From a phage, in assembly GCA_028030915.1 (NCBI GenBank), contig GCA_028030915.1_4867.1: a stretch of DNA of 64,000 nucleotides, one strand, 5' to 3'. The translations under genes and the position numbers were made by a program. How positions within the stretch are numbered: the stretch's first letter is position 1; the number at the start of each line of letters is the position of its first letter. The notes under the pieces are model-generated. The model made no database searches and was not told the DNA's origin. It saw only the letters and a list, made by a program, of their open reading frames with translations. Shown one piece after another: positions 1 through 64,000 of this stretch.

Positions 1-311
1 ATCGTCAAACATTCATCATCGGTAAGTTTATACTTACGTTTGAGCACTGGCTTGTTATCCAGTATCCAGCTATACCCTTTGATGTGGTGCGACGCACGGT
101 CTTCTTTGGTAGAGAAGATATCGTGAGCTGCCACCGCAATCAGTATCAGCTTCAGGTGTTCGGTTTGCCCAAGCATATACGCGATACGAATCGCATTTGA
201 TTTAACTGAGTTGATGTGATCCATGCGATGCGCACTATCAGTATAACGATAGAAGTCGCGGAATTGACGAACCAGTTTTTCCCAAAGTTTGTTGAGTTCA
301 GTGCCCTGCAT
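1..311 (-). CDS. HD-domain-like phosphohydrolase, N-terminal part (gene continues beyond window edge)
   Basis: ATG at 311-309 on minus strand; frame stays open to position 1. Own translation MQGTELNKLWEKLVRQFRDFYRYTDSAHRMDHINSVKSNAIRIAYMLGQTEHLKLILIAVAAHDIF shows H...HD spacing typical of HD hydrolases. Not in ORF track because truncated. Confidence 0.4.
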   Translation of the reverse strand, partial: MQGTELNKLWEKLVRQFRDFYRYTDSAHRMDHINSVKSNAIRIAYMLGQTEHLKLILIAVAAHDIFSTKEDRASHHIKGYSWILDNKPVLKRKYKLTDDECLT

Positions 312-345
312 GTAAATATTCCTTACGATAATGGTCGATTAACTA

Positions 346-735
346 CTACGAGAATGTGTGATAACAACGTGTCAGTGTAACCTTCACGTTATCAGAATGG
401 TCTTCGTTGGTATACACCACCGGCCAGATAATGTTATCAGACGAAAGCGCCTTTGATAACCCTTCAATCAATTCCTTCATTGAGGTTCCCTTCAGCCGAT
501 GGGTCGTACGCCACCTGTGTGACGTCATACGGCTATAAACCACCATATCTGGTGTAAGGGTACTACTTTCCTCTTTAATCTCCTCTAAACGCTTCTCCTC
601 GCTTTCTACGAAGCTTAGTAAAGCATCCGGATTTCGAACAAACTCACCGAAACGATCGTCTCGGCGCAAGCCACAAAGAACCCATAGCGTGAATGGGTCT
701 CTGCACGCGTCCACTAACCCCTCTGCGATTTTCAT
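346..735 (-). CDS. hypothetical protein (129 aa)
   Basis: ORF track; co-oriented and tightly spaced with neighbours; no recognisable motif. Confidence 0.5.
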   Translation of the reverse strand: MKIAEGLVDACRDPFTLWVLCGLRRDDRFGEFVRNPDALLSFVESEEKRLEEIKEESSTLTPDMVVYSRMTSHRWRTTHRLKGTSMKELIEGLSKALSSDNIIWPVVYTNEDHSDNVKVTLTRCYHTFS

Positions 736-789
736 TTTATTCCTTCCTACACAGTCAAAGGATTTGTACGATTCGTGATTTTTGAGAGA

Positions 790-1188
790 TCAGATTAGCT
801 GCTCAGCGCGCAAACGTTTCAAAGTGTTCGTTGCTGTAACAAGAACATCTTGCAGTTCTTGCATTGCTTTACCAACAAAGAACGGTTTAAGATGCAGGTC
901 GCTAGTGATGAGTCCGCCGTATTTGTACGGTAGGTCTGTAATATCACAGACGATGGGATTTTTTGCTCGCCACTCTTCATCAGCAACGAGAATAAGAAAC
1001 TTCCAGGCGTCTTGATTGCCGAGCGATTCACCGGTTTCTGGCTTGTAGAGTTCTTTTAAACGTTTATCGCGCTCGGAGATAAGGTATTCGTCATCAGTCA
1101 ACAGACGAATTAAATCGGCTTCGTTGCTCTCGGCTTTAGCACAAAGCATCATGGCAACAAACGGGTCTTGGCGTAGTTGGTTAGTCAT
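790..1188 (-). CDS. hypothetical protein (132 aa)
   Basis: ORF track; SD-like aggag upstream of ATG 1188; preceded by conserved motifs at 1239-1263 and 1208-1220. Confidence 0.55.
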   Translation of the reverse strand: MTNQLRQDPFVAMMLCAKAESNEADLIRLLTDDEYLISERDKRLKELYKPETGESLGNQDAWKFLILVADEEWRAKNPIVCDITDLPYKYGGLITSDLHLKPFFVGKAMQELQDVLVTATNTLKRLRAEQLI

Positions 1189-1207
1189 TGTAAATACTCC
1201 TTCTGGG

Positions 1208-1220
1208 TAATAGTCGATTA
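1208..1220 (-). promoter_or_regulatory. conserved start-proximal motif B (AATCGACTATTA on minus strand), copy 1
   Basis: Plus-strand taatagtcgatta about 20 nt upstream of ATG 1188. Confidence 0.3.
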
Positions 1221-1238
1221 AAGCGTTAACGTGTAACG

Positions 1239-1263
1239 CTCACCTAAGTAATATATATCTCAG
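1239..1263 (-). promoter_or_regulatory. conserved intergenic motif A (candidate phage promoter), copy 1
   Basis: Plus-strand ctcacctaagtaatatatatctcag; minus-strand reading ctgagatatatattacttaggtgag contains TATATTAC; the 22-mer ctcacctaagtaatatatatct is identical to 60430-60451; lies between a terminator and the next start codon. Confidence 0.4.
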
Positions 1264-1282
1264 TTCTTTTTGAATGCAATTA

Positions 1283-1324
1283 ATAAAATAAAAAGACTCA
1301 CCCGTATCCGAAGATAGGATGAGC
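1283..1324 (-). terminator. intrinsic terminator (UUCG-tetraloop hairpin plus U-tract on minus-strand RNA)
   Basis: Plus-strand aataaaataaaaaga then ctcacccgtatccgaagataggatgag; on minus RNA this is a hairpin with UUCG loop followed by a U-rich tract, just after the stop of gene 1335-1928. Confidence 0.6.
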
Positions 1325-1334
1325 CTAGTGGAGC

Positions 1335-1928
1335 TTAGACTTGCAGTAGTGTCCCCGAGTAAGTAATCGGGTCATTGTAGAACGCTTCACACTGGAGGCA
1401 AATACCATCAATGTTCGGTTCTTCAGTTCGCGACCATATCGCCGCACCACCTTGCAAAATCCATTCTCGACAGTTACGACCATAATCGTCGACAAGCAAA
1501 TTACCTCGCGAGGCGTAAGCTTTCTTCTGCCCTGAACTTTCGGTGACGATGACTTTGTCAGCTGGTACCCCAAAGTGCTTCATGAACCACCGTTGTTTTG
1601 AATCCACAACCAATTGGTGGTCGTAGTGATCTTCTGACCCAGAGGTGAGTATTGCCCAACTGTCGCAAAGTCTATCTACCGTTTCCAGGATTCGCTCTAC
1701 ACCCTCAATTGGTTCGAGTTTGTAAAACAAGTCAGGATCGTTCTGATACATCGAACGAACCAAACTACGACGACGGAGTTCAGGTAATGCGTTAAACTCT
1801 TTAATCGTCATTCCGGGAAAATGTGTGGATAAAACGTATTTACGCCAGCGTGCAAAAACGCCATCGCTATCCAGATAAAACATTTTCTTGTCCTTATTTT
1901 GTTCCCCAACACATGAAACCAACGTCAT
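1335..1928 (-). CDS. HAD-superfamily 5'(3')-deoxyribonucleotidase-like protein
   Basis: ORF track 197 aa; motif YLDSDGV (HAD motif I DxDG) near N-terminus and LVDDY near C-terminus; probable true start at internal Met (about 1883). Confidence 0.55.
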   Translation of the reverse strand: MTLVSCVGEQNKDKKMFYLDSDGVFARWRKYVLSTHFPGMTIKEFNALPELRRRSLVRSMYQNDPDLFYKLEPIEGVERILETVDRLCDSWAILTSGSEDHYDHQLVVDSKQRWFMKHFGVPADKVIVTESSGQKKAYASRGNLLVDDYGRNCREWILQGGAAIWSRTEEPNIDGICLQCEAFYNDPITYSGTLLQV

Positions 1929-1936
1929 GTAAAAAA

Positions 1937-2281
1937 TTACATCTGCTTTATTGCCATATTCGAACGATACGGCTCAGTGAGTAGAAAGTAAGTACGGCGA
2001 TAGTCGATTGTCACTCCAGCCTCTTTAATGTCGCAATAGAGTGCCATGATATCTAGCGACGCGATTCCGGAGATAATGTTATTAACCTTGCGTTTTGTAT
2101 CAAAACGTTCCGATAAGATTTCGGCAAGCACTTCCTTACCAGCCTTTCCTTGGATGGCGTAGATCGCTAACGCTTTCAGTTCTTCCGGCGTCAAACAACG
2201 AAGGGTCGGAGGTATTGCGATGTTAACGACCTTCATGCGTCCCCCTACTGTAGTGGTTTTTAGTTGTGATTTGCAGACCAC
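1937..2281 (-). CDS. hypothetical protein (114 aa)
   Basis: ORF track; gene array context. Confidence 0.5.
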   Translation of the reverse strand: MVCKSQLKTTTVGGRMKVVNIAIPPTLRCLTPEELKALAIYAIQGKAGKEVLAEILSERFDTKRKVNNIISGIASLDIMALYCDIKEAGVTIDYRRTYFLLTEPYRSNMAIKQM

Positions 2282-2291
2282 GAACTAGGCA

Positions 2292-2921
2292 CTACGGTGA
2301 AACGACGTATTCGTTCAGTGCGTTATCAAAAGCAGTACGCGCAGTGGCGACCGCCTCCGAGACCTTAACTTCACCGCGCTCCCAGTTGACGCTGATAATC
2401 AGCCGATAAAACTCGCCGGCTTTCAGCAGTTGACTGGTAGACAGGCGCACATCTTGTCCGAAACTTAAGTGATAGACAAAAACATGACCACCGTTGCGAA
2501 GTTCTGACAATCGCATCTCGCCCAGGTAAATCGGTTTGATATCCCAGTTCGACATGCGGTGTGGTACAATCCATACTTCACCCGCCCGATTCGGTTCCTG
2601 TGTCAGGTTGACCGAAGGCTGCGCTACATCACGTTCATCAAAACCGTAAAGATATAATCGTGTGGGTATTTCGATTGCAGAGAAGTTGTGACGTGCACCC
2701 TTAATCGCTCGCTCTAAATCTACCGAGCAGCAAATCCTGGGCACGGTCTTGTCTTCATCTGGCGCGCACGAAAGTGGGATACGCGGCGAAAACGTCGGTA
2801 TCTTACACTTGCTTAAATGCAGCGGCTGTTCAGTCAGTTTACGTAACGTCAACTTTTTGGCGACGTGCGGCATCTGGCGTTCACACCACCGCTCTAATGA
2901 CGGGTCGACATGTTCTGCCAT
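2292..2921 (-). CDS. hypothetical protein (209 aa)
   Basis: ORF track; gene array context. Confidence 0.55.
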   Translation of the reverse strand: MAEHVDPSLERWCERQMPHVAKKLTLRKLTEQPLHLSKCKIPTFSPRIPLSCAPDEDKTVPRICCSVDLERAIKGARHNFSAIEIPTRLYLYGFDERDVAQPSVNLTQEPNRAGEVWIVPHRMSNWDIKPIYLGEMRLSELRNGGHVFVYHLSFGQDVRLSTSQLLKAGEFYRLIISVNWERGEVKVSEAVATARTAFDNALNEYVVSP

Positions 2922-2924
2922 TTT

Positions 2925-3728
2925 TTACCAGCTCCTTACACCCATGCCCATTACCCGCAGATTGGACACTTTCGGAGCCAGCTGCAGGTATTCCTGCGCG
3001 AGTTGCTGGAGAGCACCACGACGGGACTCAGTGGCAACAGCGCTGGTCGTTGTCGGATTGTACAGAATGTCTTCCAACACTTGACGACTGATAGGGCGGT
3101 CGACGTAAGTGCGAGTAGATTCCTGTGCCACTTTACTACCGCGTTGAATCGCAGAGTATTTGTTACAGATTTGCAGGCCATCTTCAATAACCCAGTCAAA
3201 GGTGACCAGTTTATCGATGCGGCGTACGATAGTCGTACCCAGACGACCTTCACGAACGATAGCACGCAGCGAGAAACACACGTTCTGATGTGGGTTCTCT
3301 AGTGCTTCCGCCAGAAGCGGACCACGTTCACGGTTAGGTTTAATCCAACCCCAAATTTCCATCACCGGCAGACCGTTACACATCTGGTCGGTCGGCTTCA
3401 CTTCTACTTCGCGAATGTGCATACACACGTTACGCGTTTCGATCCATTCGTTACGTTCGATCCACTGGGCTTCGCTCATGCCTTGTTCGTATTGCGGATG
3501 GTCTTCTTCACCGAAGAGATTCCCCGCCAAAACTTTACGCATGAAAACGTTAGAGCGCTCGAAGACATGTTTTGACTCGTTATAGGCGTAGTAAATATTC
3601 TCAGAGTTGAAAATATTCAGTGCACCTAACAGGACGTAGTAATATCCGTCCGCATCTTTCTTTAGCGTTGCCCCTTTATTGACCCCAGCGAGTGCCACGC
3701 AGTTATAACGTAGTGACAAGTTTTCCAT
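2925..3728 (-). CDS. hypothetical protein (267 aa)
   Basis: ORF track; long ORF, tight spacing. Confidence 0.6.
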   Translation of the reverse strand: MENLSLRYNCVALAGVNKGATLKKDADGYYYVLLGALNIFNSENIYYAYNESKHVFERSNVFMRKVLAGNLFGEEDHPQYEQGMSEAQWIERNEWIETRNVCMHIREVEVKPTDQMCNGLPVMEIWGWIKPNRERGPLLAEALENPHQNVCFSLRAIVREGRLGTTIVRRIDKLVTFDWVIEDGLQICNKYSAIQRGSKVAQESTRTYVDRPISRQVLEDILYNPTTTSAVATESRRGALQQLAQEYLQLAPKVSNLRVMGMGVRSW

Positions 3729-3790
3729 TGGTTTCCCCAGTTGTTATTACCGAAGCGGGTTATTGGGGACGTACAATAACCCTACCTCAG

Positions 3791-4519
3791 TTACCTCATA
3801 TACAAATCCTCGAGTGGCTCTGCACGTACCGGATCGACCTGGAGTGCAGAACGGATACCCTGTTTCAGTTCCACATCTGCAATCTTGGCCAACCGGGAAG
3901 TTTTGTTCAATGAACCTGAACGCAGCGGAATAAACTGCACCCGATTCATCAAATCGCTGTCTTTTTTCAGGGTGTAGCGGAAATACGTCCGCGGGTCGCC
4001 AACCTTACGCTGTGTGTGGGCAGCATAACAGTCAGCGGTGATCTGGTCGTTAAAGACCGTAAAGCCGTTCCACGTCTTAGTGTCAGACAATAGCTCAGCG
4101 TCATCTACTGCGGTGTACCAGAAAGGCCGGTTTCCGAAGTCGTAGATGTACGAAGCGATGTTGTAGACTGGCGAGGATAGCACTTGCAGCATTCGGTTGG
4201 GGAACACCACCGTGCCGGGGTCAAAACGGAACTCGTAATACGGCACACCCTGAACGTCAATTTCCTCAAACGCCGACGGGGTAATTTCAATGAACGTCGT
4301 GACGTTCGATACCCCGTAGGTTTTGCGGTCAGTGGAGATAGCGAAAATACCGACGATTTCTACTTGCGAAGAAATTACCGCCAGCTCTTTAGCCACGAAG
4401 CCAACAGGGATGTAAATGTAACATCCCCCTTTGGTGATGGTGGCCGTGCCTTGGTCCACTAAATCTGCATGAATTTTCGTCGCGTCACGACGTGCTGTTT
4501 CAATGGCGCTCACGACCAC
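3791..4519 (-). CDS. hypothetical protein (242 aa)
   Basis: ORF track; long ORF. Confidence 0.6.
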   Translation of the reverse strand: MVVSAIETARRDATKIHADLVDQGTATITKGGCYIYIPVGFVAKELAVISSQVEIVGIFAISTDRKTYGVSNVTTFIEITPSAFEEIDVQGVPYYEFRFDPGTVVFPNRMLQVLSSPVYNIASYIYDFGNRPFWYTAVDDAELLSDTKTWNGFTVFNDQITADCYAAHTQRKVGDPRTYFRYTLKKDSDLMNRVQFIPLRSGSLNKTSRLAKIADVELKQGIRSALQVDPVRAEPLEDLYMR

Positions 4520-4528
4520 CTCTCTTTA

Positions 4529-6004
4529 TTAAACTTTGCTCGGTACAGAAATAACCACACCGCCACAAATCCAATCCAGGACGTAGTTAATCATCCAGTC
4601 GGTTGCCACCTCGTCAGGTTGACGGTTAGCAATCATACCACGATGAATATCCAGCATCAGCTTGGACAGTTCGTATTCGCCGAAGACCTCAGTCGCGGAG
4701 ACTTTGATAACGAACTCAGTGATGTCTGTGGTGTCGGTTGTGAAGAACGAATCGATGAAGCTTGCCGTTGATTTCTTAACGAACTCCGGCGTTGCTACCT
4801 GACCGTCCTGTCCACGCCAGAACAGTTCAGGATCGGTTGCATCGATGGCCACGTTAAACGCTTGTTTCAGTGACTGGCGATTGCGTGTTACCCAACTGCT
4901 GTCGAGCTTAGCACGCTGAATCGCAGAACGGTGTCCCCAGGCAGCGATGTAGTCTTTCTGTTTTTCCAACAGTGAAGCTACACGCGTGGAGACATTGGTG
5001 TCACCTTCGTCCAGCTGGTAGATAGCGCCCAGCAACGCTTCAACGCTACCGCCTTTTTCCAGATAGTCGTCCATCACTTCCTGACAGATATACACTTTCT
5101 TCTCAACGTTGTCGTATCCGAAGACAATGTTACCGGTCTTGATGCGGGTAACGATGTTCTGGGTGTAGGCGTAAACCCAACCGATATAGCTGTAATGCAA
5201 CGGCAGCATCTGTGCTTTCCACTGCCCGCTATTCAGACCAGAGTCTTTCCACGGCATTTCCAGGTAGTAGCCAGAAAGCAGCATAAACAGAATGTTGCGT
5301 TTCAGGTTGTGCGGTGCCTGGTCGCTTACCGGAGAGAGCATGTTCCCTTCGAGCATGTTGCGAACGGCTTCGTTGATATTCCAACCCAGCGCATTCAACA
5401 GTTCTTTAACCAGATCGTCGTATGCTTTGCTGCCGGTTTCTGGCAGTTCGATATCGGCAGGGACGTTGGCTTTAACTGCAGGGTGCGTAGTACCATTGCC
5501 CAGCGGGTTTTCTACCGAATCAATTAATGCCTGTACCACCGGGGAGTTCAACGCCGGGTCCATACCTGCAGGCACAAGTGCCCATTCTTCGCTAACTGCC
5601 TGGTTTTCAATACCCTGGTTGTTTTGGATAACCAGTTGAACAAACGGCTGAATAACGTTACGGGCAAAGTCAAGCATACCCTGACAACGTTGGATAGCCA
5701 TACGTTTCAGTTCGAACAGTGTCGGTTCGTGGTCTTCGACGTTCAGCGTTTCTGGACCCGCTGCAGTATCTGCGATTACAGACGCTTCGCCTGTACCGGC
5801 CTGCGGCGTTTTCAGTGCAGTGATATCCGGCAGAGACTGGAAGAACTCTTCGTCAGTTATCTGCGTATCGAAAACGCTCTGCTGCGTAGTCGCTTTTGTC
5901 AGTAGACCAACAGGACTGTCAACGTCAGCTTCCAAACGAATCTGGTGTTGTTTCGCCAGTTTCATTGCGTTGGTGACAGCATTAAGTGAATATAAGTTGA
6001 TCAT
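4529..6004 (-). CDS. hypothetical protein (491 aa), possibly virion-associated
   Basis: ORF track; long ORF in operon with the large 1401-aa gene; no motif recognised. Confidence 0.65.
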   Translation of the reverse strand: MINLYSLNAVTNAMKLAKQHQIRLEADVDSPVGLLTKATTQQSVFDTQITDEEFFQSLPDITALKTPQAGTGEASVIADTAAGPETLNVEDHEPTLFELKRMAIQRCQGMLDFARNVIQPFVQLVIQNNQGIENQAVSEEWALVPAGMDPALNSPVVQALIDSVENPLGNGTTHPAVKANVPADIELPETGSKAYDDLVKELLNALGWNINEAVRNMLEGNMLSPVSDQAPHNLKRNILFMLLSGYYLEMPWKDSGLNSGQWKAQMLPLHYSYIGWVYAYTQNIVTRIKTGNIVFGYDNVEKKVYICQEVMDDYLEKGGSVEALLGAIYQLDEGDTNVSTRVASLLEKQKDYIAAWGHRSAIQRAKLDSSWVTRNRQSLKQAFNVAIDATDPELFWRGQDGQVATPEFVKKSTASFIDSFFTTDTTDITEFVIKVSATEVFGEYELSKLMLDIHRGMIANRQPDEVATDWMINYVLDWICGGVVISVPSKV

Positions 6005-6294
6005 GCCTGACCCCCGTTTTTGGTGCTGATGGAATCCTGGATGCGACCAGTAATGCGCGCACCCACCATATCAGCGATGTCTCGTTTCAGCAAACGCTGA
6101 TCGCCCATGCGGTCAGACAGGCCATTGCTGCCCTTCAGCAGTCCGTGAATAATTTCGGTGGCCAATTCAACCGCATTGCCCAGAACAACAAAGTTCATGC
6201 GTTGCTGTGGGGAATAACCTTCCGTTTCCGGATTCGTGCTATTACGGCCCACCGGAATCCCATGCTGCTGCTTGAGCGTATCTAAAATTCCCAT
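6001..6294 (-). CDS. hypothetical protein (97 aa)
   Basis: ORF track; 4-nt overlap with downstream gene suggests translational coupling. Confidence 0.45.
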   Translation of the reverse strand: MGILDTLKQQHGIPVGRNSTNPETEGYSPQQRMNFVVLGNAVELATEIIHGLLKGSNGLSDRMGDQRLLKRDIADMVGARITGRIQDSISTKNGGQA

Positions 6295-6341
6295 TATTAA
6301 CTCCGGAGTTTATTTACCGGGCGGGAGCGACCCGCCCTACA

Positions 6342-9300
6342 TTAGTTGATTTTAGCCGGCAAGGCTGGGACGTCTTCACCATCTAAGATGCGTCCGATGT
6401 TCTCCCCACCACGATACCCGACAGCGTTGGTGGTTCCGATGCGCATGATAGAACCCACGATACGTGCGTCGACGGAATCACGACCAAAGATAATGTCGAG
6501 TTCCTGCCCGTCTTCCGTTTTGTTGGTTCCATACATCACTTCCTGAACCGTCGTTTTCAGCTGGTTAGCAATAACCATCTTATCCGCTGCTGCCATCTCT
6601 ACCCGGTGTGTGATGTAGAATCGGACACACAGGCTATTGTACGCTAACGGCACCCCCTCAACACGAAAATCACCGTTGACTCGACCGTCCTTCGGCTCGT
6701 CACGTTTGAGAGCCAGCGCAGTCTTCCGACGTATACGGTCGTATTTACGAACCATCTCCGCCAAAGACGGGGTCATATCTTCAACCTCGCCGTGGTAAAC
6801 CACTTCGATTTTGTCGATAAACCCACGAACACCAGAGCGTGGTGCAAAGGAGCTTAACTCACGCAGCGTTTCCGCTGCTTCTTTACTGAACCCGCTCATA
6901 TCGCCGGTCAGGTTGTCGGTGAAGGTGCATAGAATTGAATCCACGTCTACGTGGTCCCCTTCTTTTACCATCTCCAACAGGTTCTGGGTAAACGTCATTG
7001 TGACTTCTTTGAGTTTGGTAACATCGGCTTCAGCCTTAGCAGCGAACCGCTCACTAATGGCGTTGGAGTCCTCAATTACTTCTTCCCCTTCAATCAAAGC
7101 GACAGTTGCCAGTATCCCGTTTTTAAAGCTGACCTGCGTTGGATCGTAGATGTCTGGTTCAAAGTGTTGTTCGTTGTACGTGATAACGGCACCGGCGGGG
7201 AGTTTATCTCCGCGCTTCCATTTCGTTACCAGGGTGTGTGGGTAGTAAGTCCCTTCGTGTGGACCGAACCAACGGCCCAGTGGGAAAGCTTCTTCCTCTC
7301 CGTCGTCGTATTTGATTTTAACGTGGTCGTTAAGAACCTCCACAATCTTGCCTGGTTTATCGATTACGCGTGCGTGCTTCACAGAAGTACGGTGTGCCAC
7401 GAACTTTTCTTGCTCGGTACGATACGGTGTGGTGGTTGCGCCAACACAACTGGTCGCAGAACCGAATTGAATCCCAACGAAGTTCTGACGCTTAGCATCG
7501 TCCATCAGGGTATCCGGCACCAAGCCATCAATAAATGACAGTGCCTCACCTGGCTTCAGTTTATCGAGGTCCTTTTTAAAGGTCGTGCCGTCCACGGTGT
7601 CGTAACGCGGATTGTTTGTTGCAAAGGCGGTGATACCTACGTCGCCGTTATCGACCGTGTTACCGGAGACAATCCCCAGGTCGCTCGGTTGGAATTCACG
7701 GGTACTGTAGACCATGGTTTTGCGGTTACGACCGCCTGTACCGCCCATGGTAACGACATCCTTTTCTTTGATGTTCTGTACCGGGTTTGCGCCAGGTGCC
7801 AGCAGAACAGACGGGTCGGAGTTAATTGCACCCCACACCATGTCCTGCGTCAACTCAAACTTACGATTCGAGTTAGGCGCGTTGTTGTAGTTACGCATCG
7901 CCCGCACCATCGCGGTGTAGATGTGATACGAAATACGTTGGTTCCCGATGAACATCATTTCGTCACCGTTAATTTCCGGTAACGTGTGGTCCGTCTGCAG
8001 CAGTTCGTTAGAACGCTCCAGTAAGCCGATAAAGGTTTCCGGCTCGCCCATTTTCCTGAGGATACGCGCGTGCATGTCATCAACAAATGCGGTCCGCATC
8101 AGTTTCAGCTCTTTGATGTAGCGAGGTGTTAGCCCATCTGCATCACGTAACAGGTTCAGATAAATGTCTTCCCGGTCAACTTCCGACTCGGTATACGTGG
8201 TAAAGTGTTTGATGTAACGGTCTAAGCCGTTGACAATCATCCTCTGTTGATCGTTCTCGCAGACAATTGCAATTTTCGCATCCTGGAGACGAATAATGGA
8301 GTCGAACTGACCTTTATCGATACGTTGTCCGACAGAGAGAACCTCGTAACTGATACCAAAGTGTTTCAACATCCCGGTTAACCCGAGATAGTACGCAAAC
8401 ACAAAGCCCAGCGAGATTGATTTGCCCATCAGTGACAGTTCGGTCATTTCTCGTGGAGCCTTAGAGGTGTCCACGCCAAAGACCTCGGCGAGTGTACCCA
8501 GTGGTTCGGTCTTATCCTTATCCACTCGATAAAGCTGGGAGTTTTTATCCATACCGACGATGACATGACTCCGCGGTTTCTTCGCCACAGGTACCAGCTC
8601 GACACGGTCCGCGTCTGCCAGTTGCCCTTCGTTAAAGAATGCCGCTTTCTGTTTAATGTCAAAGCTCCATTGGTACCCAATTGCGTTGAACGCTGCTACA
8701 CGACGCGCCACTTCGGTGTACTGACGCGGCAGTTTAGACAACGGATCGAACACATTCGCCAGTTTTGCATCAGTGATTTCGGTGTTCTTTGGATCGACCG
8801 CGCGAGTAATAATCGCGTTAGTGAGCCAACGTCCGTAATCATTGACGACTTTATCACTGCGACGGACAAAGTTCTTCCCGTAGGCAGTGGTTAACGCTAC
8901 AGTATCGTGGGACACTTTACGGATAGGAAGATCAACACGCTGACGACGCATTGTATATTCCACACCATTTGCAACCCAAGTACCGTCTTCGGTTAATGCA
9001 GGAATTGAGAAACGTACCGTGGTTGGTTCTCCGCCAATCGGCTGAATACGCAACGTGTGGTGTTCGATATTCCCGGTAACGGAAATCTCTTTCTCAACAG
9101 TGTGATTGTGAATCGCCAAACCGAGACGCTGAGATGACGCTACTGCCCCCAGAATATCTTTCGGGAAGATTTCCTGGTTGTACTGACGAATGATTTGGTC
9201 GGTGGTATTTTCCGCCCAGGCTTCATCCGTAACTAAGCGTTCAATCTTCTTAGGCTCGGCTTTAACTTCGAGTTTCTTCGGATCGATGGTCAGACCTTCG

Positions 9301-10547
9301 CCGTACGTCTCTTTAGGATTGTACGGGTTGGGTAAGTTTACGAAACGTTTAGAAGATTCGTTCAGGAACTGATACGCTTTGGCGGTGACGCGGCCCGCTT
9401 CTGCCAGGCGCTCAACTTCCTGTTTAATCACAGCATCGTGTGGGATGGTGCGTTCTACGACGATGGTGGTTGGTTTGACATCTTCTTTCGGCGCTTCGAT
9501 GACCAGATCTTCTTTCTCATCGAACTCATGATCGTTCAATATATCGTCAACGTTGTCGCTTTGTGTTGCTTCATCGTCGACGATATCGAGGCTTTCTTCC
9601 GGTTTGCTGGTAACAGATTCAACAACATCGTCGTCCTCTCCCAGATGTACGCGTTCGTCCCCTTCCGGTGTAACGAACTCGTCATCTTCGTAGTCGGTAG
9701 ACGGCGGTGTGGTCATCACCGTAGTCAGTGTACGGTAGAACATTCTGCCCATCTGCACGTCAGTCAAACGACCGCCGGCAGACTTACGCATTCTTTCAAT
9801 TACACCCATGTTCATGGATGTAAAACCACCGTTGTGTGTGAAGATAAAGTTCACACGTGACAGCTGGTTCATGTCCATACCGTCAAACAGTGTTGCTTGC
9901 TGATCGCCGTACACCCAACCGAACAACTCCAGTAACCACAGGAGATTAAAGTCCTTAAAGCGCTCCAGTTTGGTTTTAACACGATCGTTATACGTCATTT
10001 TAAAACGATCGAAAGAAGGCAGTACGTTACCCAGTTCGATGATGTAGTAGTTCTGACGCATGTACTCACGTGAGTCAGTTTTCATCTGGTTAGTTATCAG
10101 TAGCTGAATGTTGTGCAGACGTTCGTACCAGGACATCAGAGTATCAGGGTAGAAATAATGCGGCAGCATCGGGGTGTAGTTTTCGATGAGCAGCACTTTT
10201 GGATCGGAACGTACCACGCCGTCTTCAATCATGCGACGAATACGACGGTTGTTACGATGGTACTGGAAGATTTGACGTTCTTGGCCAACAACAGGTTTCT
10301 TACGCGGATGGCCAATAATGCCGTCTTCAGGTAGCTGGAAGTGATGGCGAATCATCGCCGGTTTTTCCAGCTGGCCAAAACACGGTGTAGTTAACGGTGG
10401 CGCTAAAACCACCTGGTCTAAATCGATGGTGTGGTAGATAGAACCACGTGGGAGCTGGAGCTTCTCCAGCGGGATAATACGCGGGCGACCGAACTCATCG
10501 GTCTTGCGCACGGTAAAGCGCTGGTTAAACTGTTTCAGAAAAATCAT
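6342..10547 (-). CDS. large protein (1401 aa); possibly second RNA polymerase large-subunit-like or virion protein, family not resolved
   Basis: Uninterrupted 4.2-kb ORF starting 19 nt downstream of the beta'-like gene; acidic low-complexity segment (DYEDDEFVTPEGDERVHLGEDDDVVESV); no canonical beta/beta' motif confirmed by eye. Confidence 0.75.
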   Translation of the reverse strand: MIFLKQFNQRFTVRKTDEFGRPRIIPLEKLQLPRGSIYHTIDLDQVVLAPPLTTPCFGQLEKPAMIRHHFQLPEDGIIGHPRKKPVVGQERQIFQYHRNNRRIRRMIEDGVVRSDPKVLLIENYTPMLPHYFYPDTLMSWYERLHNIQLLITNQMKTDSREYMRQNYYIIELGNVLPSFDRFKMTYNDRVKTKLERFKDFNLLWLLELFGWVYGDQQATLFDGMDMNQLSRVNFIFTHNGGFTSMNMGVIERMRKSAGGRLTDVQMGRMFYRTLTTVMTTPPSTDYEDDEFVTPEGDERVHLGEDDDVVESVTSKPEESLDIVDDEATQSDNVDDILNDHEFDEKEDLVIEAPKEDVKPTTIVVERTIPHDAVIKQEVERLAEAGRVTAKAYQFLNESSKRFVNLPNPYNPKETYGEGLTIDPKKLEVKAEPKKIERLVTDEAWAENTTDQIIRQYNQEIFPKDILGAVASSQRLGLAIHNHTVEKEISVTGNIEHHTLRIQPIGGEPTTVRFSIPALTEDGTWVANGVEYTMRRQRVDLPIRKVSHDTVALTTAYGKNFVRRSDKVVNDYGRWLTNAIITRAVDPKNTEITDAKLANVFDPLSKLPRQYTEVARRVAAFNAIGYQWSFDIKQKAAFFNEGQLADADRVELVPVAKKPRSHVIVGMDKNSQLYRVDKDKTEPLGTLAEVFGVDTSKAPREMTELSLMGKSISLGFVFAYYLGLTGMLKHFGISYEVLSVGQRIDKGQFDSIIRLQDAKIAIVCENDQQRMIVNGLDRYIKHFTTYTESEVDREDIYLNLLRDADGLTPRYIKELKLMRTAFVDDMHARILRKMGEPETFIGLLERSNELLQTDHTLPEINGDEMMFIGNQRISYHIYTAMVRAMRNYNNAPNSNRKFELTQDMVWGAINSDPSVLLAPGANPVQNIKEKDVVTMGGTGGRNRKTMVYSTREFQPSDLGIVSGNTVDNGDVGITAFATNNPRYDTVDGTTFKKDLDKLKPGEALSFIDGLVPDTLMDDAKRQNFVGIQFGSATSCVGATTTPYRTEQEKFVAHRTSVKHARVIDKPGKIVEVLNDHVKIKYDDGEEEAFPLGRWFGPHEGTYYPHTLVTKWKRGDKLPAGAVITYNEQHFEPDIYDPTQVSFKNGILATVALIEGEEVIEDSNAISERFAAKAEADVTKLKEVTMTFTQNLLEMVKEGDHVDVDSILCTFTDNLTGDMSGFSKEAAETLRELSSFAPRSGVRGFIDKIEVVYHGEVEDMTPSLAEMVRKYDRIRRKTALALKRDEPKDGRVNGDFRVEGVPLAYNSLCVRFYITHRVEMAAADKMVIANQLKTTVQEVMYGTNKTEDGQELDIIFGRDSVDARIVGSIMRIGTTNAVGYRGGENIGRILDGEDVPALPAKIN

Positions 10548-10565
10548 ACATGTGCCTTATGGGTA

Positions 10566-12179
10566 TCATTTCAACAGCGCAGCAGTCGTTCTTTTAATCA
10601 CGTTGTTAACCGGATTGATTTTGAAACTGCCGTCTGTTGCAAACCAGTAGTTTTTCGAACTGACCCACTTCCGATTTTCCTCGAGCGCTTCGGTTGACAT
10701 CGGGCAGTTTGCTGAGCCGGTGTCACCATCGTAGTCACCACCCAATCCACCTAATCGGGATGGATGTGGTGCCATGGATTCCACAAAGGTTTTCACGGTA
10801 CGGTCAGGGAAGCTAATTGCACCCTTCTCTTTTAACGTGACCCAATCGTCTTCCAGTTCATGCAAATAGAGGGAAGAGGTGGTGGTCTCCAATCTTATGG
10901 TCGAGGAGTAAGTCGAACCGCGTCCCGTAACCGGATAACGCGTGATGAACGAGAAGTAGTCATTCCAAATATCGTAACCTGACAAATAGAGGAGTTCTGC
11001 TAAGCTCAGTCCGCGGACAAGCTTACGGTCACGTCCTTCCGGCAGGTCTTCAATATCGTAAAAGATTTTGAAGCTGCGTTTGTCTTGGTAGATTAATGCC
11101 ACGTAATGGTCCGGATCAATCATCAGCGGTTTATGTCGAAGCTCGCGCGCTTCCATTCTGTTGATGAGTGTTTCGATGCCATCGTCGGTAGTGAAAAGGT
11201 CATACACCCGCCCGGAGACTTCCAGGAACTCACGCTTGAGTGTTTTGGTGTTAACGCCGTATAAGTTGCCGTCCCCTGCCCGGATGTTACTGAGGTAACG
11301 TTCACGGATGTGGTATTGAGCCACAGGCAGTAATGCCTTCAGGGTTTGGTACAAACCGATACGGGTATCCGTTGGACGAATCGCATCTTCGCGACCCATG
11401 ACCTTGGAACCGGTTGAGAATGAAGACAGTACGTTACGCGTACCGTTCATTAACTTACGTGACGTCACTTTACGACGTGCAAAACCACCTTTACCGTCTT
11501 GGATGTTGAAAAAGTACATCCAGATGTCATTAAAGGTTTGTTGGAGCTTCCAGCGAACCGGGTCAGTCAGTTCCGTTCGCGTACTGCGGTCGGGGATTGC
11601 ACGTGCCAGAGAAATCAGACGGCGGTAGAGTCCGCCAATCTCTTCTTCTTGGTCGCGGCCATCCTGACGAATGACCAAATCACGTAATCCCGCAGGCAGA
11701 ACCAGCACATAGCGGCTGAGACTGACCGGACGGAACTTATTGAAGAAATCGACTGTCTCGTCGCGACGCATTGATTCGTTGCGTCCTGGCGTCAGTTGTT
11801 CGTAGTAGCGTAGGAAGAAGTTGAAGCCGGTGTCTGCACCTTTATCACTGGGCAGAGCCGGCTCGAAATCTTTTTCTTTCTCATTCCAGATAGCGAATCG
11901 CTTCCCGGAACAGATTTCTTCGTACAGCTGTTTCAGCTGGAACAACGCCAAACAAACGGTCGGCGAAATGATATCCAGTTTGATATCAATGTACGAGAAC
12001 GTTGAGTCTCGTGCCTCGCTCCCTGTGAGGCCAAATATTTCAGTTGAATACAGTCCTTCAGGGTGAAAGTTTTTCGTCAGTCCCTGAAAGGTGTCTGTTG
12101 TTGTAACTGGTTTTAAATGCGACACCAGGGACTTGTTGACGTTTAACAAGTAAAAGTCAACCCAGTTTAGCTTTCTCAC
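10566..12179 (-). CDS. multisubunit RNA polymerase beta'-like subunit, N-terminal fragment
   Basis: 537 aa; GTG start at 12179 with aggag SD; motifs aligned by eye to bacterial beta' N-terminus: EIFG (beta' KIFGP region), VLVLPAGLRDLV (beta' VLPVLPPDLRP), and GGDYDGD about 65 residues from the C-terminus (beta' NADFDGD Mg-binding motif near residue 460). Confidence 0.7.
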   Translation of the reverse strand: MRKLNWVDFYLLNVNKSLVSHLKPVTTTDTFQGLTKNFHPEGLYSTEIFGLTGSEARDSTFSYIDIKLDIISPTVCLALFQLKQLYEEICSGKRFAIWNEKEKDFEPALPSDKGADTGFNFFLRYYEQLTPGRNESMRRDETVDFFNKFRPVSLSRYVLVLPAGLRDLVIRQDGRDQEEEIGGLYRRLISLARAIPDRSTRTELTDPVRWKLQQTFNDIWMYFFNIQDGKGGFARRKVTSRKLMNGTRNVLSSFSTGSKVMGREDAIRPTDTRIGLYQTLKALLPVAQYHIRERYLSNIRAGDGNLYGVNTKTLKREFLEVSGRVYDLFTTDDGIETLINRMEARELRHKPLMIDPDHYVALIYQDKRSFKIFYDIEDLPEGRDRKLVRGLSLAELLYLSGYDIWNDYFSFITRYPVTGRGSTYSSTIRLETTTSSLYLHELEDDWVTLKEKGAISFPDRTVKTFVESMAPHPSRLGGLGGDYDGDTGSANCPMSTEALEENRKWVSSKNYWFATDGSFKINPVNNVIKRTTAALLK

Positions 12180-12208
12180 TTTTAAGCTCCTGAATTGGAA
12201 GAAACATT

Positions 12209-15200
12209 ATGGCAAAAAGAGGCAAAGACGGTTTCGATGATATCGATTTAGATAGACTCGACGACTGGGATGATTTCGGTGAACCACCCCGTCCCAAAGA
12301 CGAGAAAAAACGAAGCCCGATACTCAGTACCCTGAATGTTGCCAGGAAGTCGGCGTTGTCAACTATCTGGCCAGAAGGGAAACGTGACCAAGTTATCCTC
12401 AAGGGGATGCCTAAGCCGGCAGCTGATGCATACGAGGGCTATCAGTCAGCGGCAGCTGCAGCAAAGGACATTTACGCCCATACGAAAGGGGAGCTTGAGA
12501 AGACCGAGCGCACGCTGAAGATGCAAGCACGCCAACTCGGTCCGACGATGAAGAAATACTTGCCGGATGCAGTTACTAAGCGCTTCGACAAGTGGTCAAA
12601 ATCTGACCAGTTGGATTACCAAAATTACGATCCTAATCAGGCGTTGATGGATCGTGAACTGGGCGACGTTTTCTCAGGTGTGCCAAAGGACGCCGAAGAA
12701 CAACGTCAGCTGCAGGACAGCATGGTAGAGGATAAGCTCCGCGACAGCATCAAAGAGATGCGTGCGGATGCAATGCACCAAACCATGATTGGGATGGCGA
12801 AAGACATTAACCTGCTAACCGGGTTAAGCCGCGGGGTATTCTTAAACATCGAGCGTAAGAAACTCGAACTGCAATACCGTACCCTGTTCGCCATTCAAGA
12901 CATCGTGAAGATGAAGCAGTCGGAGTTCGATCGTAACACGCCTGCTTTAGAAGCCATCGTGAAGAACACGGCGCTGCCAGACTACGCGAAGGAAGATTTC
13001 TCAGAAGTCCGTTGGGCAAACGTTAAACGCCAGGCTGCGGAATGGATGAACCCGTTGCGTTATGCTGACGGGTTTATGGACATGATTCGCGAAAATACCA
13101 AGAAGAAAATTTCTGGTATATTTGGCGAAGGTCGTGGTTTGTTAGAGTCTGTTCTCGGCATGGGTGTTGAAGACGATTTCGGCATGAGCGACAGCTCTTC
13201 GTTGACTGCCGAACGTCGCAAAACAAATGCTCGCGATAAAGCAACTGCATGGGGTAGCGGATTCCTTGCGAAGAAACTACTCGGCCCACAAATCGAGAAA
13301 CTCCAGAAATGGACTCGTGAGGAGATGGAGAAAAATCCAGAGGTCATGAAACGCCTGCAGAAGGGCGCGTTCACCTTTGGTAATCTTTCCTCTATCTCGA
13401 ACTCAGCCATCGCAGGCGAAACGCAAGGACCGTTGGCGGATTTGTTCCGGGTACTGAATGAACTCGGTATTGTCCAACCGTTAAACCGTGAGAAAGCCTT
13501 CCTTGATGAGCGTAATGGCGAAACGTTAAGCCGTTCGGCGAAATTTGACCGTAAAGCATATCTTAGCCTGGTTGAAGTTATTCCTGCCTGGCTGGCAGAG
13601 ATTAACAAATCTGTTCGTCGGGGTTATGGCGAACATGCCGATCTGGAATACGACATCACTAGTCGTGGGTTCGTAGACCGTAAAGTGGTCGGTAACCGCG
13701 TACGCAAAGCGGTTGCAAACGATGAGCAGCGCCTGCGTCTCCAAAATTCCATTAACAGCACTGTGGATTTTGTTGACCGTGGCAAAACGCTCTCGCAGAA
13801 GGATCGACAGCATCTTGCCGACTATATCGAGTCACGTGCCTCGCAGGGCCGCGCATTCGACGTAGAAGCGATTCTGAAAGACCCGATGCATCTTCATCGG
13901 TATATGCCAGGAAACGCCGCAGAACGCATTAAGGAAGCGTTACAGGGGCATTCAGACAGTCTTACTGGTGGTAGCAACGAATTAAGTAACGAGCTGGCCC
14001 GCAAAATCTCCACAGTGCAGTCATCTATCACCCAACGTCAGGCAATTATCGACGAGGCGGTGAATATTTACGGTGAGCGAGCATTGCGCGATGCGGGTAT
14101 CTTTAACTACGACGCGAAGAGTGACACTTTCGGCGTGGATAAAGACCTGTCCGATCCCTATACCTTGTTTAATGACTTGGCAATGGGTAAGACACGCAGC
14201 GGTCGTGCGTTGACTCGTGAGCAGGAGATTCAACGTAAGCTGCAAAACGGTTCGGCGTTAGGCGACTATCTGCGCCGAATGAACCAAGGGGCAAGTGGTG
14301 GTGCCGATGACACATCGTTGCCGCCGGCTTTACGTGGCGGTGGTAAAGGTCGCGGAATGTCGCCTCGGCAGTTAGCCGCAGTTCTCTACGGTGAAACCTC
14401 GACTAACTTTGTTGAATTGCTAAGCCAACGTAACCGTGGCGAAGAAGCACCACGGAATAACTTTGACGGCATCATCGAAGCGATTCGGGGTAATAACAAC
14501 AGTGACACCCTCCAGAAAATTCTGGAACACGTCAGAAGTATGGACGAAGAAGGGGTTCTCCTGGCTTCGTTAGCAGGGGGTGCTGGTTCTGGTGATGAAG
14601 AGATGGGACCACCTCGTCCTGGTGGTGGTAGCGGTGGCGGTAAACGCCGCCGTATTATCATCGGTGAGGATGGGCTTATTCGTCGTTGGGGCGGTGTGTT
14701 GTTCGACACTGCAGCAGGAATCGGTGGCTTTGCAAAACGTGGTGTTAAAGGTGCCTGGAATAAACTGAATCAGTTCGGTGGCTGGGCGCGCGGTAAAATC
14801 GCGGGGATGGGCGGCGGAGAAGGTCCTGGTTTCTTAACCCGGATGCGTGGCCTTATCAGCGGTAGTGTCCGTGGGGGCTTTGAAGCGGTAAGCTCTTTCG
14901 GTAAAGGATTGCTGGGTATCCGCGACGTTTACGATGACCACGGTAATGTTGTTCTGCAAGGTGCACGTCTGGAAGCTGGAGAATACTATCAGGTCATTGA
15001 TGGTAAAATGGTTCAGCTGAAAACGCTGGACGACATCAAACTGGGGAGTGATATTGTTGACTCCGCAGGTAACCTGATACTAGCGGCCGCTGACTTAGCC
15101 GCTGCGGGTAAACTCCGCTACTATAAAGGCGGGAAAATCCAAGCACTGACCCAAGGTCTGGCCAGTAAGATTGGCTTAGGCTTTAATAAGGTGGCTAAGC

Positions 15201-18200
15201 TACCGAAACGGTTCCTGGATTTCCTGTCACCGAAAGCGGGCAGCATCGTTGGTAAGATTAAGGACTGGCTGAACGAGATTCCGGAAGGCGAAGAAAAGAC
15301 ACGTCTCCAGAAAGCGTTCAACCGCGTAACGAGCTTACCGGGTAAAGTGCTCGGTTTTGCGAAACGTGGTGTCGACCGTCTGAAAGACATGATTACCGAC
15401 AACCCACTGACGCGTTGGTGGAAAGGCCGTAAAGATGGTGGGGGTGGTGGTTTCAGTATCTTCTCATCAACCGGCAAGAAAACCAACCACATCCTTATCC
15501 GTATCTATAAACTGTTGAACCAACGTTTACCGGGCGAACCGGAAGACGAAAGTTGGACAGAAGAAATGGAGAAGGGTGTCGGTGGCGGTGGTAGTACGAT
15601 CGGCCGTGCAGTTCGCGGGGCGTATAATCGTGCGAAATCGTCGTTGTCTGAACGTTTTGGTGGACGTTGGTCAAGAACAAAAGCGTTCTTTGGTCGTGGA
15701 CGTGACCGTCTGCGTGGTTGGTTCAGTGGTTTCCGAGGCCGGGCTGGGGATATGCTCGATGGGTATCGTGGAGCACGGCACGACATTGCTACACGCTACG
15801 AAGTTGAACGTCGGTTGGCTGGACGCGATGATGATGTCGCTGAATTCTATCGCAGCCATTTGAACGCGAAAGGTGGCCTTTCTGGTCGTAAAGTCTACGG
15901 TGACGCGAAGGACGACCTTGAGACCGCGCGCGATGCAGCAGGTCGGGTTATCAACAAAGGGAAGAACGCTGCCAAATCTGCAGGTGCAAGATTGTTTGAA
16001 CGCTTGGACCGAATGATTGGCTTGCAAGAGATGTCATGGTTTAACACCATGCGCGAATCAGTATCCCGCGCAGGCGGTGACGATGGCATCATCCGTACCA
16101 TGTTTGCGAAGTTCGGTAAACGTAACAAGCCACCTGAAAGTGATGAAAAACGCGACTACTTTAACTTCTTCAAACGTTGGCGTGAGAAACGTAAGGAGAA
16201 GAAAGAGAAAGCGCAGGGCTCCAAAGGGAAATCTGGCGGTCTGTGGGATATGGTGAAAGGCTTACCTATCATCGGTCCCATCGTCAGTATCTTGGGAACT
16301 GTGGGTAATATACTCGGTTCTATCACGAAATGGGGTGTGTTAAAACCCGTAGGTCTTTTAGGTAAGGCTGCGTGGAATGTTGGTAAGTTCGCAGTAACCC
16401 GTTTGGCGGCACCCGCGGTGTCCGCTGTGGCAACTGCGGCATCTGCCGTCGTGACAGCAGTGGGCTGGCCGGCAATTCTTATCGGTGGTGCGATCGCCGC
16501 GGCAGGTTACGCCGCGTACAAGATCGCAACGACTACCTATACCCAGTACCTGGATAAGATGCGTTTAGCTCAGTACGGTTTCCGTGATTACGATAAGTGG
16601 TCGTCGGATGACGGGGCGAAAGCGCGTTACTTAGAAGACGCATTGCGTGAGTATGTGTCTTACGCGGAAGATGGCCAAGCCAGTCTCCGTGGGCTAGGTG
16701 GAAAAGACGTTCAGAAGTTAGCTGAAGGGTTCGGTATTAACGTTGAGGAAAAAGGCGAGATGTTGGCCTTCCAAGCGTTTATGCTTCAGCGCTTTATTCC
16801 GATTTATCTCCGCTGGATTACGGCACTGAAATCAATGCCGAACAGTATCCAGTTGGCTGACGTCGGCGATGCTAAGAAAGTATCGAAAGAGGACATGCAG
16901 ACACTCTTCAACAAAATGAAGATGACTAAGGATGCAAAAGCGTTCTCTTCGTTAACAGACCCACGCAAAGTCAACCAAGGTTTCTTCTCGAAAGCCTGGG
17001 ACGTCGTAACCTTTACACCGAAGGAGTTTTTGAGCGGTGAAGAGGTTATGGAAGTGCAGAATGAAGTCGAGCGTGCAATCAAGTTCAGAATGGATGATAA
17101 GAAAGCACGTAAGTACGGAATGGCACCGGCCGTGGAGGGGATTAAGTCCGCGGGCGTTGATGAAGCTATCAACAAACTCGGACAGTTGGATAACGAACGT
17201 AACAAAAATCTGGCGAAGGTAGAAGGTTGGGAAGACGGAACAGAGCAGGTTCAGATTCAGGTAGACTGGAATGCGGTGCTCGACCAGAAAGACATGAATG
17301 CGATGGAGTCGGTACGTTGGAAGACTTATGGTTTTACCACCATCGACAACGCCACACGCACGTTGATTACGGTATTCGAGAAGAACGTCATCAAAGACAT
17401 CGACGTGAAAACCGCAAGCTATAAAGGTGACTGGAAGAAAGCTATCGCTTCGATGGTTCCAGACGCTATCGGCACACCGAAAGAAGATCGTTTGAAGCGG
17501 TGGTTCTTTGACCGCTTCTTACCGGTATTCATGACGTACTTGGTTGGGGTGAAACGCTACCTGCCAACAGCCGATCCGCTGAACTTGAAACTGACCGGCG
17601 GTTACCTGTACGAAATCAGTTTGATGATGTCAACAGCTTATAGCTTGAAAGGTGGTATAAGACAGTCGGTGTGGGAAGTGAATATCAACCCATTAGGGGG
17701 CGATGCTAACACGAACCCATCGTCTATCAAAGCCGAGCTGGAAACGCTGAAGCTGTTGTCAAAAGAAGCTGACCTTGCCGTGCGTAACATGATTAAAGCC
17801 ATTAAAAACAATGGCAAGCGTGCACGCTGGAAGGATCGTAACAAGAACCGCAGTTCTCTGGAAGTTACCGGTGAAGATGAAGAAGACTCGAACATCAGTT
17901 CGGGAGATTCTTTGTCATCTGACGGTGCTCGCGCCTCAGGCTACATTCCATCGGGTACGAGTGGTGGTGTGCCGGGTAACTTGGGTCAAGTCGTCGATGC
18001 GGTTGGTGGTGTGCGGAACTACGCTGCAATGACCACTGGTTCGTCTTCGATTAACCTGAGTGATGTGAAAGACGGTGATTATAAGTCACTGGCTGAAAAA
18101 TACCCGATAGAAATGTTGGGTAGAAAGGGTGCGTTGAACGTTCCGAATATCAAAGCATTGATTACCGATGCAGCGAACATGATGGGCGTGCCACCTGCAG

Positions 18201-19330
18201 TGGCGTTAGCAATGGCTAAGGCGGAGTCCGGATTTAACTACACCGCTAAAAACCCGTATGCTTCGGCATCTGGGTTGTTCCAGTTTGTTAACGGCACGTG
18301 GGACGGGATGATGAAGGGGTATTCGCGGAAGTTTGGTATTCCGCGTGTTAACCAAATGGACCCGTGGGCGAATGCTATATTGGGTGTACAGTTCATTCGT
18401 GACAACATCCAACAAGCACAACGTGACCTGGGCGGTAAAGCACCACCTCCAGCCGTGGCTTATCTGTACCACTTCCTGGGTGCAGGCGGCGGTAAGAAAT
18501 TCCTGGAAGCATGGAAGCGTAATCCGAATATGGCGGCATCGAGTGCTCCTGGGATTACATCCGCAATACTGAGAGGGAATGCCAACGTCTTCTACAGCAA
18601 CGGTCGTATACGTAGCGTAGACGGGGTTATTCAGGAACTGAACCGCCGCATGGGCGCAATTTCCGCCAACGAAGTCGCTGCCGATCCGAGCAAGACGAAG
18701 GATATGGTTGCAGGCTTGTCGCCTAATTCACCAACCAACCCGGCAGCAGCAATGGGTGCACCGGCCGCTAATGACCCGAGTCTGTCGCCAGCAGATAACC
18801 TGCCAGCAGATAATGCTAATCGTCGTGATGACGCATTGACGCAGAAAGGGGCCATGGCGGCACAAGATGCAATGGCTACCGCCGCAGGTAATGTAGGACC
18901 AGCAGCGCCTACACCAACCACAGGCGGTACCGGAACATCCGATGCCTCAACAACGGCCGAAACCGTAGCGTCGCAAGCTGCAGCAGAAGGATTGTCTGCG
19001 ACGGATGTTGCTAAAGTGAAAGCAGGCGCGGAAGCGCAGGTTAACGCAGCAGCTCGTCCAGTTGCCGCTCCAACTTCTGATGCTACAGCATCGACGCCAA
19101 CGCTGAATGGTGACCCGATAGATGTTCAGCAGCTCAAGGTACTGATTCAGTCTCGCGATTACTTGAAAGAGATTCGTGATATTTTGAAATCAAATCCAAG
19201 AGCGGCAAACGACACACGGGGTGGTAGTATCCAGCAAGCGGCAAATGTGCCTCCTCCGGGCTCAGCTGCACGTAGGCAGGAAATAACCCAACCGACACCG
19301 TCGTTAAACGTAAGTCGGAAAGCAAGCTAA
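12209..19330 (+). CDS. giant virion-associated protein (2373 aa) with lytic transglycosylase (SLT) domain
   Basis: 7.1-kb ORF; SLT-like motifs AMAKAESGFNYTAKNPYASASGLFQF...AYLYHFLGAGGG encoded around 18180-18500; glycine-rich tracts (GGGGG), many K/R, Ala/Pro/Thr-rich C-terminus. Resembles the giant transglycosylase-bearing inner-virion/tail proteins of jumbo phages (from memory, e.g. phiKZ gp181). Confidence 0.85.
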   Translation: MAKRGKDGFDDIDLDRLDDWDDFGEPPRPKDEKKRSPILSTLNVARKSALSTIWPEGKRDQVILKGMPKPAADAYEGYQSAAAAAKDIYAHTKGELEKTERTLKMQARQLGPTMKKYLPDAVTKRFDKWSKSDQLDYQNYDPNQALMDRELGDVFSGVPKDAEEQRQLQDSMVEDKLRDSIKEMRADAMHQTMIGMAKDINLLTGLSRGVFLNIERKKLELQYRTLFAIQDIVKMKQSEFDRNTPALEAIVKNTALPDYAKEDFSEVRWANVKRQAAEWMNPLRYADGFMDMIRENTKKKISGIFGEGRGLLESVLGMGVEDDFGMSDSSSLTAERRKTNARDKATAWGSGFLAKKLLGPQIEKLQKWTREEMEKNPEVMKRLQKGAFTFGNLSSISNSAIAGETQGPLADLFRVLNELGIVQPLNREKAFLDERNGETLSRSAKFDRKAYLSLVEVIPAWLAEINKSVRRGYGEHADLEYDITSRGFVDRKVVGNRVRKAVANDEQRLRLQNSINSTVDFVDRGKTLSQKDRQHLADYIESRASQGRAFDVEAILKDPMHLHRYMPGNAAERIKEALQGHSDSLTGGSNELSNELARKISTVQSSITQRQAIIDEAVNIYGERALRDAGIFNYDAKSDTFGVDKDLSDPYTLFNDLAMGKTRSGRALTREQEIQRKLQNGSALGDYLRRMNQGASGGADDTSLPPALRGGGKGRGMSPRQLAAVLYGETSTNFVELLSQRNRGEEAPRNNFDGIIEAIRGNNNSDTLQKILEHVRSMDEEGVLLASLAGGAGSGDEEMGPPRPGGGSGGGKRRRIIIGEDGLIRRWGGVLFDTAAGIGGFAKRGVKGAWNKLNQFGGWARGKIAGMGGGEGPGFLTRMRGLISGSVRGGFEAVSSFGKGLLGIRDVYDDHGNVVLQGARLEAGEYYQVIDGKMVQLKTLDDIKLGSDIVDSAGNLILAAADLAAAGKLRYYKGGKIQALTQGLASKIGLGFNKVAKLPKRFLDFLSPKAGSIVGKIKDWLNEIPEGEEKTRLQKAFNRVTSLPGKVLGFAKRGVDRLKDMITDNPLTRWWKGRKDGGGGGFSIFSSTGKKTNHILIRIYKLLNQRLPGEPEDESWTEEMEKGVGGGGSTIGRAVRGAYNRAKSSLSERFGGRWSRTKAFFGRGRDRLRGWFSGFRGRAGDMLDGYRGARHDIATRYEVERRLAGRDDDVAEFYRSHLNAKGGLSGRKVYGDAKDDLETARDAAGRVINKGKNAAKSAGARLFERLDRMIGLQEMSWFNTMRESVSRAGGDDGIIRTMFAKFGKRNKPPESDEKRDYFNFFKRWREKRKEKKEKAQGSKGKSGGLWDMVKGLPIIGPIVSILGTVGNILGSITKWGVLKPVGLLGKAAWNVGKFAVTRLAAPAVSAVATAASAVVTAVGWPAILIGGAIAAAGYAAYKIATTTYTQYLDKMRLAQYGFRDYDKWSSDDGAKARYLEDALREYVSYAEDGQASLRGLGGKDVQKLAEGFGINVEEKGEMLAFQAFMLQRFIPIYLRWITALKSMPNSIQLADVGDAKKVSKEDMQTLFNKMKMTKDAKAFSSLTDPRKVNQGFFSKAWDVVTFTPKEFLSGEEVMEVQNEVERAIKFRMDDKKARKYGMAPAVEGIKSAGVDEAINKLGQLDNERNKNLAKVEGWEDGTEQVQIQVDWNAVLDQKDMNAMESVRWKTYGFTTIDNATRTLITVFEKNVIKDIDVKTASYKGDWKKAIASMVPDAIGTPKEDRLKRWFFDRFLPVFMTYLVGVKRYLPTADPLNLKLTGGYLYEISLMMSTAYSLKGGIRQSVWEVNINPLGGDANTNPSSIKAELETLKLLSKEADLAVRNMIKAIKNNGKRARWKDRNKNRSSLEVTGEDEEDSNISSGDSLSSDGARASGYIPSGTSGGVPGNLGQVVDAVGGVRNYAAMTTGSSSINLSDVKDGDYKSLAEKYPIEMLGRKGALNVPNIKALITDAANMMGVPPAVALAMAKAESGFNYTAKNPYASASGLFQFVNGTWDGMMKGYSRKFGIPRVNQMDPWANAILGVQFIRDNIQQAQRDLGGKAPPPAVAYLYHFLGAGGGKKFLEAWKRNPNMAASSAPGITSAILRGNANVFYSNGRIRSVDGVIQELNRRMGAISANEVAADPSKTKDMVAGLSPNSPTNPAAAMGAPAANDPSLSPADNLPADNANRRDDALTQKGAMAAQDAMATAAGNVGPAAPTPTTGGTGTSDASTTAETVASQAAAEGLSATDVAKVKAGAEAQVNAAARPVAAPTSDATASTPTLNGDPIDVQQLKVLIQSRDYLKEIRDILKSNPRAANDTRGGSIQQAANVPPPGSAARRQEITQPTPSLNVSRKAS

Positions 19331-19378
19331 TCGTAGGGGGTGGCAACACCCCCTAATCATCTTACAGAGAGGTTTTAC

Positions 19379-21601
19379 GTGGAAGCAAGACAACTAAAAG
19401 ATTCAGGATGGGTAACCGGCCTGTTTGGCGGTACAACCGCACAACGCGATGAGCGTTTCCTGGGTTTGCGTCGTTACTCTAACGCGATGCTCTCGTTTGA
19501 AGATACCACGATGGGTGGTTCGCAAGCGTTAAATGCGCCGCCGCAGTTTACGATGTTTGCTGATCCGAGTTCAACAGGTGCTTTTGCACAACCTGATGCA
19601 GGTCGTGGCTCGTACTCAAAGTACGTTAAAGGTCAAGACCAACGTGGTTCCTATCGTTTAGGGACTTTCTATTACGAAGCTATTAACCAAAACAGTTTTT
19701 ATCTTCATTGTCGTTTCGGTAAACCTCGATATATCGGGGTCGCTGCATTCTTCGCGAATATGTACGATTCCAACCTAGCGTATCTGGCACGCACAGGTGA
19801 CTACCCAGGTATGTTACGTGCGATGGGGACGTATGTTGCCGCCGCAGCAATATGGGCCGCAGTAGGCACGGTTGCCTTTGCGGTTATTCTGATTACGCCA
19901 CGTATGTTGAAGATGGTGCTGAATAAGCAGACTTCTCGCTACTACTACGTGAAACCGACAATGCACTTGTATCTGCGCGCTGTGCAGAATATGGTCAACA
20001 CCCAGTTAGTTTATCGCCGATTGGTACCAACGGGTGTGTTAGGGACTTTCCAGCTTGCTAACGCTGTAGATGGGTCTGAGAAAGGCGGTACTGCTAATAA
20101 GTACAACGGCGACCGCAAAGAGTGGTACTCCATGCTGCCAGAAATCTGGACAGCTGATGGTGAGTTCGATATCTATCGAATGATTAACCGCTACCAAACA
20201 TTAGCCAACTACCAGGCGAAAACCATCGATAAAATTCGTAAAGAGTCGAGTAACGAAGAGGACATGGCTCGACGTTTGCGAAACTTCTATCTGGAAGCGA
20301 CGTACTCAACAACCCATTTGGAGAAAGCTGCGCAGTACGAGGTTTCTTTACGTAACCTTGAATACGTAGCCAAAGCCGGTAAAGGGTACGATGCCGGTTT
20401 TGAAAACGTCGATAACAAAGAAGACGAACTGGTAGCAGGGATGAACGGAAGCATTCAGGATGCTCAGTCACAAGGAGGTAAAGCTGAAAACTTCGAAAAC
20501 GAAGGTGACGCGCAACGTAAAGAGCTTGCCGAGCGTATGGCACAGGTTGAAAAGAACCAGGCTCAGGTTGCTAAAAGTCAGACCGAAGCAAACTCAATGG
20601 ATGAGAATAATCTCGACATTGGGAAGATTGAAAACTGGATGGACCAAGGCCAGAAAGAATCTGTCGGTAGCGTCTTCAAAGACTATATCGATATTTTAGA
20701 AGGCGCTATGGATGGGTTAACTTCGAACATCGCTTCGGAGATACGCAATGGTTCGCAGTGGATTACTTGGCGTGTTGATGGACGTGATACCGTAGGGCGT
20801 TCGTTCTCCAACACCACCAAAGAACCTGAAATCTCTGGCACGGTTAACTCCGCCACACAGAAAGCACGTTCTTTGGAAGTAAACCTCTCTGGTGGTAAGA
20901 CTGGTTTCGACGCAGTCGATGGTCTCATTACTGGGTTGAAGTCCGCCTTTACAGGCGCACTCGATTTCTTGCATTTATCAGGGATTATGTCGCTGTACAA
21001 CTCGTCAGTGATTGACTTCCCGGAAGTGTGGGACTCCTCAGACACCTCAGGTGACGATATCTCGCTAAGCATTCCCCTTCGCTGTTGGTCGGGTAACGAC
21101 TTAGATGTGTTCCAGGATCTGATTGTCCCTTTGTCGTTCTGGTTAGCGGCAGTTTGCCCGTTAGCAACCGGTAAACAATCGTTTACGCACCCGTTCTATC
21201 TGGAGTGTTATTCTCGTGGTCGTTATTCCATGCGTAATGCCATGGTAACTAACTTGAGTCTCCAGTTTGGTACAGGTGGGTTAGGGTGGCGTGCAGACGG
21301 CCTGCCGTTGTCGTGTGATATTCAGGTAACCATTCGCGACCTGTCACGCGTTATGTACATGCCGATTGTAACTGATATTGGTGTGTTTGATGATGATAAC
21401 AAGTTCAGTGAATTTATGTCTGTGTTGGGTGCTGCCACGCTTTACGAGCGTACCAACGGTATCGCGCAGGCTAAAATCAACGCGTCTATCTGGGCGCAGA
21501 ACTGGGCAAGTGCCTGGTCACAGGGCAGCATCGTCAACGCCGCGTTAGATATCATACCGGCACGACAAATCGCGAACATTTTCCTACCACAAGCGCGATA
21601 G
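19379..21601 (+). CDS. hypothetical protein, probable virion protein (about 740 aa)
   Basis: ORF track 19340-21601; preferred start is GTG 19379 preceded by agagagg SD, because the 19340 start lies inside a hairpin; immediately downstream of giant gene. Confidence 0.65.
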   Translation: MEARQLKDSGWVTGLFGGTTAQRDERFLGLRRYSNAMLSFEDTTMGGSQALNAPPQFTMFADPSSTGAFAQPDAGRGSYSKYVKGQDQRGSYRLGTFYYEAINQNSFYLHCRFGKPRYIGVAAFFANMYDSNLAYLARTGDYPGMLRAMGTYVAAAAIWAAVGTVAFAVILITPRMLKMVLNKQTSRYYYVKPTMHLYLRAVQNMVNTQLVYRRLVPTGVLGTFQLANAVDGSEKGGTANKYNGDRKEWYSMLPEIWTADGEFDIYRMINRYQTLANYQAKTIDKIRKESSNEEDMARRLRNFYLEATYSTTHLEKAAQYEVSLRNLEYVAKAGKGYDAGFENVDNKEDELVAGMNGSIQDAQSQGGKAENFENEGDAQRKELAERMAQVEKNQAQVAKSQTEANSMDENNLDIGKIENWMDQGQKESVGSVFKDYIDILEGAMDGLTSNIASEIRNGSQWITWRVDGRDTVGRSFSNTTKEPEISGTVNSATQKARSLEVNLSGGKTGFDAVDGLITGLKSAFTGALDFLHLSGIMSLYNSSVIDFPEVWDSSDTSGDDISLSIPLRCWSGNDLDVFQDLIVPLSFWLAAVCPLATGKQSFTHPFYLECYSRGRYSMRNAMVTNLSLQFGTGGLGWRADGLPLSCDIQVTIRDLSRVMYMPIVTDIGVFDDDNKFSEFMSVLGAATLYERTNGIAQAKINASIWAQNWASAWSQGSIVNAALDIIPARQIANIFLPQAR

Positions 21602-21623
21602 TACACCACAGAGGTAGCGCATT

Positions 21624-22175
21624 ATGAGTTTATTTGGAAAGACCGCAAAAGAGTTGGTTTACGATCTTATCGTGTCCCAGAATCCCGGACTGACTGGTAA
21701 GGGCGTGACCATCGATAAATTGTCGTTCGGTAACCCGTCGCACATCACCGCAGCCGATCCTGACCCAGAACAGTACACCAGACTGAACACCAGTCTCGAT
21801 GTTTCTGGTATCGTTGAGAAAGGTACGTTTGGTAAGATGGGTCTTACTTACCGTCGACTGGACGTAGCCCACCTGTTTGAAAACGTGGTGCTGTCTGTGG
21901 ACGGTAGTAGCGCCAATACAGCCGCCGACCTCGTTCCGTTGTTACAGGCCAAGTACAATTGGTTGATTGATGCGAGCGAGATTTATGCGACGGAGTCAAT
22001 GACGTCTTCCACGAAACACAATTTGCGTTTCAATGGAAAGTCACTGGCGTGGACGGGTACGGTTGAAGTTTATTTGACCGAAGTTCCGAGCGATGGTGTC
22101 GATATCAGTAAACTGATCACCGTTACTGAGTTGAACGGTCTGGTTTATGACATCTCCGACATGACTCAAGCGTAA
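21624..22175 (+). CDS. hypothetical protein (183 aa)
   Basis: ORF track; SD gaggt upstream; followed by bidirectional terminator. Confidence 0.6.
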   Translation: MSLFGKTAKELVYDLIVSQNPGLTGKGVTIDKLSFGNPSHITAADPDPEQYTRLNTSLDVSGIVEKGTFGKMGLTYRRLDVAHLFENVVLSVDGSSANTAADLVPLLQAKYNWLIDASEIYATESMTSSTKHNLRFNGKSLAWTGTVEVYLTEVPSDGVDISKLITVTELNGLVYDISDMTQA

Positions 22176-22176
22176 C

Positions 22177-22232
22177 AAAAAAATAAGTAACGCGAGTACC
22201 CCTAACGGGGTACTCGTTTGCTTTTATTTTTA
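22177..22232. terminator. bidirectional intrinsic terminator between convergent genes
   Basis: caaaaaaataagtaa cgcgagtacccc taac ggggtactcg tttgcttttatttt: 10-bp stem flanked by A-tract on one side and T-tract on the other. Confidence 0.65.
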
Positions 22233-22667
22233 GCGTTCGATAATCACTTTCACGATGTCTTTTACCGGAGGGTAATACCACAGTACCACGCTGTTTCGTC
22301 CCAAGTCTTTTGGGAACGTTTGACAGTATGCAATGTCGGTGCCGAAGCGCTCAGAGAGCTTTAGAACGTTCTCTGGGAACTGACAACCACCACGCCAGTC
22401 ATGCGTATAGAGTACCTGCTGTAATAACTTCACATTAGCATCGAAGAAGTACAGATTTTCTACCGGCGCAATGTGAGGTACCGGAATAGGTGTGTCGGTA
22501 AGTACGAACTCCAAACCACCGTATTGTTCTGAACGCTCCGCTAGGAGTTTCAGATGCCACGGCATTAGACCGTGGTCTTCCCAGACGATATTGTTGACCA
22601 GTAAACGATCAACGTATTCGTCGTAATCAACCGTGAACAGTTTCTTCGCCATCGGTAAACGCCTCAT
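22230..22667 (-). CDS. hypothetical protein (145 aa)
   Basis: ORF track; true start may be internal Met (MAKKLF). Confidence 0.5.
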   Translation of the reverse strand: MRRLPMAKKLFTVDYDEYVDRLLVNNIVWEDHGLMPWHLKLLAERSEQYGGLEFVLTDTPIPVPHIAPVENLYFFDANVKLLQQVLYTHDWRGGCQFPENVLKLSERFGTDIAYCQTFPKDLGRNSVVLWYYPPVKDIVKVIIER

Positions 22668-23583
22668 CTTTTACAGTAAGGGAACCGTTTACTTCGATTT
22701 CAGCAGCGGTCATGTCTGCTTCTTTAACGAAGATACCGTCCGCATTCAGGAAACCCTTACGGTCTTTGATTTCATCCCAAGCCAGTGAGAAGCACTGTTC
22801 CAGGGTAATGTTGTACGCTCGCGCCAGTGCTTCCATGTAATAGAGTGCCACGGTCATCTGCTCTTCGTATTCGATAATCAGATCGTCGTCACTCTCGGTA
22901 AAACGATAAGTGCCCTGGTGCTGGTTACGACGATCGGCCCCTTGATAGACAATGTCGTGCATCAACGTGAAGGCCAATCGCATTTTGTGGAACAAGCGAT
23001 GGGCATCGCCAAATGGAACGTTCTTTTCGAGACGTGCGCGCCCACGGGACAGCATGACAGAAACCAACTTGGATGGCATACCTACCAAGGCGTTGACGTT
23101 AACCAGTACCACCATTGCATCGCCTAGGCCGTCCATGATAAGACGTTCTTTGGTTTTGCTGATGCCGGTTGCTGCTTCACCGTCTTCTTCGTAGAGTTTG
23201 GTGGCTTGGCTATACCAGACGCCGTTATCCAGAATACCACGCGCTTTAGACCAACCCATAACGTTAGTAATACATTGTGGGATGGTGTACAAAGGTACGT
23301 AACGCGGGCGATCAACCGTACCACGATACTCGACACCTTCCAACGTCCATGGCATTTCGAAATCATTTATTTCCAAACGCTGGTCGCCTGTGAAGACTTT
23401 ACCTTCGACGTAAGTGTGACCGGTTTCACTGTTCACGCACAGGGTGTACAGTTTCTCAAAGGACCACGGTTTAACAAACTGACGTTGGCAGAATCCAGCC
23501 AGAAGCTCATTAATCTGTGCCAGGTACTGGTTAGGTTCAACAATAACGTTATACGGAATCTGGATAATGAAACGTTCGCCCAT
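22627..23583 (-). CDS. hypothetical protein (318 aa)
   Basis: ORF track; long ORF; SD aggag upstream of start. Confidence 0.6.
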   Translation of the reverse strand: MGERFIIQIPYNVIVEPNQYLAQINELLAGFCQRQFVKPWSFEKLYTLCVNSETGHTYVEGKVFTGDQRLEINDFEMPWTLEGVEYRGTVDRPRYVPLYTIPQCITNVMGWSKARGILDNGVWYSQATKLYEEDGEAATGISKTKERLIMDGLGDAMVVLVNVNALVGMPSKLVSVMLSRGRARLEKNVPFGDAHRLFHKMRLAFTLMHDIVYQGADRRNQHQGTYRFTESDDDLIIEYEEQMTVALYYMEALARAYNITLEQCFSLAWDEIKDRKGFLNADGIFVKEADMTAAEIEVNGSLTVKDEAFTDGEETVHG

Positions 23584-23600
23584 TTTGATAGCTCCTTAAA

Positions 23601-23636
23601 CAAAAAAATAAGTAGGGTGTCCATATGGACACCCTA
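23601..23636 (-). terminator. intrinsic terminator
   Basis: caaaaaaataagt agggtgtcc ata ggacaccct: perfect 9-bp stem, U-tract on minus strand. Confidence 0.6.
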
Positions 23637-23645
23637 ATACGTATT

Positions 23646-23834
23646 TTAAATCTTGCACGCACCACCGGTGCAGTTGTCGTCGTCTTTCGACGGGTCAACG
23701 CCACCTTCCACACCTGCGTCCGGGTCAAGTCCAGGGATAACCATCTCGTCATCCGGAGACATGTTTACATCCGCACCTAACCCATCACGATACATGAACG
23801 TTGTGGCTTGCCCACGACCGAGTTCTCCAGCCAT
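23646..23834 (-). CDS. small hypothetical protein (62 aa)
   Basis: ORF track; fills gap between genes and is followed by a hairpin terminator; acidic Gly/Asp-rich. Confidence 0.3.
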   Translation of the reverse strand: MAGELGRGQATTFMYRDGLGADVNMSPDDEMVIPGLDPDAGVEGGVDPSKDDDNCTGGACKI

Positions 23835-23846
23835 ATTTTCCTCTAC

Positions 23847-24326
23847 TTAATTAATCAGGTGTATCACAACGTCTGGCGTTACTACGTCGACCAGACTGCG
23901 ATAGATTTTATCGTAACTGAACTTGTTGAAGAAGAAACCCGCTTCGTCGACAATAACCAAACCGAATTTCTCGTAGCCTGATACACCAGCACCCGTCGCG
24001 CGTTTCCAACCCTCAGGCAAGTAGTTACAGTGTACGGTCAACCAACCGTTCCCGGCGGCCTTTTCATGGAACTTCTCCACTACTTCGTTTCGTAACGATT
24101 CATTGTGGACCAGATACAGAACGCTGCCGTGGAACTTTGCTGACATATCAACGGCGTGTGTTGTAACGCCCTTCTGACGACCGGCACCATAACGGATGGT
24201 ACGGAACTCACTCAGTGCAATGTGTGGCAGGAAGCCACAGCTGCGGGCTTCACCGGAGTCCAGTTCGATAAGACCTTTGGACAGTTCTTTTACTACGGCA
24301 CGATAATCGATCCGAGTTATAGACAT
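23847..24326 (-). CDS. hypothetical protein (159 aa)
   Basis: ORF track. Confidence 0.55.
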   Translation of the reverse strand: MSITRIDYRAVVKELSKGLIELDSGEARSCGFLPHIALSEFRTIRYGAGRQKGVTTHAVDMSAKFHGSVLYLVHNESLRNEVVEKFHEKAAGNGWLTVHCNYLPEGWKRATGAGVSGYEKFGLVIVDEAGFFFNKFSYDKIYRSLVDVVTPDVVIHLIN

Positions 24327-24337
24327 CTGTTTTCACC

Positions 24338-25105
24338 TTATTTGTAGTTAACCATATACGGCGCGCCCTGCTTAGTAAAGCCAACCGTCAGCTTGCTCGC
24401 CTCTTCTTTTACCCATGCGGGTAATTCTTCACGGAAAGCCGGGTTCAGGAACCAAATCTGCTCATAGCGCCCGTCAATCTTTTCAACAACACGTTCCCAA
24501 CCTTCGACGTACGTCAACGAGAACCATTTAGAACGCGCCTGGCGTGCCCAGTAGTGGTATTCGATGGTTCGACCGACGTGAGTCAAGACATCAATCAGAA
24601 CTTGGTAGAAGCTCGGCTTTCCGATGACATGGGTATACTCGAAGATAACAGACTCTTCGCCAGGGACGAAGTTATCTTCAAAATTCTTCTCCCCTGTTAA
24701 CGGTACCATTATCGTGTCGTTGTTGATACACAGCAACCAGTGCTTATTCGAAAATATCGGCGTATCGCCTGAGAAACGAGCCCAGCGATAATTTTCAATC
24801 GCGACGCCAATCTGTGGCCGTAGTGTATCGACCACTTTCGCTATCGCTGCAGGGTCTATCGGCTCATAAACCAGACAAATCGCTTGCGCTTGCTCTCTTT
24901 CCTGCTCAGGTTCCGCAGGTCGTGGTCGCCGCCCCAGCATCAGAATCCCACTAAGATTAGTTTCCCCAATCTCAATGATTTCTATTTCGCTAGTGGGAAG
25001 CTGCCGTTTAGCGTCTTCCATGTCGACGGCCCCTAATAACCCGTATTCGTAGTCGTCGAATTCCACTGTGTAGAATTCATCGGAGAACGCAAAGAGTTTC
25101 ATCAT
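24338..25105 (-). CDS. hypothetical protein (255 aa)
   Basis: ORF track. Confidence 0.6.
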   Translation of the reverse strand: MMKLFAFSDEFYTVEFDDYEYGLLGAVDMEDAKRQLPTSEIEIIEIGETNLSGILMLGRRPRPAEPEQEREQAQAICLVYEPIDPAAIAKVVDTLRPQIGVAIENYRWARFSGDTPIFSNKHWLLCINNDTIMVPLTGEKNFEDNFVPGEESVIFEYTHVIGKPSFYQVLIDVLTHVGRTIEYHYWARQARSKWFSLTYVEGWERVVEKIDGRYEQIWFLNPAFREELPAWVKEEASKLTVGFTKQGAPYMVNYK

Positions 25106-25106
25106 C

Positions 25107-25370
25107 TTATTTCTCCATTGTTTTAAAGAGAACGTCTACGCTGTTACGGAGCATATTCAGTTCTTCTTCTTTCTTACGCAGCAGCATTTCAGGAGCGTTC
25201 TTTGCAAACTCCTTCAATGCCATTTGGACGACATGCGAATCGGTTTCGTCCGGGAACAGGGCCTTTAATGCAACCCATTCTTCCGCCGTGAAAACATCGC
25301 CTTTGCGAACATTACGCTGTTGTGGTAGTCGAATTGTTTTACTGAGTCGGTCAGTCATAGCTCCACCCAA
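25107..25370 (-). CDS. hypothetical protein (87 aa)
   Basis: ORF track; tight spacing. Confidence 0.45.
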   Translation of the reverse strand: MGGAMTDRLSKTIRLPQQRNVRKGDVFTAEEWVALKALFPDETDSHVVQMALKEFAKNAPEMLLRKKEEELNMLRNSVDVLFKTMEK

Positions 25371-25891
25371 ATCAGTTTAAAGGTATTACCTTCTAAGCCG
25401 GTCGGATGGATAATCATCGCTTCGGTATAGATAGGCTCTTCTTCTGCAATGCGGTGCTCAGTTGCCAAACCCGAAAGATGCATGTAGAGGTCTTCATCCA
25501 TATCCCCGTTAAAAGATGAGGTCAGGATGAAAGGTGTGGATTCTGCGATTTGCAAAAGCGTTTCTTTGCTAATCTGCATCTCCATTGTCCGACGTCGTTC
25601 CATCCAACTGCCTTGTTCGTGGATATACGGGTCGGTATTAATGCGAACGACAGGTTCCGTAGACACACCCAGACCACGCGACATCATCTGGATGGCCAGA
25701 AGCGTCCACCATTCTTGTTCAGCTATCGGGAAACCGATAGCTTTCATCGTCCCGTCCGGTTGTGGAACGTGCAATTGTCCACGATGTTCGTCTGGAAACT
25801 CGATGATCTTCTGTCCATTGACAGGAATAAACGGCGGTTCGTCCGTAGCAACCACCACTTTAGGTTTGAATGGAACGACGTTGTCAACCAT
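25355..25891 (-). CDS. hypothetical protein (178 aa)
   Basis: ORF track. Confidence 0.55.
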   Translation of the reverse strand: MVDNVVPFKPKVVVATDEPPFIPVNGQKIIEFPDEHRGQLHVPQPDGTMKAIGFPIAEQEWWTLLAIQMMSRGLGVSTEPVVRINTDPYIHEQGSWMERRRTMEMQISKETLLQIAESTPFILTSSFNGDMDEDLYMHLSGLATEHRIAEEEPIYTEAMIIHPTGLEGNTFKLIWVEL

Positions 25892-25903
25892 AAACGCTCC
25901 TAA

Positions 25904-26200
25904 TTAGATAGCGACAGGCGCAGAGATTTTTTCATGAGACTGATACCCAACGATCTCAAAATCTTCGAATTTATAATCGAAGATAGATTCCGGTTTACGC
26001 TTGATGATCAGTTTCGGTAAAGGTAACGGCTCACGCGTCAGCTGCAGCTTGGCCTGCTCCAGATGATTAGAGTAGAGATGTGTGTCACCGCCCGTCCAAA
26101 TGAAATCACCCGGCACCATGTTAACCTGCTGGGCAACCATGTGCACGAGTAATGCGTAAGACGCGATGTTGAACGGCACGCCGAGGAAAAAATCCGCACT
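25904..26200 (-). CDS. thyA: thymidylate synthase, exon 2 (C-terminal 98 aa)
   Basis: Translation [25 protein letters not shown]...[16 protein letters not shown]...[41 protein letters not shown] matches the conserved ThyA C-terminus; no ATG, so it must be joined to exon 1 by splicing. Confidence 0.8.
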
Positions 26201-27294
26201 CAAAACGTTCAGATGTGGTCGTTAATCACATCCCGCGCCATTACGCGCAGCTGCATGTCGCCATGCAGATCAGACTATATCACCATCTGCGAAACTGCTG
26301 CGCAGATGCTCTCCCATTTCGAGGACACTTGTCCCCTACGAACAATCACGTTCTAGTCGTTGGGCATTTATCTAACCACTGCCATGCGGTGTACTTTGGA
26401 TTTTCACTATTAATTCGCCAAAGCACGACAGAAGGGCTTTTACCAAGTTTCCTTCCTGCGTCAGTGATACTCTCGTACACTACGTCGTCGATTAATACTG
26501 GCCGGATATTAGGCGGTTTGTTACCGAGCTTTTTCTCCGCTATGCGCTTGCGAGTTTCCTCGCTGTGGGTTTTGCCAAAGAACGAATTCTTCTCTCCCAC
26601 ACGCCCTGCGGCATGGAGAGAGATTTTCCTACGATGCTCGTCACTAAACTTCCGCCCCAAATGAGGGCTGTCATTAGTGAGATACCACTCGGTGACTTTA
26701 CGCCTGATTTTCTCACGCGCTTCGTCCGAATGTGTTTTACCAAACATCCCATTCATTTTACCAATCCTGCCGTAAACCTTTTTACGTTCAGATGGCGACA
26801 TCGAGTCATATCGTTCGCGAAGCGTTGCTGTTATTTTCGCGATTATTTCATCTCGTCTTGGATGGTTGGTAATACAGTCGTAATAATTCTCAATGTTGAC
26901 GAAAGATTGATCTAAAGCAATCTGTTCTTGTTCTCTCGCACGTGCTTCTGCTTTAGAGGCACAACGAATTAACGTAGGATTGCCATCGAATACAAATCCT
27001 TCATCCCATGCTTTTTGCAGGAACCAGTTATGGTGCTTACCTTGACGCAACTCTTTCAGGTGGCGTTTTAGCCGCTTTTTGAATTGCGTGGTTTCACCAA
27101 TGTATCGACGCTTCTCATCACCTTTTACAAAGGTGAGAATGTACAATATTGCCATGATGTTGTCCTCTTAAATCAGATTAAAAGGTACACCTAGCAATGG
27201 TTAGAATTTAGCAACGGGTTCTCTCCGTAGAGTGCTTCCCGTTTTAGGGAGTGTTTTTCGACTAGGGTCGCCCCTAGAAGGCGCAGCTTAGTTT
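26201..27294 (-). mobile_element. group I intron (T4 td-like) interrupting thymidylate synthase, carrying a homing endonuclease gene
   Basis: 1094 nt between ThyA exons; exon 1 ends with U (cag cgt), intron ends with G (gttttg), and joining restores ...[17 protein letters not shown]. The 5' part contains aaacgggaagcactctacggagagaacccgttgctaaatt, very close to the T4 td intron core; the 3' part contains gatatagtc (P7-like). Confidence 0.8.
26346..27155 (-). CDS. GIY-YIG homing endonuclease (I-TevI-like), intron-encoded
   Basis: 269 aa; N-terminus ILYILTF...RYIGETTQFKKRLKRHLKELRQGKHH aligns with I-TevI GIYQI...VYVGSAKDFEKRWKRHFKDLEKGCH; C-terminal repeated NUMOD-like motifs (MNGMFGKTHSDEAREKI, NSFFGKTHSEETRKRI); SD aagagga before ATG 27155. 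Confidence 0.85.
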   Translation of the reverse strand: MAILYILTFVKGDEKRRYIGETTQFKKRLKRHLKELRQGKHHNWFLQKAWDEGFVFDGNPTLIRCASKAEARAREQEQIALDQSFVNIENYYDCITNHPRRDEIIAKITATLRERYDSMSPSERKKVYGRIGKMNGMFGKTHSDEAREKIRRKVTEWYLTNDSPHLGRKFSDEHRRKISLHAAGRVGEKNSFFGKTHSEETRKRIAEKKLGNKPPNIRPVLIDDVVYESITDAGRKLGKSPSVVLWRINSENPKYTAWQWLDKCPTTRT

Positions 27295-28035
27295 ACGCTG
27301 ATAGAGCTGACATGAAAGAATGCGGCGAGGTATTTCAAGTGCGTCCATCTCAACGTGGAACACTGCGTCGTCTGCAACAGCTTCATTACTAAAGCGGGAA
27401 TCGTTAAATTGATCTGGAAGGTTCTTTTCAAACCAATCAAGACGCTCGTCGATAGACAGCTCACGAGTGTAGAACTGAAAGAACGCATGACACGGCGCTA
27501 ACGCCATTTGATCCAACTCACCCACATTCCATGCGCTGACAATAATACGGCGACTGTCAGGATCGTTACGCAGTTGGTCAATCACCTTAGAGATTTGGTC
27601 GTGTAGTTTCAGAAGTACACGCGCATCGAACATTTGTGAACCGTCGTCCGCGTCGCCATAATCCACGTATCCTGCATCTTGCAGTTTCTCGAGTAAAGCT
27701 GCATTTTTCTTAGGCACCAGTTTCACATCTTTCCAACGTCTCCATTGTGCACCATAGATTTCACCTAGGTCACCGTTCTCATCTTGCCACTCACGCCAGA
27801 TTGTGACCCCGTTATCTTCCAGATATTTGGTGTTGGTATCGCCACTAAGGAACCACAGCAGTTCGTGAATAATAGAACGCAGGTGGAGTTTTTTAGTCGT
27901 GACTAACGGGAAACCTTTGCGCAAATCAAAACGCATTTGGCGACCAAAGACGGAGAGCGTCCCTGTCCCAGTACGATCGCCCTTAACATGACCCTCGTCC
28001 AGAATGTTCTGCATCATCTCAAGATACTGTTTCAC
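27295..28035 (-). CDS. thyA: thymidylate synthase, exon 1 (N-terminal 247 aa)
   Basis: GTG start 28035 with aaggaaa SD; [16 protein letters not shown]...DRTGTGT...[24 protein letters not shown]...[31 protein letters not shown]...SCQLYQR matches ThyA; the frame then runs 6 codons into the intron to a stop at 27274. Confidence 0.85.
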
Positions 28036-28037
28036 AA

Positions 28038-28976
28038 TTATTTTCCTTTCAATAAATTCAAAATGTCTCTTAAATCGTCGTTCGCACATATGTTTACAGC
28101 GTTACCATCGAACTTAACATCAACGCGAGGGTTACGATTGAACAACATTTGTTTTCTTACTATCCACGGTTCAAAGTGCGCCTTGAGAAGCTCTTGCAGC
28201 TTTTCGTTCATAATGTCCTCCATCCGCAGCAATAGCTGCGGCATGGCGACTTCACCGTTATGCTCGGTTTGTAAATCATTCGATGTGGCCAAAAGACAAT
28301 TTACAATAATGTCGTGAACTGACTCGTTGGTTTTGTACACCGTCTGATAGGTTTGTTTCGCCAAATCGTCGTCGGATAACGGCAACGATGCTTTGAGCAG
28401 TTCGCCGAGCGTGCTTTTCGTTTCAGGCGTTTTAACGAGCTTACGATGGCCATTAAAAACAACACGGTCAAACTCCAGCCCGCAACGACACGCCAACAAT
28501 TGATACTGTCTCATCAACTTACGAAGCAGCGCGCTATAACTCTTAGGGTCAGGTTCTGGTTCACGCAAAACAACACTAACGGTCTCGACTGCAATTAACA
28601 TGAGCTGCTGCAGTTGTCCTTCTTTCGTGCCAGTTGTAGTACGAAGAGACACCGCATCACTCAACGGAACGACAATATCACCGAGGTTAGAATGTGGACC
28701 GAGGTGTAGCAGCGCGGCAAATGTCCAAATCGATTCACCGATACCGGCAGCCACCTTTAAGTTATCCAGTTCATCGACACCTGCTGAGATCCTGCCGAGT
28801 GTGACGTAATACTTTACCAACTGACGCTCAGTCGCTTTCTGTTGGTAGATATCCGTCTTGCGAAACCACTCTTCGACCGCTTGAACTTGCTGAATGATAC
28901 TAAACACAGGCTTCCTCCTCCTGATACGCGTAGCAGATTGCAAAGTTAAGCTGGCCGGTTGCGCGAGAAACGACAA
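28038..28976 (-). CDS. hypothetical protein (up to 312 aa)
   Basis: ORF track; overlaps upstream ORF by 77 nt, so the true start is probably internal. Confidence 0.5.
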
Positions 28977-29322
28977 CGGCGATAGTCTGGTCTTCTACAC
29001 CCGACATCGGTGTTCCCTGGTTAACCATTTGACCTGCGGCTTTACTTACCGGACCTAGTAAACGCCAGCTGTACAGACGGCTACGTAACGCGGCGTTTTG
29101 TAAGAAAGCGGAGCCGCAATCATAGTCGACATTAAACGCTGCAAACATTGGACCACAGTCTGCCATCGTGCCGTTTAACGGCAGCTCGCTCGTTACCACA
29201 ATCTTCACAGGCTTGTCTTTGAGACGCTGTGCTAACGCTTCCCAGTTAGCATTATTAGTGCCAGCGACGATGGTGTTGTTCAGAAGTAAGCCAACGCCTT
29301 TTTCAAACGCGATATTGTTCAT
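28900..29322 (-). CDS. hypothetical protein (140 aa)
   Basis: ORF track. Confidence 0.5.
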   Translation of the reverse strand: MNNIAFEKGVGLLLNNTIVAGTNNANWEALAQRLKDKPVKIVVTSELPLNGTMADCGPMFAAFNVDYDCGSAFLQNAALRSRLYSWRLLGPVSKAAGQMVNQGTPMSGVEDQTIAVVVSRATGQLNFAICYAYQEEEACV

Positions 29323-29370
29323 TATAGTTCTCCTTGAGGTCTTTTACATACGTACAGCCGCGGCCGTAAA

Positions 29371-29733
29371 TTATCGAAGAATAAGAATTTGACTACAGTC
29401 GTGCACATTGTACGTATTCATCCTGGGCTTGCTAGGCGGGTTGAATCCCATCAATAATTCGCTCAATACACGACCAGGCTGCCCACTGAAGATAACCAGG
29501 TGTGTGGTGTCTTCACTGTCCCCAAGCCTAGAGAAAGCCACGCGTGGCGACGCAGCTTGCGTGTAGAGCTGCAGCAGTTGAAACTTACCTTCTGCGAAGG
29601 GAGCAAGTTTCTCTTTCCATTCAACTTTAGACGCTTCGTCTAGTTCCAGCGTGCGTACACGTCTCCCGTCACTATCCGGAACACCACAAACAAACACGAT
29701 TCCGTGACGATTAAAGAAGAAGCCGATTTGCAT
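29371..29733 (-). CDS. hypothetical protein (120 aa)
   Basis: ORF track; SD aaggag upstream. Confidence 0.5.
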   Translation of the reverse strand: MQIGFFFNRHGIVFVCGVPDSDGRRVRTLELDEASKVEWKEKLAPFAEGKFQLLQLYTQAASPRVAFSRLGDSEDTTHLVIFSGQPGRVLSELLMGFNPPSKPRMNTYNVHDCSQILILR

Positions 29734-29750
29734 TTACATACTCCTTAAGA

Positions 29751-29786
29751 TAAAAAATAAAGATACCCTCTCCCGAAGGAGAGGGC
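29751..29786 (-). terminator. intrinsic terminator (UUCG loop)
   Basis: taaaaaataaagata ccctctcc cgaa ggagaggg; downstream of HNH-like endonuclease gene. Confidence 0.65.
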
Positions 29787-29807
29787 ACGACTTAGATGCG
29801 GGTTTCA

Positions 29808-30743
29808 TTACTTCGGCTGCCAATAACAGTTTTCTTTATTAAAGACTTTTTCTCCATCCTTAATTTTAAGGGCGAAATTTTTATTTTCTGGCTCGCCCAT
29901 ATCAGCTAGAAAGTTTTCGTACTTAGACCAGCGTTCACAGCATGTATAGCCAGCACCACCTCCACGACGATAAGATTCGTGTTTTGTATTGATGAGTTTG
30001 GTTCTCATTGATTGCCATGCGTTGTACGATACTCGAGATCGGTATCCTTTGCCATAGCCACGTAACTCACGTTCTTTGCGAAGCTCGCAACCACAAGAGG
30101 GCGTTATACGTTGCCGCACCTGCCTCGTTTCCGAGGTTATACGATTTCCACACTCACACAACCACTCGTATGAAACGATACCGATCTTGTTAACTTTTAC
30201 TGCTCTAACTGAGGTTAATTTACCAATCGACTGACCTACAGGTATGTCGCCGGGTGGTGTTTTGCTAAAAAGTACAAAGACTGCTATACCGTTTCGACTT
30301 TCAACAAACCTGACACCGCCTTCGGCTCTCGACAGTGGATAGCGCTGCTGCCATTTTTCGATCATCTCGTTTAAATCTTTGATATTACGATAATTTTTTA
30401 ACTCATCATCAGTAAAGGAGTTTACATTATCGTAATATAACGTAAGCCAGTGGCCATTACGCCGATTGTAAGACTGTAAAGATCTGCCCGCCCAACGGCA
30501 GTTTTCCGGTGTATAATCTAACTTACTGTCGATGCGGTCAAGCGTCGTACCTTGTGGTCGAACACCCATATCTTCAAGAAAATTAGAGTAGGACTTTAAC
30601 CAGCGATCGCAGATCTTAATACCCCTTCCGCCGTAGTAAGGGTAGTTGTGATTTTTCTTATTTAGACAACGATTTAGCATTTGCCTATAACTACTGTAAG
30701 TGCGCAAATCTCTAGCCATTGCTATTTCCCATGGTGCAAACAA
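29808..30743 (-). CDS. free-standing HNH-like homing endonuclease with two tandem copies of the domain
   Basis: 311 aa; YYGGRGIKICDRW..F..DMG.RP....LDRID....Y.PENCRWA is a phage HNH-endonuclease signature; a second copy AGYTCCERW..YENFLADMGEP...NCYW sits in the C-terminal half; flanked by hairpin terminators at 29751-29786 and 30745-30776. Confidence 0.6.
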   Translation of the reverse strand: MFAPWEIAMARDLRTYSSYRQMLNRCLNKKNHNYPYYGGRGIKICDRWLKSYSNFLEDMGVRPQGTTLDRIDSKLDYTPENCRWAGRSLQSYNRRNGHWLTLYYDNVNSFTDDELKNYRNIKDLNEMIEKWQQRYPLSRAEGGVRFVESRNGIAVFVLFSKTPPGDIPVGQSIGKLTSVRAVKVNKIGIVSYEWLCECGNRITSETRQVRQRITPSCGCELRKERELRGYGKGYRSRVSYNAWQSMRTKLINTKHESYRRGGGAGYTCCERWSKYENFLADMGEPENKNFALKIKDGEKVFNKENCYWQPK

Positions 30744-30744
30744 T

Positions 30745-30776
30745 TAAAAAAGACCCTTGTCGCATTAGCGACAAGG
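30745..30776 (-). terminator. intrinsic terminator
   Basis: aaaaaaga cccttgtcgc atta gcgacaaggg; between gene 30784-31443 and the endonuclease gene. Confidence 0.6.
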
Positions 30777-30783
30777 GTGAAGT

Positions 30784-31443
30784 TTATATTTTAGCCTCAG
30801 AATCCCAAAACGTCGAAATAACTAACTGGGACTCCGCATCCGACGGGTTGCCTGGAATAGCGTCTTCTACTGCAAACGGCAATACGTCCTTGATAGACGT
30901 CAGCTCAAATCGCTCAACTTCCAGTTCGACTTTCACCCACTCGCCGAATGTAGTGGAGTCGCGCAGTTCGTTGACAAGGTCTTCGAAACCTGCCTGCGAT
31001 TCGATAACTGGGTGACCTGCCAGTTTAAAGAACAGATCAATATCCCAATGCTTCGCACCTTGCTCTGCCAGTTCACCTGGTTCGAGTTTGATACGGCGCA
31101 CGAGATGTGCCAGATTGCCATCTTCGTAGAAGGTCAGACCCGAAGCAAACCCGATATCCGAGTTCTCTTCGATACGACCATCAGATGCTTGTCGTTTTAA
31201 CGTTAAGACTGCGGTTTTATCGGTGGACAAACGCACACGGCGTTTGCCGTTAACGACCGGCATAATCACATCCAGGAACGTTTCACCTGTCTGACCAAAC
31301 AGCCATTGCCAACCTTCTTCAGTGGGTTTAACCCACATGCAATACTCACGTTCCTTCTCCGTAGAGATGGACTCACGCGCAACAGTAATGACTTCTTTTT
31401 CCTGCTGCTCGTCGAGGTTTTTGAGAATATCAAATAGTCCCAT
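30784..31443 (-). CDS. hypothetical protein (219 aa)
   Basis: ORF track. Confidence 0.55.
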   Translation of the reverse strand: MGLFDILKNLDEQQEKEVITVARESISTEKEREYCMWVKPTEEGWQWLFGQTGETFLDVIMPVVNGKRRVRLSTDKTAVLTLKRQASDGRIEENSDIGFASGLTFYEDGNLAHLVRRIKLEPGELAEQGAKHWDIDLFFKLAGHPVIESQAGFEDLVNELRDSTTFGEWVKVELEVERFELTSIKDVLPFAVEDAIPGNPSDAESQLVISTFWDSEAKI

Positions 31444-32281
31444 CGTCGATTCCTAGTTTCTTCAAAAGTTCGGTTCGATCAAACGTACTGTCCTCAGGAT
31501 CGATATGTTCGGCTATCATCTCAATCAGATTCGGTAGCCAGTCCCAGTGTGCCGGGAATATCTTACGCCCTTGCATCATGTAATAATGCTTAAGCGGGAT
31601 ACGTGCCCGCAGAATCTCCGCAAACACATTACCTAACGAAGTCCCGTCGACCGACAGTATAAAGAGCTTATTTACCAGCGCATGGATAAAACGGCTTTCT
31701 GTAACCGGGGTAAATGAACCGGGCTTATAACTGGTTCCTCCGTAGATTTCCGCTTTCAGATTACGGCCTAACCGGATACAGTCGGTGCCATCTAGCGCAC
31801 GTAACTTCTCAATATCTGGCCAGGTGTTCACCGCTTGTCGCATGATATCAAATTCCATCACCAAAGTGCGGTTATCAATTTCACGCATTAAGTAATCCAG
31901 AATACGCAGGTAATGATAATAACCTTCGAGCGTCCGGAAAGGTCCGTGGGGGGTAACAAAATACTCACCAGGGCGAGCATAAAAGTTGCTCGCCATTCGA
32001 CCTATCTCAGTTCGCCCCTGCGAATAGATGTTGAAGTGATTCAGACCGTCTGTAGACGGCGTGATATCCACCAAGGTACTCTGGTAACCCATACGCAGTA
32101 AATAGCGTACAAAGGCTTCCTTTTCTTCTGGTGGGAGGATGGGACGTAAAACAGGATATGTGGTTTCTGCCGAGGCGGGCAACGTAAACCCAAAAGCAGC
32201 CGCCAAAGCATCCACCGATGCACCATCGACACGTAGACGTTCCAACGCACTACGCAAAAACTTACCTTCATCTTTCGACAT
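31430..32281 (-). CDS. hypothetical protein (283 aa)
   Basis: ORF track. Confidence 0.6.
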   Translation of the reverse strand: MSKDEGKFLRSALERLRVDGASVDALAAAFGFTLPASAETTYPVLRPILPPEEKEAFVRYLLRMGYQSTLVDITPSTDGLNHFNIYSQGRTEIGRMASNFYARPGEYFVTPHGPFRTLEGYYHYLRILDYLMREIDNRTLVMEFDIMRQAVNTWPDIEKLRALDGTDCIRLGRNLKAEIYGGTSYKPGSFTPVTESRFIHALVNKLFILSVDGTSLGNVFAEILRARIPLKHYYMMQGRKIFPAHWDWLPNLIEMIAEHIDPEDSTFDRTELLKKLGIDDGTI

Positions 32282-32290
32282 AGAGGTACC

Positions 32291-33565
32291 TTACAAGGCG
32301 AAATAGCTCTGCACCAGCGTACTGGCAGACTGATATTGGACACTACCACCGGCGATAACGTACGGACGTTTCTCGGTGGTCAGGAGTGCTTGAATCGCAT
32401 TACTGTTGGCGTACGTGTAAAGCTTAAGCTCAACCATTCCAGGATTCGTTTTAGAGATATCCCAGTTTGGATTAAGCGCATTAAACAACGTCAACAGTCG
32501 TTGGCCGTAGGTGCTGTAACCCACCCCCGGCTCAACGTTAAGGTTCATCAGAAGATTCTGAATAACAGTATCTGCAATCTCAGCACCTTGACCTGGCTGT
32601 AGTTTAGGCAAGTAATACTCAACGGAATTGAGATTGCCAGCAGCCGCAGCCTGTATCATCAGTTCGCCGTACAACGCTTGTTGTGCAATAGGATCGGTGA
32701 TAGCCTGAATCATCGGATCGATGCGATTCGGCAGACCGTATTGATTGAGCTTTGTGGACATACCGTATATCAACGCAGACGAGGTGTTGATATCCAGCGA
32801 GGAGAAATTCCCACTCCCGCCCGTAAAGCTATCAATGATCCCGTCGATAGACAAGAAGTCGTCCAGGTCCTTAAAGCTATCAAACGTGTGCGTAACATCG
32901 TCAATCAGTGCGGTGACTTGCCACTTGGCGCTATTGGCCATATCGACGTAGTTACCGATTTCACGCTGTACCTCACCAGGCAGTTTGGCAAGCTGTCCCG
33001 CGATGTTCATCGTGGACTCCAGGCGAGCTTTCACTGACGCATAATCTGTCCCGACCGCGCTTAAAGCGCTATCACGAAGATCAGTCAGTGTATCCCATCC
33101 CTTACTTAACAGACTACCTGCGCCGCCCGGTGAGAGATAGCTCAGTGCAGTTTTCCCTTCCTGGTTTACCTTCTGAAAGGGTTCGGACACATCGCGCTTC
33201 TGTGGATCGATAACTGGCAGCGCTTCTTTCGTGTTGGAAGCAAAAGTAGGCACACGTTGAGGCGGCGATACTCCGGAAGCCGCTGAACCTGCTGCCTTTT
33301 TACCACCTACCGTGACTTGGTCGCCACCCCCGAACACGTTACCAAATTTTTCACTTATCGTGTTGCCAATGTTGGAGATCTTGTCGAAAGTTTCCCCTGC
33401 TTTGGCGGTTACGTTATTGTACAAATTTTGAGCACTTTCAATACCGCGCTCGGCATTACCAATCGTTGACTGGACACGGTTTTGAACATCGTTAACTTTG
33501 TTCTCTATTGCGCCCGTTGTGCTGCTTATCTGGTTGGTAATCCCATCAAGGTTGTTCAGTTTCAT
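32291..33565 (-). CDS. hypothetical protein (424 aa), possible virion/fibre-like protein
   Basis: ORF track; N-terminal Asn/Gln/Ser-rich helical repeats and Gly-rich linker; function not resolved. Confidence 0.6.
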   Translation of the reverse strand: MKLNNLDGITNQISSTTGAIENKVNDVQNRVQSTIGNAERGIESAQNLYNNVTAKAGETFDKISNIGNTISEKFGNVFGGGDQVTVGGKKAAGSAASGVSPPQRVPTFASNTKEALPVIDPQKRDVSEPFQKVNQEGKTALSYLSPGGAGSLLSKGWDTLTDLRDSALSAVGTDYASVKARLESTMNIAGQLAKLPGEVQREIGNYVDMANSAKWQVTALIDDVTHTFDSFKDLDDFLSIDGIIDSFTGGSGNFSSLDINTSSALIYGMSTKLNQYGLPNRIDPMIQAITDPIAQQALYGELMIQAAAAGNLNSVEYYLPKLQPGQGAEIADTVIQNLLMNLNVEPGVGYSTYGQRLLTLFNALNPNWDISKTNPGMVELKLYTYANSNAIQALLTTEKRPYVIAGGSVQYQSASTLVQSYFAL

Positions 33566-34424
33566 TGGAACTCCAGAATCTATACGTCGCTAACGGAACG
33601 TCGTCGCTGACCTCATATTCTCTACCACTACGATGACGAACTTTGAATGTGATTTCGAACTCACGTACGTCCAGCGCTTGTAAGATTATTAGAAACCAAC
33701 GCCAGGTGATTGCCTCGGTGTGACGCATCGCCTGTTTCATGTTGTTTCGTCTGTCCCCACGTTTGGATGATGTGCCTGGGCACAACTTAGGGTTGTTGAC
33801 GTAGTTCGTCGTCCACCGTTCCAGTTTATCACCATCGATTTTATACCCACGAATAACTTTGTAGATTAAACGCAGGAGAATGTGCTTCATCACATGTTCG
33901 ATAGTGTGGTCGATGTTCGCGACATACTCGTTAACGTCGTAAGATGCAGGATGCTCGAAACGCTCTTTACGTTTCTTCCTGTTCTCATTACGTAAGTTCT
34001 TAATGAAGTCCTCACGCACAAACGTACTGTCGAATACAAAACACTTCGTGTCAAAGCTTCCCCGCTTAGTCAGCAGGGTGACTGTTAGCGTTTGCATCTC
34101 CAGGATAACTAATCCCTCGATGAAACGTTTCCACGTAAAATCGACTGTCAGGTTACGTACCGAACCACCCGTAAGTGAGGTGTTCAGCCGGTTAACGCGG
34201 TCGGTCATCGTGGTCAGTTTGCTGTCGCGAAACTGTTTCAGATACTCCGGGTCGTTGACATGTTGACGGATAAGGTTTTTCCATATCCCGTCGCTAATAC
34301 CCATCAACTTAACCAGATTCCAATAAGCTTTCCTTAACGGGTAGCTGGAATCTGACGCCGGTGGCGTACCGTGCCAAATTTGCTCGCGTGTGCTATTCAG
34401 CGGCGGCTTTTTCTCATCATCCAT
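33546..34424 (-). CDS. hypothetical protein (292 aa)
   Basis: ORF track. Confidence 0.6.
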   Translation of the reverse strand: MDDEKKPPLNSTREQIWHGTPPASDSSYPLRKAYWNLVKLMGISDGIWKNLIRQHVNDPEYLKQFRDSKLTTMTDRVNRLNTSLTGGSVRNLTVDFTWKRFIEGLVILEMQTLTVTLLTKRGSFDTKCFVFDSTFVREDFIKNLRNENRKKRKERFEHPASYDVNEYVANIDHTIEHVMKHILLRLIYKVIRGYKIDGDKLERWTTNYVNNPKLCPGTSSKRGDRRNNMKQAMRHTEAITWRWFLIILQALDVREFEITFKVRHRSGREYEVSDDVPLATYRFWSSNETEQP

Positions 34425-34457
34425 ACATCACCTTGTTACAAGGGAATAGATTAAAAG

Positions 34458-34988
34458 TTAGAGATAGTGTTCCACTATCACTTCTAACTCGCGGAAGATA
34501 TGTGCGGTTTGATTAAACAGCGTATCCTGTTCGGGTGTTTGTTTATCAAATGCACGCTGATACAGTTCTAACATAGCGAAGACTGTGCGCAGTTTATCGC
34601 GCGCGACTTCAGGATCGGATGCACCGAAATAATGATCAAGCCATCGTGGTTCTGAACTCTCTCCTTTTCTATCGATTGCCTCAGGCAACTCTAACCAACG
34701 TTGATTGGGAATGTTGCTACTGGATACACGGTTATACTCAGAAATGAAGAATTCCAATCGCTCCACCAACGTGTCAAAATCTCGAATACGTAATTCGAGT
34801 TGTCCACGCAATGAAAAAGGAAGGTATTCTTTCCCATTATATTCCAGAGGCTCTGTAATGAGTTCTAAGCCCACCATCACTCTGTGCAGGGTGTTATGGG
34901 TATTCTTATGAAACTCAGCCTCCAAAGAGCGTCTGCGAGCTTCTACAGCCTTACGACGCAGGAGTGTTGAAAGCCATTTAAAAAGCAT
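34458..34988 (-). CDS. hypothetical protein (176 aa)
   Basis: ORF track; conserved motif 35019-35040 lies upstream. Confidence 0.55.
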   Translation of the reverse strand: MLFKWLSTLLRRKAVEARRRSLEAEFHKNTHNTLHRVMVGLELITEPLEYNGKEYLPFSLRGQLELRIRDFDTLVERLEFFISEYNRVSSSNIPNQRWLELPEAIDRKGESSEPRWLDHYFGASDPEVARDKLRTVFAMLELYQRAFDKQTPEQDTLFNQTAHIFRELEVIVEHYL

Positions 34989-35018
34989 AGGTGTTATCCT
35001 ATTATGAGATGTTGTCTC

Positions 35019-35040
35019 GGATAGATAATATCTGTCTGAG
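35019..35040 (-). promoter_or_regulatory. conserved intergenic motif A, copy 2
   Basis: ggatagataatatctgtctgag; about 30 nt upstream of start 34988. Confidence 0.35.
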
Positions 35041-35064
35041 TTCTTTTTGAGATGAGGTTATCCC

Positions 35065-35535
35065 ATGAGCGAAGAAGTGAAATACCAAGCGTTCGACGGA
35101 GATGTGGACAACGAAGATTCGCTTCTCCGCCAAACACAACAGCTACGCGTTAAGCTCGTCACGGATATGGTGAATGACGGTGAAGTACACAAAGACTTAA
35201 AAGCCGTCGACCGAATCGAACGCCTAATCAACGGCATCGACAAACAGGTCATGACGAAGCGGAAAATTAAAGCTGCTGAGAAAGGCGCTGAGGCGACTCA
35301 AGATTTGGCCAACAGTTTAAACGGCTTCTTAATGACCCGTGCAGGCGTTGGTATCAAACGTCACGACGATGAAGAAGATTTAAATAACGGATACCAACCC
35401 ACCGTCCCACAGATTGCCGCAGTACGGCCTCCGAAAGAAGGTGAGTTGGCACCAGTAGGCGAAAAGATTGACGTTGACCAGATCATGGCGTCTGCGTTTG
35501 CGAGTCGTCGTCCTGCTGATGACGACGAAGACTAA
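35065..35535 (+). CDS. hypothetical acidic protein (156 aa)
   Basis: ORF track; SD gaggt before ATG; acidic C-terminus; 3' end overlaps the convergent gene 35483-36211. Confidence 0.5.
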   Translation: MSEEVKYQAFDGDVDNEDSLLRQTQQLRVKLVTDMVNDGEVHKDLKAVDRIERLINGIDKQVMTKRKIKAAEKGAEATQDLANSLNGFLMTRAGVGIKRHDDEEDLNNGYQPTVPQIAAVRPPKEGELAPVGEKIDVDQIMASAFASRRPADDDED

Positions 35536-36211
35536 ACAGCGCAGTGTCCTTTACGTCAGTACCGACGTATTGAGCAAGAAAACGGGTGGACTCCTTAAAG
35601 GGGTTCACCTTATCTCTTTTTATTTGCGCGATGGCTTCTTCCGTTAATTCGCTGGTCAGCATACTCGGTCGGGTAATGGTGAAATCCGGAATCGGTTTCT
35701 GGAAATGGCCCGCGTGTTGTTCTATCCACGGGTACCAGTCGTACATTATCCAACCGTCCCATGCAGAAGCAAGTCGTCCTGGTGTAAGATCGCTGTGAGG
35801 AATAACAACGACGTCTACTTGCACTTCGTTATAGTAGTAACGCAGTTCTTCCAAAAACACATGACGTTCTTCATCATCGAGATCAGCGTATGGCCACAGG
35901 TTAAACGTTAAGACTGGCCGCTCGATAGGAGCGTGCATCTGTATCGTCATTAACATTGCCTGTACTTCGTTCTTTAGCGTAAGCAACATTTCTGTTGGCT
36001 GCGCGTTCTGCAACGCGCGTTTATCACGCTCCGCGAACTTTTTATTCCAGTCCTGAATTCCTACCACTTCGGCCCACGCATCCGTGAACCGCATCCGATA
36101 CACTTCTAAATCAAGCTTCTCTAATACATCAGGCTGCAGCACTTTCGCCCAACCAATTCGTGTATCGAAGATTGTGTCGATATCGACTAAGAAACGGCGT
36201 CCTAATCTCAT
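35483..36211 (-). CDS. hypothetical protein (242 aa)
   Basis: ORF track; 4-nt overlap with upstream gene. Confidence 0.55.
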   Translation of the reverse strand: MRLGRRFLVDIDTIFDTRIGWAKVLQPDVLEKLDLEVYRMRFTDAWAEVVGIQDWNKKFAERDKRALQNAQPTEMLLTLKNEVQAMLMTIQMHAPIERPVLTFNLWPYADLDDEERHVFLEELRYYYNEVQVDVVVIPHSDLTPGRLASAWDGWIMYDWYPWIEQHAGHFQKPIPDFTITRPSMLTSELTEEAIAQIKRDKVNPFKESTRFLAQYVGTDVKDTALFSLRRHQQDDDSQTQTP

Positions 36212-36876
36212 TCCGGGCGTCCTAAGTTGTTACCGATGTGCATTGCTTTAAAGTACGAAGACCATGTACGCGGCGCTTTTGAACTGGTACGCTCAGCCCC
36301 TTCCAGGTTGATGCGACCTTTACCGGTTTGCCGTAGCGATTGATAGAACGCACGTTGTAACGTATCGTTACCACCACGCGCCCACAGGAACTCCTGGAGC
36401 GTTGAGTCGTGTCCATCCGAGTACATGATGTACGCTTCTGGAAACGAAACACCCGAAGCTTTGGAAGGCCCTACTACCTGACCTGAGAGTTTATCGCGGA
36501 CTTTATCGTTCTTCGCCACCGCCATTTTCTTCTCTTGCATCTGCGTCTGGCGACGTGCAGGTAGCCGGAAGACTAAATGGGGGTAACGGGTACGCTGTAG
36601 GATACCGGTTTTCGGTTCCGTGAGCCACAGGCGCTGACACAAGTTCAGTCCCATCGCTTCGCAAATTTTAATATTGCGCATATGGTCAATTTTGACCTTG
36701 CCGCCAGTTGGGTTGTAAACAGGCAACCCTTCGCGCAGACGATTGAACTCTTCGTCAGACATTCGTGAGAAAGCGCGCTTGGCAGCTTCCGCGTTAATCC
36801 CGGTCGGGTCAACTAAGTTCAGTAACTGTAAAGCATAAGCTTCTGCTTTTTTTCGCCGTGCCGGGTCTAATCTCAT
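36208..36876 (-). CDS. hypothetical protein (222 aa)
   Basis: ORF track. Confidence 0.55.
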   Translation of the reverse strand: MRLDPARRKKAEAYALQLLNLVDPTGINAEAAKRAFSRMSDEEFNRLREGLPVYNPTGGKVKIDHMRNIKICEAMGLNLCQRLWLTEPKTGILQRTRYPHLVFRLPARRQTQMQEKKMAVAKNDKVRDKLSGQVVGPSKASGVSFPEAYIMYSDGHDSTLQEFLWARGGNDTLQRAFYQSLRQTGKGRINLEGAERTSSKAPRTWSSYFKAMHIGNNLGRPE

Positions 36877-37148
36877 TTTTTCATCCTCTCACGGAGCACT
36901 GGAAGAACCACACGTTCCAGGTCTTCAATCCAGTACGGGATATCTTCATTGTGTTCAGGCACACCGACCGCATCAACCTTCGGTTTATCATTAATCAGGT
37001 TGCCGTAATGGGCATTTACCTGATGACTAAATTCAGACAGTGCATGTCGCGGTGCTGAGAACTCGTTATGGAACGCGGTGCTAAGTTCCTGGCTAATACC
37101 AGCGAGACCCAGACACAGACGCTCTACAATATCTTTCTGATAACGCAT
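36873..37148 (-). CDS. hypothetical protein (91 aa)
   Basis: ORF track; SD gagga upstream. Confidence 0.45.
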   Translation of the reverse strand: MRYQKDIVERLCLGLAGISQELSTAFHNEFSAPRHALSEFSHQVNAHYGNLINDKPKVDAVGVPEHNEDIPYWIEDLERVVLPVLRERMKK

Positions 37149-37160
37149 CGCTAATCCTCA

Positions 37161-37190
37161 GGGGAAAAAAACAGGCGGGTTGCCCCGCCC
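37161..37190 (-). terminator. intrinsic terminator
   Basis: ggggaaaaaaaca ggcggg ttgc cccgcc; GC stem plus U7 on minus strand right after stop of gene 37195-38688. Confidence 0.65.
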
Positions 37191-37194
37191 GTGC

Positions 37195-38688
37195 TTATTT
37201 CTTCTTAGTCAAGAACTTAGGTTCCAGACCATCCACGGCCATCGCCAGTAATGACATTGCTGTTAAGCAACGCTTACCACCTTTGACTTCCTGATCCTTG
37301 AACATCCAGTATTCCACTGTATTGTCCAGAATTTCATTCCAGTCCCACTTTTCGTCGATAACTTTATAAAGCTCCGCCGGTGAGAGATGGTACTTCATTT
37401 CCAGTCGGTGGTAGTTATTCTGCATGTACGCTAGTGCGGCGGTGATTTCCAACGCACGGCGCAAACGCGGGTTGCTGTCACACATGTCGCGAATCGTGGT
37501 ACGCATGAAAGATGTACCAGGTAGCAAATCGAGGGTATAGTTAGCACCACTACGTTTGTAGCCCCATTCATCTTTCAGTGTGTCGCTCAGGTAATGCCAC
37601 AGAGAGAGGTGATAAAGCAGACCCATCTCCTGCGAGAAGACCATTTTGAACTTAACGCCTGTGTGACCACCCTTCGCACGGTACTGCGTGAAAACAATTT
37701 CTTTCAGGTCGTTCACCGAAGCATTCATTGCTTTCGAACGCGCAGTCGGGTATTTCTCTTCGTTTACACCGGTCTTCGCGTTGTAAGTCTGATCCTGCTT
37801 CAACTCACCAGACTTGGTTGCAACCAGCAGGGAGTTAGTTAAGAACGACAACTGACGGCGCGGGATACCCGCAAACTTCAGATCATCGCCTGCATCGTCC
37901 AACAGTTTACCGTTCGCCTTCGGTCCACCACGGCCACCTGCCGCCATTGCTTTACCCGCATCGTCGGCCAACTGAGCAACGAAGCCCATATAGAAACCAC
38001 CACGCGCAAACGCAGACGGCCAACGGCTCATCATGTTCGATTTCTGCAGCGCATCGTGGGCGTTCAGGATGTTCTGTTCAGAATCACCGACCTCTGATTT
38101 GGCGTGTTTCTCTTCCAGGGAAGAGGTGTGCCATTCGGACAGGGAGTCAATCGAGTACAACCACGGGTCGAGAATCTTTTTCGCAGAGCGACGGATTGGG
38201 TCCGGGAACGGTGTTTCACGTGCCTTACCAGCCATATACTCTTTGAAACGTTTTTCGACTTCGTCACGGATATAAGCAGAGTAATACTCCTCACCTGCCA
38301 TGATATCCGAGCCAACCATGTTGTAACGACCTTCGTGGATCAGGTCCAGCACGCCGCCTGTTGGTGATACTTCTAATCCGTTTGCTTTCGCTGCGGAAAT
38401 GTACCCCGTTTCCAGACGACTTAATGCTGCCGTAACTTCGGTATCGTATTTCGATCCCCAGGCTGCATTATAACGTTGCAGAATCATGAAAATACAGAAG
38501 TCCAATAAGGTAGACTTAAAGGTATTCCCACGACCTGCGAAGCCCATGATGTGGGCAAAACCACCGTTGAGGTAGTACAAACCATCTTCCCCGCGCTCGT
38601 AGTTACCGAGAGCGTGGTCCATGATGGTATATACGTTAAAACGAGGGCGAATCACTTCACCCATGACTTGTTTAGCTGGACCTGCCAT
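37195..38688 (-). CDS. hypothetical protein (497 aa)
   Basis: ORF track; long ORF followed by a strong hairpin/U-tract terminator; GRGNTFKST is not a canonical P-loop. Confidence 0.7.
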   Translation of the reverse strand: MAGPAKQVMGEVIRPRFNVYTIMDHALGNYERGEDGLYYLNGGFAHIMGFAGRGNTFKSTLLDFCIFMILQRYNAAWGSKYDTEVTAALSRLETGYISAAKANGLEVSPTGGVLDLIHEGRYNMVGSDIMAGEEYYSAYIRDEVEKRFKEYMAGKARETPFPDPIRRSAKKILDPWLYSIDSLSEWHTSSLEEKHAKSEVGDSEQNILNAHDALQKSNMMSRWPSAFARGGFYMGFVAQLADDAGKAMAAGGRGGPKANGKLLDDAGDDLKFAGIPRRQLSFLTNSLLVATKSGELKQDQTYNAKTGVNEEKYPTARSKAMNASVNDLKEIVFTQYRAKGGHTGVKFKMVFSQEMGLLYHLSLWHYLSDTLKDEWGYKRSGANYTLDLLPGTSFMRTTIRDMCDSNPRLRRALEITAALAYMQNNYHRLEMKYHLSPAELYKVIDEKWDWNEILDNTVEYWMFKDQEVKGGKRCLTAMSLLAMAVDGLEPKFLTKKK

Positions 38689-38703
38689 TTAGCGCTCCGT
38701 CAA

Positions 38704-39003
38704 TTAGCGTTTTTTCAGTGGGAGTAACAGACGACGTTTATGCCAAACTTCGAAATGCACTTCTGCCCACTCGGTGACATGGTTGTCATCCTTAGGATTG
38801 ATGTTAGAAATGCTTTTGAAGCGGTTACGGTTACGTTCGTCGATTTCGATTTCCAGAACGCGTTGACCATCAGCACGTGTGGTCACGTTCAGGATTTTAC
38901 CAACCACGATCGGACTACCATCGGTATTCTTCTTCGTCGGGGTGGTGTAAATCTCAGGTTCGATACGAGAGGTTAAAGCGCGAGTCAGTAATTTGATTCT
39001 CAT
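38704..39003 (-). CDS. hypothetical protein (99 aa)
   Basis: ORF track. Confidence 0.45.
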   Translation of the reverse strand: MRIKLLTRALTSRIEPEIYTTPTKKNTDGSPIVVGKILNVTTRADGQRVLEIEIDERNRNRFKSISNINPKDDNHVTEWAEVHFEVWHKRRLLLPLKKR

Positions 39004-39101
39004 CAGATGTTACCTTTTTGCAGTTCTCGTACATAAGGTTTGGGTGATACGTAAAAGACTTACTATGTAGCCCAATCCCTTATATATTCGAGGTTGATAG
39101 A

Positions 39102-39857
39102 ATGAATGTTAATCCACTTGCAGCGTTGTCGGGCTTTGTTGCCAAAGCATCCACGATTCTGCCTAAAGCCTTTAGCGGCTCTCAACAGGAACTCGCGCTG
39201 ACCACCTATGACGACATGTCTGATGTGTCCAAGTGGATGCAGCAAGAGAAGTTTTTAAACTTTACCGGAATGCTTGTACCCGTACCTCCGGGCTTCAACA
39301 CGTATGTGATGGACCACATAGAACGGTTGGAATCTGTATGGGCTGTGCTCCAGAAGATTCAGGAAGGGGTTTTAAGTCCCATCGACAAACGTTTCGGCGC
39401 GATGACACACGACCTGGGTATGCTGACACTGCCTATCGGATTTAAGTTCAAAGACCTGAACTATCCACTGAAAAACATCAATCCGAAAGACCTGGTTGAA
39501 AAACTGGCGAAGTCGTACACCAACAATGTGATCGACCAGCGTGCGATTGAAAAGACCTACCACAGTGCAGGTGAGATTGACGTTGCGTTTAATCGTGCCA
39601 AAGCGCTGAACCTGGAAGTGACTAAGAAACTCCAGAAAGGTATTGACCGTACAGTTGAAAGCATCAACGTCTCTGTAGACATTATCTCTAATTCACAAGT
39701 CCATCCTAACGTGGCGGCAGAGTTAGTGAAAATGGCTGACATGGGTGCTGACTGGGTTGAGCTGTTCGGACTGTTTATGAAACAGATTAATGAACTGACA
39801 GAATGCTTGAACGTAACCGGTGATCGCCTCAAGACCCTGAAAGCAAACAAAAAATAA
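39102..39857 (+). CDS. hypothetical protein (251 aa)
   Basis: ORF track; SD gagg upstream; followed by bidirectional terminator. Confidence 0.6.
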   Translation: MNVNPLAALSGFVAKASTILPKAFSGSQQELALTTYDDMSDVSKWMQQEKFLNFTGMLVPVPPGFNTYVMDHIERLESVWAVLQKIQEGVLSPIDKRFGAMTHDLGMLTLPIGFKFKDLNYPLKNINPKDLVEKLAKSYTNNVIDQRAIEKTYHSAGEIDVAFNRAKALNLEVTKKLQKGIDRTVESINVSVDIISNSQVHPNVAAELVKMADMGADWVELFGLFMKQINELTECLNVTGDRLKTLKANKK

Positions 39858-39912
39858 AAAGTAAGCAGTACCCACTCCCCCTACGGGAGTGGGTAGGCTT
39901 TATTTTATTTCG
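39849..39912. terminator. bidirectional intrinsic terminator
   Basis: aaaaaataaaaagtaagcag tacccactccc cctac gggagtgggta ggctttattttattt; between convergent genes. Confidence 0.65.
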
Positions 39913-39919
39913 GACCGAT

Positions 39920-40462
39920 TTAGAATTTACTAATAGCGAGTGGCTGCATTGGCTCAATCACAATCAGTATTTCTTTCAGACGTGAAACGATATGCTCCCA
40001 GACCTGTGCTTCGAGGTGACGTAGCATGGTGGTGAACTCACCCATGTACATCTCTTTATACTCGTCGCGGTTGAGATGTTCCCACGCTTCTTTCAATGGG
40101 CCTGCTTCCGGTCCAGACATCTTAATCATCATTTCGATGTCCTTCATTTCATCAAAGGCTTTACCGACCTTATCAATAACCTCATCGGTCTTGAGTTCGA
40201 GTGAGAAGCGACCCATCTTAGACTGCAGGAAGCCGTCTTCAATGTCTTCGTCGTTGTATTCGAAACACGCAATACGTTGCGCGAGTTGATGAACTTCATT
40301 TACCGCGATATTGACATACGCTGCAGAGATAAGCCCAGCGAGGTGTTGACGATCGATATTCTTCGGTATCAGATAGTCTTCACACTTACGCTTAAACTCG
40401 AACAACGCCGCTGGAAATATTTCACGAAATTCGTCATCGAGTAAATCAATGAATATTTTCAT
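39920..40462 (-). CDS. hypothetical protein (180 aa)
   Basis: ORF track. Confidence 0.55.
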   Translation of the reverse strand: MKIFIDLLDDEFREIFPAALFEFKRKCEDYLIPKNIDRQHLAGLISAAYVNIAVNEVHQLAQRIACFEYNDEDIEDGFLQSKMGRFSLELKTDEVIDKVGKAFDEMKDIEMMIKMSGPEAGPLKEAWEHLNRDEYKEMYMGEFTTMLRHLEAQVWEHIVSRLKEILIVIEPMQPLAISKF

Positions 40463-40998
40463 TCAATAGGTTTCCCGTATTTCTCACCGAGGTATAACAA
40501 CTCACGGCGACAGATAGCCAGCACTTTCATTTCTGCTTCACGATACAATTTGGTGATTTTGTCAATGATTGGCTGGTCAACGATATCGGACCATGTTACC
40601 GTGTCCGTAACGTTCGACGTTTGCCCGTTAATGACCACAGCAACATATGTCTCGCCCAGGTTCTCTTGATGTAACCCCGCCAGAGATTCACCAACCTTAT
40701 CAAAGGCTTCACTCAATAAGTCGGTGATTTGGTCCGTCCCTTCTACCAGTTCAAAACGATGGGGATAGTTCAGAATGTTACGCAGCCGCGTGAACATACG
40801 TTCAATAAGCTGATTTACCATATCCCCAGTGTCACAGATAGCCACATCTACGCCTGAACCCATTTCGTCAGACAAACGATTTTCATGGACGGCCAACGCA
40901 TCGTGAAGTTCAAATTCCACGTCTCGTTTTAATCCTAACAGAATTTCATCTAGCTGACGTCTCGACTCCGACAGAGCGAAGTCAATTACGATTTGCAT
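40459..40998 (-). CDS. hypothetical protein (179 aa)
   Basis: ORF track; 4-nt overlap with downstream gene. Confidence 0.55.
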   Translation of the reverse strand: MQIVIDFALSESRRQLDEILLGLKRDVEFELHDALAVHENRLSDEMGSGVDVAICDTGDMVNQLIERMFTRLRNILNYPHRFELVEGTDQITDLLSEAFDKVGESLAGLHQENLGETYVAVVINGQTSNVTDTVTWSDIVDQPIIDKITKLYREAEMKVLAICRRELLYLGEKYGKPIE

Positions 40999-41008
40999 CT
41001 AATGCTCC

Positions 41009-41482
41009 TTAAAAGTTACTTACCTCGGGCTGCGTATACCAGTATCTGCACGCTACGAGATCCACAACGTTATATTTCAGTTGTCCACCGTGCTGTGACG
41101 TGTCTGCCAATTCATGCGCAAGCTTGTACGCCAAGTCTTCACGGTTGTCGAGGATAAGCAACACAACACGCTGCACCTCATTAAAGATATCCGGTTCACG
41201 TAAACAACTGTAGCGCTCGCTAAGATGCTTAATAACGCCTTTATAAACATCTCCTGGTACAGCAGTGCCATTTTCTGCTACGTGGAATGAAACAAGCACG
41301 ATTTTAATTAAAATCTCGACAACCATGGAGTATATCATTCCACGGTTGCCGTTAATTTCCACATGCTTTAGATACTCTTGCAAGTCCATCAATGACTCGC
41401 TATACACCTTTAACATAGCGACCACCTCTAGTTGGTTGCCGGCCACACCCCTGGCGATGGGATTGCATCGTATCCACGCCAT
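41009..41482 (-). CDS. hypothetical protein (157 aa)
   Basis: ORF track. Confidence 0.5.
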   Translation of the reverse strand: MAWIRCNPIARGVAGNQLEVVAMLKVYSESLMDLQEYLKHVEINGNRGMIYSMVVEILIKIVLVSFHVAENGTAVPGDVYKGVIKHLSERYSCLREPDIFNEVQRVVLLILDNREDLAYKLAHELADTSQHGGQLKYNVVDLVACRYWYTQPEVSNF

Positions 41483-41805
41483 TTCTTAATCACGACAAGG
41501 TTCGAGCCTGGAAGACCATCTAAATCAAAACCAACAGTAGCAACGACATCAACTTCAGCATCCAGCGATACCTGATCGCGACCCTGTGTTCTGAAATGCG
41601 CAAGAGACACCAGTTTACCGCCAGTAATCGCAGTATCGCGAATAAGACGTGCCATATTGCGCATCTCTACTGTCACTTCTCCACGAATAGCGACACTCAG
41701 CGTTGCTTTATTTAACCAGGCTTCTTGTCCCGGTTCGACAATATAGAGAATCACACCTTCTTTGTAATACTGTTTTACCATCGTTTCAAATTCGTCTTGC
41801 GTCAT
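41428..41805 (-). CDS. hypothetical protein (125 aa)
   Basis: ORF track. Confidence 0.5.
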   Translation of the reverse strand: MTQDEFETMVKQYYKEGVILYIVEPGQEAWLNKATLSVAIRGEVTVEMRNMARLIRDTAITGGKLVSLAHFRTQGRDQVSLDAEVDVVATVGFDLDGLPGSNLVVIKKWRGYDAIPSPGVWPATN

Positions 41806-41818
41806 TTTAAATACTCCT

Positions 41819-42553
41819 TCAGTAGTTTATTTTCTCAGCGACTTCTTTACGGATGCGACACATCACCACCATCGCACCATTCGGAATTTGGCTCACGCAG
41901 TTATCCGTGTAAAACTTACCTTCACACAGATAAAAGTCCAGACACATGGCATCGGTCAGCTCGTGCCACAGGGTGCCGAAACCATACTGCCAAGGGCCGG
42001 AATGAACGACATCGTAATCGCCATCAGTTATGCCAAATGCGGCAGTAGCGGAAGACCACAGTATTGAGGAAGTGGTATAAGTGTCATACCAGTAACCGAG
42101 CAGACGATGGTTACGACGTATCTCAGCTAACCGCTCGTACATTGGGATGAATACATCTTCCACCTGCGTGACAAAATCAGCCAGCATCAACTTTTCCGTG
42201 AACCACTCGATCCACGCAAAGATTTGTTCTTCAACGTCTTGTTGGCTTAACCCCGTGGCAGTAATGCCTTCTTCGTAGGTGTAACCTTCGTAGACGTCAA
42301 CAACATTAATCTCTACATGTTCTAGCGTGAACAACCGTTCGGTGTTGATGCAGTCGTACATCTCTTGTAACCACGCAGTGAAGACTTCTATACAGACGTT
42401 GATGGCTGTGTACTTGAATTCATCGCGCAGTGGATACCACTGTGGGTTATCCTTTAGTTCGTTCTTCGCGAACGCGGGCCAATGCTTTTCGAACAACGCT
42501 TCAAAGAACTGGGGCGTGAGGTTTAAAAGCACTGGCACTTCGACTTTAAGCAT
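41819..42553 (-). CDS. hypothetical protein (244 aa)
   Basis: ORF track; SD aaggag; conserved motif 42586-42607 upstream. Confidence 0.55.
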   Translation of the reverse strand: MLKVEVPVLLNLTPQFFEALFEKHWPAFAKNELKDNPQWYPLRDEFKYTAINVCIEVFTAWLQEMYDCINTERLFTLEHVEINVVDVYEGYTYEEGITATGLSQQDVEEQIFAWIEWFTEKLMLADFVTQVEDVFIPMYERLAEIRRNHRLLGYWYDTYTTSSILWSSATAAFGITDGDYDVVHSGPWQYGFGTLWHELTDAMCLDFYLCEGKFYTDNCVSQIPNGAMVVMCRIRKEVAEKINY

Positions 42554-42585
42554 CGTGAATAAATTCTCCTTAAGGTTACGTCCCT

Positions 42586-42607
42586 GTAGATAATATCTAT
42601 CTCAGAT
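42586..42607 (-). promoter_or_regulatory. conserved intergenic motif A, copy 3
   Basis: tgtagataatatctatctcaga; about 35 nt upstream of start 42553, followed by SD aaggag. Confidence 0.35.
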
Positions 42608-43407
42608 TACTTTAAGAGATGCAAGAAGCGTGCTGCCTGTTCTGTAAAGTGAAAATACTCGATGGTATCAGGTTCGTCCGAGTGAATGTCATCCGGGTCC
42701 AGCAGGTAGCCCGAGATATCATCCGTTAAAACCCAAGCGTCTCCCTGCAGGAAAATACCCATCGGTTTTTCTACCACGGGCATCACCAAGTCGGAATAAG
42801 AGTTACCTTCTGCAACCTTTACAATGTCTTCACACGGGTCAACAATATACAGGTTGCAGAGACTACGATCTTTAAGACTGCGATGAAACATCGCTCGATC
42901 GTACCAAATAACCTGAGAACAATTATCTTCGTCACCCGCCACATCGACCAACTCTGTCCAGAAACGATGTAAGAACCAGTTCAACGCACCGGTTATTAGC
43001 TCGTTCGGTTTCAGCATTCTAACGTGTTCGTCGTACAACTCTTCCATTGTCCAGATTCGACAATGCTCACGATCGATTGTCGGTAGCGGAGGTATTTGCG
43101 GCGGGACTTGTTTAGGCATCGGTTCATCACATCTTGCGTTGTAACGCGCAATTGTTTCGGTAACCAGCTCTGCCACAACATCACAAGCCGCTTCAAATCC
43201 CCACTTGTACAACACGTCGTAATCTTCCATGGGCGCAGCACCAAACTCACGGTTCGTTGCCATCCACGACATCCATCCGTATTGCTCCACACAGTTAATC
43301 AGACTTTGTGTGTGGAGCGTGAGCGATTCACTCACGACTCGCAACATGTTACACCTCTTCTTCTCGCAGTATGCGACGGTTTGCGTAATACGCACACCAC
43401 AACCCAT
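42607..43407 (-). CDS. hypothetical protein (266 aa)
   Basis: ORF track. Confidence 0.55.
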   Translation of the reverse strand: MGCGVRITQTVAYCEKKRCNMLRVVSESLTLHTQSLINCVEQYGWMSWMATNREFGAAPMEDYDVLYKWGFEAACDVVAELVTETIARYNARCDEPMPKQVPPQIPPLPTIDREHCRIWTMEELYDEHVRMLKPNELITGALNWFLHRFWTELVDVAGDEDNCSQVIWYDRAMFHRSLKDRSLCNLYIVDPCEDIVKVAEGNSYSDLVMPVVEKPMGIFLQGDAWVLTDDISGYLLDPDDIHSDEPDTIEYFHFTEQAARFLHLLK

Positions 43408-44863
43408 GATACTCTTTACCGATATAGATTAAGAAGTAACGGATGTAGTATTTTTCAGGACGACACACCGCGATGTAATAACGGCCTTCGGGTTCTTTAA
43501 TACGGTTGATTTCCGTACGCGATGGAATATCGATACCACGCGTCAAAATAACCGAGACAGGTCGTTTACCCATCGGAAAGTCAATCTTTAACGTTATTGA
43601 CTTATCGACGCTACGGTAGTATTCCTTAACAGGCTTACCTTTGTCATCGAACAACAAGTCAGTAATATCATTTAAGACATAACCCTTTTCCTGATGCAGA
43701 ACATCTCTCAACGTTGTAGCGAGTTCGTCACGAATATCCAGCGCACGGTACGACAATAAGGGCGGGCGAAGCATTCTGGAGATGGCCAGGTCTTCAAAGA
43801 ACCAGACATTGGAATCTTCTCCACTGAAATGCATCTTGTCTGCCGGTAATCCATCACCTGCCACGTCAACGAACTTCTTACGTTTAACGAACTCATTGTT
43901 AACAACACCGATTGGATCATACTGCCGCATCTTCGGTGTATCTTTCCATGCCAGGGCGGCGTGGTTGTTTACAATCGTGTAGATGTTATCCCACGGTTGT
44001 TTAGTGAACATTACGGAAAAGTGTGCATCAGGAATCATTTTCCCAATAAACACCAAGTCGTCCTTGTTCTTTGCATGGTTGCCACCAAACATGTAATAGA
44101 AAGTTTCATCTTTCACTTTTACAGTAGGATGGTCCTCGTTCACCAACGGATAGCAATATTTAACCGTACAAATCGGCGGATATGCCGCAAGGTTCATCCC
44201 AGCGGCGATGGGCTCGGGTTCCGCGGATGCAGGCAACTCATCCTTCGACCAGTACGGCTGATATGGAACGCCGTCGTTGGTCGCTGTGATGGCTGAACCT
44301 TTTCTAGCCAATTCGTCCGCCCGGTCGTTACCGTAGTGGCCGGAGTGTCCTTTGATTTTGATAACCTTAACACCCCGTCCTTCTTTTTTCATCTGCTGTT
44401 TGATTTCCCAGATACGAACAATAAGTTCTTTGTTCGCCAGCGGAGTACCGTCAGCACGAACCCAACCACGTTTATGCCAGCCGTCTATCCACTCGTTAAA
44501 AGTGTTTACAACGTAACTGGCATCCACGTAGATGATATAGTTCTTCGCGCGGAAGGGCGCGTTCTCAAACAACGTGATGAAGGCGATTAACTCGCCCACA
44601 TCTGAGTAGAACTCTTTCGGAACGGGAATAACGGCGTCGACAAATTGAACGGTGTCCGGCAACTCCGGACAATTCACATCCTGCGGCACTTTTTTGTATC
44701 CAACAGTGGTAATCCGTTCTGAAACACCCGGATGGCTATAAGCCTGACTGTCTTCCAAATCTCCGTTGTTGAATAAATAACCATGAATACCAGCCCCCGA
44801 ACCTTTCGGGGACTCAGTATGACTACCATCGGTATAAATAACCGCTACGTCGACGTCTTTCAT
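43349..44863 (-). CDS. RNase H-domain protein with about 310-aa C-terminal extension of unknown function
   Basis: 504 aa; N-terminal about 195 aa carry RNase HI signatures (IYTDGS, GAGIHGY, YVDASYV..F.EWIDGWHKRGW, KGHSGHYGNDRADELARKG); the remaining C-terminal part matches nothing I recognise. Confidence 0.75.
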   Translation of the reverse strand: MKDVDVAVIYTDGSHTESPKGSGAGIHGYLFNNGDLEDSQAYSHPGVSERITTVGYKKVPQDVNCPELPDTVQFVDAVIPVPKEFYSDVGELIAFITLFENAPFRAKNYIIYVDASYVVNTFNEWIDGWHKRGWVRADGTPLANKELIVRIWEIKQQMKKEGRGVKVIKIKGHSGHYGNDRADELARKGSAITATNDGVPYQPYWSKDELPASAEPEPIAAGMNLAAYPPICTVKYCYPLVNEDHPTVKVKDETFYYMFGGNHAKNKDDLVFIGKMIPDAHFSVMFTKQPWDNIYTIVNNHAALAWKDTPKMRQYDPIGVVNNEFVKRKKFVDVAGDGLPADKMHFSGEDSNVWFFEDLAISRMLRPPLLSYRALDIRDELATTLRDVLHQEKGYVLNDITDLLFDDKGKPVKEYYRSVDKSITLKIDFPMGKRPVSVILTRGIDIPSRTEINRIKEPEGRYYIAVCRPEKYYIRYFLIYIGKEYHGLWCAYYANRRILREEEV

Positions 44864-45582
44864 TATTCTCCTCGCAACTGCGGTGGAATGTATTCACCTG
44901 TGCACATTTCGCGGTGGGCTTCTAACATGCGTTCGAAGCCGTACGTACGCGCGACCAGGGCCAAATGATAGATGCGTGCCGTAGAATACGCTTCCTTCGC
45001 AGCATCAAAGCTAGCGTTATGCTCGTACGCTTCTTTGCCACGGGTCCAATGGTGCGCTTCTGCGTGCCAGTTCGGTTCCAGGCCAAACGCATATGCAATA
45101 CGTTCTGCAGTCCGGTCAGAGTCCAATATAGAAAACTTGCGGTACTTGCCCGGCGGGATATCGCACTGCGCGAATGCGTTCATCAGAATTGGAGCATCGA
45201 AATCGGGACCGCGCATGGTGATAACCATTTTCACGTTGCCCAGATCATCCAACCATTTTTTGGCCGCCCACAGTGCTTCTGGCAGTGGAGTGGTCCCAGA
45301 AAACGCTTCAATACGTGCTTTCTCGCTCGGTGCGTATTCGGGGTCGCCTTTACCTTCCCAATAACCGACCGTTTGTGGATCGATGTAGAAGATTTCTTTT
45401 GCTTTTGCATCATTGGGGTCGATTTTGTGGTAACATGAACCGATCATTTTCATTGTCGGAACATCGAATGCCACGTTTGCCAACGTTAAGATGTAGGCAT
45501 CTGGACGTAAAGCCAGGGTCTCTAAGTCCGTCCCAACAACAACGGTGGGCGTTAAAACAGGCAGAATTTTAGGATATGTCAT
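44863..45582 (-). CDS. DEDDh-type 3'-5' exonuclease (DnaQ-like)
   Basis: 239 aa; Exo I-like VVGTDLETLAL and Exo III-like HNASFDAAKEAY motifs; 1-nt overlap with RNase H gene start. Confidence 0.65.
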   Translation of the reverse strand: MTYPKILPVLTPTVVVGTDLETLALRPDAYILTLANVAFDVPTMKMIGSCYHKIDPNDAKAKEIFYIDPQTVGYWEGKGDPEYAPSEKARIEAFSGTTPLPEALWAAKKWLDDLGNVKMVITMRGPDFDAPILMNAFAQCDIPPGKYRKFSILDSDRTAERIAYAFGLEPNWHAEAHHWTRGKEAYEHNASFDAAKEAYSTARIYHLALVARTYGFERMLEAHREMCTGEYIPPQLRGE

Positions 45583-45628
45583 TTCAACTCTCCACGAGAT
45601 TATATATCACACTATTGACTATTAACGT

Positions 45629-45667
45629 AAAAAAAGGAAATCCCCTCTTACCCGAAGGTAAGAGGGA
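45629..45667 (-). terminator. intrinsic terminator (UUCG loop)
   Basis: aaaaaaaggaaat cccctcttacc cgaa ggtaagaggg; after lipoprotein gene. Confidence 0.6.
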
Positions 45668-45671
45668 GTTT

Positions 45672-46151
45672 TCATTGCACAAGGCAACTACTTTTGTGCC
45701 GTTCGTAGGCATGATTAAAAGACTCTCTGTCTTCGCGATAGCTGCGAATGAGAGACTTAATCTGTCGTGACAAATCACGACTAATGTCCTGAGGGCTACG
45801 AGAACCAGGGTCGAGATATATCCCGGAGGGTATATCATGAAGAGTGGGGCGAATAAACTCTTCACAAAGCGGTGCGGCCATCGGGGTGCGCCACCCCTTA
45901 GCTTCTGCGTAATTGTTCAACGACTTAGCGTACAGATAAACGTAATAAGCATAAGCGTTCACATCCGCAACAAACATTTTCCCTGCCAACTTTTTCGCCT
46001 CAGGACTGTTCCCACCAGCATAAACTGGTGGGTGTTCTAAAGGACGAAAAGGCCAATCTCCGGTTGAGGAGTAATCTGGGTCTACGTGACGGACGGCTCC
46101 AGGACATCCTGTCAACAATAGCACCAGTATCGCCACCAAAAATAACTTCAT
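45672..46151 (-). CDS. putative lipoprotein (159 aa)
   Basis: N-terminus MKLFLVAILVLLLTGC is a signal peptide with a lipobox (LTGC); immediately downstream of a membrane-protein gene. Confidence 0.55.
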   Translation of the reverse strand: MKLFLVAILVLLLTGCPGAVRHVDPDYSSTGDWPFRPLEHPPVYAGGNSPEAKKLAGKMFVADVNAYAYYVYLYAKSLNNYAEAKGWRTPMAAPLCEEFIRPTLHDIPSGIYLDPGSRSPQDISRDLSRQIKSLIRSYREDRESFNHAYERHKSSCLVQ

Positions 46152-46160
46152 GTATGCTCC

Positions 46161-46676
46161 TCATGGATTATTAAGCGTACTGATAATCTCCTGTCGGAAA
46201 TCATTTGCCTCCTGCGACCCTACCGGGCGAGAAGCGGCCTGGTATTTCTTGGCAGGTGGGCTAGACGGATTTAACGGTGCCGGCGGTGTTACCGGCTTGA
46301 GTTCTACAGGCGGAACCGCGGCCTCAGTGCCTGTTCCTGTTGGAGATTTGGTACCATCATATGGCGGTCGAGAACCCAGGCACGTGAAGAGACGATCGTA
46401 CAACTTATTGTTCTCCACTTCGCTATGATCGGACTTCTCTTTTAGCTCCTTATAGGATATCTCCAGATACTGAGTACGCGATTGAACGCTAACCAGTGTG
46501 TGGTATTGAACAATGTAGGCGTATGAGACAAATGCAGAGAACGCGATCAGTGCCACTATCACTAGTGTCACTATTTTCCCGGCTCGTGTTACTTTCTCCC
46601 CCTCGCCCGGTTTAAATGCTTCCCACAGCATTTGTAAGAATGGAAGCAGTTTGAAAACTGATGCTATCATGCTCAC
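46161..46676 (-). CDS. membrane protein with one TM helix and Pro-rich C-terminus (171 aa)
   Basis: Hydrophobic segment IVTLVIVALIAFSAFVSYAYIV, then charged helical segment and Pro/Thr-rich tail; paired with the downstream lipoprotein. Confidence 0.5.
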   Translation of the reverse strand: MSMIASVFKLLPFLQMLWEAFKPGEGEKVTRAGKIVTLVIVALIAFSAFVSYAYIVQYHTLVSVQSRTQYLEISYKELKEKSDHSEVENNKLYDRLFTCLGSRPPYDGTKSPTGTGTEAAVPPVELKPVTPPAPLNPSSPPAKKYQAASRPVGSQEANDFRQEIISTLNNP

Positions 46677-46694
46677 CTCGGAGAGTTTTTAATT

Positions 46695-48074
46695 ATGTAT
46701 GATTTACAAGGCTTTATTCAAATAGCGGCTCTGATTGATAATGGCCCTGGCAACACCGCTCCGGTAGGTGAGTTGTCTGAGCTGTCATATTCGTTCGCTA
46801 AAAGCAAGCAGTATTTTACTAAAGAAAATCTGCAGGTGGAACTGGTTGCTTTTACTTCTAAACGTGACGAGTTACCTATTAAGACCCCGGCCGTCTTTAG
46901 CGACCACGTTCTTACTGTTTCCCAATGGATCTACCAACAGTCTATCCTGGGCAACTTAAGAAACGACGAAGTTGAATTCCAGCGTTTGCTGTTGGGGCAA
47001 TTTAATAGTGTCATCAGCGGTGTTCAGTCTGGCGCGATGATTCAGACTAACAGTAACTGGTTCCCACGTTGGGTCAGTTGGAAACTTGAAACCACAGCAG
47101 ATAAAGTCGAAGACCCATCTGATGTGAATAACCAGATTATTCTCTGGTTTGCTGATGAAGATTTCAATCAGGACTATACCGGATTTGAAATTGAAGTCCA
47201 AATGCCGATATTACCGGTTGATACTTTCTTGGCTGTGAAATCTGTAGTCGAAAAGGCAATGGAAGGGTTCAACCTTCCGGATCACCATAATAAGATTAAC
47301 GAATTAGCTGACGGTTATCCGTACACTAGCCTGATTACTAACATCTATACTTGGCACGACCAGGAAGACTTTGATTCCACCTTACCGATACCGATGTCGG
47401 CTATCATCTACGGACGCGCGGGTCGTAACCCGAGCAGGATTAAACAAGCGTTGCGTGATTACATTTTGGCAAACTCCAGTTTTACTGTGGCGTTGGGTGT
47501 CAAGGTGTTCCCAGAAATCTTTACGACCACCAAGTTCACAATTGTTCCCGGTTGGTCAATTCGTGGGATTCCAAATGAGGAAGACGTTGCGGCATTATAC
47601 TCGCCGATTCTCCCATATGATTTCTGGGTCAAAGCAATCTCCCGATTTGGGGAGTGGACTGTTCAAACCATTACGGAAAAAAATAGTGGAGCAATCTCAA
47701 CTCCAACTACCGATGTAACGGATTTACCGTCCATCTATAAATCACTAAACGCTGTAGTTATCGCAGGCCCTGAAAACGATTCACGCAAAACGACCCTGCA
47801 CGATACGATTCCCGACTACGCATTAATCGGCACTAACAATGCAGATATTGCGAGAATGTCGAAGAAAACCACCGAGTGGCTGGACTTGTTCTTCCAGGCG
47901 TTAATCGCAGCGGAAGAGTATCACCCACATTCCACCCCGCTGGATATCGTGAAGCTCGTAGACGACGTCGATCCTAACGTTTACTTCTACGTCTTCGAAT
48001 TCGATAACGTGGAGTATCGTGTCTTGGCCCGCAAAGCTGTTTGGGATGTCCCTGCGGCAGAGCCAGAAGCCTAA
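46695..48074 (+). CDS. hypothetical protein (459 aa), possibly structural
   Basis: ORF track; SD ggagag upstream. Confidence 0.65.
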   Translation: MYDLQGFIQIAALIDNGPGNTAPVGELSELSYSFAKSKQYFTKENLQVELVAFTSKRDELPIKTPAVFSDHVLTVSQWIYQQSILGNLRNDEVEFQRLLLGQFNSVISGVQSGAMIQTNSNWFPRWVSWKLETTADKVEDPSDVNNQIILWFADEDFNQDYTGFEIEVQMPILPVDTFLAVKSVVEKAMEGFNLPDHHNKINELADGYPYTSLITNIYTWHDQEDFDSTLPIPMSAIIYGRAGRNPSRIKQALRDYILANSSFTVALGVKVFPEIFTTTKFTIVPGWSIRGIPNEEDVAALYSPILPYDFWVKAISRFGEWTVQTITEKNSGAISTPTTDVTDLPSIYKSLNAVVIAGPENDSRKTTLHDTIPDYALIGTNNADIARMSKKTTEWLDLFFQALIAAEEYHPHSTPLDIVKLVDDVDPNVYFYVFEFDNVEYRVLARKAVWDVPAAEPEA

Positions 48075-48084
48075 GGAGGGTTAA

Positions 48085-48708
48085 ATGGCACAACTGTTGC
48101 CTAACACGCCTCAGGTTAACCTTGAGGGGTTGTTCAAGGTTAAGGCACCTTATACGTTGCCAGATAAAGTGATTTACCGTGTTGACGCGGTACAGAACTT
48201 TCCGAAACTCCAACGTAATAATATTGACGTTTATAACAAGTATTATAAACCTGTCGGCCTAACTCGTGACGACTATATCAGCGACGCTAATGTCGAAGCC
48301 TCGATTGTAACATTAAAGTCGAGGGACGGTCAAGTCTACGAGTTGCCTGATACGTACATTGAGACGTATCCTGGACTGAACGGGTTAAATTATAGACGCA
48401 ATGTGGTGGTTATTGACCTGGCATTAATACCCGAATACGTCGATGTCACACTGCTAACGAACGACCTGAAAAGCATCTTAGAACGCGGTTTAGGAATCGA
48501 TGCACGTGTGGACATCACATCGATGGATTACGAAGGGACGGTGACGGAAGAAGAACACTTGCAAATGGAAGCGGTGCGTAAAGCCAAAATCCGTGAGCAG
48601 GTTCCTCTGACAGAACAAGTTGCAACACTCACTAAGCAGAATCAAGAACTGCAGGCGTTGAATGATGCGATGTTGAAAATCCTGAAAGATAACGGGTTAA
48701 CAAATTAA
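48085..48708 (+). CDS. hypothetical protein (207 aa)
   Basis: ORF track; strong SD aggaggg 6 nt before ATG; followed by bidirectional terminator. Confidence 0.65.
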   Translation: MAQLLPNTPQVNLEGLFKVKAPYTLPDKVIYRVDAVQNFPKLQRNNIDVYNKYYKPVGLTRDDYISDANVEASIVTLKSRDGQVYELPDTYIETYPGLNGLNYRRNVVVIDLALIPEYVDVTLLTNDLKSILERGLGIDARVDITSMDYEGTVTEEEHLQMEAVRKAKIREQVPLTEQVATLTKQNQELQALNDAMLKILKDNGLTN

Positions 48709-48709
48709 A

Positions 48710-48761
48710 GAAAAAAAGAACTACCTACTCCCTTGGGAGTAGGTAGGCTTTTATTTTTTAT
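48710..48761. terminator. bidirectional intrinsic terminator
   Basis: aagaaaaaaagaa ctacctactccc ttg ggagtaggtag gcttttatttttta; stem sequence closely related to the 39869-39895 hairpin. Confidence 0.65.
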
Positions 48762-48765
48762 CGCA

Positions 48766-49923
48766 TTACTTGCCGATAATTTCACGCATCATTGCTTTGA
48801 TTGTGGCAGCAGTACGTTTCTTTTTCGGCTGCTTGCGGATTTCCGCGTACAGTTTATCCAGGTTCAGAGTTTTCTGTACCTGTGCAACGATATGCATTTG
48901 CTCTTCGTCGATTTTCACTTCGACGGTCTGCTCCTGCATCTTGCCCAGTTCCTGAATAACGCTGGCAACCGATACCGGATATGCGGTTGATTTCGGACGC
49001 TCAATGCCGAGGGTGATGAAGATTTCATCATCGATGAACACGTTTTCGATATCAGCCAGGTTTTCCAGAATGATTTCATCGTGGTCTTCATCTTCCGACG
49101 CATTCGGGTATGGACGTTTGTAGGTGTAATCCCACACGTCATAACCGAGTTTATCTGCGAGTTGTACGAAACCTTCCCAGGTTACTTCGCCGGGGTTGAT
49201 AGTCTGGCCACGGAAACCGGGGTTGGCCGTAAAGACTTTCACCCAGTCGATGTTCGCGATGTTACGACACTCTTCCAGCGGCGCGTAACGATCTCCCACT
49301 TCGTCATTGTCAGTCTCTTCAACATGCTCTGCTTCACAACGCTCGAAAGTAACTGAGTGTGGTTTACCGTCGCCGAAGATAACGGAGGCAGCACGCCAGT
49401 CTTCGATAGTCCACTGGACATGAGTCAATTCAATGTAACAATGCCCAACCTTAGCACGGCCTTGTGGGGCACTTACTGGTTTAATCAACTCACCTGGTTC
49501 GAAGAAGAATCCGTCAGAATGTGCAATGGCATACCAGACACCATCAACGCCTTCAACGAGAATAGACCAGTTATAAGGCGCGTGGCAATTTTGGAAAGCT
49601 ACACCCAGCATACTTCCCCAACGGTCATCTGGCGAATATTTCAGTGGTGGCAGGTTATCAAACTGAAGAGTTTGAGAAGAAAGGCACAACTTATTACGCA
49701 GGTGCGGCAGCGGCAGATAAGCCTCCACATTGTTATCGACCAGCGCATTGTAAAGATCCGGGTTGATAACACCGGTGCCAGTGACGTGTTGTGCAATCAG
49801 AGCTTCTGAATATGCACGAATACCTTCGTAGCTAAGCACATACGCACGGTCACGTACTACACGAGCCATATCTTCGATTACGGAAATTGGAAATTGCATG
49901 TTAATAGTCCTTATAAAAGTCAA
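48766..49923 (-). CDS. hypothetical protein (385 aa)
   Basis: ORF track. Confidence 0.6.
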   Translation of the reverse strand: MTFIRTINMQFPISVIEDMARVVRDRAYVLSYEGIRAYSEALIAQHVTGTGVINPDLYNALVDNNVEAYLPLPHLRNKLCLSSQTLQFDNLPPLKYSPDDRWGSMLGVAFQNCHAPYNWSILVEGVDGVWYAIAHSDGFFFEPGELIKPVSAPQGRAKVGHCYIELTHVQWTIEDWRAASVIFGDGKPHSVTFERCEAEHVEETDNDEVGDRYAPLEECRNIANIDWVKVFTANPGFRGQTINPGEVTWEGFVQLADKLGYDVWDYTYKRPYPNASEDEDHDEIILENLADIENVFIDDEIFITLGIERPKSTAYPVSVASVIQELGKMQEQTVEVKIDEEQMHIVAQVQKTLNLDKLYAEIRKQPKKKRTAATIKAMMREIIGK

Positions 49924-49959
49924 TGGTATTTTCAGATGATTAGTTACTGCTGTAAAAAA

Positions 49960-50226
49960 CTAGTTACGGTCGGAATTAAAGACGTGCCAGGTACTACGCC
50001 AGCGGAAGAATCGGGTTATGAAACCACGTATGTGGTAGCCTGAGAACAACATCCAGATGGTAAGAAAGAGTTGCGCCCATGGGGACGTGAGTTCCATCAG
50101 ATGTGCGACAATCGCACCGATTACCAACATTACCGTGGAGAATAACAAACTATACATCATCGGAATGTTGTGGCTATAGCGTTTCTCCATCCAGTAGAGA
50201 AAATTTATTAAACGTTTCACGAACAC
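49960..50226 (-). CDS. small membrane protein with two predicted TM segments (88 aa)
   Basis: Hydrophobic stretches LLFSTVMLVIGAIVAHL and LFLTIWMLFSGY; a holin-like role is speculative. Confidence 0.45.
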   Translation of the reverse strand: MFVKRLINFLYWMEKRYSHNIPMMYSLLFSTVMLVIGAIVAHLMELTSPWAQLFLTIWMLFSGYHIRGFITRFFRWRSTWHVFNSDRN

Positions 50227-50239
50227 ACACCCAAGAATT

Positions 50240-50273
50240 AAATAAAAGGTGGTCAGACCCGAAGGTCTGACCG
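50240..50273 (-). terminator. intrinsic terminator (UUCG loop)
   Basis: aaataaaaggt ggtcagacc cgaa ggtctgacc. Confidence 0.6.
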
Positions 50274-50277
50274 TTAA

Positions 50278-50871
50278 TTACGCTTCGGCCTCAAAGAACG
50301 GCTGGTTCGGTACCACTGCATATTCGAGCACGAAAAGATGTTCTGGGGCATCTTCTGCTCGCCACAGTTTGTGACACGTTGCCAGTTTTTCCAGGATGGT
50401 CAACCAGCTGAGCTGGCAGAAAGCACGATCGCCGAAGAACAGTTTCTGCAGTGCAATCGACACATCCATATACGCCTGTTTGAAGTCGAGTTCTTTATCG
50501 TAACCCGCCGACTGTCGCCACGTCAGCACGAAGCCTGCTTCGGTTTCGTTAATTGCTGGACGTAAACCACAAATCCACATCAGCGCCAGATTAACGTTCC
50601 AGTCGAATTCGATACCTTCGTCTTCGTCATCACCAAACGCCGCGTTTAACGCATCGTAGAAACCGTGGTTCTCTGCGAACCATTCGCCGTACTCAACGTA
50701 TACCGGTGCTTCGACAGCTTCCCCATCGACTTCACCGATAGGACGCTCTACATAGTTCGGGTTGGTTTGAACGTGTTCCGCACCCGCGCGAATTAATTCG
50801 TAGACATCTTTGGCGGTGATTTGTGCGGCTGTTTTAAGACCTGGATACCAGGGGCGTGTTACGAGTGTCAA
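50278..50871 (-). CDS. hypothetical protein (197 aa)
   Basis: ORF track. Confidence 0.55.
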   Translation of the reverse strand: MTLVTRPWYPGLKTAAQITAKDVYELIRAGAEHVQTNPNYVERPIGEVDGEAVEAPVYVEYGEWFAENHGFYDALNAAFGDDEDEGIEFDWNVNLALMWICGLRPAINETEAGFVLTWRQSAGYDKELDFKQAYMDVSIALQKLFFGDRAFCQLSWLTILEKLATCHKLWRAEDAPEHLFVLEYAVVPNQPFFEAEA

Positions 50872-51590
50872 AGCAATGCTCCTTTCATGATAGTGTTATT
50901 TGCCAGTAGTGTACCGGCCGCAGGTGATATTTTGGTGTACAGCGTATCCCAGATTTTCTGAAGTTCAGCGACGCGTTGGTCGTGGTCTTCCTTCGCAAAA
51001 GCAAGCTGACGTGTTTCAGCTTTCGGTGGTGTCATTTTCGCACCGTAGAATGCTGCGTCTTTTCGGTAGCTGGCCATCCAGCGTTTCCCGACCGGTGATT
51101 TCTTTTTAATCATCGCAACAGCAGCACCCTCACCGAAGCGGTAGCCTAAAGCGATTTCGGCTGTGCTCGGCTTGCGTTTGAGTTGTTTTGTCAGATGATC
51201 CTCGATGTGTTTCATGTAAACGGCAGCAAGCTGTACAGCATACTTCGGTTTATTAAGGTCCGCATTCTTTGGGATGTTAAGTTGTTTCCCATACAGACGT
51301 ATCATGGAGCGTTTAGTGCCTGTCGTCATTTGGACAACACTACTAGCACTGCTCGATTTATTCTTACCCACGTTTTTATTAAAACGGGATTCACGATAAA
51401 TGGTGGTCGCGAGCATCCCGGCATGTACGCCTTGTTTTCGAGATGCGGTGACGATGAGAGGTTTAATCTCATTGAACTGGTCCTGGATAAGGACGAATTC
51501 TTTTTGGTGTTTGTTACTGGTGGTCTGGTAAGAAGCGTTGCTGTTGAACGTAGTCATTGCTACCAGAAGAAACAAAATGGTGCGAAACAT
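50868..51590 (-). CDS. secreted lytic transglycosylase-like protein (SLT domain with N-terminal signal peptide)
   Basis: 240 aa; N-terminal MFRTILFLLVAMTTFNSNA is signal-peptide-like; SLT-like motifs TTIYRESRFN...SSASSVVQM and ALGYRFGEGAA. Confidence 0.6.
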   Translation of the reverse strand: MFRTILFLLVAMTTFNSNASYQTTSNKHQKEFVLIQDQFNEIKPLIVTASRKQGVHAGMLATTIYRESRFNKNVGKNKSSSASSVVQMTTGTKRSMIRLYGKQLNIPKNADLNKPKYAVQLAAVYMKHIEDHLTKQLKRKPSTAEIALGYRFGEGAAVAMIKKKSPVGKRWMASYRKDAAFYGAKMTPPKAETRQLAFAKEDHDQRVAELQKIWDTLYTKISPAAGTLLANNTIMKGALL

Positions 51591-51677
51591 GGATGTATCT
51601 CCAAACGGATTTATACTTTTCCGTTCCCAATCCGGGAAGACGGCGCGGACGGCATTGTGCTCCTTTGTAATGTGCCC

Positions 51678-51697
51678 TGATGATAATATCTATTTGA
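51678..51697 (-). promoter_or_regulatory. conserved intergenic motif A, copy 4
   Basis: tgatgataatatctatttga; overlaps stop of macrodomain gene, about 95 nt upstream of start 51590. Confidence 0.3.
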
Positions 51698-52190
51698 AAC
51701 TATTTGGGATGATTTTCTCTGCTTCCCTCAGCAGGGTGTCCGGTAAATAGAATCGATAAGTCTGCTCCGTGTGCTGTAGTCGTTTCTGTAAGTGTATAAA
51801 GATTTCCAATCGCTCATGGTAACGTAACCAACCGTTAGCCATCCCTAGGGGCGGTATCGCAATCCCTCCTTCTAAGTCTTCCCCTAGTCGCGCCAGCGCA
51901 TCAATGCCGGACGTGACATAGTAAATCTGCGATTTATAGCGAAAATGGGTTTTAGTAGGAAGGAGTATTACCCCTTCCTCAGGATAACAATAGACCTCAC
52001 CGATAACGATTTGCTCTTTACGGCATTTCTGGCGATAGTCATTATAAAGCGATGGGAAGCGTTCTCGGCACGCCAAAGCAATACCCCTTCCCATCGCACC
52101 AACGCAATTAACTGTAACGACCTTGAAGCGCTCAGGCGCGTTAAACAGGTCGTGGGAGATAACGGCCTCGTCGATCAGTTCTAGTGACAT
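51690..52190 (-). CDS. macrodomain protein (DarG/TARG1-like ADP-ribose-binding or hydrolase fold)
   Basis: 166 aa; VVTVNCVGAMGRGIALACRERFP...IGEV...IAIPPLGMANG matches the NC.G.MG.GIAL...FP glycine-rich ADP-ribose-binding loop of DarG/TARG1-type macrodomains (recalled from memory). Confidence 0.65.
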   Translation of the reverse strand: MSLELIDEAVISHDLFNAPERFKVVTVNCVGAMGRGIALACRERFPSLYNDYRQKCRKEQIVIGEVYCYPEEGVILLPTKTHFRYKSQIYYVTSGIDALARLGEDLEGGIAIPPLGMANGWLRYHERLEIFIHLQKRLQHTEQTYRFYLPDTLLREAEKIIPNSFK

Positions 52191-52389
52191 CTATTGCCAT
52201 ACCCCATTGTGAAATAACCGGAGACTGAAGCAACGATTCCAGCTCAGTAAGAACTCTGGCTTTTGCTTCTTCGCGCAACTTACGGACTTCCGGGTCAGGT
52301 TTGCCTGCGCCCAAATATTGGGGTTCTGTTTGTGGGGTAGGGAAGCCACAGAAAGAACCAACCGTTATTCCGATGATTGTTTTTTGCAT
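52141..52389 (-). CDS. small hypothetical protein (82 aa), doubtful
   Basis: ORF track; overlaps macrodomain gene start by 50 nt; hydrophobic N-terminus. Confidence 0.3.
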   Translation of the reverse strand: MQKTIIGITVGSFCGFPTPQTEPQYLGAGKPDPEVRKLREEAKARVLTELESLLQSPVISQWGMAIDVTRTDRRGRYLPRPV

Positions 52390-52812
52390 TTAGCTATTCC
52401 TTTTCACCCAGGCTTGTACCGCTGACTCGAAACCTTCGTGTTCGATACCGAGCCGTTTCATTGCCAACATAGTGTTGAGGCTATTCGTAATTTCTTCACG
52501 GTAGCGATGGTCGTCCATCTTACGCCAACACTTCTCCGGGTCAACACCTAAGCGTTGGAGTAGATACGCCTCACGCACCATACCAGGCCGCCAGAATTTA
52601 GGGCGGGTAATCGCGATTTCAATCATGGGCGTCATGTCCAACGTGTGCGCGAGAATACTAACCGGCGTTTCCCCAACTTTATCACGTAGCGCTAAACGTA
52701 ACCACCACTGAACATTTGCTTTGGTTTCAGGTAACAGGTCGTAGAATAAGGCTGTTTCTTCTTCTGATAAATGATCGTATAGTGATTTTGTTTCGCGAAT
52801 AGCGGTAACCAT
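52390..52812 (-). CDS. hypothetical protein (140 aa)
   Basis: ORF track. Confidence 0.5.
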   Translation of the reverse strand: MVTAIRETKSLYDHLSEEETALFYDLLPETKANVQWWLRLALRDKVGETPVSILAHTLDMTPMIEIAITRPKFWRPGMVREAYLLQRLGVDPEKCWRKMDDHRYREEITNSLNTMLAMKRLGIEHEGFESAVQAWVKRNS

Positions 52813-52823
52813 TTTAATGCTCC

Positions 52824-53087
52824 TTAGGGTAAAGTTGCCTCCCAGTCGTGGTGGTGAGGCTCAGGCAGCGTACCAAGCGCTGCTTTAATACACGTACTCA
52901 GCGGAGTATCATCGAACGCAACACGCCCGATAGTGCCCACGTTGATGTGTTTAGGATTTACGGGTAAGAACTCCTTCACCCGCTCGTACTCAGCCCAACA
53001 GACATCGGTGTTTAAAGCTGAAAACCCAGGACGGTGAAACATAAATAGCACTCCTCGCGTAAAAATACCCCACTCATAGTGAGGCAT
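52824..53087 (-). CDS. hypothetical protein (87 aa)
   Basis: ORF track. Confidence 0.45.
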   Translation of the reverse strand: MPHYEWGIFTRGVLFMFHRPGFSALNTDVCWAEYERVKEFLPVNPKHINVGTIGRVAFDDTPLSTCIKAALGTLPEPHHHDWEATLP

Positions 53088-53112
53088 AATCGTAAGGAGT
53101 GCTAAAACAGGA

Positions 53113-53628
53113 CTATGCTACCGCAGTCCTTAAAGGTTCATCTGCTTCCGCAGGAACCTGCTTCTTAAATTCAAGCCATTGTCCGTCTGTAGAGACGGTC
53201 TTGTCAAAACCGCGAGCGGTAAAGAACGCAATACCAGCTTCCTGGCAAGCGTATATTCCCCCATGCGCACTGGTGAACTGTTCATTCACATCAAGCGCAT
53301 CAAAAATCTGCGTCATCGTTTTACGACGGCGTGCCATTTCAGACACGAACATCGTACGAATCTTCAGAACCCCAGCGATTACGCGATACAAACAGTAACC
53401 AACAGGGGTACCCCCTTCCAGAGCAACACAAGCACGGTTCCCCGCCAACAGTTTCTCCAGAGTGAGGTTCGGAATCTCACCTTTTTCGATATGGAGTATG
53501 GTACGTTGGTGGTTCAGAAATTTATAATGCAGCCCCAACAGCTGTTTATTTTGTGCTTCCGTTAAATCTGAGGATGAGGAAAGAATGACAATTTCGGCCA
53601 TGAGCTGAATTCCTAAGTGAGCTTTCAC
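53113..53628 (-). CDS. hypothetical protein, weakly GNAT-acetyltransferase-like (171 aa)
   Basis: ORF track; VGYCLYRV...MFVSE..RR...T.IFDAL....AC.EAG.AFF is only loosely compatible with a GNAT fold. Confidence 0.45.
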   Translation of the reverse strand: MKAHLGIQLMAEIVILSSSSDLTEAQNKQLLGLHYKFLNHQRTILHIEKGEIPNLTLEKLLAGNRACVALEGGTPVGYCLYRVIAGVLKIRTMFVSEMARRRKTMTQIFDALDVNEQFTSAHGGIYACQEAGIAFFTARGFDKTVSTDGQWLEFKKQVPAEADEPLRTAVA

Positions 53629-53747
53629 CTGCGATGAAAGCGAGTAACGAAGAATTGCGTTTGTGTTTTCTTAAGTTTACCGGTAAAGCTTAGCGGTGTA
53701 TACCGCCAGAGGTGAAGACCAGTTCTCTATCGGAACCGTGTCTTTAA

Positions 53748-54026
53748 TCAGCAACGACGTTGAAAACGTCGCGATGCTGAGGTAACCTTCCGTCGCCACA
53801 TTCGCTCATGGCGCTTCTGATTACCACGCCAGTCTTCCCCGACTGTACGTGAAACTGCAAAATCATCCGGCCCGCAGACTTCCGCGATGTCTGCTAGAAG
53901 GTTCTTTGAAGACCCTATAGCCATCCCCACACTCGAAAGAACGATACGCCGGGTTGGCTCGGCCGCCCCTGAACCCACGACCACGGGATCAGAGACTGTT
54001 TCACTGTCACATGATACTTCTCCCAC
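53748..54026 (-). CDS. hypothetical protein (92 aa)
   Basis: GTG start with aggaggg SD 10 nt upstream; Gly/Ser/Val-rich. Confidence 0.3.
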   Translation of the reverse strand: MGEVSCDSETVSDPVVVGSGAAEPTRRIVLSSVGMAIGSSKNLLADIAEVCGPDDFAVSRTVGEDWRGNQKRHERMWRRKVTSASRRFQRRC

Positions 54027-54138
54027 TTCGTAATTACCCTCCTGTTAAAACCAACCTTGCGTCAATGCAAGGATTGCGCCTAGGGCGTATGCGCCTGCTC
54101 CTAGTACCAGACTACAGATGATACACCCAACCCACTTC

Positions 54139-54270
54139 ACTAAAATAACCATGATGCCAGAAATGCTCCGATTGCACAGATGATAATCGTAATGCCAAGG
54201 TCTGTCCAGGTGGCACCATCATACGCACCTGTTGCAATCATGGCTGCGTTGACACTATTCACGACTGTCA
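54139..54270 (-). CDS. tiny hydrophobic peptide (43 aa)
   Basis: Own translation MTVVNSVNAAMIATGAYDGATWTDLGITIIICAIGAFLASWLF; its ATG overlaps the end of the upstream small ORF; not in ORF track (<60 aa). Confidence 0.3.
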
Positions 54271-54458
54271 TAAGCCGGGTCCCTTAAACGCGGGGGCTTG
54301 CTCCACAGATTACCGAAGTAAACCCCTTCTAAGAACACCAAAACAACTAAGCCCCAAAAGGCAGGCGTAGCGCGAGACATGAAAATACCGAGTAGCACCA
54401 CAGTGTGCATTACCACAACTGCCCAAAACTTTAAACGACCAGGTTTACGTCTTGCCAT
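54255..54458 (-). CDS. small membrane protein (about 67 aa from internal ATG)
   Basis: ORF track 54255-54503; preferred start MARRKPGRLKFWAVVVMHTVVLLGIFM... overlaps the stop of the upstream 34-aa peptide; two hydrophobic segments. Confidence 0.4.
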   Translation of the reverse strand: MARRKPGRLKFWAVVVMHTVVLLGIFMSRATPAFWGLVVLVFLEGVYFGNLWSKPPRLRDPAYDSRE

Positions 54459-54549
54459 GGAATGCCCATCCTTTCGTGCGGATAATCCAACCCCAGGCAC
54501 CACGAATCAACCACAGTGCAATACCGGTTAATACGATACCTTCAATCAT
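54445..54549 (-). CDS. tiny hydrophobic peptide (34 aa)
   Basis: Own translation MIEGIVLTGIALWLIRGAWGWIIRTKGWAFHGKT; start overlaps stop of upstream ORF (ATGA); not in ORF track. Confidence 0.3.
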   Translation of the reverse strand: MIEGIVLTGIALWLIRGAWGWIIRTKGWAFHGKT

Positions 54550-54737
54550 GTCCGTTCTCCTATATCTCGCCACTCACAACGCGTGTCAAAAAGGCGTTCT
54601 TTAAGAGCAGAGGCTAAATAGACAACTGCAGCGATAACCACCACGGCTGCACAAAAGGAGAGGTACAGTACCATCACAACAAACTGAAGGAACTGAAAAC
54701 CCCACCAAGCCCATAAGCGCCAACCTTTATGATGCAT
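54546..54737 (-). CDS. small membrane protein (63 aa)
   Basis: ORF track; hydrophobic core FVVMVLYLSFCAAVVVIAAVVYLA; overlaps the 3' end of the Rad50-like gene. Confidence 0.4.
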   Translation of the reverse strand: MHHKGWRLWAWWGFQFLQFVVMVLYLSFCAAVVVIAAVVYLASALKERLFDTRCEWRDIGERT

Positions 54738-57237
54738 ATTTGATTATTACCCCTTCGTTATACACCGGTGGAAGCGTTACACCTTCTGGTTCTACGACAC
54801 AGTAGGTGGCTTCGTTAAGTTTAGAATGAACTTCCGCTTCATGCGAAACGACCAGCAATTGAGAAAACTCTCCCGACAACGCCAACGATTTAATGAAGTT
54901 AACTAATCGGTTTTTGTGTTCTTCATCCATGCCTTCAGATGGTTCATCCAATAACAAAGGATAATTTTGTAAACCAAGTGCTTTATACGCCGTTAAACGA
55001 AACATCATGTTGAAAATGATACGCTGTGCTTTTGAACCTTTCTTCACGTCAGGTACCAGTTCTTCATGGTCTTTTAATCGTACCGGGAATGTGTAATCCA
55101 AATCCCCGTCGGTTAAATCGCACGGAATAACCTGCATCGGATATGCCCACACCATTTCGATATACCGATTCATTAAATCCATGATGCGTGTAATCGCAGC
55201 ATAAAAGTAACGACGCAATAATCCTTTTTCGGGGGAGACGGCATTGATAATCAATCTGGCATGGTGATGCTCTTTGAGCAGTTCAGCTTGTTCCTTTTCC
55301 AGTTCCGCTAAACGTGCAATAGCCCCTTCCATTTGACGAAACCGTTCACGAGCTGAAGTATACGCATCGAGCTTCGCTTCGCGTCGGTTTAACAACTCGC
55401 GAACCACGACGTTGTTAACGGAGATGTTCATTTCCGATACCAGATGTTCGTAGCCCTTTTGGAAACGTTCGATTGCTTCTTTGGTTTGTTGCAGTTGGAT
55501 GGTTTCGCGTTCCAGCTCATTGGCTTGTCTGCGGTATTCTATCAGTCGACGGTTAGCCCCGTCTAGTTGTGAACGGATATGTTCAATTTTCTGACTCAGC
55601 GCACCATCAACATTACCTACTGCGGCAACAGCCTCTTGCCATTCCCGTTCCGCTGTTGCAAGCTTCGCTGATTGACGCAGATACATCATGGCCGAATCTA
55701 ACTCTTCGGTAAAGGCACGTGCAATGGCACCATAACGATCCCGCGACGTGGTGAAGATATCCAACTCTTGCAGTTTACGGAAAAACAAACCGACAACGGG
55801 ATGGTTGGAATACGACATGACAATTTCGCGAATCGTACGTAAGCTACGGACGTCCTCTTCAATCTCTTTGCGGTCACGCAAAAGACTATCCATTTCGTCT
55901 TTCAGCTGTTTTTTCCAACCTTCATTATCGTTGATGGCCTTTTCAGTTTCAGGTAACGACTTACGAATCCCAGGACGGAAACGGTGGTTACACTGTGGAC
56001 AATCAACTTCTGCAGTTTCTAAGAAGTGTTGACGGTCGTGGTATAAACCGTGTAGCACATTCTCACAACGTTGCAACTTTTCAGATAGACCCGCAGAGGT
56101 TAAATCCATACCCTGTAAACGCTTCTCTAACGCTCCCAGGCGCTCTGTTGTCTTTAACTGGTCCAGATGCATGGACAACGGTAAATTCCAGTTACAGGCG
56201 TCGTTTAACGCGTTCTGAATGCTATCCACGTCGATGCGGGTACCTTCAAACAGAGCCGGGAACATCCAGTTCTGTTGGAACGTTGCCAGTTCCTGTTTTA
56301 AGCTGTCGATTGTTTGTTTTAGACCGGTATGGTTGCGCATCAGATATGTTTGACGCGACTCCTCATCCAGTAGCTGTGACAACTCTTTATTGTACATGTT
56401 GCATTCAGTTTCAGCAGAGGCAGCTTGCTCACGCCAGGCAACCACACGACTTTGAAACTCGTTAATCAGTTCGTCAGAAGGCAGAACGCCATAACGTTCC
56501 ATAATGAGTTTTACAGCCGGTTGCAACGAAGCAATGCGTTTCCGGATACTGTCAACCGAAACAGCGTTATCTAAACCGGGCCTTGCTTCAATTGTGCGGT
56601 TTAATTCTTGAAGCTCAGCATCGAGTTCTTTCAAACGAACTTCTAAACGTGCACGATCTTCTTCATCGTCAACGACGCGCATTTTTGCTTCGCCGATTTT
56701 TCGTCCGGTGTGTTCGATGGCCCCGCTTAAACTGGAAGCGAGTTTACGCAAACGTCGATAGCAGCCAACAACGTATGTCAGATCAGATTCTGACATTAAC
56801 GTAAACCATTTGCGACGAACTTCGGTAGTGGCGTCAGTTAATAAGGTCTCGCCATTAATTAACTCTTTGATTTCTTTGGTGATTCCGGTTAACTGTTCCA
56901 CCATGGAGTTGTAAACTTTGGCGTTTACCGAGTCCACAATGGGGACGCCTTTGGTGATATTGAAAATACTACAAGACAAAGAAGACCCACGTCGCAGGAC
57001 TTCAAATTTAAGACGGTCGTCCCCGACTAACGCGTAGTTAGTGTAAGAACCGCCTTCGCGGAATTCAGATTTTGCTGGAGCTAAGGGGAGAAAAACAGAC
57101 AGGAGGCTTGTTTTACCGCAACCATTGCCACCGAGGATGATGGTAACGGTTGACTTAAGGGTGAAATCAAACGTTTCGATTTCGTGTAACCCCATGCCGG
57201 TAAATCCTTTCAAAATGATACGTTCGACCTTGAGCAT
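54727..57237 (-). CDS. Rad50/SbcC-like ATPase (836 aa)
   Basis: Walker A ILGGNGCGKTSLL near N-terminus; long central coiled-coil-like region with CPQC zinc-hook-like motif; Walker B/D-loop LLLDEPSEGMDEE and H-loop VVSHE near C-terminus. Confidence 0.8.
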   Translation of the reverse strand: MLKVERIILKGFTGMGLHEIETFDFTLKSTVTIILGGNGCGKTSLLSVFLPLAPAKSEFREGGSYTNYALVGDDRLKFEVLRRGSSLSCSIFNITKGVPIVDSVNAKVYNSMVEQLTGITKEIKELINGETLLTDATTEVRRKWFTLMSESDLTYVVGCYRRLRKLASSLSGAIEHTGRKIGEAKMRVVDDEEDRARLEVRLKELDAELQELNRTIEARPGLDNAVSVDSIRKRIASLQPAVKLIMERYGVLPSDELINEFQSRVVAWREQAASAETECNMYNKELSQLLDEESRQTYLMRNHTGLKQTIDSLKQELATFQQNWMFPALFEGTRIDVDSIQNALNDACNWNLPLSMHLDQLKTTERLGALEKRLQGMDLTSAGLSEKLQRCENVLHGLYHDRQHFLETAEVDCPQCNHRFRPGIRKSLPETEKAINDNEGWKKQLKDEMDSLLRDRKEIEEDVRSLRTIREIVMSYSNHPVVGLFFRKLQELDIFTTSRDRYGAIARAFTEELDSAMMYLRQSAKLATAEREWQEAVAAVGNVDGALSQKIEHIRSQLDGANRRLIEYRRQANELERETIQLQQTKEAIERFQKGYEHLVSEMNISVNNVVVRELLNRREAKLDAYTSARERFRQMEGAIARLAELEKEQAELLKEHHHARLIINAVSPEKGLLRRYFYAAITRIMDLMNRYIEMVWAYPMQVIPCDLTDGDLDYTFPVRLKDHEELVPDVKKGSKAQRIIFNMMFRLTAYKALGLQNYPLLLDEPSEGMDEEHKNRLVNFIKSLALSGEFSQLLVVSHEAEVHSKLNEATYCVVEPEGVTLPPVYNEGVIIKYAS

Positions 57238-57259
57238 GTTTGCCTTCTAATGAGAAAGT

Positions 57260-57269
57260 ATTAGTCGTT
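57260..57269 (-). promoter_or_regulatory. motif B variant (AACGACTAAT on minus strand)
   Basis: Plus-strand attagtcgtt about 23 nt upstream of Rad50-like gene start, downstream of terminator 57291-57322. Confidence 0.25.
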
Positions 57270-57290
57270 CATATCCAAAAGGCCATGCGT

Positions 57291-57322
57291 AAAAAAGAAG
57301 AAATGGAACCCCGAAGGGTTCC
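57291..57322 (-). terminator. intrinsic terminator (UUCG loop)
   Basis: aaaaaagaagaaat ggaaccc cgaa gggttcc. Confidence 0.55.
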
Positions 57323-57333
57323 AGAGAGGAGAG

Positions 57334-57960
57334 TTACTGCGGAATAAACTTACGGTGTCCGAGCGATTCCCAAAAACTGTCGGTGCGCTCTTTGGTTAAT
57401 TCATACCACGCACGCCCGGCATCAGAATCGACAACCTTTAACGTTTCAGTAAGCAGGAATTTGAACAGTTCAGCGCTACGACCGGGTGCTACACCGTCGA
57501 GATATATCGGAATTAAATAACCGGTTTTGATTTCTTCGTACGGTTGCGATTGGTGTTGACCAACAACCCAGGCATCAGCAGCGCTACCGACCAAAGTGGT
57601 GTTTACAGTTAACTCATCAGAAATCCAGTTAACTGTATCAGCCATTATTGAATCGCCATTGACGTAGAAGAAAACTAAACGTTTAGGTTGCTCCACCGAA
57701 CCAGCCAAATCTAATGCAGTAGTTCCGGTGAAGATCGTATTATTGGGATTACGTTCTGCAATAGGTAGAGCAAACCACGCTTCGAGCTGCCCCCAGCTAC
57801 GCGGCAGTGCTTCTTTAAACCACTTCACCAATCGCGGGTATTCCAGAAACCCTTCTACCTCTTCTTCCATCAGATTGATACGCAGTTTGGTATCCTGACG
57901 ATTCGCTTTCTGACACGTCACCATGTCGTCGATGAAACGAATCAGGGTAATCTCGTTCAT
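57334..57960 (-). CDS. hypothetical protein (208 aa)
   Basis: ORF track; flanked by terminator hairpins. Confidence 0.55.
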   Translation of the reverse strand: MNEITLIRFIDDMVTCQKANRQDTKLRINLMEEEVEGFLEYPRLVKWFKEALPRSWGQLEAWFALPIAERNPNNTIFTGTTALDLAGSVEQPKRLVFFYVNGDSIMADTVNWISDELTVNTTLVGSAADAWVVGQHQSQPYEEIKTGYLIPIYLDGVAPGRSAELFKFLLTETLKVVDSDAGRAWYELTKERTDSFWESLGHRKFIPQ

Positions 57961-57978
57961 GTTTAATCCTTCTTCAAC

Positions 57979-58007
57979 AAAAAAAGAAGGTAGCCCGTAG
58001 GCTACCT
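57979..58007 (-). terminator. intrinsic terminator
   Basis: aaaaaaagaa ggtagcc cgta ggctacc. Confidence 0.55.
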
Positions 58008-58014
58008 CTCGTAT

Positions 58015-58521
58015 TTACAGCCCCATATGCATAAGGGAAATGATTGGGACCTTACGGCCACGAATCATTGCATACGGTTCGTACATTTGTGCGTTAGTTT
58101 CGAATAACTCACAGGCCGGAATGCGGTCACCGGTAGAGAGTTGCAAGACTTCAATTTGGTCGCCCCAGAAGTTATTCACCAATACATGGTCGACAGTGTT
58201 GTCTTCACGACCTTCAGGGGTGTTGCAATAAGTGGCTGCAGCGTACCAGCCCTTACGGTATACTTCATAACCCGCATGAAGCATCCGGTAGTACGGACGT
58301 AGTTGTGGGGCATTCAACGCAGCATCTAGCCACTCGCTGTGAATGCTGTTAATCAATACGGTCGCTTCTTCTGGCCAGTCGGTGCGGTTTAGGGTTAACT
58401 CGCCTAACAGCTTTAACTTCCAGCCAGTGGAAAGAATAGCGCGGGTACGTTCGGGATTGACGTTCATCTGAGTAAAGAAAGTAGAACGGGTATCGTCGAG
58501 AATGTTCATGTTCATTTGCAT
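58015..58521 (-). CDS. hypothetical protein (about 168 aa)
   Basis: ORF track 58015-58581; preferred start MQMNMNILDD at 58521 with aagga SD, because the 58581 start lies inside a hairpin. Confidence 0.55.
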   Translation of the reverse strand: MQMNMNILDDTRSTFFTQMNVNPERTRAILSTGWKLKLLGELTLNRTDWPEEATVLINSIHSEWLDAALNAPQLRPYYRMLHAGYEVYRKGWYAAATYCNTPEGREDNTVDHVLVNNFWGDQIEVLQLSTGDRIPACELFETNAQMYEPYAMIRGRKVPIISLMHMGL

Positions 58522-58534
58522 AATCCTTACGAGT

Positions 58535-58545
58535 AATAGTCGATT
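58535..58545 (-). promoter_or_regulatory. motif B, copy 2
   Basis: Plus-strand aatagtcgatt about 14 nt upstream of ATG 58521, downstream of hairpin 58553-58590. Confidence 0.3.
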
Positions 58546-58644
58546 AAAAAGGACCCTGCGGCTAAGTGTTGGGGATATCACCGCAGGGCCAAAGTGAGAT
58601 GGGTCGTCATCTCACGTTATAACATCTGTCTGAAAACTTTTCGG

Positions 58645-59028
58645 TTACTGGTCGAGCGCTACTGAACCACGCACCACCCCTTGCTGTTCAATAACCAGGA
58701 GGCGTTGTTTGGTTTTCGTATTGTAAGCGAGCGACGCGCGAAGCGTCGGGTCGCACGTTATTGTCTCTACTGGCACAATCTCTTGTGCCTTTGAGTTCAA
58801 CAGAAAGTAGTAACCTGCCGGACAAGTTTCCTCGCCCTTTGCGTGGACTAGGATGTACTCGTCGTGCCGGCTGACTTCTTCACATCTACCATCGTCGCCA
58901 GTACAGACTTCGAACGAAGGCGGGTTGTACTGATACGGTGTGCCTGGTAGTAAATCTTCTACGCTAGTTGTAGCTGAAGCAGAAGCGGTAAAGAACACCG
59001 CCACGATAATACCCATAAATCCACGCAT
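58645..59028 (-). CDS. small secreted Cys-containing protein (127 aa)
   Basis: N-terminal MRGFMGIIVAVFFTASASA looks like a cleavable signal peptide; 6 Cys in the mature part. Confidence 0.55.
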   Translation of the reverse strand: MRGFMGIIVAVFFTASASATTSVEDLLPGTPYQYNPPSFEVCTGDDGRCEEVSRHDEYILVHAKGEETCPAGYYFLLNSKAQEIVPVETITCDPTLRASLAYNTKTKQRLLVIEQQGVVRGSVALDQ

Positions 59029-59041
59029 GTTGTTTCCTTAC

Positions 59042-59452
59042 TTAAAAGTCGAGTTTATTGATGCCTACATTTTTCTTAATCGTAGGGTCATACATGATAA
59101 CCGTCAGGGCATTGTCGCCTGGGTCGCGTGTAAACTCAGCAACGGCTTCACCACTGCAGGCTTGGTTATCATTATAGTTCATGGATTCGGCTTGCCCGGT
59201 TGCCATGTTAATAACCCCGTATTCAGGGTCGCCACATGCGACACCGCCCATCGTTTTCACTAACAGGTAACGGTTGTTATCGGACATCGCAACGATCTGG
59301 CAGCTACCGCCTTGTACGTCAGAGTTCTGGCACCAGAACGGCCCGCCGTATTCGTGATCGTTAACAACTTTTGGTAACTCGATACTCCCAGCGCGAGCGA
59401 AGAAGCTAATGGCTAGAGTAGCAAGTAAAACTGGTAATAAAAAATGTTTCAT
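59042..59452 (-). CDS. small secreted Cys-containing protein (136 aa)
   Basis: Signal peptide MKHFLLPVLLATLAISFFARA; shares PFWC...C.(I/V)V motif with the next gene upstream. Confidence 0.6.
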   Translation of the reverse strand: MKHFLLPVLLATLAISFFARAGSIELPKVVNDHEYGGPFWCQNSDVQGGSCQIVAMSDNNRYLLVKTMGGVACGDPEYGVINMATGQAESMNYNDNQACSGEAVAEFTRDPGDNALTVIMYDPTIKKNVGINKLDF

Positions 59453-59474
59453 AATAGCACCTCAATTTTTTGAG

Positions 59475-59966
59475 TTATTCTGAATAGTCGATTGTTTTGA
59501 TGGTTTCCATACCGTAGTACATAGCGATGGAGGCCAGAGTTTTGGTATCCGGTCGCTGTACAAAACCGGCTCTGAAATCTTTGCTGCAAATTTTCTCCAC
59601 TGATAGTTCATCACGATTAGGGATAAGCCATAACGCGTCACCATTGTGACGGTCGACTGCACCCCACCAACCACCTGGGCAATCTTTATCGCCCGGACGG
59701 TGTACGATAGCGACACGACCGTTGAAGGATATGTCAACTACACGACACTGTTTCTTAAGCAGCTTACGCGCATTGCACCAGAACGGCTTATCATTAAGAT
59801 TGATGGTGCGGGTATATGCTGGAATGCTGCCGTTAATACTGCCCTGGAACCCGCTGAATTCGTCAGCGCGTGCCTTAGAAATCCGTAGCCCAACAACAAC
59901 TGCCATCAACAGCACAGTAAAAAGCACCACTTTGGCCAAGTGGCGATTAACGTTATTGCATTTCAT
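59475..59966 (-). CDS. small secreted Cys-containing protein (about 163 aa)
   Basis: ORF track 59475-60011; preferred start MKCNNVNRHLAKVVLFTVLLMAVVVGL (signal peptide); DKPFWCNARKLLKKQCRVV motif paralogous to 59042-59452. Confidence 0.55.
   Translation of the reverse strand: MKCNNVNRHLAKVVLFTVLLMAVVVGLRISKARADEFSGFQGSINGSIPAYTRTINLNDKPFWCNARKLLKKQCRVVDISFNGRVAIVHRPGDKDCPGGWWGAVDRHNGDALWLIPNRDELSVEKICSKDFRAGFVQRPDTKTLASIAMYYGMETIKTIDYSE
59483..59493 (-). promoter_or_regulatory. motif B, copy 3
   Basis: Plus-strand aatagtcgatt about 30 nt upstream of ATG 59452. Confidence 0.3.
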
Positions 59967-60354
59967 TTTTGATATCTCCACGATTGAGGGTGATGCGACC
60001 GACGAGCACATCGTTGTGATAAAAGCTCACAGCAACCAAATTCGGTAATTCCAGTGGCGATACACTGACCGAGGTGACTTTTGGTTGATTGCACGATATG
60101 TCGATTAACCGCTGATACATTTTCAATTTCTTATCAGCGATAACCAGCCCTGTGCAGTTCTTACCGTCCGTCAGTCTGTAGATTTGTAACTGTTCGACCT
60201 CACGCATCAGTTCCGGTTTTTCATTCGGTGCAATGCCATAATCCGAATCAGCTGATGTGTATTCAGTCACGTCTGGCTTATCGAAAGCATAAGTTGCTGC
60301 AATACCACATGCGGCCAGAACTACTACTGCTTGTAAGAACTTCTTGATAGTCAT
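59953..60354 (-). CDS. putative lipoprotein (133 aa)
   Basis: N-terminus MTIKKFLQAVVVLAACG with lipobox-like LAAC. Confidence 0.55.
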   Translation of the reverse strand: MTIKKFLQAVVVLAACGIAATYAFDKPDVTEYTSADSDYGIAPNEKPELMREVEQLQIYRLTDGKNCTGLVIADKKLKMYQRLIDISCNQPKVTSVSVSPLELPNLVAVSFYHNDVLVGRITLNRGDIKNEMQ

Positions 60355-60363
60355 GTTTTACTC

Positions 60364-60374
60364 TATAGTCGATT
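60364..60374 (-). promoter_or_regulatory. motif B, copy 4
   Basis: Plus-strand tatagtcgatt about 10 nt upstream of ATG 60354, downstream of hairpin 60380-60408. Confidence 0.3.
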
Positions 60375-60379
60375 GGTTT

Positions 60380-60408
60380 AAAAAAGAATAGGCTACCCGA
60401 GGGTAGCC
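60380..60408 (-). terminator. hairpin plus U-tract (terminator-like) in the 5' region of gene 59953-60354
   Basis: aaaaaagaata ggctacc cgag ggtagcc; lies between conserved motif 60430-60454 and the start codon, so it may act as a leader structure rather than a terminator. Confidence 0.45.
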
Positions 60409-60429
60409 AGTTGAGTTAATCTCTTAACT

Positions 60430-60454
60430 CTCACCTAAGTAATATATATCTGAG
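60430..60454 (-). promoter_or_regulatory. conserved intergenic motif A, copy 5
   Basis: ctcacctaagtaatatatatctgag; immediately after stop of gene 60460-61056. Confidence 0.4.
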
Positions 60455-60459
60455 ATATT

Positions 60460-61056
60460 TTACAATGTGAACGTTGTGTTAAGAATACGAAAACCCAATG
60501 CTCGCTTAGCGATTTGCATATTTGCAGGCGTGAAGTCCACCAGTTTGATTTGAACGATCGATAAATCGTAAAGCTTGTGAAGCACTTCGATTTTGTGTCG
60601 CCAATCTGTTTTTTGGTGCAGCTCTATCGTCGTTGGTATCTCGCCTAGTCTCGGCAACTGTGCTCCAAGTAAACGATGATGGACTTTACCGTTTATAGTT
60701 GGGGTGCCTTCCGTGACCATCAGTCGCGCATCGATGTAGTTATTTCGCTTAGCGTACTCCATAAAAGTTTTGACATTTATCTTTTCCTCGTATAGAATGC
60801 TGCGAAAGTATTCGTAAATGATGTGTCCTGCCTCCCTACCGCTTTCCGAGTCTGGAATAACCTTATCGATGAAAATCGCAGAGACCACTTCGCTCCCACG
60901 CGAATGCATTGTAATGACCCTATCCCCGTGCTCTGCGGCGGTTAATAATCCACTCACATCAAGCCCCACCGGAAACAAGCCACGACTACGCATTACGTGC
61001 AGGTCTTCTAACTTGTTCTCTTGCAGTCGTAAAATACGTTCTGTCATATACCACAC
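60460..61056 (-). CDS. hypothetical protein (198 aa)
   Basis: ORF track; SD gaggtg upstream. Confidence 0.55.
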   Translation of the reverse strand: MWYMTERILRLQENKLEDLHVMRSRGLFPVGLDVSGLLTAAEHGDRVITMHSRGSEVVSAIFIDKVIPDSESGREAGHIIYEYFRSILYEEKINVKTFMEYAKRNNYIDARLMVTEGTPTINGKVHHRLLGAQLPRLGEIPTTIELHQKTDWRHKIEVLHKLYDLSIVQIKLVDFTPANMQIAKRALGFRILNTTFTL

Positions 61057-61080
61057 CTCAAATTAATTTGAGTTAAGTGT

Positions 61081-61121
61081 AAAAAATAAGAGGACTCCAG
61101 TAACCACGAGGGTTACTGGAG
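61081..61121 (-). terminator. intrinsic terminator
   Basis: aaaaaataagagga ctccagtaacc acgag ggttactggag. Confidence 0.6.
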
Positions 61122-61126
61122 ATAAA

Positions 61127-61654
61127 CTACACACTCAACGTTTCAATGAATTTGATGCGCGCTGGGTGAAATGTGTGATAAACAGTTACCGGCGCGTGCG
61201 GGCCTTCGGCTGCGTGTATTGCGCCATCGTATCCGCTCAGCAACAGATGGTCATATATCGCACTACAGTTATACGCCACCGATGCCCATAGTGGTAACTT
61301 GTCAAACTCTTTAGGGTGTTGGTGGTAAACCTCCATCAAACCCTTTTCAGGATGACGCTCTTGGATACGCTCCCACTCATTTGTTTCAATGAGCAAGTTC
61401 CCTTTCTTCTGTGCAACTGTCTGGTATTGATGCGGGGAAAGAATCTCGCGGAAATTACCGATATCGACGAACGGGTCAGTAGGATCGTTGATAAATGGAT
61501 TGGTGATTTCCAAAGAAACGTGGTTGATTAGCCAGCTGGGATTCGCTTTAACAATTTCAGCAGGGACATCGATGTCTTTATAGACAACTTGAGAACGTGA
61601 AAGGTTAGCCTCAACAAACGGCTTATCAGTAACAATATAACCTTCGAGTTTCAT
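61127..61654 (-). CDS. hypothetical protein (175 aa)
   Basis: ORF track; followed by hairpin terminator. Confidence 0.55.
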   Translation of the reverse strand: MKLEGYIVTDKPFVEANLSRSQVVYKDIDVPAEIVKANPSWLINHVSLEITNPFINDPTDPFVDIGNFREILSPHQYQTVAQKKGNLLIETNEWERIQERHPEKGLMEVYHQHPKEFDKLPLWASVAYNCSAIYDHLLLSGYDGAIHAAEGPHAPVTVYHTFHPARIKFIETLSV

Positions 61655-62217
61655 TATAAGGCTCCTTTAAAGTGATATGTTAAGCTTTCTACGAGATGGC
61701 AGGTTTGGCTTTCAAAGAAGTGTAAAATGGGTTCAATGGGCACACCGCCGAGATTATAGACGATTACGTCCTGCTTTAATCCGGCCTCGACTTCGCTAAG
61801 AAACGATTCGGTTGCGAGTTCACTCTCTGACGAGGAAAGGGTAATCGTTGTTTCCCCATCGTCGCTACTACCAGAGACATCCTGTAAACGCAAAACGGTC
61901 GGTACAGTTTTACTGATACGAATATCTGGCGGGAGTGTAACCTCCAGTAGCGGTGTACGGACTTTACGCGCAAGATAGTTGGTGAATAGATTGGGATCAA
62001 GCTCGCTGACGCCACAGCAAATGCAGTTCAGTAAGGTCGACAAGCTTGTCGTTTTGCGTTCAAATATCCCCTTGATCTGTTTGGCTTTATCGCTATAAAG
62101 GAACACCAACAGCTGGTCGGGGTTATCCGGTAAATCACGTTCAACTCCTTCCCACTCCGGATCGTTGCGGATGTGCTCTTGCCAGATATCGTTTCGAATT
62201 TCTAGTAAACGGGACAT
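61654..62217 (-). CDS. hypothetical protein (187 aa)
   Basis: ORF track; 1-nt overlap with downstream gene. Confidence 0.55.
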   Translation of the reverse strand: MSRLLEIRNDIWQEHIRNDPEWEGVERDLPDNPDQLLVFLYSDKAKQIKGIFERKTTSLSTLLNCICCGVSELDPNLFTNYLARKVRTPLLEVTLPPDIRISKTVPTVLRLQDVSGSSDDGETTITLSSSESELATESFLSEVEAGLKQDVIVYNLGGVPIEPILHFFESQTCHLVESLTYHFKGAL

Positions 62218-62226
62218 ACACTCACC

Positions 62227-62808
62227 TTACGCAATGTAAATACCACGGTGGTTACGGAAACCGTGTTCTTCGGTAAGGTAACGCGCATAGGTGTGCTCAA
62301 CGGATGGAGTGTAGCAAACCAGATGCAATTCCTGACCTTCAGCTAGGCCCGGTAACATGACGTTTAGCCAATCCATCCCGCCGTTCTGCTGTAACGTATC
62401 TTGCGACAGCGTTAGTGGCTGAACAATATGCGCTGGGTTACTGTCGTCTTCGCTTTTCGTAAAACGAAGAATAGCCGGACGGGAACCATCTACTAGTACC
62501 GTGCGTGGTAAGTCAAAAGCAACCACCTTCGCTTTCTGTTCGTAGGATGATTTATAACGACGTAACAGCCCAATATCGGTATCTAGTACGGTAGCCATCA
62601 CGTTATACAACATCACTAGACGGGCGTCGTTATCGGTGGTGACGTGTTTTACGAACACCATCATCGGAATACCTTCGCGTTGGAATACCACGAAGTCTGC
62701 TTCTTTGTATTTCTCGCAACCTTCTACTACCCGTGGGGCTTTCACGCGATAGCGGCGGGTCAGTTCTTCGTAGTTCATTTCATGTTGTTCAATAATTGGT
62801 TGTGGCAT
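62227..62808 (-). CDS. hypothetical protein (193 aa)
   Basis: ORF track. Confidence 0.55.
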   Translation of the reverse strand: MPQPIIEQHEMNYEELTRRYRVKAPRVVEGCEKYKEADFVVFQREGIPMMVFVKHVTTDNDARLVMLYNVMATVLDTDIGLLRRYKSSYEQKAKVVAFDLPRTVLVDGSRPAILRFTKSEDDSNPAHIVQPLTLSQDTLQQNGGMDWLNVMLPGLAEGQELHLVCYTPSVEHTYARYLTEEHGFRNHRGIYIA

Positions 62809-62829
62809 GGTTAAATACTCTTTACGGTT

Positions 62830-62858
62830 AAAAAATAAGAAGGGGGTACAAGACCCCC
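62830..62858 (-). terminator. intrinsic terminator
   Basis: aaaaaataagaa gggggt acaa gaccccc. Confidence 0.5.
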
Positions 62859-62868
62859 GATGACGAGA

Positions 62869-63999
62869 TTACAGTAAACGCAAATCTGCGACAAACAACA
62901 GTTGACGGCCGTACTTAGTCACTTCTTTCCAGCCATTGTTAACACCCCATTTGATGATAGCGTCGTAATGCCACTGTTTCAGTTCGCTGGTACCCCACGC
63001 ATCCCGTACCGCCTTCGCCGACATCAAATAAGCAGGTTCGGCAACGGAGCGCATTTCAGAATCTGGCAGGCGAGAAACAACGGAACTGTTCACACGCTGC
63101 AGCGTTCCTGACACCTGTATCCAGAACGCAGGCGATATTGTATTTGTCGGTCGACAGTCAAACACCCAGGCCGTGTCATTTTCACTGGCCGGGGTCTTAC
63201 GCTTATAGATGCTTAACAGTATTTCCGATTGGATAACTTCGCGGAAAACGTTAAGAAGGGTGACGACCTTCTCATTAACCACATCGCCTTTTTCGACCTT
63301 ATGGTAATCTTTAAGGTTTCCGGGCTCTGCTATCGGCATTACTGACCAAACATCGGCGTCTAACATCTCACCGAAATAATGGTTAGCGTTTTCATCAGAT
63401 GTCCAGAACATCGTATTGCCATCATTGGCTATGGTGACTAGATCACGCAGTGCTTCTTTGGTGTCTTCGTCAATTTCCACAGGTTTGGCTGCTTCACGCG
63501 GTGCGTTTTTCGTGTAGAATCTGCGCTTGCTTACCGCTCTATTCCATACGGTAGTAATTTGGTACGCAGTGAATTCGGGGAACTGCTGCACCAACACTTC
63601 CGCATCAACATCGAGTCGCTCTGAATTAAAGTTTTGTAATTTCTCATTAAACCCTGTATTCAGCTCTCCGCCAGTCCACCAGTTGCTATCGCTTAGTGCA
63701 GGCATGTCAGGTGTTAACTCGAACACCGGTTTACCGGTCAGCAGAGTAAGAATGTAGTGCACCCACATTGTGTTACCCTCAGCAATGGCGCGTCCGATGT
63801 TTTGATTACCCGATAGGTAAGCTACCCGCGAATCCCCTTCGAACGTCATGGTTAACTCAACCCACGGCGCTAAGTCAGAGACGTGGTGGCCTAAACGGCA
63901 CTTTACTTCCCCTTTGTCAAGCAGCCGCTTTTCGACAACGGTTGAGAGCTTTTGTGGCAGGTGCGCACAATCCTGCCACGTTACGTCGCTGTAAGCCAT
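62869..63999 (-). CDS. hypothetical protein (376 aa)
   Basis: ORF track; ATG at 63999, complete within window; followed by hairpin terminator. Confidence 0.6.
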   Translation of the reverse strand: MAYSDVTWQDCAHLPQKLSTVVEKRLLDKGEVKCRLGHHVSDLAPWVELTMTFEGDSRVAYLSGNQNIGRAIAEGNTMWVHYILTLLTGKPVFELTPDMPALSDSNWWTGGELNTGFNEKLQNFNSERLDVDAEVLVQQFPEFTAYQITTVWNRAVSKRRFYTKNAPREAAKPVEIDEDTKEALRDLVTIANDGNTMFWTSDENANHYFGEMLDADVWSVMPIAEPGNLKDYHKVEKGDVVNEKVVTLLNVFREVIQSEILLSIYKRKTPASENDTAWVFDCRPTNTISPAFWIQVSGTLQRVNSSVVSRLPDSEMRSVAEPAYLMSAKAVRDAWGTSELKQWHYDAIIKWGVNNGWKEVTKYGRQLLFVADLRLL

Positions 64000-64000
64000 A

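Follow-up and report, generated by a model that had tools for sequence, protein, structure and literature searches.

The window, a 64,000-nt stretch of DNA, belongs to an SPN3US-like giant Salmonella phage (chimallivirus) of the nucleus-forming jumbo type, with 99.5% identity to Salmonella phage MET_P1_082_240, and it encodes a secreted murein-cutting enzyme together with a pair made up of a membrane protein and a lipoprotein, all of which most likely contribute to host lysis. These would form two separate late-lysis modules with tail genes between them, i.e. an exported SLT endolysin and a separated spanin pair, with the holin encoded elsewhere; we put forward this two-module explanation tentatively, as somewhat short of an even chance. 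The gene structures, the homologies, the synteny and the absence from virions are observed, and export, topology, timing and the two biochemical roles are deduced from them. The lysis genes of the window are dispersed among tail genes and have largely been catalogued earlier, so that its lysis content is mostly already known, and the role of the pair, the homologues of SPN3US gp204 and gp205, is less certain than it appears.

Organization of the region

The four open reading frames that a sequence-only reading had grouped together, those of an SLT protein, a small two-TM protein, a single-TM protein and a lipoprotein, were all recovered by ORF calling where it had placed them (Table 1). Their description as one gene set did not hold, because the tail virion proteins gp202 and gp203, the latter essential, lie between them and hairpins resembling terminators partition the region, giving four units; the region is organized as separate units rather than as a cassette, divided by gp202/gp203 and three terminators. 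The same reading had named detection in virions as one finding that would count against a role in lysis; SPN3US gp198, gp200, gp204 and gp205 were all sought in the mass-spectrometry table of purified virions (Table S4), and none of them was detected.

Table 1. Features of the region in coordinate order (h, homologue of the SPN3US protein).
Feature	Position	Strand	Remark
Terminator-like hairpin, 11-bp stem + T-run	45642..45667	-	directly after lipoprotein gene; closes two-gene unit
gp205h, outer-membrane lipoprotein, candidate o-spanin, 159 aa	45672..46151	-	lipobox LTGC
gp204h, single-pass inner-membrane protein, candidate i-spanin, 171-aa ORF	46161..46676	-	TMD 35-53
gp203h, essential tail protein, phiKZ gp157 orthologue	46695..48074	+	synteny anchor
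gp202h (DUF7194), virion tail-side protein	48085..48708	+	Pfam and virion detection
Bidirectional terminator-like hairpin, 11-bp stem	48721..48746	.	between convergent gp201h and gp202h
gp201h, 385 aa	48766..49923	-	ORF call; co-directional with gp200h
gp200h, 88 aa, two hydrophobic segments	49960..50226	-	hydropathy
Terminator-like hairpin, 9-bp stem + T-run	50251..50272	-	between gp199h and gp200h
gp199h, soluble acidic protein, 197 aa	50278..50871	-	4-nt overlap with SLT stop
SLT lytic transglycosylase, gp198h, 240 aa	50868..51590	-	Pfam SLT and signal peptide

Regarding the intervening genes, the gp202 homologue matches Pfam DUF7194 (E = 2.5e-71) and gp202 was detected in SPN3US virions; it was rejected as a lysis gene, being a virion (tail-side) protein. 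gp201 was not found in SPN3US virions by mass spectrometry. The gp199 homologue, which is kept beside the SLT gene across the clade, falls in a PHROG of unknown function and showed no profile similarity to phiKZ gp143.

Spanin-like features of the gp204/gp205 pair

The single-TM protein with a Pro-rich tail was seen as described, with one strong TMD at residues 35–53 (KD 2.5) and K/R on its N-terminal side, and only its start had to be corrected. A Shine-Dalgarno sequence (GAGGT, 46679-46675) suits the ATG at 46670 (codon 3), so the product likely has 169 aa; the GenBank start of SPN3US gp204 (Met16) is too short, since residues 1–15 are conserved in distant relatives. The protein comprises a conserved N-terminal 'LLPFL' motif, the TMD, a probable periplasmic helix, a Pro-rich linker (about 50 residues are Pro-rich) and, at the C-terminus, a conserved segment that is probably helical as well. 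For the CR5 orthologue, the spanin census introduced below gives a predicted coiled coil at 66–99, and distant orthologues have long heptad-like helices. In some orthologues, the conserved N-terminal helix (residues 3–21) forms a near-threshold second hydrophobic segment.

The gp205 homologue is a lipoprotein as claimed, carrying the lipobox L-T-G-C at residues 13–16 (within LLLTG-C-P, residues 11–17) with Pro at +2, and therefore no Asp retention signal. Beyond the lipobox, the chain has a disordered linker and then a hairpin of two helices, in which Cys96 and Cys156 are invariant; 18 family members keep the lipobox Cys without exception. Its gene has its own GGAG Shine-Dalgarno sequence and starts on the same strand after a 9-nt gap from the gp204 homologue's stop, the two forming a two-gene unit with a terminator-like hairpin immediately downstream. 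When the entire SPN3US genome (240 kb) was scanned, the credible lipoprotein genes numbered three and the membrane-protein genes about ten, and among these gp204/gp205 was the only pair with a type-II membrane protein directly upstream of a lipoprotein, indicating that its features are not due to chance. Both genes were always adjacent and co-occurring in 73–75 records of Salmonella, Erwinia and Cronobacter phages.

These are the features by which two-component spanins were recognized by Kongari et al. (2018), namely a type-II protein with one N-terminal TMD, a lipobox without Asp at +2 and an o-gene immediately downstream, and the spanin-like arrangement proposed from sequence is further supported by that Young-lab census. 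There, CR5_183/CR5_184 of Cronobacter phage CR5 are given as the "best candidate" for a 'separated' two-component spanin (PMC6139136, supplementary tables). They are direct orthologues of gp204/gp205, with tblastn matches at the same CR5 coordinates, and share with them the N-terminal motif, the TMD, NRPPYDG plus the Pro-rich linker, the lipobox and the two conserved Cys; their gap is about 10 nt and an SLT endolysin lies five genes away, as here. The listing is bioinformatic only and carries the curators' flag 'Too long?' (PMC6139136), and the earlier reservation about the size of the lipoprotein is matched by the census entry for CR5 ('very long'). SPN3US-type genomes lie outside this census (PMC6139136), and none of the GenBank records of gp204/gp205 homologues annotates the pair as spanins.

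Compared with established spanins, the gene grammar is the same as in phiKZ gp141/gp141.1, lambda Rz/Rz1 and T4 PseT.3/PseT.2 (a type-II inner-membrane protein, here with a probably helical periplasmic domain, then an outer-membrane lipoprotein gene, with periplasmic Cys), and the T4 genes are likewise separated and away from the holin. Conserved periplasmic Cys occur in gp204/gp205, as in many spanins. On the other hand, the Pro-rich segment lies in the i-component rather than in the o-component, the i-component bears a conserved cytoplasmic N-terminus of 30 residues, and the mature o-component (144 aa, about half helical) is unusually long and helical for an o-spanin. An i-spanin and an o-spanin gene follow the kz140 homologue in most chimallivirus lineages; the SPN3US clade has neither in this slot, which leaves gp204/gp205 as the sole candidate there. 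In the spanin model, the gp204 homologue would be a type-II protein of the inner membrane whose periplasmic arm is helical and Pro-rich, and the gp205 homologue a lipoprotein of the outer membrane whose helical hairpin is stapled by a disulfide. As a two-component spanin of the 'separated' kind, the two would span the periplasm and, once the murein has been removed, act on the outer membrane by disrupting or fusing it. We take this spanin reading as the leading one; it is not settled, and we hold it with less than even confidence.

Orthologues of the pair in phiKZ and other chimalliviruses

The pair is orthologous to phiKZ gp156.1/gp156 (PHROG E = 1.8e-6, hhalign P = 9.5e-6, and synteny), a link also obtained independently by PSI-BLAST (Thomas 2016 Table S1). 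The phiKZ genes have the same order and strand, are flanked by RNase H and by the tail gene gp157 (the counterpart of gp203), and encode a TMD protein with an N-terminal 'WPFLK' and, after it, a lipoprotein that shares both Cys with gp205; the C-terminal domain is detectably homologous between the two pairs. At 96 aa, gp156.1 is much shorter than the gp204 homologue; it lacks the Pro-rich linker, and its periplasmic tail measures about 40 residues. Besides this pair, phiKZ carries gp141/gp141.1, verified as spanins by lambda Rz/Rz1 complementation. In the comparison with lysis genes of related jumbo phages, which the sequence-only reading had suggested as a check, the CR5 orthologues are census spanins and the phiKZ orthologues are gp156.1/gp156, not the verified spanins. 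Between gp204/gp205 and gp141/gp141.1, phmmer returned no match and hhalign gave P values of 0.03–0.36; likewise, no structural match or sequence link of gp204/gp205 to any known spanin was found, and their PHROGs are of 'unknown function'. By TnSeq in phiKZ, orf156 and orf156.1 received no insertions at all and orf141 and orf141.1 hardly any, suggesting that the two pairs are not redundant. The result for orf156/orf156.1 may reflect a polar effect on the downstream RNase H.

In a set of 80 related loci, about 77 had the membrane protein and about 56 a lipidated partner, while about 14–16 had no partner gene and 5 had a partner lacking the lipobox Cys; an obligate pair was thus not observed across these loci. 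Among the partner-less or non-lipidated loci is one SPN3US-clade lineage in which canonical spanins are missing as well. The strongly conserved cytoplasmic N-terminal motif of gp204 has no role in the spanin model.

A possible alternative, only slightly less likely than the spanin reading, is that gp204/gp205 and phiKZ gp156.1/gp156 constitute a family-wide chimallivirus envelope module other than a spanin, in which the membrane protein is the core and works through its conserved cytoplasmic N-terminal motif and the periplasmic partner, lipoprotein or soluble, is a modulator. Such a module might be a holin-antiholin or lysis-inhibition sensor like T4 T/RI, a superinfection exclusion system or a membrane anchor for assembly. 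It would accommodate the coexistence of the pair in phiKZ with verified, apparently essential spanins, the near-constant membrane protein with its less constant partner, the fact that 'WPFLK/LLPFL' is the best-conserved part of the gp204 family, and the lack of any fold or sequence tie to known spanins. Class III holins, e.g. T4 T, have a topology similar to that of gp204, with about 30 cytoplasmic residues, one TMD and a periplasmic domain with Cys. This likeness to T4 holin T and antiholin RI, including a periplasmic partner, is one of topology only, and unlike RI the gp204 partner is usually a lipoprotein encoded immediately downstream. In addition, a lysis-inhibition system was suspected in the phiKZ paper. 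However, the holin role in phiKZ is already filled by the proven gp142, the apparent essentiality of orf156/orf156.1 may be polar as noted, the gene grammar, two-gene operon and lipobox with outer-membrane sorting are exactly spanin traits, and the SPN3US clade would be left without any spanin candidate. More specifically, and with a lower probability that makes it unlikely on balance, gp204/phiKZ gp156.1 and the usually lipidated partner would be an unrecognised, nearly universal Chimalliviridae envelope module that is distinct from canonical spanins and serves an essential step other than outer-membrane fusion; it might, for instance, sense or regulate the timing of lysis across the envelope (lysis inhibition), or provide a membrane platform to which the assembly of tails or virions is coupled. 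If this were true, SPN3US-type phages would either do without classical spanins when they disrupt the outer membrane or have recruited the module for this task.

The SLT protein and the small membrane protein

The other module of the two-module explanation is the gp198 homologue, for which the earlier description as a signal-peptide-bearing SLT protein was confirmed. It matches Pfam SLT (E = 2.2e-6, 27.7 bits against a cutoff of 21.3), and its N-terminus, MFRTILFLLVAMTTFNSNA followed after the predicted cut by SYQ, shows the n-h-c layout of a signal peptide when read by rules, with a single Arg, a hydrophobic core of 12 residues and S-N-A ahead of the cleavage site. The predicted signal peptide covers residues 1–22 and is kept in PhiEaH2, ChrisDB and L018. 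From residue 44, the protein aligns with the catalytic domain of phiKZ endolysin gp144 (PDB 3BKH; 32% identity over 117 aa, E = 2e-13), in which YRESRF is paired with gp144 SIESAF, placing the catalytic Glu at E67 against the IES (Glu-Ser) motif of gp144; gp144 chains were also the top PDB matches. The family comprises 189 phage records, most of them labelled endolysin or transglycosylase.

The two enzymes differ in several respects. The N-terminus of gp144 is a peptidoglycan-binding domain and not a signal peptide, whereas in the gp198 homologue the reverse is true; gp144 depends on the holin gp142 inside a lysis cassette, whereas the gp198 gene stands apart from any holin, so that the gp144 pattern of that domain with holin-dependent release was not found here. 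gp144 also occurs in virions, unlike SPN3US gp198, whose absence from Table S4 excludes an entry-enzyme role. We infer that the gp198 homologue is a probable exported endolysin: it would leave the cytoplasm by means of a cleavable signal peptide and not by way of a holin-made hole, and would stay in the periplasm until de-energisation of the membrane, when it would start to degrade the murein.

Two observations count against this endolysin reading, namely that a Sec-exported endolysin requires a restraint and that SPN3US also encodes a soluble GH108 + PG_binding_3 protein, SPN3US gp156. The SLT protein could accordingly be a periplasmic murein remodeller, e.g. for cell enlargement in chimallivirus infection, with this gp156, encoded outside the window, as the true endolysin. 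The classic cytoplasmic endolysin architecture of gp156, its PHROG 'endolysin' match (1.7e-39) and its RefSeq label endolysin agree with this, host cells do grow larger during infection, and constitutive export of a muralytic enzyme fits timed lysis poorly. Secreted and SAR endolysins are, however, well known, and it is gp198, not gp156, that matches the proven phiKZ endolysin. Since, moreover, gp156 has no homologue in PhiEaH2, CR5 and phiKZ while gp198 is kept in all three (Thomas 2016 Table S1), we consider the remodeller improbable and retain the exported endolysin. In favour of the endolysin reading, a PCH45 lytic transglycosylase, possibly related to the gp198 homologue, is essential by Tn-seq.

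The small two-TM protein held up in part: the ORF has two hydrophobic segments, a strong one at residues 23–41 (KD 2.2) and a weaker one at about 50–70, followed by a basic C-terminal tail, but a role as holin was not supported. It does have generic holin traits (at least one TMD, small size, charged C-terminus). Conservation alongside the endolysin or membership of a known holin family was not found for it: it occurs in 37 near-identical records only, in many of which it is left unannotated; it had no PHROG match and reached 21.4 bits against Pfam DUF4231, a SLATT-type 2-TM domain, below the cutoff of 24.7. In PhiEaH2 the gene is absent, leaving a 112-bp gap, and in other relatives its slot is taken by unrelated membrane proteins of 159–197 aa. 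It is therefore regarded as an accessory membrane protein.

It is very improbable that the SLT protein, gp199, the two-TM protein and the pair form a single lysis set with the two-TM protein as a holin or pinholin activating the exported SLT, since its same-strand position 650 bp downstream of the SLT gene, its two segments and basic tail, the sub-threshold DUF4231 resemblance and the frequent presence of some membrane protein in its slot are outweighed by the terminator-like hairpin separating it from SLT-gp199, by its narrow distribution, and by a conserved holin slot already occupied in every clade member by SPN3US gp86. The latter resembles phiKZ gp142, with a cytoplasmic domain of about 100 aa plus TMDs; the hhalign match between the two is itself weak (P = 1.6e-3). 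To judge from its topology and its place outside the window, next after the homologues of phiKZ gp139/gp140, gp86 is probably the holin.

Gene order and predicted transcription units

Across its 6.2 kb, the region matched Salmonella phage MET_P1_082_240 at 99.5% identity and the nucleus-forming jumbo phage SPN3US (Seoulvirus) at 97.2%; its proteins are named here after the SPN3US gene products, with the suffix h. The sequence-only reading had proposed one lysis-related gene set, comprising a secreted SLT-domain protein (gp198h), a small two-TM protein (gp200h) and a membrane protein/lipoprotein pair (gp204h and gp205h), and an ORF check showed all four ORFs to be real. However, three strong terminator-like hairpins, each placed exactly in an intergenic gap, divide the region into four units (gp198h-gp199h, gp200h-gp201h, gp203h-gp202h on the opposite strand and gp204h-gp205h), so that a contiguous cassette was not borne out. 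The observation stands and its interpretation holds in part. Most likely, the lysis genes form two modules at a distance from each other, one for an SLT endolysin that is exported and one for a spanin pair of the separated type, and the holin is encoded elsewhere.

Genes and terminator-like hairpins of the region
Feature	Coordinates	Strand	Remark
SPN3US gp198	50868-51590	-	'putative endolysin' in SPN3US record
SPN3US gp199	50278-50871	-	
Terminator-like hairpin	50251-50272		between gp199h and gp200h
SPN3US gp200	49960-50226	-	
SPN3US gp201	48766-49923	-	
Terminator-like hairpin	48721-48746		bidirectional, between convergent gp201h and gp202h
SPN3US gp202	48085-48708	+	
SPN3US gp203	46695-48074	+	
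SPN3US gp204	46161-46676	-	
SPN3US gp205	45672-46151	-	
Terminator-like hairpin	45642-45667		after gp205h

The divergent start codons of gp203h and gp204h were only ~18-24 bp apart (46670-46695), so the promoter of each gene must be located within the coding sequence of the other. Exonuclease and RNase H genes lie downstream of the pair; directly past the terminator of the lipoprotein gene, an Rv2179c-like 3'-5' exoribonuclease gene (44863-45582, -) shares one base with the RNase H gene and is an SPN3US-clade-specific insertion relative to phiKZ. Directly upstream of the SLT gene, a macro-domain protein is encoded (51690-52190, -; Pfam 21.7 bits, just below the cutoff of 22). Every gene of the region gave 4-7 tblastn fragments in SPFM records LR535901-LR535917 (SPFM1, 5-10, 12, 14, 15 and 20) and unbroken matches in sister SPFM records; the fragmented assemblies appear to be full of frameshift errors.

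Thomas et al. 2016 tabulated the SPN3US virion proteins by gene number (supplementary Table S4), and the numbers there run 193, 202, 203, 214. Both gp202 and gp203 are virion proteins, gp203 being an essential tail gene, and none of gp198-201, gp204 and gp205 was detected among them; presence in virions, which the sequence-only reading had named as evidence against a lysis role, therefore does not count against gp198, gp200, gp204 or gp205.

The SLT protein, predicted to be exported, and the holin candidates

For nucleus-forming jumbo phages, lysis was resolved as recently as 2026 and for phiKZ only: by complementation, its cassette was shown to consist of the i-spanin gp141, the o-spanin gp141.1, the class III holin gp142, whose cytoplasmic domain is large, the regulator gp143 and gp144 (Manohar et al. 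2026). The SLT assignment of gp198h cleared the Pfam cutoff, and the protein aligned with the catalytic domain of endolysin gp144 (32% identity over 117 residues, E=2e-13), with YRESRF opposite SIESAF; its solved-structure matches were gp144 chains only, and its relatives were found in 189 phage records, nearly all of jumbo phages. Whereas the N-terminal part of gp144 is a peptidoglycan-binding domain, gp198h has a predicted signal peptide instead, its only hydrophobic stretch being a short N-terminal core of that type (rule-based hydropathy and lipobox script). The signal is kept in PhiEaH2 (MFRLILTLLVVAVSFNTHA/S), in ChrisDB and in L018, a relative that is only 40% identical. A larger assembly in the PDB (9xps, 2025-26) includes 'Endolysin gp144' as its chain S, which fits a place for gp144 in the phiKZ virion; gp198, in contrast, was not among the SPN3US virion proteins.

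The rival for the endolysin role is SPN3US gp156, a soluble GH108 + PG_binding_3 protein encoded outside the window. The table of homologues common to PhiEaH2, CR5 and phiKZ (Thomas et al. 2016) has an entry for gp198 and none for gp156. Together with the gp144 match, this makes the SLT protein, in our view, the probable conserved endolysin. No mention of SPN3US gp198 was found in the searchable papers. The gp156 gene, annotated 'endolysin', lies 1.6 kb from lipoprotein gene gp159 (NC_027402, 135425-136042 and 137623-138114), a lone canonical lipoprotein gene (MKRLFIVFAIINLLAGC) that has no TMD partner next to it; Table S1 of Thomas et al. 2016 gives neither gene a homologue in PhiEaH2, CR5 or phiKZ.

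The two-TM protein gp200h showed one strong and one weaker hydrophobic segment in the rule-based analysis, no PHROG and only a sub-threshold Pfam match (DUF4231). Its relatives occurred in just 37 records, in many of which the gene is unannotated; PhiEaH2 has no gene in this slot, other clade members have unrelated multi-TM proteins there, and a terminator lies between gp200h and the SLT unit. Given this narrow distribution, variable slot and intervening terminator, membership of a lysis set as holin was not upheld: the label that fits gp200h best is accessory membrane protein, and a holin role would be surprising.

On the other hand, gp86 and gp87 of SPN3US (NC_027402, 84978-86286; L006:34978-36286), outside the window, immediately follow the phiKZ gp139/gp140 homologues; in phiKZ this slot is taken by the spanins, holin gp142 and regulator gp143. 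With a ~100-aa cytoplasmic domain followed by two hydrophobic segments in gp86, and gp87 soluble (212 aa), they probably make up a holin/regulator pair in SPN3US. When gp86/gp87 or gp199 was compared with phiKZ gp142/gp143 by hhalign, only gp86-gp142 gave a signal, a weak one (P=1.6e-3), and PHROGs place gp86, gp87 and gp199 apart from gp142/gp143; it is thus position and topology that point to gp86 as the holin.

Two tiny adjacent ORFs in the window, corresponding to SPN3US gp188 and gp187 (54255-54503 and 54546-54737, both -; at most 82 and 63 aa), each encode a strongly hydrophobic TMD and could be included in any search for holin-like genes. In addition, four consecutive small genes of the gp180-183 region (58645-60354, -; 127, 136, ~163 and 133 aa) all encode a signal-peptide-like start, the last with lipobox-like VVLAAC, predicting a cluster of secreted, Cys-containing proteins.

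The gp204h/gp205h pair and its phiKZ counterparts

By the same rule-based calls for TMD, lipobox and signal peptide, gp204h has a strong TMD at 35-53 and gp205h a lipobox, LTGC, at 13-16 with Pro at +2. GAGGT precedes the ATG at 46670, which makes this codon, the third of the listed ORF, the probable start of gp204h; for gp205h there is a separate GGAG. The SPN3US annotation of gp204 leaves out 15 N-terminal residues that are conserved in relatives of 43-47% identity. The AF2 model of gp205h (18-sequence alignment) consists of a disordered linker (17-48), a helix (50-84), a loop that contains Cys96 and Pro108, both invariant, and a helix predicted with confidence (120-156, pLDDT ~90) that ends at invariant Cys156; Cys96 and Cys156 may form a staple. 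Foldseek with the model gave no PDB match, and its BFVD matches were all family members.

A lipobox scan of the full SPN3US genome (all frames, all starts) gave three credible lipoproteins, and gp205 is the one whose gene directly follows that of a type-II membrane protein. The two genes were found together as neighbours in 73-75 phage records, each time annotated 'hypothetical', and their CR5 orthologues, CR5_183 (168815-169330) and CR5_184 (169340-169786), are entered as a 'separated' spanin pair in the supplementary tables of the Young-lab census (PMC6139136). The spanin-like arrangement noticed earlier, with the caveat that the lipoprotein is larger than usual, therefore agrees, independently, with an existing bioinformatic call, caveat included. 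Searches with gp205h, gp200h and the family profile in a 5.8-billion-sequence protein collection returned jumbo-phage relatives only, with no instance in a small-phage lysis cassette.

The same layout is found in phiKZ, where gp156.1 (96 aa, with a TMD; N-terminal ALLFVWPFLKRAIF) is divergently upstream of gp157, the orthologue of SPN3US gp203, and is followed by gp156 (lipobox LISGC, C-terminal ...EEWRAKCDE) and RNase H. phiKZ gp156 matched the gp205 PHROG (E=1.8e-6; hhalign on mature domains, P=9.5e-6), a link also made by PSI-BLAST (Thomas et al. 2016), and gp204 and gp156.1 were connected via intermediate sequences (P=1.9e-5 and 1.2e-4). Neither the gp204 nor the gp205 family resembled phiKZ gp141 or gp141.1 in sequence and profile comparison; an HMM match of the pair to gp141.1 (E=0.054) was gone after signal-peptide removal. 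In the trimmed phiKZ TnSeq table, orf156 and orf156.1 had zero insertions and orf141 and orf141.1 one each, but no terminator precedes the RNase H gene downstream, which makes a polar effect plausible. No mention of phiKZ gp156 was found in the searchable papers.

Distribution of the pair and of canonical spanins

Two conserved positions were surveyed, downstream of the phiKZ gp139/gp140 homologues (48 IMG/VR loci) and upstream of the gp203/gp157 homologues (80 loci). In most lineages the former holds a phiKZ-type cassette (N-terminal-TMD protein, overlapping lipoprotein, C-proximal-TMD protein, soluble protein), whereas the nine SPN3US-clade loci all have a gp86-type protein and then gp87 directly behind the gp140 homologue, with no spanin pair in the slot; the gp141 family itself was limited to Pseudomonas phages (tblastn). 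The clade therefore lacks canonical spanins, and gp204/gp205 are its only candidate.

The partners are unevenly kept. Upstream of the gp203/gp157 homologues, a membrane protein with the 'WPFLK/LLPFL/IPYLY' motif was present at ~77 of the 80 loci, and the next gene encoded a lipoprotein at ~56, a homologue with a Cys-less signal peptide at five and RNase H directly at ~14-16. The lipobox-less lineage (IMG/VR 3300045988_113438 and 3300029126_000001) falls within the SPN3US clade and is also without slot spanins (L014/L017, on the same contigs as L033/L032). An obligate two-component spanin should lose neither a component nor its anchor, and this is the main reason why our confidence in gp204/gp205 as a spanin pair stays somewhat short of even. 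Within the SPN3US clade, canonical spanins and the pair are distributed in a complementary way; contig 3300011217_000001, where both a slot spanin pair and a lipoprotein partner are missing, breaks this pattern, and no weight was placed on it. The serious alternative is a family-wide chimallivirus envelope module with the membrane protein as its core and a function other than outer-membrane fusion; a plausible spanin label would then have masked a near-universal membrane module.

Most elements can already be found in the literature or annotations. Three points are new as far as searchable papers show: the CR5/SPN3US 'spanin' pair has its orthologues in phiKZ gp156.1/gp156, canonical spanins are missing from the SPN3US-clade cassette slot, and the partner distribution is patchy. 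SPN3US-type phages are the genetic model for enterobacterial chimalliviruses, and if the present reading of the region holds, they do phiKZ's lysis job with a differently wired kit: a transglycosylase that is exported and not holin-released, a different inner/outer-membrane pair as spanin, and a holin and regulator alone in the ancestral cassette slot. Three concrete gene calls would follow for >70 genomes now labelled 'hypothetical protein', and the role of gp156.1/gp156 in phiKZ, given its working spanins, becomes a testable question.

The gp205 homologues with a Cys-less signal peptide in five metagenomic relatives (e.g. MMKMLLFIMVVFVGLVSNSYG/DE; L014/L017 (= L089, L099), L090, L091 and L105) keep both conserved Cys residues and would be soluble periplasmic proteins, not lipoproteins. 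In one metagenomic lineage, at L019-L022 and L029 (2849-3316, -), the lipidated Cys of the lipoprotein is followed directly by Asp (FASSC-D), an inner-membrane retention signal in enterobacteria, and the two genes overlap by 11 nt.

What the first reader, a model, noticed from the sequence alone, without database searches (positions are those of the whole stretch)
51690..52190. DarG/TARG1-type macrodomain protein, a candidate ADP-ribosylation-reversing (anti-defence) factor
The 166-aa protein has the diagnostic N-terminal loop of DarG/TARG1-like macrodomains (VNCVGAMGRGIALACRERFP) and a second Gly-rich loop (IAIPPLGMANG). In bacteria this fold in DarG removes ADP-ribose from DNA modified by the DarT toxin, and DarTG acts as a phage-defence system. 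A phage-encoded stand-alone copy is a plausible counter-defence enzyme or a regulator of ADP-ribosylation during infection. The function is inferred from motif similarity only.
Basis: partly seen in the sequence, partly recalled or inferred. Interest (0 to 1): 0.65.

Follow-up and report, generated by a model that had tools for sequence, protein, structure and literature searches.

The report
Phage anti-DarT macrodomain (AdfM orthologue)
This gene of an SPN3US-type jumbo Salmonella phage encodes a stand-alone DarG-like macrodomain enzyme that most likely strips ADP-ribose off phage DNA to defeat the bacterial DarTG2 defence; the reading is correct, but the family was published in 2026 as AdfM, so it is not new.

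Summary
A 166-aa ORF lies at 51690..52190 on the minus strand and carries both quoted motifs. It is a DarG-type macrodomain by several independent tests:
- PADLOC DarG scores 4e-32 and the NCBIfam DarG model 1e-30, both over the macrodomain part only.
- The best solved-structure matches are the DarG macrodomains 5M3I and 5M31.
- A confident AlphaFold model (pLDDT 93) matches 5M3E, 5M31 and 5M3I first and TARG1 next.
- The catalytic residues N28 and K80 (T. aquaticus DarG N22 and K80) are invariant among homologues.

The window comes from an SPN3US-group, nucleus-forming jumbo phage, and the gene corresponds to SPN3US_0196. It is the syntenic orthologue (70.5% identity over the full length) of Erwinia phage Asesino gp217, and it is 35% identical (E 3e-25) to PhiKZ gp104. 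Morgan et al. (Cell Rep 2026, PMC13309987) named both proteins AdfM, "anti-DarT factor macro". They showed that PhiKZ AdfM removes DarT2-made ADP-ribose from DNA, protects the phage from DarTG2 and is imported into the phage nucleus.

Activity has not been shown directly for the SPN3US/Asesino clade, which carries a few clade-specific changes near the ADP-ribose pocket. Interest is low.

The parts
51690..52190 (-). adfM-type gene: a stand-alone DarG-like macrodomain of 166 aa (orthologue of SPN3US_0196 / ACQ60_gp070 and of Asesino gp217)
   Evidence: ORF; PADLOC DarG 4.3e-32 and NCBIfam DarG 1e-30; AF2 pLDDT 93 with top fold hits 5M3E/5M31/5M3I; 70.5% identity to Asesino gp217; 35% identity, E 3e-25, to PhiKZ AdfM
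52077..52115 (-). First ADP-ribose-binding loop, TVNCVGAMGRGIA (residues 26-38), including N28, the equivalent of T. aquaticus DarG N22 and PhiKZ AdfM N23
   Evidence: T26, N28, G31, M33, G34, G36 and A38 are invariant in 57 homologues and in the alignment with the DarG macrodomains and PhiKZ AdfM. DarG N22A and AdfM N23A reduce activity (PMC5179494; PMC13309987)
51951..51959 (-). P78-T79-K80: K80 is the predicted catalytic lysine (T. aquaticus DarG K80, TARG1 catalytic Lys, PhiKZ AdfM K78)
   Evidence: T79 and K80 are invariant. K80A inactivates TaqDarG and abolishes rescue from DarT (PMC5179494)
51942..51947 (-). H82-F83: the aromatic residue at the position of DarG W83, proposed to stack on the modified thymine; Phe instead of Trp in the SPN3US/Asesino clade
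   Evidence: Alignment; the role of W83 is proposed in PMC5179494
51825..51854 (-). Second (diphosphate-binding) loop, PPLGMANGWL (residues 113-122). G116, N119 and G120 are equivalent to DarG G117, N120 and G121. Clade-specific changes: A118 (DarG G119; also Ala in PhiKZ AdfM) and W121 (DarG G122)
   Evidence: P113, L115, G116 and G120 are invariant; ADP-ribose contacts are listed in PMC5179494

Best explanation
The gene encodes an AdfM-type 'orphan antitoxin': a single-domain macrodomain ADP-ribosylglycohydrolase derived from the enzymatic half of the bacterial DarG2 antitoxin. When an SPN3US-type jumbo phage infects a host that carries a DarTG2 system, the DarT2 toxin uses NAD+ to attach ADP-ribose to thymine in single-stranded phage DNA. 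This impairs replication and blocks packaging. The phage macrodomain binds the ADP-ribose moiety through its two glycine-rich loops and cleaves the thymine-ribose bond using K80, helped by N28, which restores unmodified DNA. It lacks DarG2's C-terminal DarT-binding domain, so it acts only by erasing the modification and not by sequestering the toxin. By analogy with its Asesino orthologue, it is probably imported into the phage nucleus, where the phage DNA resides. What is shown here: the DarG-type sequence and fold, the conserved catalytic residues, the single-domain architecture, and orthology and synteny with a named AdfM. What is shown elsewhere for homologues: enzymatic removal of DarT2 ADP-ribose, protection from DarTG2 and nuclear localisation. 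What is inferred for this protein: activity, substrate, localisation and the in vivo role.
For: DarG-specific models match strongly but only over the macrodomain. PADLOC DarG scores 4.3e-32 over profile positions 7-147 of 329. NCBIfam DarG equivalog NF048014 scores 107 bits over positions 7-150 of 338. The best PDB sequence hits are the DarG macrodomains 5M3I (1.9e-20) and 5M31/5M3E (8.7e-19), followed by the DarTG fusion 7OMU. The AF2 model has pLDDT 93 and pTM 0.89. Foldseek ranks 5M3E, 5M31 and 5M3I first (E 2e-13 to 9e-12; TM 0.74-0.76 by query and 0.80-0.83 by target), then 7OMU, then TARG1. N28 and K80 (= Taq N22 and K80), T26, T79, G116 and G120 are invariant in 57 homologues and align with DarG and PhiKZ AdfM. 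The protein is 35% identical (E 3e-25) to PhiKZ gp104 AdfM, and the reciprocal tblastn finds this gene as the only match in SPN3US-group genomes. It is 70.5% identical over 166/166 aa to Asesino gp217 = YP_009290835.1, with the same gene order (SMC ... GNAT ... macro, SLT transglycosylase ... virion protein). Morgan et al. 2026 (PMC13309987) report that PhiKZ AdfM removes DarT2 ADP-ribose from DNA, that N23A reduces this activity, that AdfM mutants lose 3-6 logs of titre on DarTG2 hosts, and that Asesino, PhiKZ and PhiPA3 AdfM localise to the phage nucleus. The macrodomain alone suffices as an antitoxin for TaqDarT (PMC5179494). SPN3US is nucleus-forming and has a chimallin homologue (PMC9365700; PMC13282480). 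All 62 nearest cluster representatives match the DarG model.
Against: No experiment exists for this protein. For its clade (Asesino gp217) only nuclear localisation was shown, not hydrolase or anti-DarT2 activity. The clade differs from characterised DarG at pocket-adjacent positions: W83->F, Q34->A, G122->W, and G119->A (this last also in the active PhiKZ enzyme). The protein is no closer to PhiKZ AdfM (82 bits) than to many cellular DarG-like proteins (92-98 bits), so 'AdfM' is a functional label rather than a tight clade. I did not show that DarTG2 is common in Salmonella; among plasmids, DarG-like genes are mostly in Bacillus, with only 2 Escherichia records. Neither nuclear import nor the presence of a PicA homologue was tested for this phage.
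Confidence: 0.8

Rival explanations
1. It is an ADP-ribose-1''-phosphate phosphatase or O-acetyl-ADP-ribose deacetylase (the 'Appr-1-p processing' or 'phosphatase' function written in many phage annotations). In that case it would process small-molecule ADP-ribose derivatives from RNA repair or sirtuin reactions rather than modified DNA.
For: PHROG 335 is labelled 'phosphatase', and many GenBank records call the orthologues 'putative Appr-1-p processing protein'. Poa1p (ADP-ribose 1''-phosphate phosphatase) appears among the weak PDB hits, at phmmer E 0.05-0.13 and Foldseek E about 1e-6 with TM 0.63.
Against: The DarG matches are 12 or more orders of magnitude better by sequence, and clearly better by fold, than the Poa1p/MacroD-type matches. 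At E<=1, the only NCBIfam and PADLOC hits are to DarG. The DarG/TARG1-type catalytic lysine is invariant. No Tpt1/KptA, RNA ligase or sirtuin is annotated in SPN3US. The 'phosphatase' label is an inherited generic macrodomain name, not a tested function.
Confidence: 0.04
2. It is an active DarG/TARG1-like hydrolase whose physiological substrate is not DarT2-modified DNA. The substrate could be ADP-ribosylated RNA (for example uracil-linked), ADP-ribosylated protein, or the product of a different host ADP-ribosyltransferase defence or of a phage-encoded transferase.
For: TARG1 and TaqDarG also remove uracil-linked ADP-ribose from RNA in vitro (PMC13036486), and TARG1 acts on proteins (PMC5179494). 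The SPN3US/Asesino clade has its own substitutions near the pocket (F83, A40, W121). The clade is as distant from PhiKZ AdfM as from cellular DarG. About 56% of jumbo phages carry macrodomains of mostly untested specificity (PMC9503650).
Against: Every characterised close relative (Taq, Mtb and EPEC DarG; PhiKZ and PhiPA3 AdfM) acts on thymine-ADP-ribose in DNA. TaqDarG is less efficient on uracil-RNA than on thymine-DNA. The Asesino orthologue goes to the nucleus, where the DNA is. No phage ADP-ribosyltransferase is annotated, although most genes are 'hypothetical', so this is weak evidence.
Confidence: 0.12
3. It is a catalytically inactive ADP-ribose-binding 'reader' macrodomain, or a protein whose role (as proposed for E. 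coli YmdB) is to regulate a nuclease such as RNase III.
For: One PDB depositor's name for the M. tuberculosis DarG macrodomain is 'RNase III inhibitor', and some database names read 'regulator of RNase III'. Some macrodomains are readers only (PMC9503650).
Against: All residues required for catalysis in DarG are present and invariant. The 'RNase III inhibitor' name is a transferred YmdB label attached to a structure published as DarG (PMC5179494). No YmdB-type family matched at E<=1.
Confidence: 0.02

Closest known systems
AdfM (anti-DarT factor macro) of chimalliviruses: PhiKZ gp104, PhiPA3 gp108, Goslar gp83, Asesino gp217 (Morgan et al., Cell Rep 2026, PMC13309987)
   Same: Both are stand-alone DarG2-like macrodomains of about 160 aa, encoded by nucleus-forming jumbo phages. 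The window protein is 70.5% identical to and syntenic with Asesino gp217, and 35% identical (E 3e-25) to PhiKZ gp104 with a reciprocal unique hit. The catalytic Asn and Lys are conserved.
   Different: This protein has not been tested. The SPN3US/Asesino clade carries F83, A40 and W121 where DarG has W83, Q34 and G122. It is no closer to PhiKZ AdfM than to cellular DarG macrodomains, so the two phage lineages may have captured the domain separately.
DarG2 antitoxin of the DarTG2 toxin-antitoxin / phage-defence system (T. aquaticus, M. tuberculosis, EPEC; PDB 5M31, 5M3E, 5M3I)
   Same: The two share the macrodomain subfamily by HMM, sequence and fold, the catalytic residues N22 and K80, and the ADP-ribose-contacting residues T20, T79, G117, N120 and G121.
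   Different: The window protein lacks the C-terminal DarT-binding domain: only about 145 of the roughly 330 model positions match, and the score of 107 bits is below the 250-bit equivalog cut-off. No darT gene is adjacent. It is encoded by a lytic phage, so it is an orphan antitoxin used for counter-defence and not an antitoxin in an operon.
TARG1 (C6orf130), human terminal ADP-ribose glycohydrolase
   Same: It is the next-best fold match after DarG (Foldseek E 1.7e-7, TM 0.69/0.77). It shares the catalytic lysine position and also removes thymine-linked ADP-ribose.
   Different: Sequence identity is only about 16%. TARG1 is a eukaryotic enzyme that also acts on protein glutamate-ADPr.
AdfN (phage NADAR orphan antitoxin against DarTG1; Johannesman et al. 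2025, PMC11825919)
   Same: It follows the same strategy: a phage carries the enzymatic module of the cognate antitoxin to erase DarT-made DNA ADP-ribosylation.
   Different: It has an unrelated fold (NADAR) and is specific for guanine-ADPr made by DarT1; it does not counter DarTG2.

Membership tests
Macrodomain fold | Three-layer alpha/beta/alpha fold with a six-stranded mixed sheet and an ADP-ribose cleft formed by Gly-rich loops | tested here: met
   The AF2 model has pLDDT 93 and pTM 0.89, with six strands and five long helices. 185 PDB macrodomain matches reach E<=0.001. Pfam Macro scores 21.7 bits against a cut-off of 22, so it is borderline by the generic model only.
DarG-type (TARG1-like) macrodomain subfamily | Best match to DarG-specific profiles and structures rather than to MacroD, Poa1p or viral macrodomains | tested here: met
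   PADLOC DarG 4.3e-32 and NCBIfam DarG 1e-30 are the only hits at E<=1. 5M3I, 5M31 and 5M3E come first by sequence and by fold. All 62 nearest representatives match the DarG model.
DarG-type (TARG1-like) macrodomain subfamily | Catalytic lysine (Taq K80 / TARG1 K84) and the substrate-positioning Asn (Taq N22) | tested here: met
   K80 and N28 align with Taq K80 and N22 and are invariant in 57 homologues. The functional importance of these residues comes from PMC5179494 and PMC13309987.
DarG2 antitoxin (full-length, NCBIfam NF048014 equivalog) | C-terminal DarT-binding domain; score at or above the 250-bit equivalog cut-off | tested here: not met
   The protein has 166 aa. Only profile positions 7-150 of 338 are matched, at 107 bits against a cut-off of 250; the PADLOC match covers positions 7-147 of 329.
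DarG2 antitoxin (full-length, NCBIfam NF048014 equivalog) | Encoded in an operon next to a darT toxin gene | tested here: not met
   The neighbours are small hypothetical genes, a GNAT, an SLT transglycosylase and an SMC-like ATPase. No DarT or ART domain was found.
AdfM (anti-DarT factor macro) | Phage-encoded stand-alone DarG2-like macrodomain homologous to PhiKZ gp104 | tested here: met
   BLASTP against gp104 gives 35% identity, E 3e-25. The reciprocal tblastn finds a single place per SPN3US-group genome. The protein is 70.5% identical to, and syntenic with, the named AdfM Asesino gp217 = YP_009290835.1.
AdfM (anti-DarT factor macro) | Encoded by a nucleus-forming (chimallin-encoding) phage | tested here: met
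   The window is 97.6-99.3% identical in nucleotide sequence to SPN3US-group genomes. SPN3US has a chimallin homologue, gp244 (PMC9365700), which is RefSeq ACQ60_gp244, 617 aa, and SPN3US is listed among the phages with demonstrated nucleus formation (PMC13282480). The chimallin gene itself lies outside this window.
AdfM (anti-DarT factor macro) | Removes DarT2-made ADP-ribose from ssDNA and protects the phage from DarTG2 | not testable with these tools
   This needs enzymology and phage genetics. It has been shown for PhiKZ gp104 and, genetically, for PhiPA3 gp108, but not for the SPN3US/Asesino clade.
AdfM (anti-DarT factor macro) | Imported into the phage nucleus (PicA-dependent) | not testable with these tools
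   It has been shown by GFP fusion for the 70%-identical Asesino orthologue. I did not look for a PicA homologue in SPN3US.

The most novel reading that the evidence does not exclude
The SPN3US/Asesino-type macrodomain may be a separate capture of a DarG-family macrodomain, with its own pocket substitutions (F83 for W83, A40 for Q34, W121 for G122). Its real substrate may then differ from DarT2's thymine-ADP-ribose. Candidates are RNA-linked or protein-linked ADP-ribose, or the product of an as yet undescribed enterobacterial ADP-ribosyltransferase defence. Under this reading the 'AdfM' label would hide two functionally distinct phage enzymes.
Probability: 0.1. Interest if true: 0.45.

Novelty: already known. 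Interest (0 to 1): 0.15.

Why it matters
The gene illustrates a general rule of phage-host conflict: phages steal the enzymatic half of a toxin-antitoxin defence system and use it as an 'orphan antitoxin'. It also shows that even phages which hide their DNA inside a protein nucleus still need an eraser for DNA ADP-ribosylation. For SPN3US-type phages, which are candidate biocontrol or therapy phages against Salmonella and E. coli, the gene predicts resistance to DarTG2-carrying hosts. Because the family (AdfM) and its mechanism were published in 2026, including a 70%-identical orthologue, this instance mainly allows a better annotation: 'AdfM-like anti-DarT2 ADP-ribosylglycohydrolase' in place of 'hypothetical protein', 'phosphatase' or 'protein-ADP-ribosylation protein'.

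Tried and rejected
(1) GNAT-macro linkage. A GNAT acetyltransferase lies about 0.9 kb upstream (53113..53628), also in Asesino, and in Serratia phage Totoro a GNAT gene directly overlaps the macro gene. The two GNATs are not detectably homologous (BLASTP E 2.9), and SPN3US has at least five GNATs. I rejected this as a conserved functional pair.

(2) Chimallin in the window. I first assumed that 'gp244' meant SPN3US_0243/0244 (window 3791..6004) and scanned those ORFs, with no Pfam hit. The paper's gp244 is RefSeq ACQ60_gp244, at 15.8-17.6 kb of SPN3US and outside the window.

(3) A phage-encoded ADP-ribosyltransferase, sirtuin, Tpt1 or RNA ligase as a partner. None is annotated in the whole SPN3US RefSeq record. 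This is weak evidence, because most genes are 'hypothetical'.

(4) Host DarTG prevalence. A tblastn of a full-length DarG-like protein against plasmids gave mostly Bacillus records and only 2 Escherichia records, which is uninformative. LeRoux et al. 2022 (PMC9250638) is not held in the library, and PMC9836087 mentions DarTG only in passing.

(5) The supplement of Morgan et al. (Figure S1, the list of chimallivirus AdfM proteins) is not held. I could not confirm that SPN3US is explicitly listed there.

(6) Sigma-70 promoter scan. The number of hits was no more than chance (4 found against 4.0 expected), and these phages use their own RNA polymerases, so the scan is uninformative.

(7) A literature search for SPN3US gp196 found nothing specific.

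Full report
**1. The observation**

The window has a 166-aa ORF on the minus strand at 51690..52190, with an ATG start. VNCVGAMGRGIALACRERFP is residues 27-46 (nt 52053-52112), and IAIPPLGMANG is residues 110-120 (nt 51831-51863). The gene's G+C content (47.5%) matches that of the window (48.1%).

**2. The genome**

The 4 kb around the gene is 99.3% identical to the Salmonella phages SPFM2-22. It is 97.6% identical to Salmonella phage SPN3US (genus Seoulvirus, about 240 kb). The gene corresponds to SPN3US_0196 (GenBank: 'hypothetical protein') and to ACQ60_gp070 (RefSeq: 'macro domain-containing protein'). Other records call it 'phosphatase', 'protein-ADP-ribosylation protein' or 'Appr-1-p processing protein'.

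SPN3US carries a diverged chimallin homologue, gp244 (PMC9365700). This is RefSeq ACQ60_gp244, 617 aa, and it lies outside this window. A 2026 review lists SPN3US among the phages for which nucleus formation has been demonstrated (PMC13282480).

**3. The protein**

- **Family models.** The generic Pfam Macro model scores 21.7 bits, just under its cut-off of 22. DarG-specific models score strongly: PADLOC DarG 4.3e-32 over profile positions 7-147 of 329, and NCBIfam DarG equivalog NF048014 at 1e-30, 107 bits, over positions 7-150 of 338. These are the only hits at E<=1 in those two libraries. They cover only the macrodomain half of DarG, and the score is below the 250-bit equivalog cut-off. The protein is therefore a macrodomain-only relative that lacks DarG2's DarT-binding domain.
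- **Solved structures by sequence.** The best matches are 5M3I (M. tuberculosis DarG macrodomain, 1.9e-20), 5M31/5M3E (T. aquaticus DarG macrodomain, 8.7e-19) and 7OMU (Thermosipho DarTG fusion, 2e-10). Poa1p, an ADP-ribose-1''-phosphate phosphatase, reaches only E 0.05. PMC5179494 confirms which proteins the three DarG entries represent.
- **Predicted structure.** An AlphaFold2 model built on 57 homologues is confident (pLDDT 93, pTM 0.89). Foldseek against the PDB ranks 5M3E, 5M31 and 5M3I first, with E 2e-13 to 9e-12 and TM 0.74-0.76 by query and 0.80-0.83 by target. 7OMU comes next, then human TARG1 (E 1.7e-7), then viral and other macrodomains.

**4. Active site**

I used the HMMER alignment (PDB chain index minus 10 gives the UniProt number) and a MAFFT alignment with Asesino gp217, PhiKZ AdfM, the Taq and Mtb DarG macrodomains and two full-length DarG-like proteins. 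The correspondence to T. aquaticus DarG is:

| T. aquaticus DarG | Window protein |
|---|---|
| T20 | T26 |
| N22 | N28 |
| K29 | R35 |
| V31 | I37 |
| Q34 | A40 |
| T79 | T79 |
| K80 | K80 |
| H82 | H82 |
| W83 | F83 |
| G117 | G116 |
| G119 | A118 |
| N120 | N119 |
| G121 | G120 |
| G122 | W121 |

T26, N28, G31, M33, G34, G36, A38, Y52, T79, K80, G116 and G120 are invariant in 57 homologues. In TaqDarG, K80A abolishes activity and abolishes rescue from DarT, and N22A is the next most damaging mutation. The macrodomain alone suffices as an antitoxin (PMC5179494). PhiKZ AdfM also has Ala at the G119 position and is active. The catalytic machinery is therefore intact. F83, A40 and W121 are changes specific to this clade and of unknown consequence.

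**5. Relation to the published family**

Morgan et al. (Cell Rep 2026, PMC13309987) describe AdfM, 'anti-DarT factor macro'. They report the following.
- PhiKZ gp104 is a DarG2-like macrodomain that removes DarT2-made ADP-ribose from DNA, and N23A reduces this activity.
- It rescues E. coli from DarT2 toxicity.
- PhiKZ and PhiPA3 AdfM mutants lose 3-6 logs of titre on DarTG2-expressing hosts.
- DarT2 blocks DNA replication and packaging in those mutants.
- GFP-tagged AdfM from PhiKZ, PhiPA3 and Erwinia phage Asesino localises to the phage nucleus.
- Homologues occur in about half of chimalliviruses.

The window protein relates to these proteins as follows.
- I translated the gp104 sequence from the paper's methods. 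It aligns with the window protein at 35% identity, E 3e-25.
- The reciprocal tblastn with gp104 finds this gene as the single match in SPN3US-group genomes.
- The window protein is 70.5% identical over all 166 residues to Asesino gp217 (YP_009290835.1), the accession named as AdfM in the paper's Figure 1 legend.
- The gene order is the same in both phages: SMC-like ATPase ... GNAT ... small genes, macro, SLT transglycosylase ... virion structural protein.

The window gene is therefore the positional orthologue of a named AdfM.

**6. Wider family**

A full HMMER scan of 1.84 billion cluster representatives finds 4,237 relatives at E<=1e-3 and 1,066 at E<=1e-10. I examined the 62 nearest that lie outside the protein's own clade.
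- By length, 16 have 180 aa or fewer, 11 have 197-276 aa and 35 have 286 aa or more.
- All 62 match the DarG equivalog model. The best scores 1e-119, and one carries a DarT domain.

In a local BLASTP, the window protein scores 92-98 bits against many of these cellular DarG-like proteins but only 82 bits against PhiKZ AdfM. PhiKZ AdfM likewise scores higher (110-118 bits) against cellular proteins than against the window protein. 'AdfM' is therefore a functional and architectural label within the DarG-macrodomain radiation, not a tight sequence clade. The SPN3US/Asesino-type and PhiKZ-type genes could be separate captures. This does not weaken the DarG-type assignment. It does mean that enzymatic activity for this clade is inferred from relatives at 30-40% identity, plus localisation data for the 70% orthologue.

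**7. Local context**

The gene sits in a long run of minus-strand genes. Going from upstream to downstream these are:
- an SMC-like ATPase (54727..57237);
- a GNAT (53113..53628);
- three small ORFs;
- the macro gene;
- an SLT transglycosylase (50868..51590);
- a 197-aa ORF (50278..50871).

The only strong minus-strand terminator-like hairpin follows at 50272-50251. No darT-like or ART gene is adjacent. None is annotated anywhere in SPN3US.

**8. Rivals**

- **Appr-1''-p phosphatase or OAADPr deacetylase** (the inherited annotation). This is disfavoured by the large gap between the DarG matches and the Poa1p/MacroD-type matches, by the invariant TARG1/DarG-type lysine, and by the absence of RNA-repair partner genes.
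- **A different ADP-ribosylated substrate** (RNA, protein or another defence). This cannot be excluded. TaqDarG and TARG1 also act on uracil-ADPr RNA in vitro, TaqDarG less efficiently than TARG1 and SCO6735 (PMC13036486), and this clade has its own pocket substitutions. However, all characterised close relatives act on thymine-ADPr in DNA.
- **A non-catalytic reader or an RNase III regulator.** This is contradicted by the intact catalytic residues.

**9. Verdict**

HMM, structural, residue-level and orthology evidence now back them, together with published experiments on homologues. The function was published in April 2026, and RefSeq already labels the gene a macrodomain protein. This is therefore an already known kind of anti-defence gene, untested in this particular clade. 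Interest is low. The residual novelty lies only in possible substrate differences or in an independent origin of the SPN3US/Asesino clade.

Noticed in passing
window 52141..52389 (-); Asesino locus L004 4751..5050 (+): An 82-aa ORF (= SPN3US_0195) ends 50 nt inside the macro gene. Asesino has an unannotated 99-aa ORF in the same arrangement, with a shared motif CG[FY]P..Q.TEP[QE]Y. It is therefore a conserved small gene with a conserved 50-nt out-of-frame overlap with the adfM start, which may mean translational coupling. Its function is unknown and it has no Pfam hit.
   Followed up: partly
window 50251..50272 (-): A strong intrinsic-terminator-like hairpin (9-bp stem GGTCAGACC-TTCG-GGTCTGACC followed by a T-run) lies directly after the 197-aa ORF 50278..50871. 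It is the only convincing minus-strand terminator between 50200 and 54000, so the macro gene, the SLT transglycosylase and the 197-aa ORF are probably co-transcribed.
   Followed up: no
phage records LR535904/LR535905 and the SPFM1, 6, 7, 8, 12, 14, 15, 20 proteins (P0037, P0038, P0042, P0043, P0047, P0050, P0052): Several SPFM phage records carry this region broken into 40 or more BLAST pieces and encode frameshifted or truncated copies of the macro protein (111-152 aa). This looks like indel-rich sequencing or assembly error rather than biology.
   Followed up: partly
window 53113..53628 (-); Serratia phage Totoro locus L010 2032..2941: A GNAT acetyltransferase lies about 0.9 kb upstream of the macro gene here and in Asesino. 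In Serratia phage Totoro (Moabitevirus) a GNAT gene directly overlaps the macro gene. The two GNATs are not detectably homologous (E 2.9), so the adjacency is probably coincidental.
   Followed up: yes
phage collection hits H156-H162, H64-H72 (Escherichia phages of about 54-79 kb, e.g. vB_EcoP_SU10, EcoN5, DE15): DarG/AdfM-like stand-alone macrodomains also occur in much smaller Escherichia phages. They are up to 42% identical to PhiKZ AdfM, which is closer than the SPN3US-type protein is. I did not check whether these phages lack a nucleus; if they do, the anti-DarT2 macrodomain strategy is probably not restricted to chimalliviruses.
   Followed up: no
window 54727..57237 (-): An 836-aa SMC/RecF/RecN-like ATPase (weak Pfam SMC_N and AAA_15 hits plus a coiled-coil region) is conserved upstream in both SPN3US and Asesino. 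It is a possible DNA repair or recombination factor of the kind chimalliviruses import into the nucleus.
   Followed up: no
SPN3US RefSeq NC_027402.1 140024..142139 (outside the window): Two adjacent radical SAM domain proteins (ACQ60_gp102 and gp103) are annotated in SPN3US. I saw them while scanning the genome for ADP-ribosyltransferases and did not examine them.
   Followed up: no

Follow-up and report, generated by a model that had tools for sequence, protein, structure and literature searches.

Six small conserved genes, five of them predicted to encode membrane micro-proteins, follow the SbcC-like gene of SPN3US-like jumbo phages

The minus-strand interval that follows the SbcC/Rad50-like gene in the 64,000-nucleotide stretch of phage DNA analysed here (the window) consists, on comparative sequence evidence, of six independent and conserved genes, termed A to F in coding order, of which five would encode membrane micro-proteins of 34–67 aa and the last the small basic protein F. 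The first-pass annotation had offered two readings of this interval: an operon of separately translated membrane micro-proteins, or one membrane-protein gene broken by several frameshifts. Separate ORFs conserved across four genera, together with purifying selection on each frame, give strong comparative support to the operon. The wider account favoured here, in which the six genes are translationally coupled on the SbcC mRNA and their products build an inner-membrane complex directed at the host envelope, is held with moderate confidence.

By sequence similarity, the window is assigned to an SPN3US-like giant (jumbo) Salmonella phage of the genus Seoulvirus, the relatives of which are 240-kb phages. 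In a megablast search, the segment 53600–55000 matched the Salmonella phages MET_P1_082_240, SEGD1 and SPN3US over its full length with 99.0–99.6% identity. The SbcC/Rad50-like (SMC-domain) gene, located at 54727..57237 on the minus strand, encodes 836 aa and is equivalent to SPN3US gp186; its final 11 nt overlap the start of gene A. SPN3US gp186 is essential, as determined by amber mutation, and the neighbouring gp187, which is 63 aa long, has been noted for its predicted transmembrane domain and likened to gp47.1 of phage T4 (Thomas et al., PMC5105663). The products gp188 and gp189 are not mentioned in the SPN3US literature examined, a search that covered publications other than the infection proteome study. 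The genes downstream of the cassette include an acetyltransferase (53113..53628; SPN3US gp191), a macro-domain protein and an SLT-domain lysin, i.e., a transglycosylase with a signal-like sequence at its N-terminus (50868..51590, minus strand).

All six small genes are encoded on the minus strand. Gene A (54546..54737) starts with ATG, encodes the 63-aa equivalent of gp187 and belongs to PHROG 16515. Its product contains about 40 hydrophobic residues and a conserved charged tail, RLFDxRCEWR, probably folds as a helical hairpin, and shows dN/dS values of 0.23–0.30. Gene B (54445..54549; PHROG 13448) encodes 34 aa from its ATG, or 42 aa from an upstream GTG, and is predicted to form a single hydrophobic helix with a conserved Arg/Lys inside it, followed by a basic, aromatic tail, KGWAFxGKT (dN/dS 0.06–0.44). 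The product of gene C (54255..54458; SPN3US gp188, PHROG 18173), 67 aa from ATG or 82 aa from GTG, combines a basic N-terminus with two hydrophobic helices, the second of which carries an invariant Glu, and ends in the conserved tail PPxLRDPAYDxRE (dN/dS 0.16–0.35). It also contains about 40 hydrophobic residues, a count that would suffice for two helices in A and C alike. Gene D (54140..54271; SPN3US gp189, PHROG 29196) starts with ATG and specifies 43 aa without any Lys or Arg, including a C-terminal hydrophobic helix with a WLF end (dN/dS 0.08). Gene E (54045..54152), which also starts with ATG and is not part of any PHROG family, encodes 35 aa that are hydrophobic nearly throughout, with Gly/Ala-rich packing motifs and a conserved C-terminal motif, ALTQGWF. 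Gene F (53748..54026; PHROG 15402) encodes 92 aa from a GTG start that is conserved in Seoulvirus, and independent gene calls on public assemblies yield the identical 92-aa product. Its acidic N-terminal half is predicted to be disordered; next come an invariant WRG and, at the C-terminus, a long basic helix. An AlphaFold model has a mean pLDDT of 58 and reaches 86–92 only for residues 70–90.

At least one 19-residue window with a mean Kyte-Doolittle hydropathy of at least 1.6 is present in each of A, B, C, D and E, and in none of F, which agrees with the one or two TM-like segments per ORF initially proposed. The originally described chain of minus-strand hydrophobic ORFs 3' of the Rad50-like gene, with lengths of 63, 34, 67 and 43 aa, was recovered completely. 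The further hydrophobic frame and the 92-aa ORF reported behind it also exist, as E and F, with E measuring 35 aa and not 30 aa. The clustering of these ORFs exceeds chance: 697 nt contain five hydrophobic ATG-ORFs on the minus strand, or six when both strands are counted, compared to a mean of 0.37 and a maximum of three in 500 shuffles of the region and to 27 in the full 64-kb window (both strands counted in each case). A to E show no paralogy to one another. A two-component spanin was also considered among these products and rejected, because they contain no conserved lipobox Cys and are all too short for a periplasmic domain; the only Cys-containing lipobox candidate lies in E of the window and is absent in SPAsTU.

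The comparison covered the syntenic DNA from the SbcC-like gene to the acetyltransferase gene in 10 relatives from four genera. They include SPAsTU (about 72% nucleotide identity) and pEa_SNUABM_29 from Seoulvirus, Asesino and phiEaH2 from Erskinevirus, ChrisDB, pEa_SNUABM_9, Huxley and pSal-SNUABM-04 from Machinavirus, and Wellington from Wellingtonvirus. Separate small ORFs in different frames occupy this position in all of them. Codon-level comparisons of the window with relatives gave amino-acid identities of 34–85%, and relatives at 45–85% retain the same separate ORFs with their starts and stops. Purifying selection acts on each of the six genes in its own frame: dN/dS against relatives is 0.06–0.44 for each of A to F at dS values of 0.85 to above 3, which are mostly saturated, substitutions are in excess at the third codon positions of the called frames, and pN/pS is 0.14–0.62 in the called frame versus 0.94–2.2 in the two shifted frames of the same alignments.

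In four genera of SPN3US-like jumbo phages, the SbcC-like gene is immediately followed by the small genes in the order A-B-C-(D)-E-F. Between the Seoulvirus/Erskinevirus and the Machinavirus/Wellingtonvirus proteins, hhalign supports homology of B (probability 95.6%, E = 1e-8) and of E (probability 97.4%, E = 1e-11), the ALTQGWF motif of the latter being preserved through synonymous codon changes, while F can be aligned over all four genera by its invariant WRG and its basic tail. The comparison of C with the Machinavirus protein C' gave a weak signal only, and A has no detectable homology to the proteins encoded first in the chain of Machinavirus and Wellingtonvirus. In evolution, the two-helix proteins in the first and third places are thus less stable than B, E and F. 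Because of this instability and the homology of B, E and F across genera, these three constitute the cross-genus core of the cassette.

Homologues of SbcC were found in 284 phage records. The chain is absent 3' of SbcC in the phiKZ-like OMKO1, RAY, Goslar and the Vibrio phage pVp-JHP1101, and Derbicusvirus carries other membrane proteins at the post-SbcC position. Searches by tblastn with B and E produced matches at this locus in this clade only. C was found in close relatives only among 5.8 billion clustered proteins, and a HMMER search with C against 1.84 billion representatives returned four matches, none of them outside the clade apart from a spurious one: two are fragments encoded in SPFM genomes rich in errors, one is an Erskinevirus-like protein and one is the spurious hit to a repeat protein. 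The homologue search with F likewise recovered close relatives only. In PHROGs, A, B, C, D and F fall into families without an assigned function and E into none; Pfam and NCBIfam provided nothing significant for the small proteins. In these searches, no homologue of A to F was found outside the SPN3US-like clade.

The junctions between the genes are compact. SbcC and A overlap by 11 nt, A and B by 4 nt (ATGA), B and C by 14 nt, C and D by 17 nt, and D and E by 13 nt, with adjoining ORFs in the +1 or -1 frame at every overlapping junction. The early description of ORFs that start inside or right at the stop of the preceding one holds for A to E, each of which starts 4–17 nt within the preceding gene; the ATGA arrangement it invoked is confined to the A/B junction. 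In relatives, most junctions have overlaps of 1–23 nt, a feature that persists in all genera. Between E and F there is no overlap but an 18-nt gap with AGGAGGG (54037..54043, minus strand), a Shine-Dalgarno-like sequence that precedes the GTG of F by 10 nt, and GGAGG-like motifs also precede F in relatives. AGGAG is found 7 nt upstream of the B start, and Shine-Dalgarno-like runs are likewise present before C, D and F; ahead of A and E, such motifs are weak or distant from the start codon. With starts placed 4–17 nt inside the preceding gene and usually behind a Shine-Dalgarno-like purine run, translational coupling would be the likeliest mechanism. Judged by this geometry, A to F would be translated from the same mRNA as SbcC, and a ribosome that ends one gene could open or re-use the start of the next.

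A strong terminator-like hairpin with an 8 bp stem, a TTCG loop and a T-run is located between the upstream gene and SbcC (57304..57323, minus strand) and probably delimits the transcription unit at its 5' end. A second one, with a 9 bp stem and a TTCG loop (50251..50272, minus strand), follows the SLT-domain lysin and the gene next to it and possibly marks the 3' boundary. Since these hairpins flank the block and no hairpin of comparable strength occurs between them on the coding strand, the cassette may share a transcript with the acetyltransferase, the macro-domain protein and the signal-peptide-bearing transglycosylase. Relatives do not preserve a weak terminator-like hairpin that is present in the 3' end of E; conservation at this site lies at the level of the protein and not of an RNA hairpin. 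The motif GATA(T/G)ATATTA(C/T) occurs seven times with at most one mismatch, versus 0.6 expected, and is mostly intergenic. One copy immediately precedes the lysin gene, and the surroundings of SbcC and of the cassette contain none. Matches to sigma-70-type promoters remained at chance level.

Coupled translation would supply the subunits at roughly fixed ratios, and these would insert side by side into the host inner membrane, an insertion with which their hydropathy and charge patterns are compatible. B would probably place its N-terminus outside and its basic C-terminus inside, both ends of C, including its strongly basic N-terminus, are probably cytoplasmic, and A probably lies in the membrane as a hairpin. 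The invariant Glu in the second helix of C, the Arg/Lys in the helix of B and the Gly/Ala packing in E suggest a hetero-oligomer, and from their composition the products could form a small bundle of about seven helices, with F at its cytoplasmic face. An obligate complex is made less likely by the variable membership of the cassette, since C is lost in one phage and D is lacking in most genera.

What such a complex would do can be approached by analogy, because the libraries hold no functional annotation and no homologues exist outside the clade in the searches described above. It might act on the host envelope, through superinfection exclusion, permeability control or the control of a host membrane protein, although this suggestion is made with low confidence. 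With equally low confidence, an envelope role is considered likelier than one in DNA repair or as the main holin, so that an envelope-directed accessory function would rank ahead of lysis timing, and lysis timing ahead of a membrane anchor for the SbcCD-like nuclease. Imm and Sp of phage T4 are small inner-membrane proteins for superinfection exclusion, which are encoded among genes for DNA metabolism. They resemble the cassette in position, in size class and in their setting outside a lysis cassette, but they are single genes and not an overlapping chain, and there is no sequence relationship. AcrZ, KdpF and CydX exemplify single-helix accessory subunits of 30–50 aa, which are often overlooked by annotation. 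These proteins bind a large partner from the same operon, whereas no large membrane partner is encoded here.

A contribution to lysis is the alternative that retains most weight, but it is considered unlikely. In this scenario, A and/or C would be the holin, pinholin or antiholin that works with the SLT-domain lysin, the gene of which lies 2.7 kb downstream, and B, D and E would modulate the timing. Class II holins are small proteins with two hydrophobic helices and charged tails, and hydropathy and charge counts reveal the shape of class II holins or pinholins in C and A, with two predicted helices and a charged C-terminal tail within 63–67 aa. The signal-like SLT-domain protein is furthermore encoded on the same strand and inside the same pair of terminator-like hairpins. 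Lysis cassettes with tandem small holin-like membrane proteins are known from actinophages (PMC9671378, PMC13056207), and both these proteins and class II holins or pinholins such as S68 of phage 21 are similar to A and C in size, helices, tails and the arrangement of genes in a row. However, A and C are not located in a lysis cassette next to an endolysin: seven predicted ORFs of at least 70 aa, namely F and six unrelated ones, separate the cassette from the lysin, and the lysin gene is directly preceded by the promoter-like motif. A two-helix ORF of 88 aa (49960..50226), which has a weak match to DUF4231 and lies beyond the second terminator-like hairpin, is closer to the lysin and thus the better-placed holin candidate. 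Neither C nor A, nor any other member of the chain, matched a holin family in Pfam, PHROGs or NCBIfam. In addition, the Vibrio relative contains SbcC, the macro-domain gene and the transglycosylase in order without the chain. Unlike in holin systems, B, D and E lack a soluble domain, and C is dispensable in at least one natural relative, pEa_SNUABM_29, from which it is missing.

Still less probable is a function as membrane anchor of the SbcCD-like nuclease, in which A and possibly other members would tether gp186/gp27 to the inner membrane, in the way proposed for T4 gp47.1 and gp46/47. Every genus of the clade, including Derbicusvirus, has a gene for a small membrane protein that either overlaps the stop codon of SbcC or lies right next to it. 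In T4, the gene for the 46-aa predicted membrane protein gp47.1 overlaps gene 47 by 4 nt, so that gp47.1 and A, with its 11-nt overlap, have in common that a very small hydrophobic ORF shares a few nucleotides with an SbcCD-type gene. The idea itself was raised for gp187 by Thomas et al. (PMC5105663). Several observations speak against it. The T4 gene is a single ORF upstream of an SbcD-like gene, as opposed to a chain downstream of an SbcC-like gene, its role is itself just a proposal, and blastp of A to E against gp47.1 revealed no similarity, with E-values of at least 0.28 over 7–17 residues. The first-position proteins have no detectable homology between genera, and the distant SbcC-bearing chimalliviruses (the phiKZ-like OMKO1, RAY, Goslar and the Vibrio phage) do not contain such a gene. 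Finally, DNA replication in these phages is thought to take place in a nucleus with a protein shell and thus at a distance from the membrane.

The broken-gene proposal, a single polytopic membrane-protein gene split by frameshifts as the result of pseudogenization or sequencing errors, draws on the frame shift at each junction, on the hydrophobic character of every piece and on the broken versions of these ORFs in the error-rich SPFM assemblies, yet it is extremely improbable. No indels separate the window from SPN3US, SEGD1, SaP7, SPFM2 or SPLA1a in this region. Among seven close relatives (SPN3US, SEGD1, SPLA1a, SPFM2, SaP7, EC001 and Lh1B), the sole indel is one additional cytosine within a C5 run, which is found in EC001 and Lh1B and changes the tail of gene C, and all six genes are intact in the close relatives of good quality. 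An alignment to related phages had been suggested as a check in the first-pass annotation, and across the 10 relatives from four genera it produced separate ORFs at this position and no single, colinear and uninterrupted one. Whole members have instead been lost cleanly. C is absent from pEa_SNUABM_29, where D follows B after 13 nt, and D is present only in Seoulvirus and absent in Erskinevirus, Machinavirus and Wellingtonvirus; Wellington has three extra genes inserted in the chain. The concatenated product of A to E (242 aa) found no match in NCBIfam and only a sub-threshold one, to DUF2976, in Pfam. The combined weight of the conserved ORFs with their starts and stops, of selection on each separate frame (the shifted frames giving values of about 1 or more), of clean changes in membership, of intact relatives and of a concatenate without a family leads to the rejection of the pseudogene reading.

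Programmed ribosomal frameshifting that fuses neighbouring ORFs, for which the +1/-1 overlaps at all overlapping junctions might be quoted, is just as implausible, because the overlaps are free of slippery heptamers of the type X XXY YYZ, the genera differ in the length of the overlaps and in the relative frame, and each downstream ORF begins at a conserved ATG or GTG of its own, in most cases with a purine-rich Shine-Dalgarno-like run.

Six separate genes are only partly reflected in current annotations. In the SPN3US reference, gp187–189 (A, C and D) are already annotated as hypothetical proteins, while B, E and F are all unannotated and gp190 (53677..53799) is an out-of-frame shadow ORF over F. 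The SPN3US model genome therefore needs to be corrected. The 74-aa ORF annotated in pEa_SNUABM_29 is likewise an out-of-frame shadow of F. Between one and five of the six small genes are annotated in the close relatives, and small-protein callers are thus clearly inconsistent on this interval.

The cassette is a real, conserved and clade-specific feature, which is partly known (gp187–189, and the transmembrane domain of gp187) and partly unannotated. It is also nothing very unusual among phages, whose genomes commonly contain groups of small membrane-protein genes that overlap at their ends, and the finding is for this reason unsurprising. A bolder version would see in it a dedicated multi-subunit 'split' membrane complex, restricted to the SPN3US-like nucleus-forming jumbo phages and composed of the core proteins B, E and F with exchangeable two-helix subunits, the production of which is tied to the essential SbcC nuclease. 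Such a complex could have a function new to this phage family: it might, for example, hold DNA processing or capsid assembly at the inner membrane, or control the envelope or lysis in a novel way by means of micro-proteins alone. This version is unlikely. The main value of the analysis is the corrected annotation of the SPN3US reference. Beyond this, the amber-mutant genetic system of SPN3US and the conserved, clade-specific nature of the predicted membrane micro-proteins make the cassette a tractable genetic route to how nucleus-forming jumbo phages handle the inner membrane of their host.

The two-helix micro-protein gene C carries one additional C in its C5 run, at about window position 54297, in the Escherichia phages EC001 and Lh1B (loci L018 and L014), which replaces the conserved tail PPRLRDPAYDSRE of the encoded protein by a short unrelated one. 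Whether natural variation or an error in sequencing, either could account for this homopolymer insertion. The records of SPFM1, 5, 6, 7, 9, 10, 12, 14, 15 and 20 each break into 18-40 alignment pieces against the window, and their annotated proteins at the cassette locus (P0003-P0006 and P0010-P0012) are truncated or chimeric. These ten records appear to be error-rich assemblies and are unfit as evidence for frameshifts.

The final codons of gene E, the last of the five micro-protein genes, contain a 6-bp hairpin followed by TTGGTTTT (54055..54072, minus strand). The hairpin is found in some Seoulvirus and Erskinevirus genomes, and is probably incidental, because it is absent from SPAsTU and Machinavirus.

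Downstream of E lies the conserved gene F (53748..54026, minus strand), which starts with GTG and is not annotated in SPN3US, SEGD1 and most relatives. In SPN3US, the 40-aa gp190 (53677..53799 of the window, minus strand) is annotated instead; it is a shadow ORF that covers the 3' end of F in a different frame. The annotation of pEa_SNUABM_29 contains a mis-call of the same kind, an ORF of 74 aa.

Further along the minus strand, an SLT-domain transglycosylase (50868..51590; SPN3US gp198, 'putative endolysin') has the signal-peptide-like N-terminus MFRTILFLLVAMTTFNSNA. Two genes downstream, an 88-aa ORF with two helices and a sub-threshold match to DUF4231 (49960..50226, minus strand) is a candidate holin. 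Immediately upstream of the lysin gene is one copy of the motif GATA(T/G)ATATTA(C/T), which occurs seven times in the window with at most one mismatch, against an expectation of 0.6, with matches at 1248..1259, 35020..35036, 42590..42601, 51683..51694 and 60439..60450. The majority of the copies are intergenic and on the coding strand, one pair sits within a divergent intergenic region, and the motif probably represents a phage promoter class. Two neighbouring proteins of ~130 aa, homologues of SPN3US gp183 and gp182 (58645..59028 and 59042..59452, minus strand), also have signal-peptide-like N-termini, suggesting that they are secreted or periplasmic phage proteins.

The gene content around the cassette varies among relatives. 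At 52825..52863, ~38 nt of the window take the place of ~551 nt of SPN3US (L013, 4714..5264), and consequently gp193, a 172-aa protein of unknown function, is missing from the window phage, whose gp192 homologue differs from SPN3US gp192 at the C-terminus. In Erwinia phage Wellington, the insertions include gp208, a soluble 128-aa protein with a HEAVH (HExxH-type) motif, whose gene separates B from the gene for the first membrane protein (L009, 1923..2309), and, farther along the chain, membrane proteins of 32 and 101 aa. The locus of the Vibrio phage pVp-JHP1101 (L020) encodes, in this order, SbcC, a small protein, a macro-domain protein, a second small protein and a lytic transglycosylase. 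This gene order is shared with the SPN3US-like phages, but the chain of membrane micro-proteins is missing from pVp-JHP1101, which suggests that the syntenic block is older and gained the chain by insertion.
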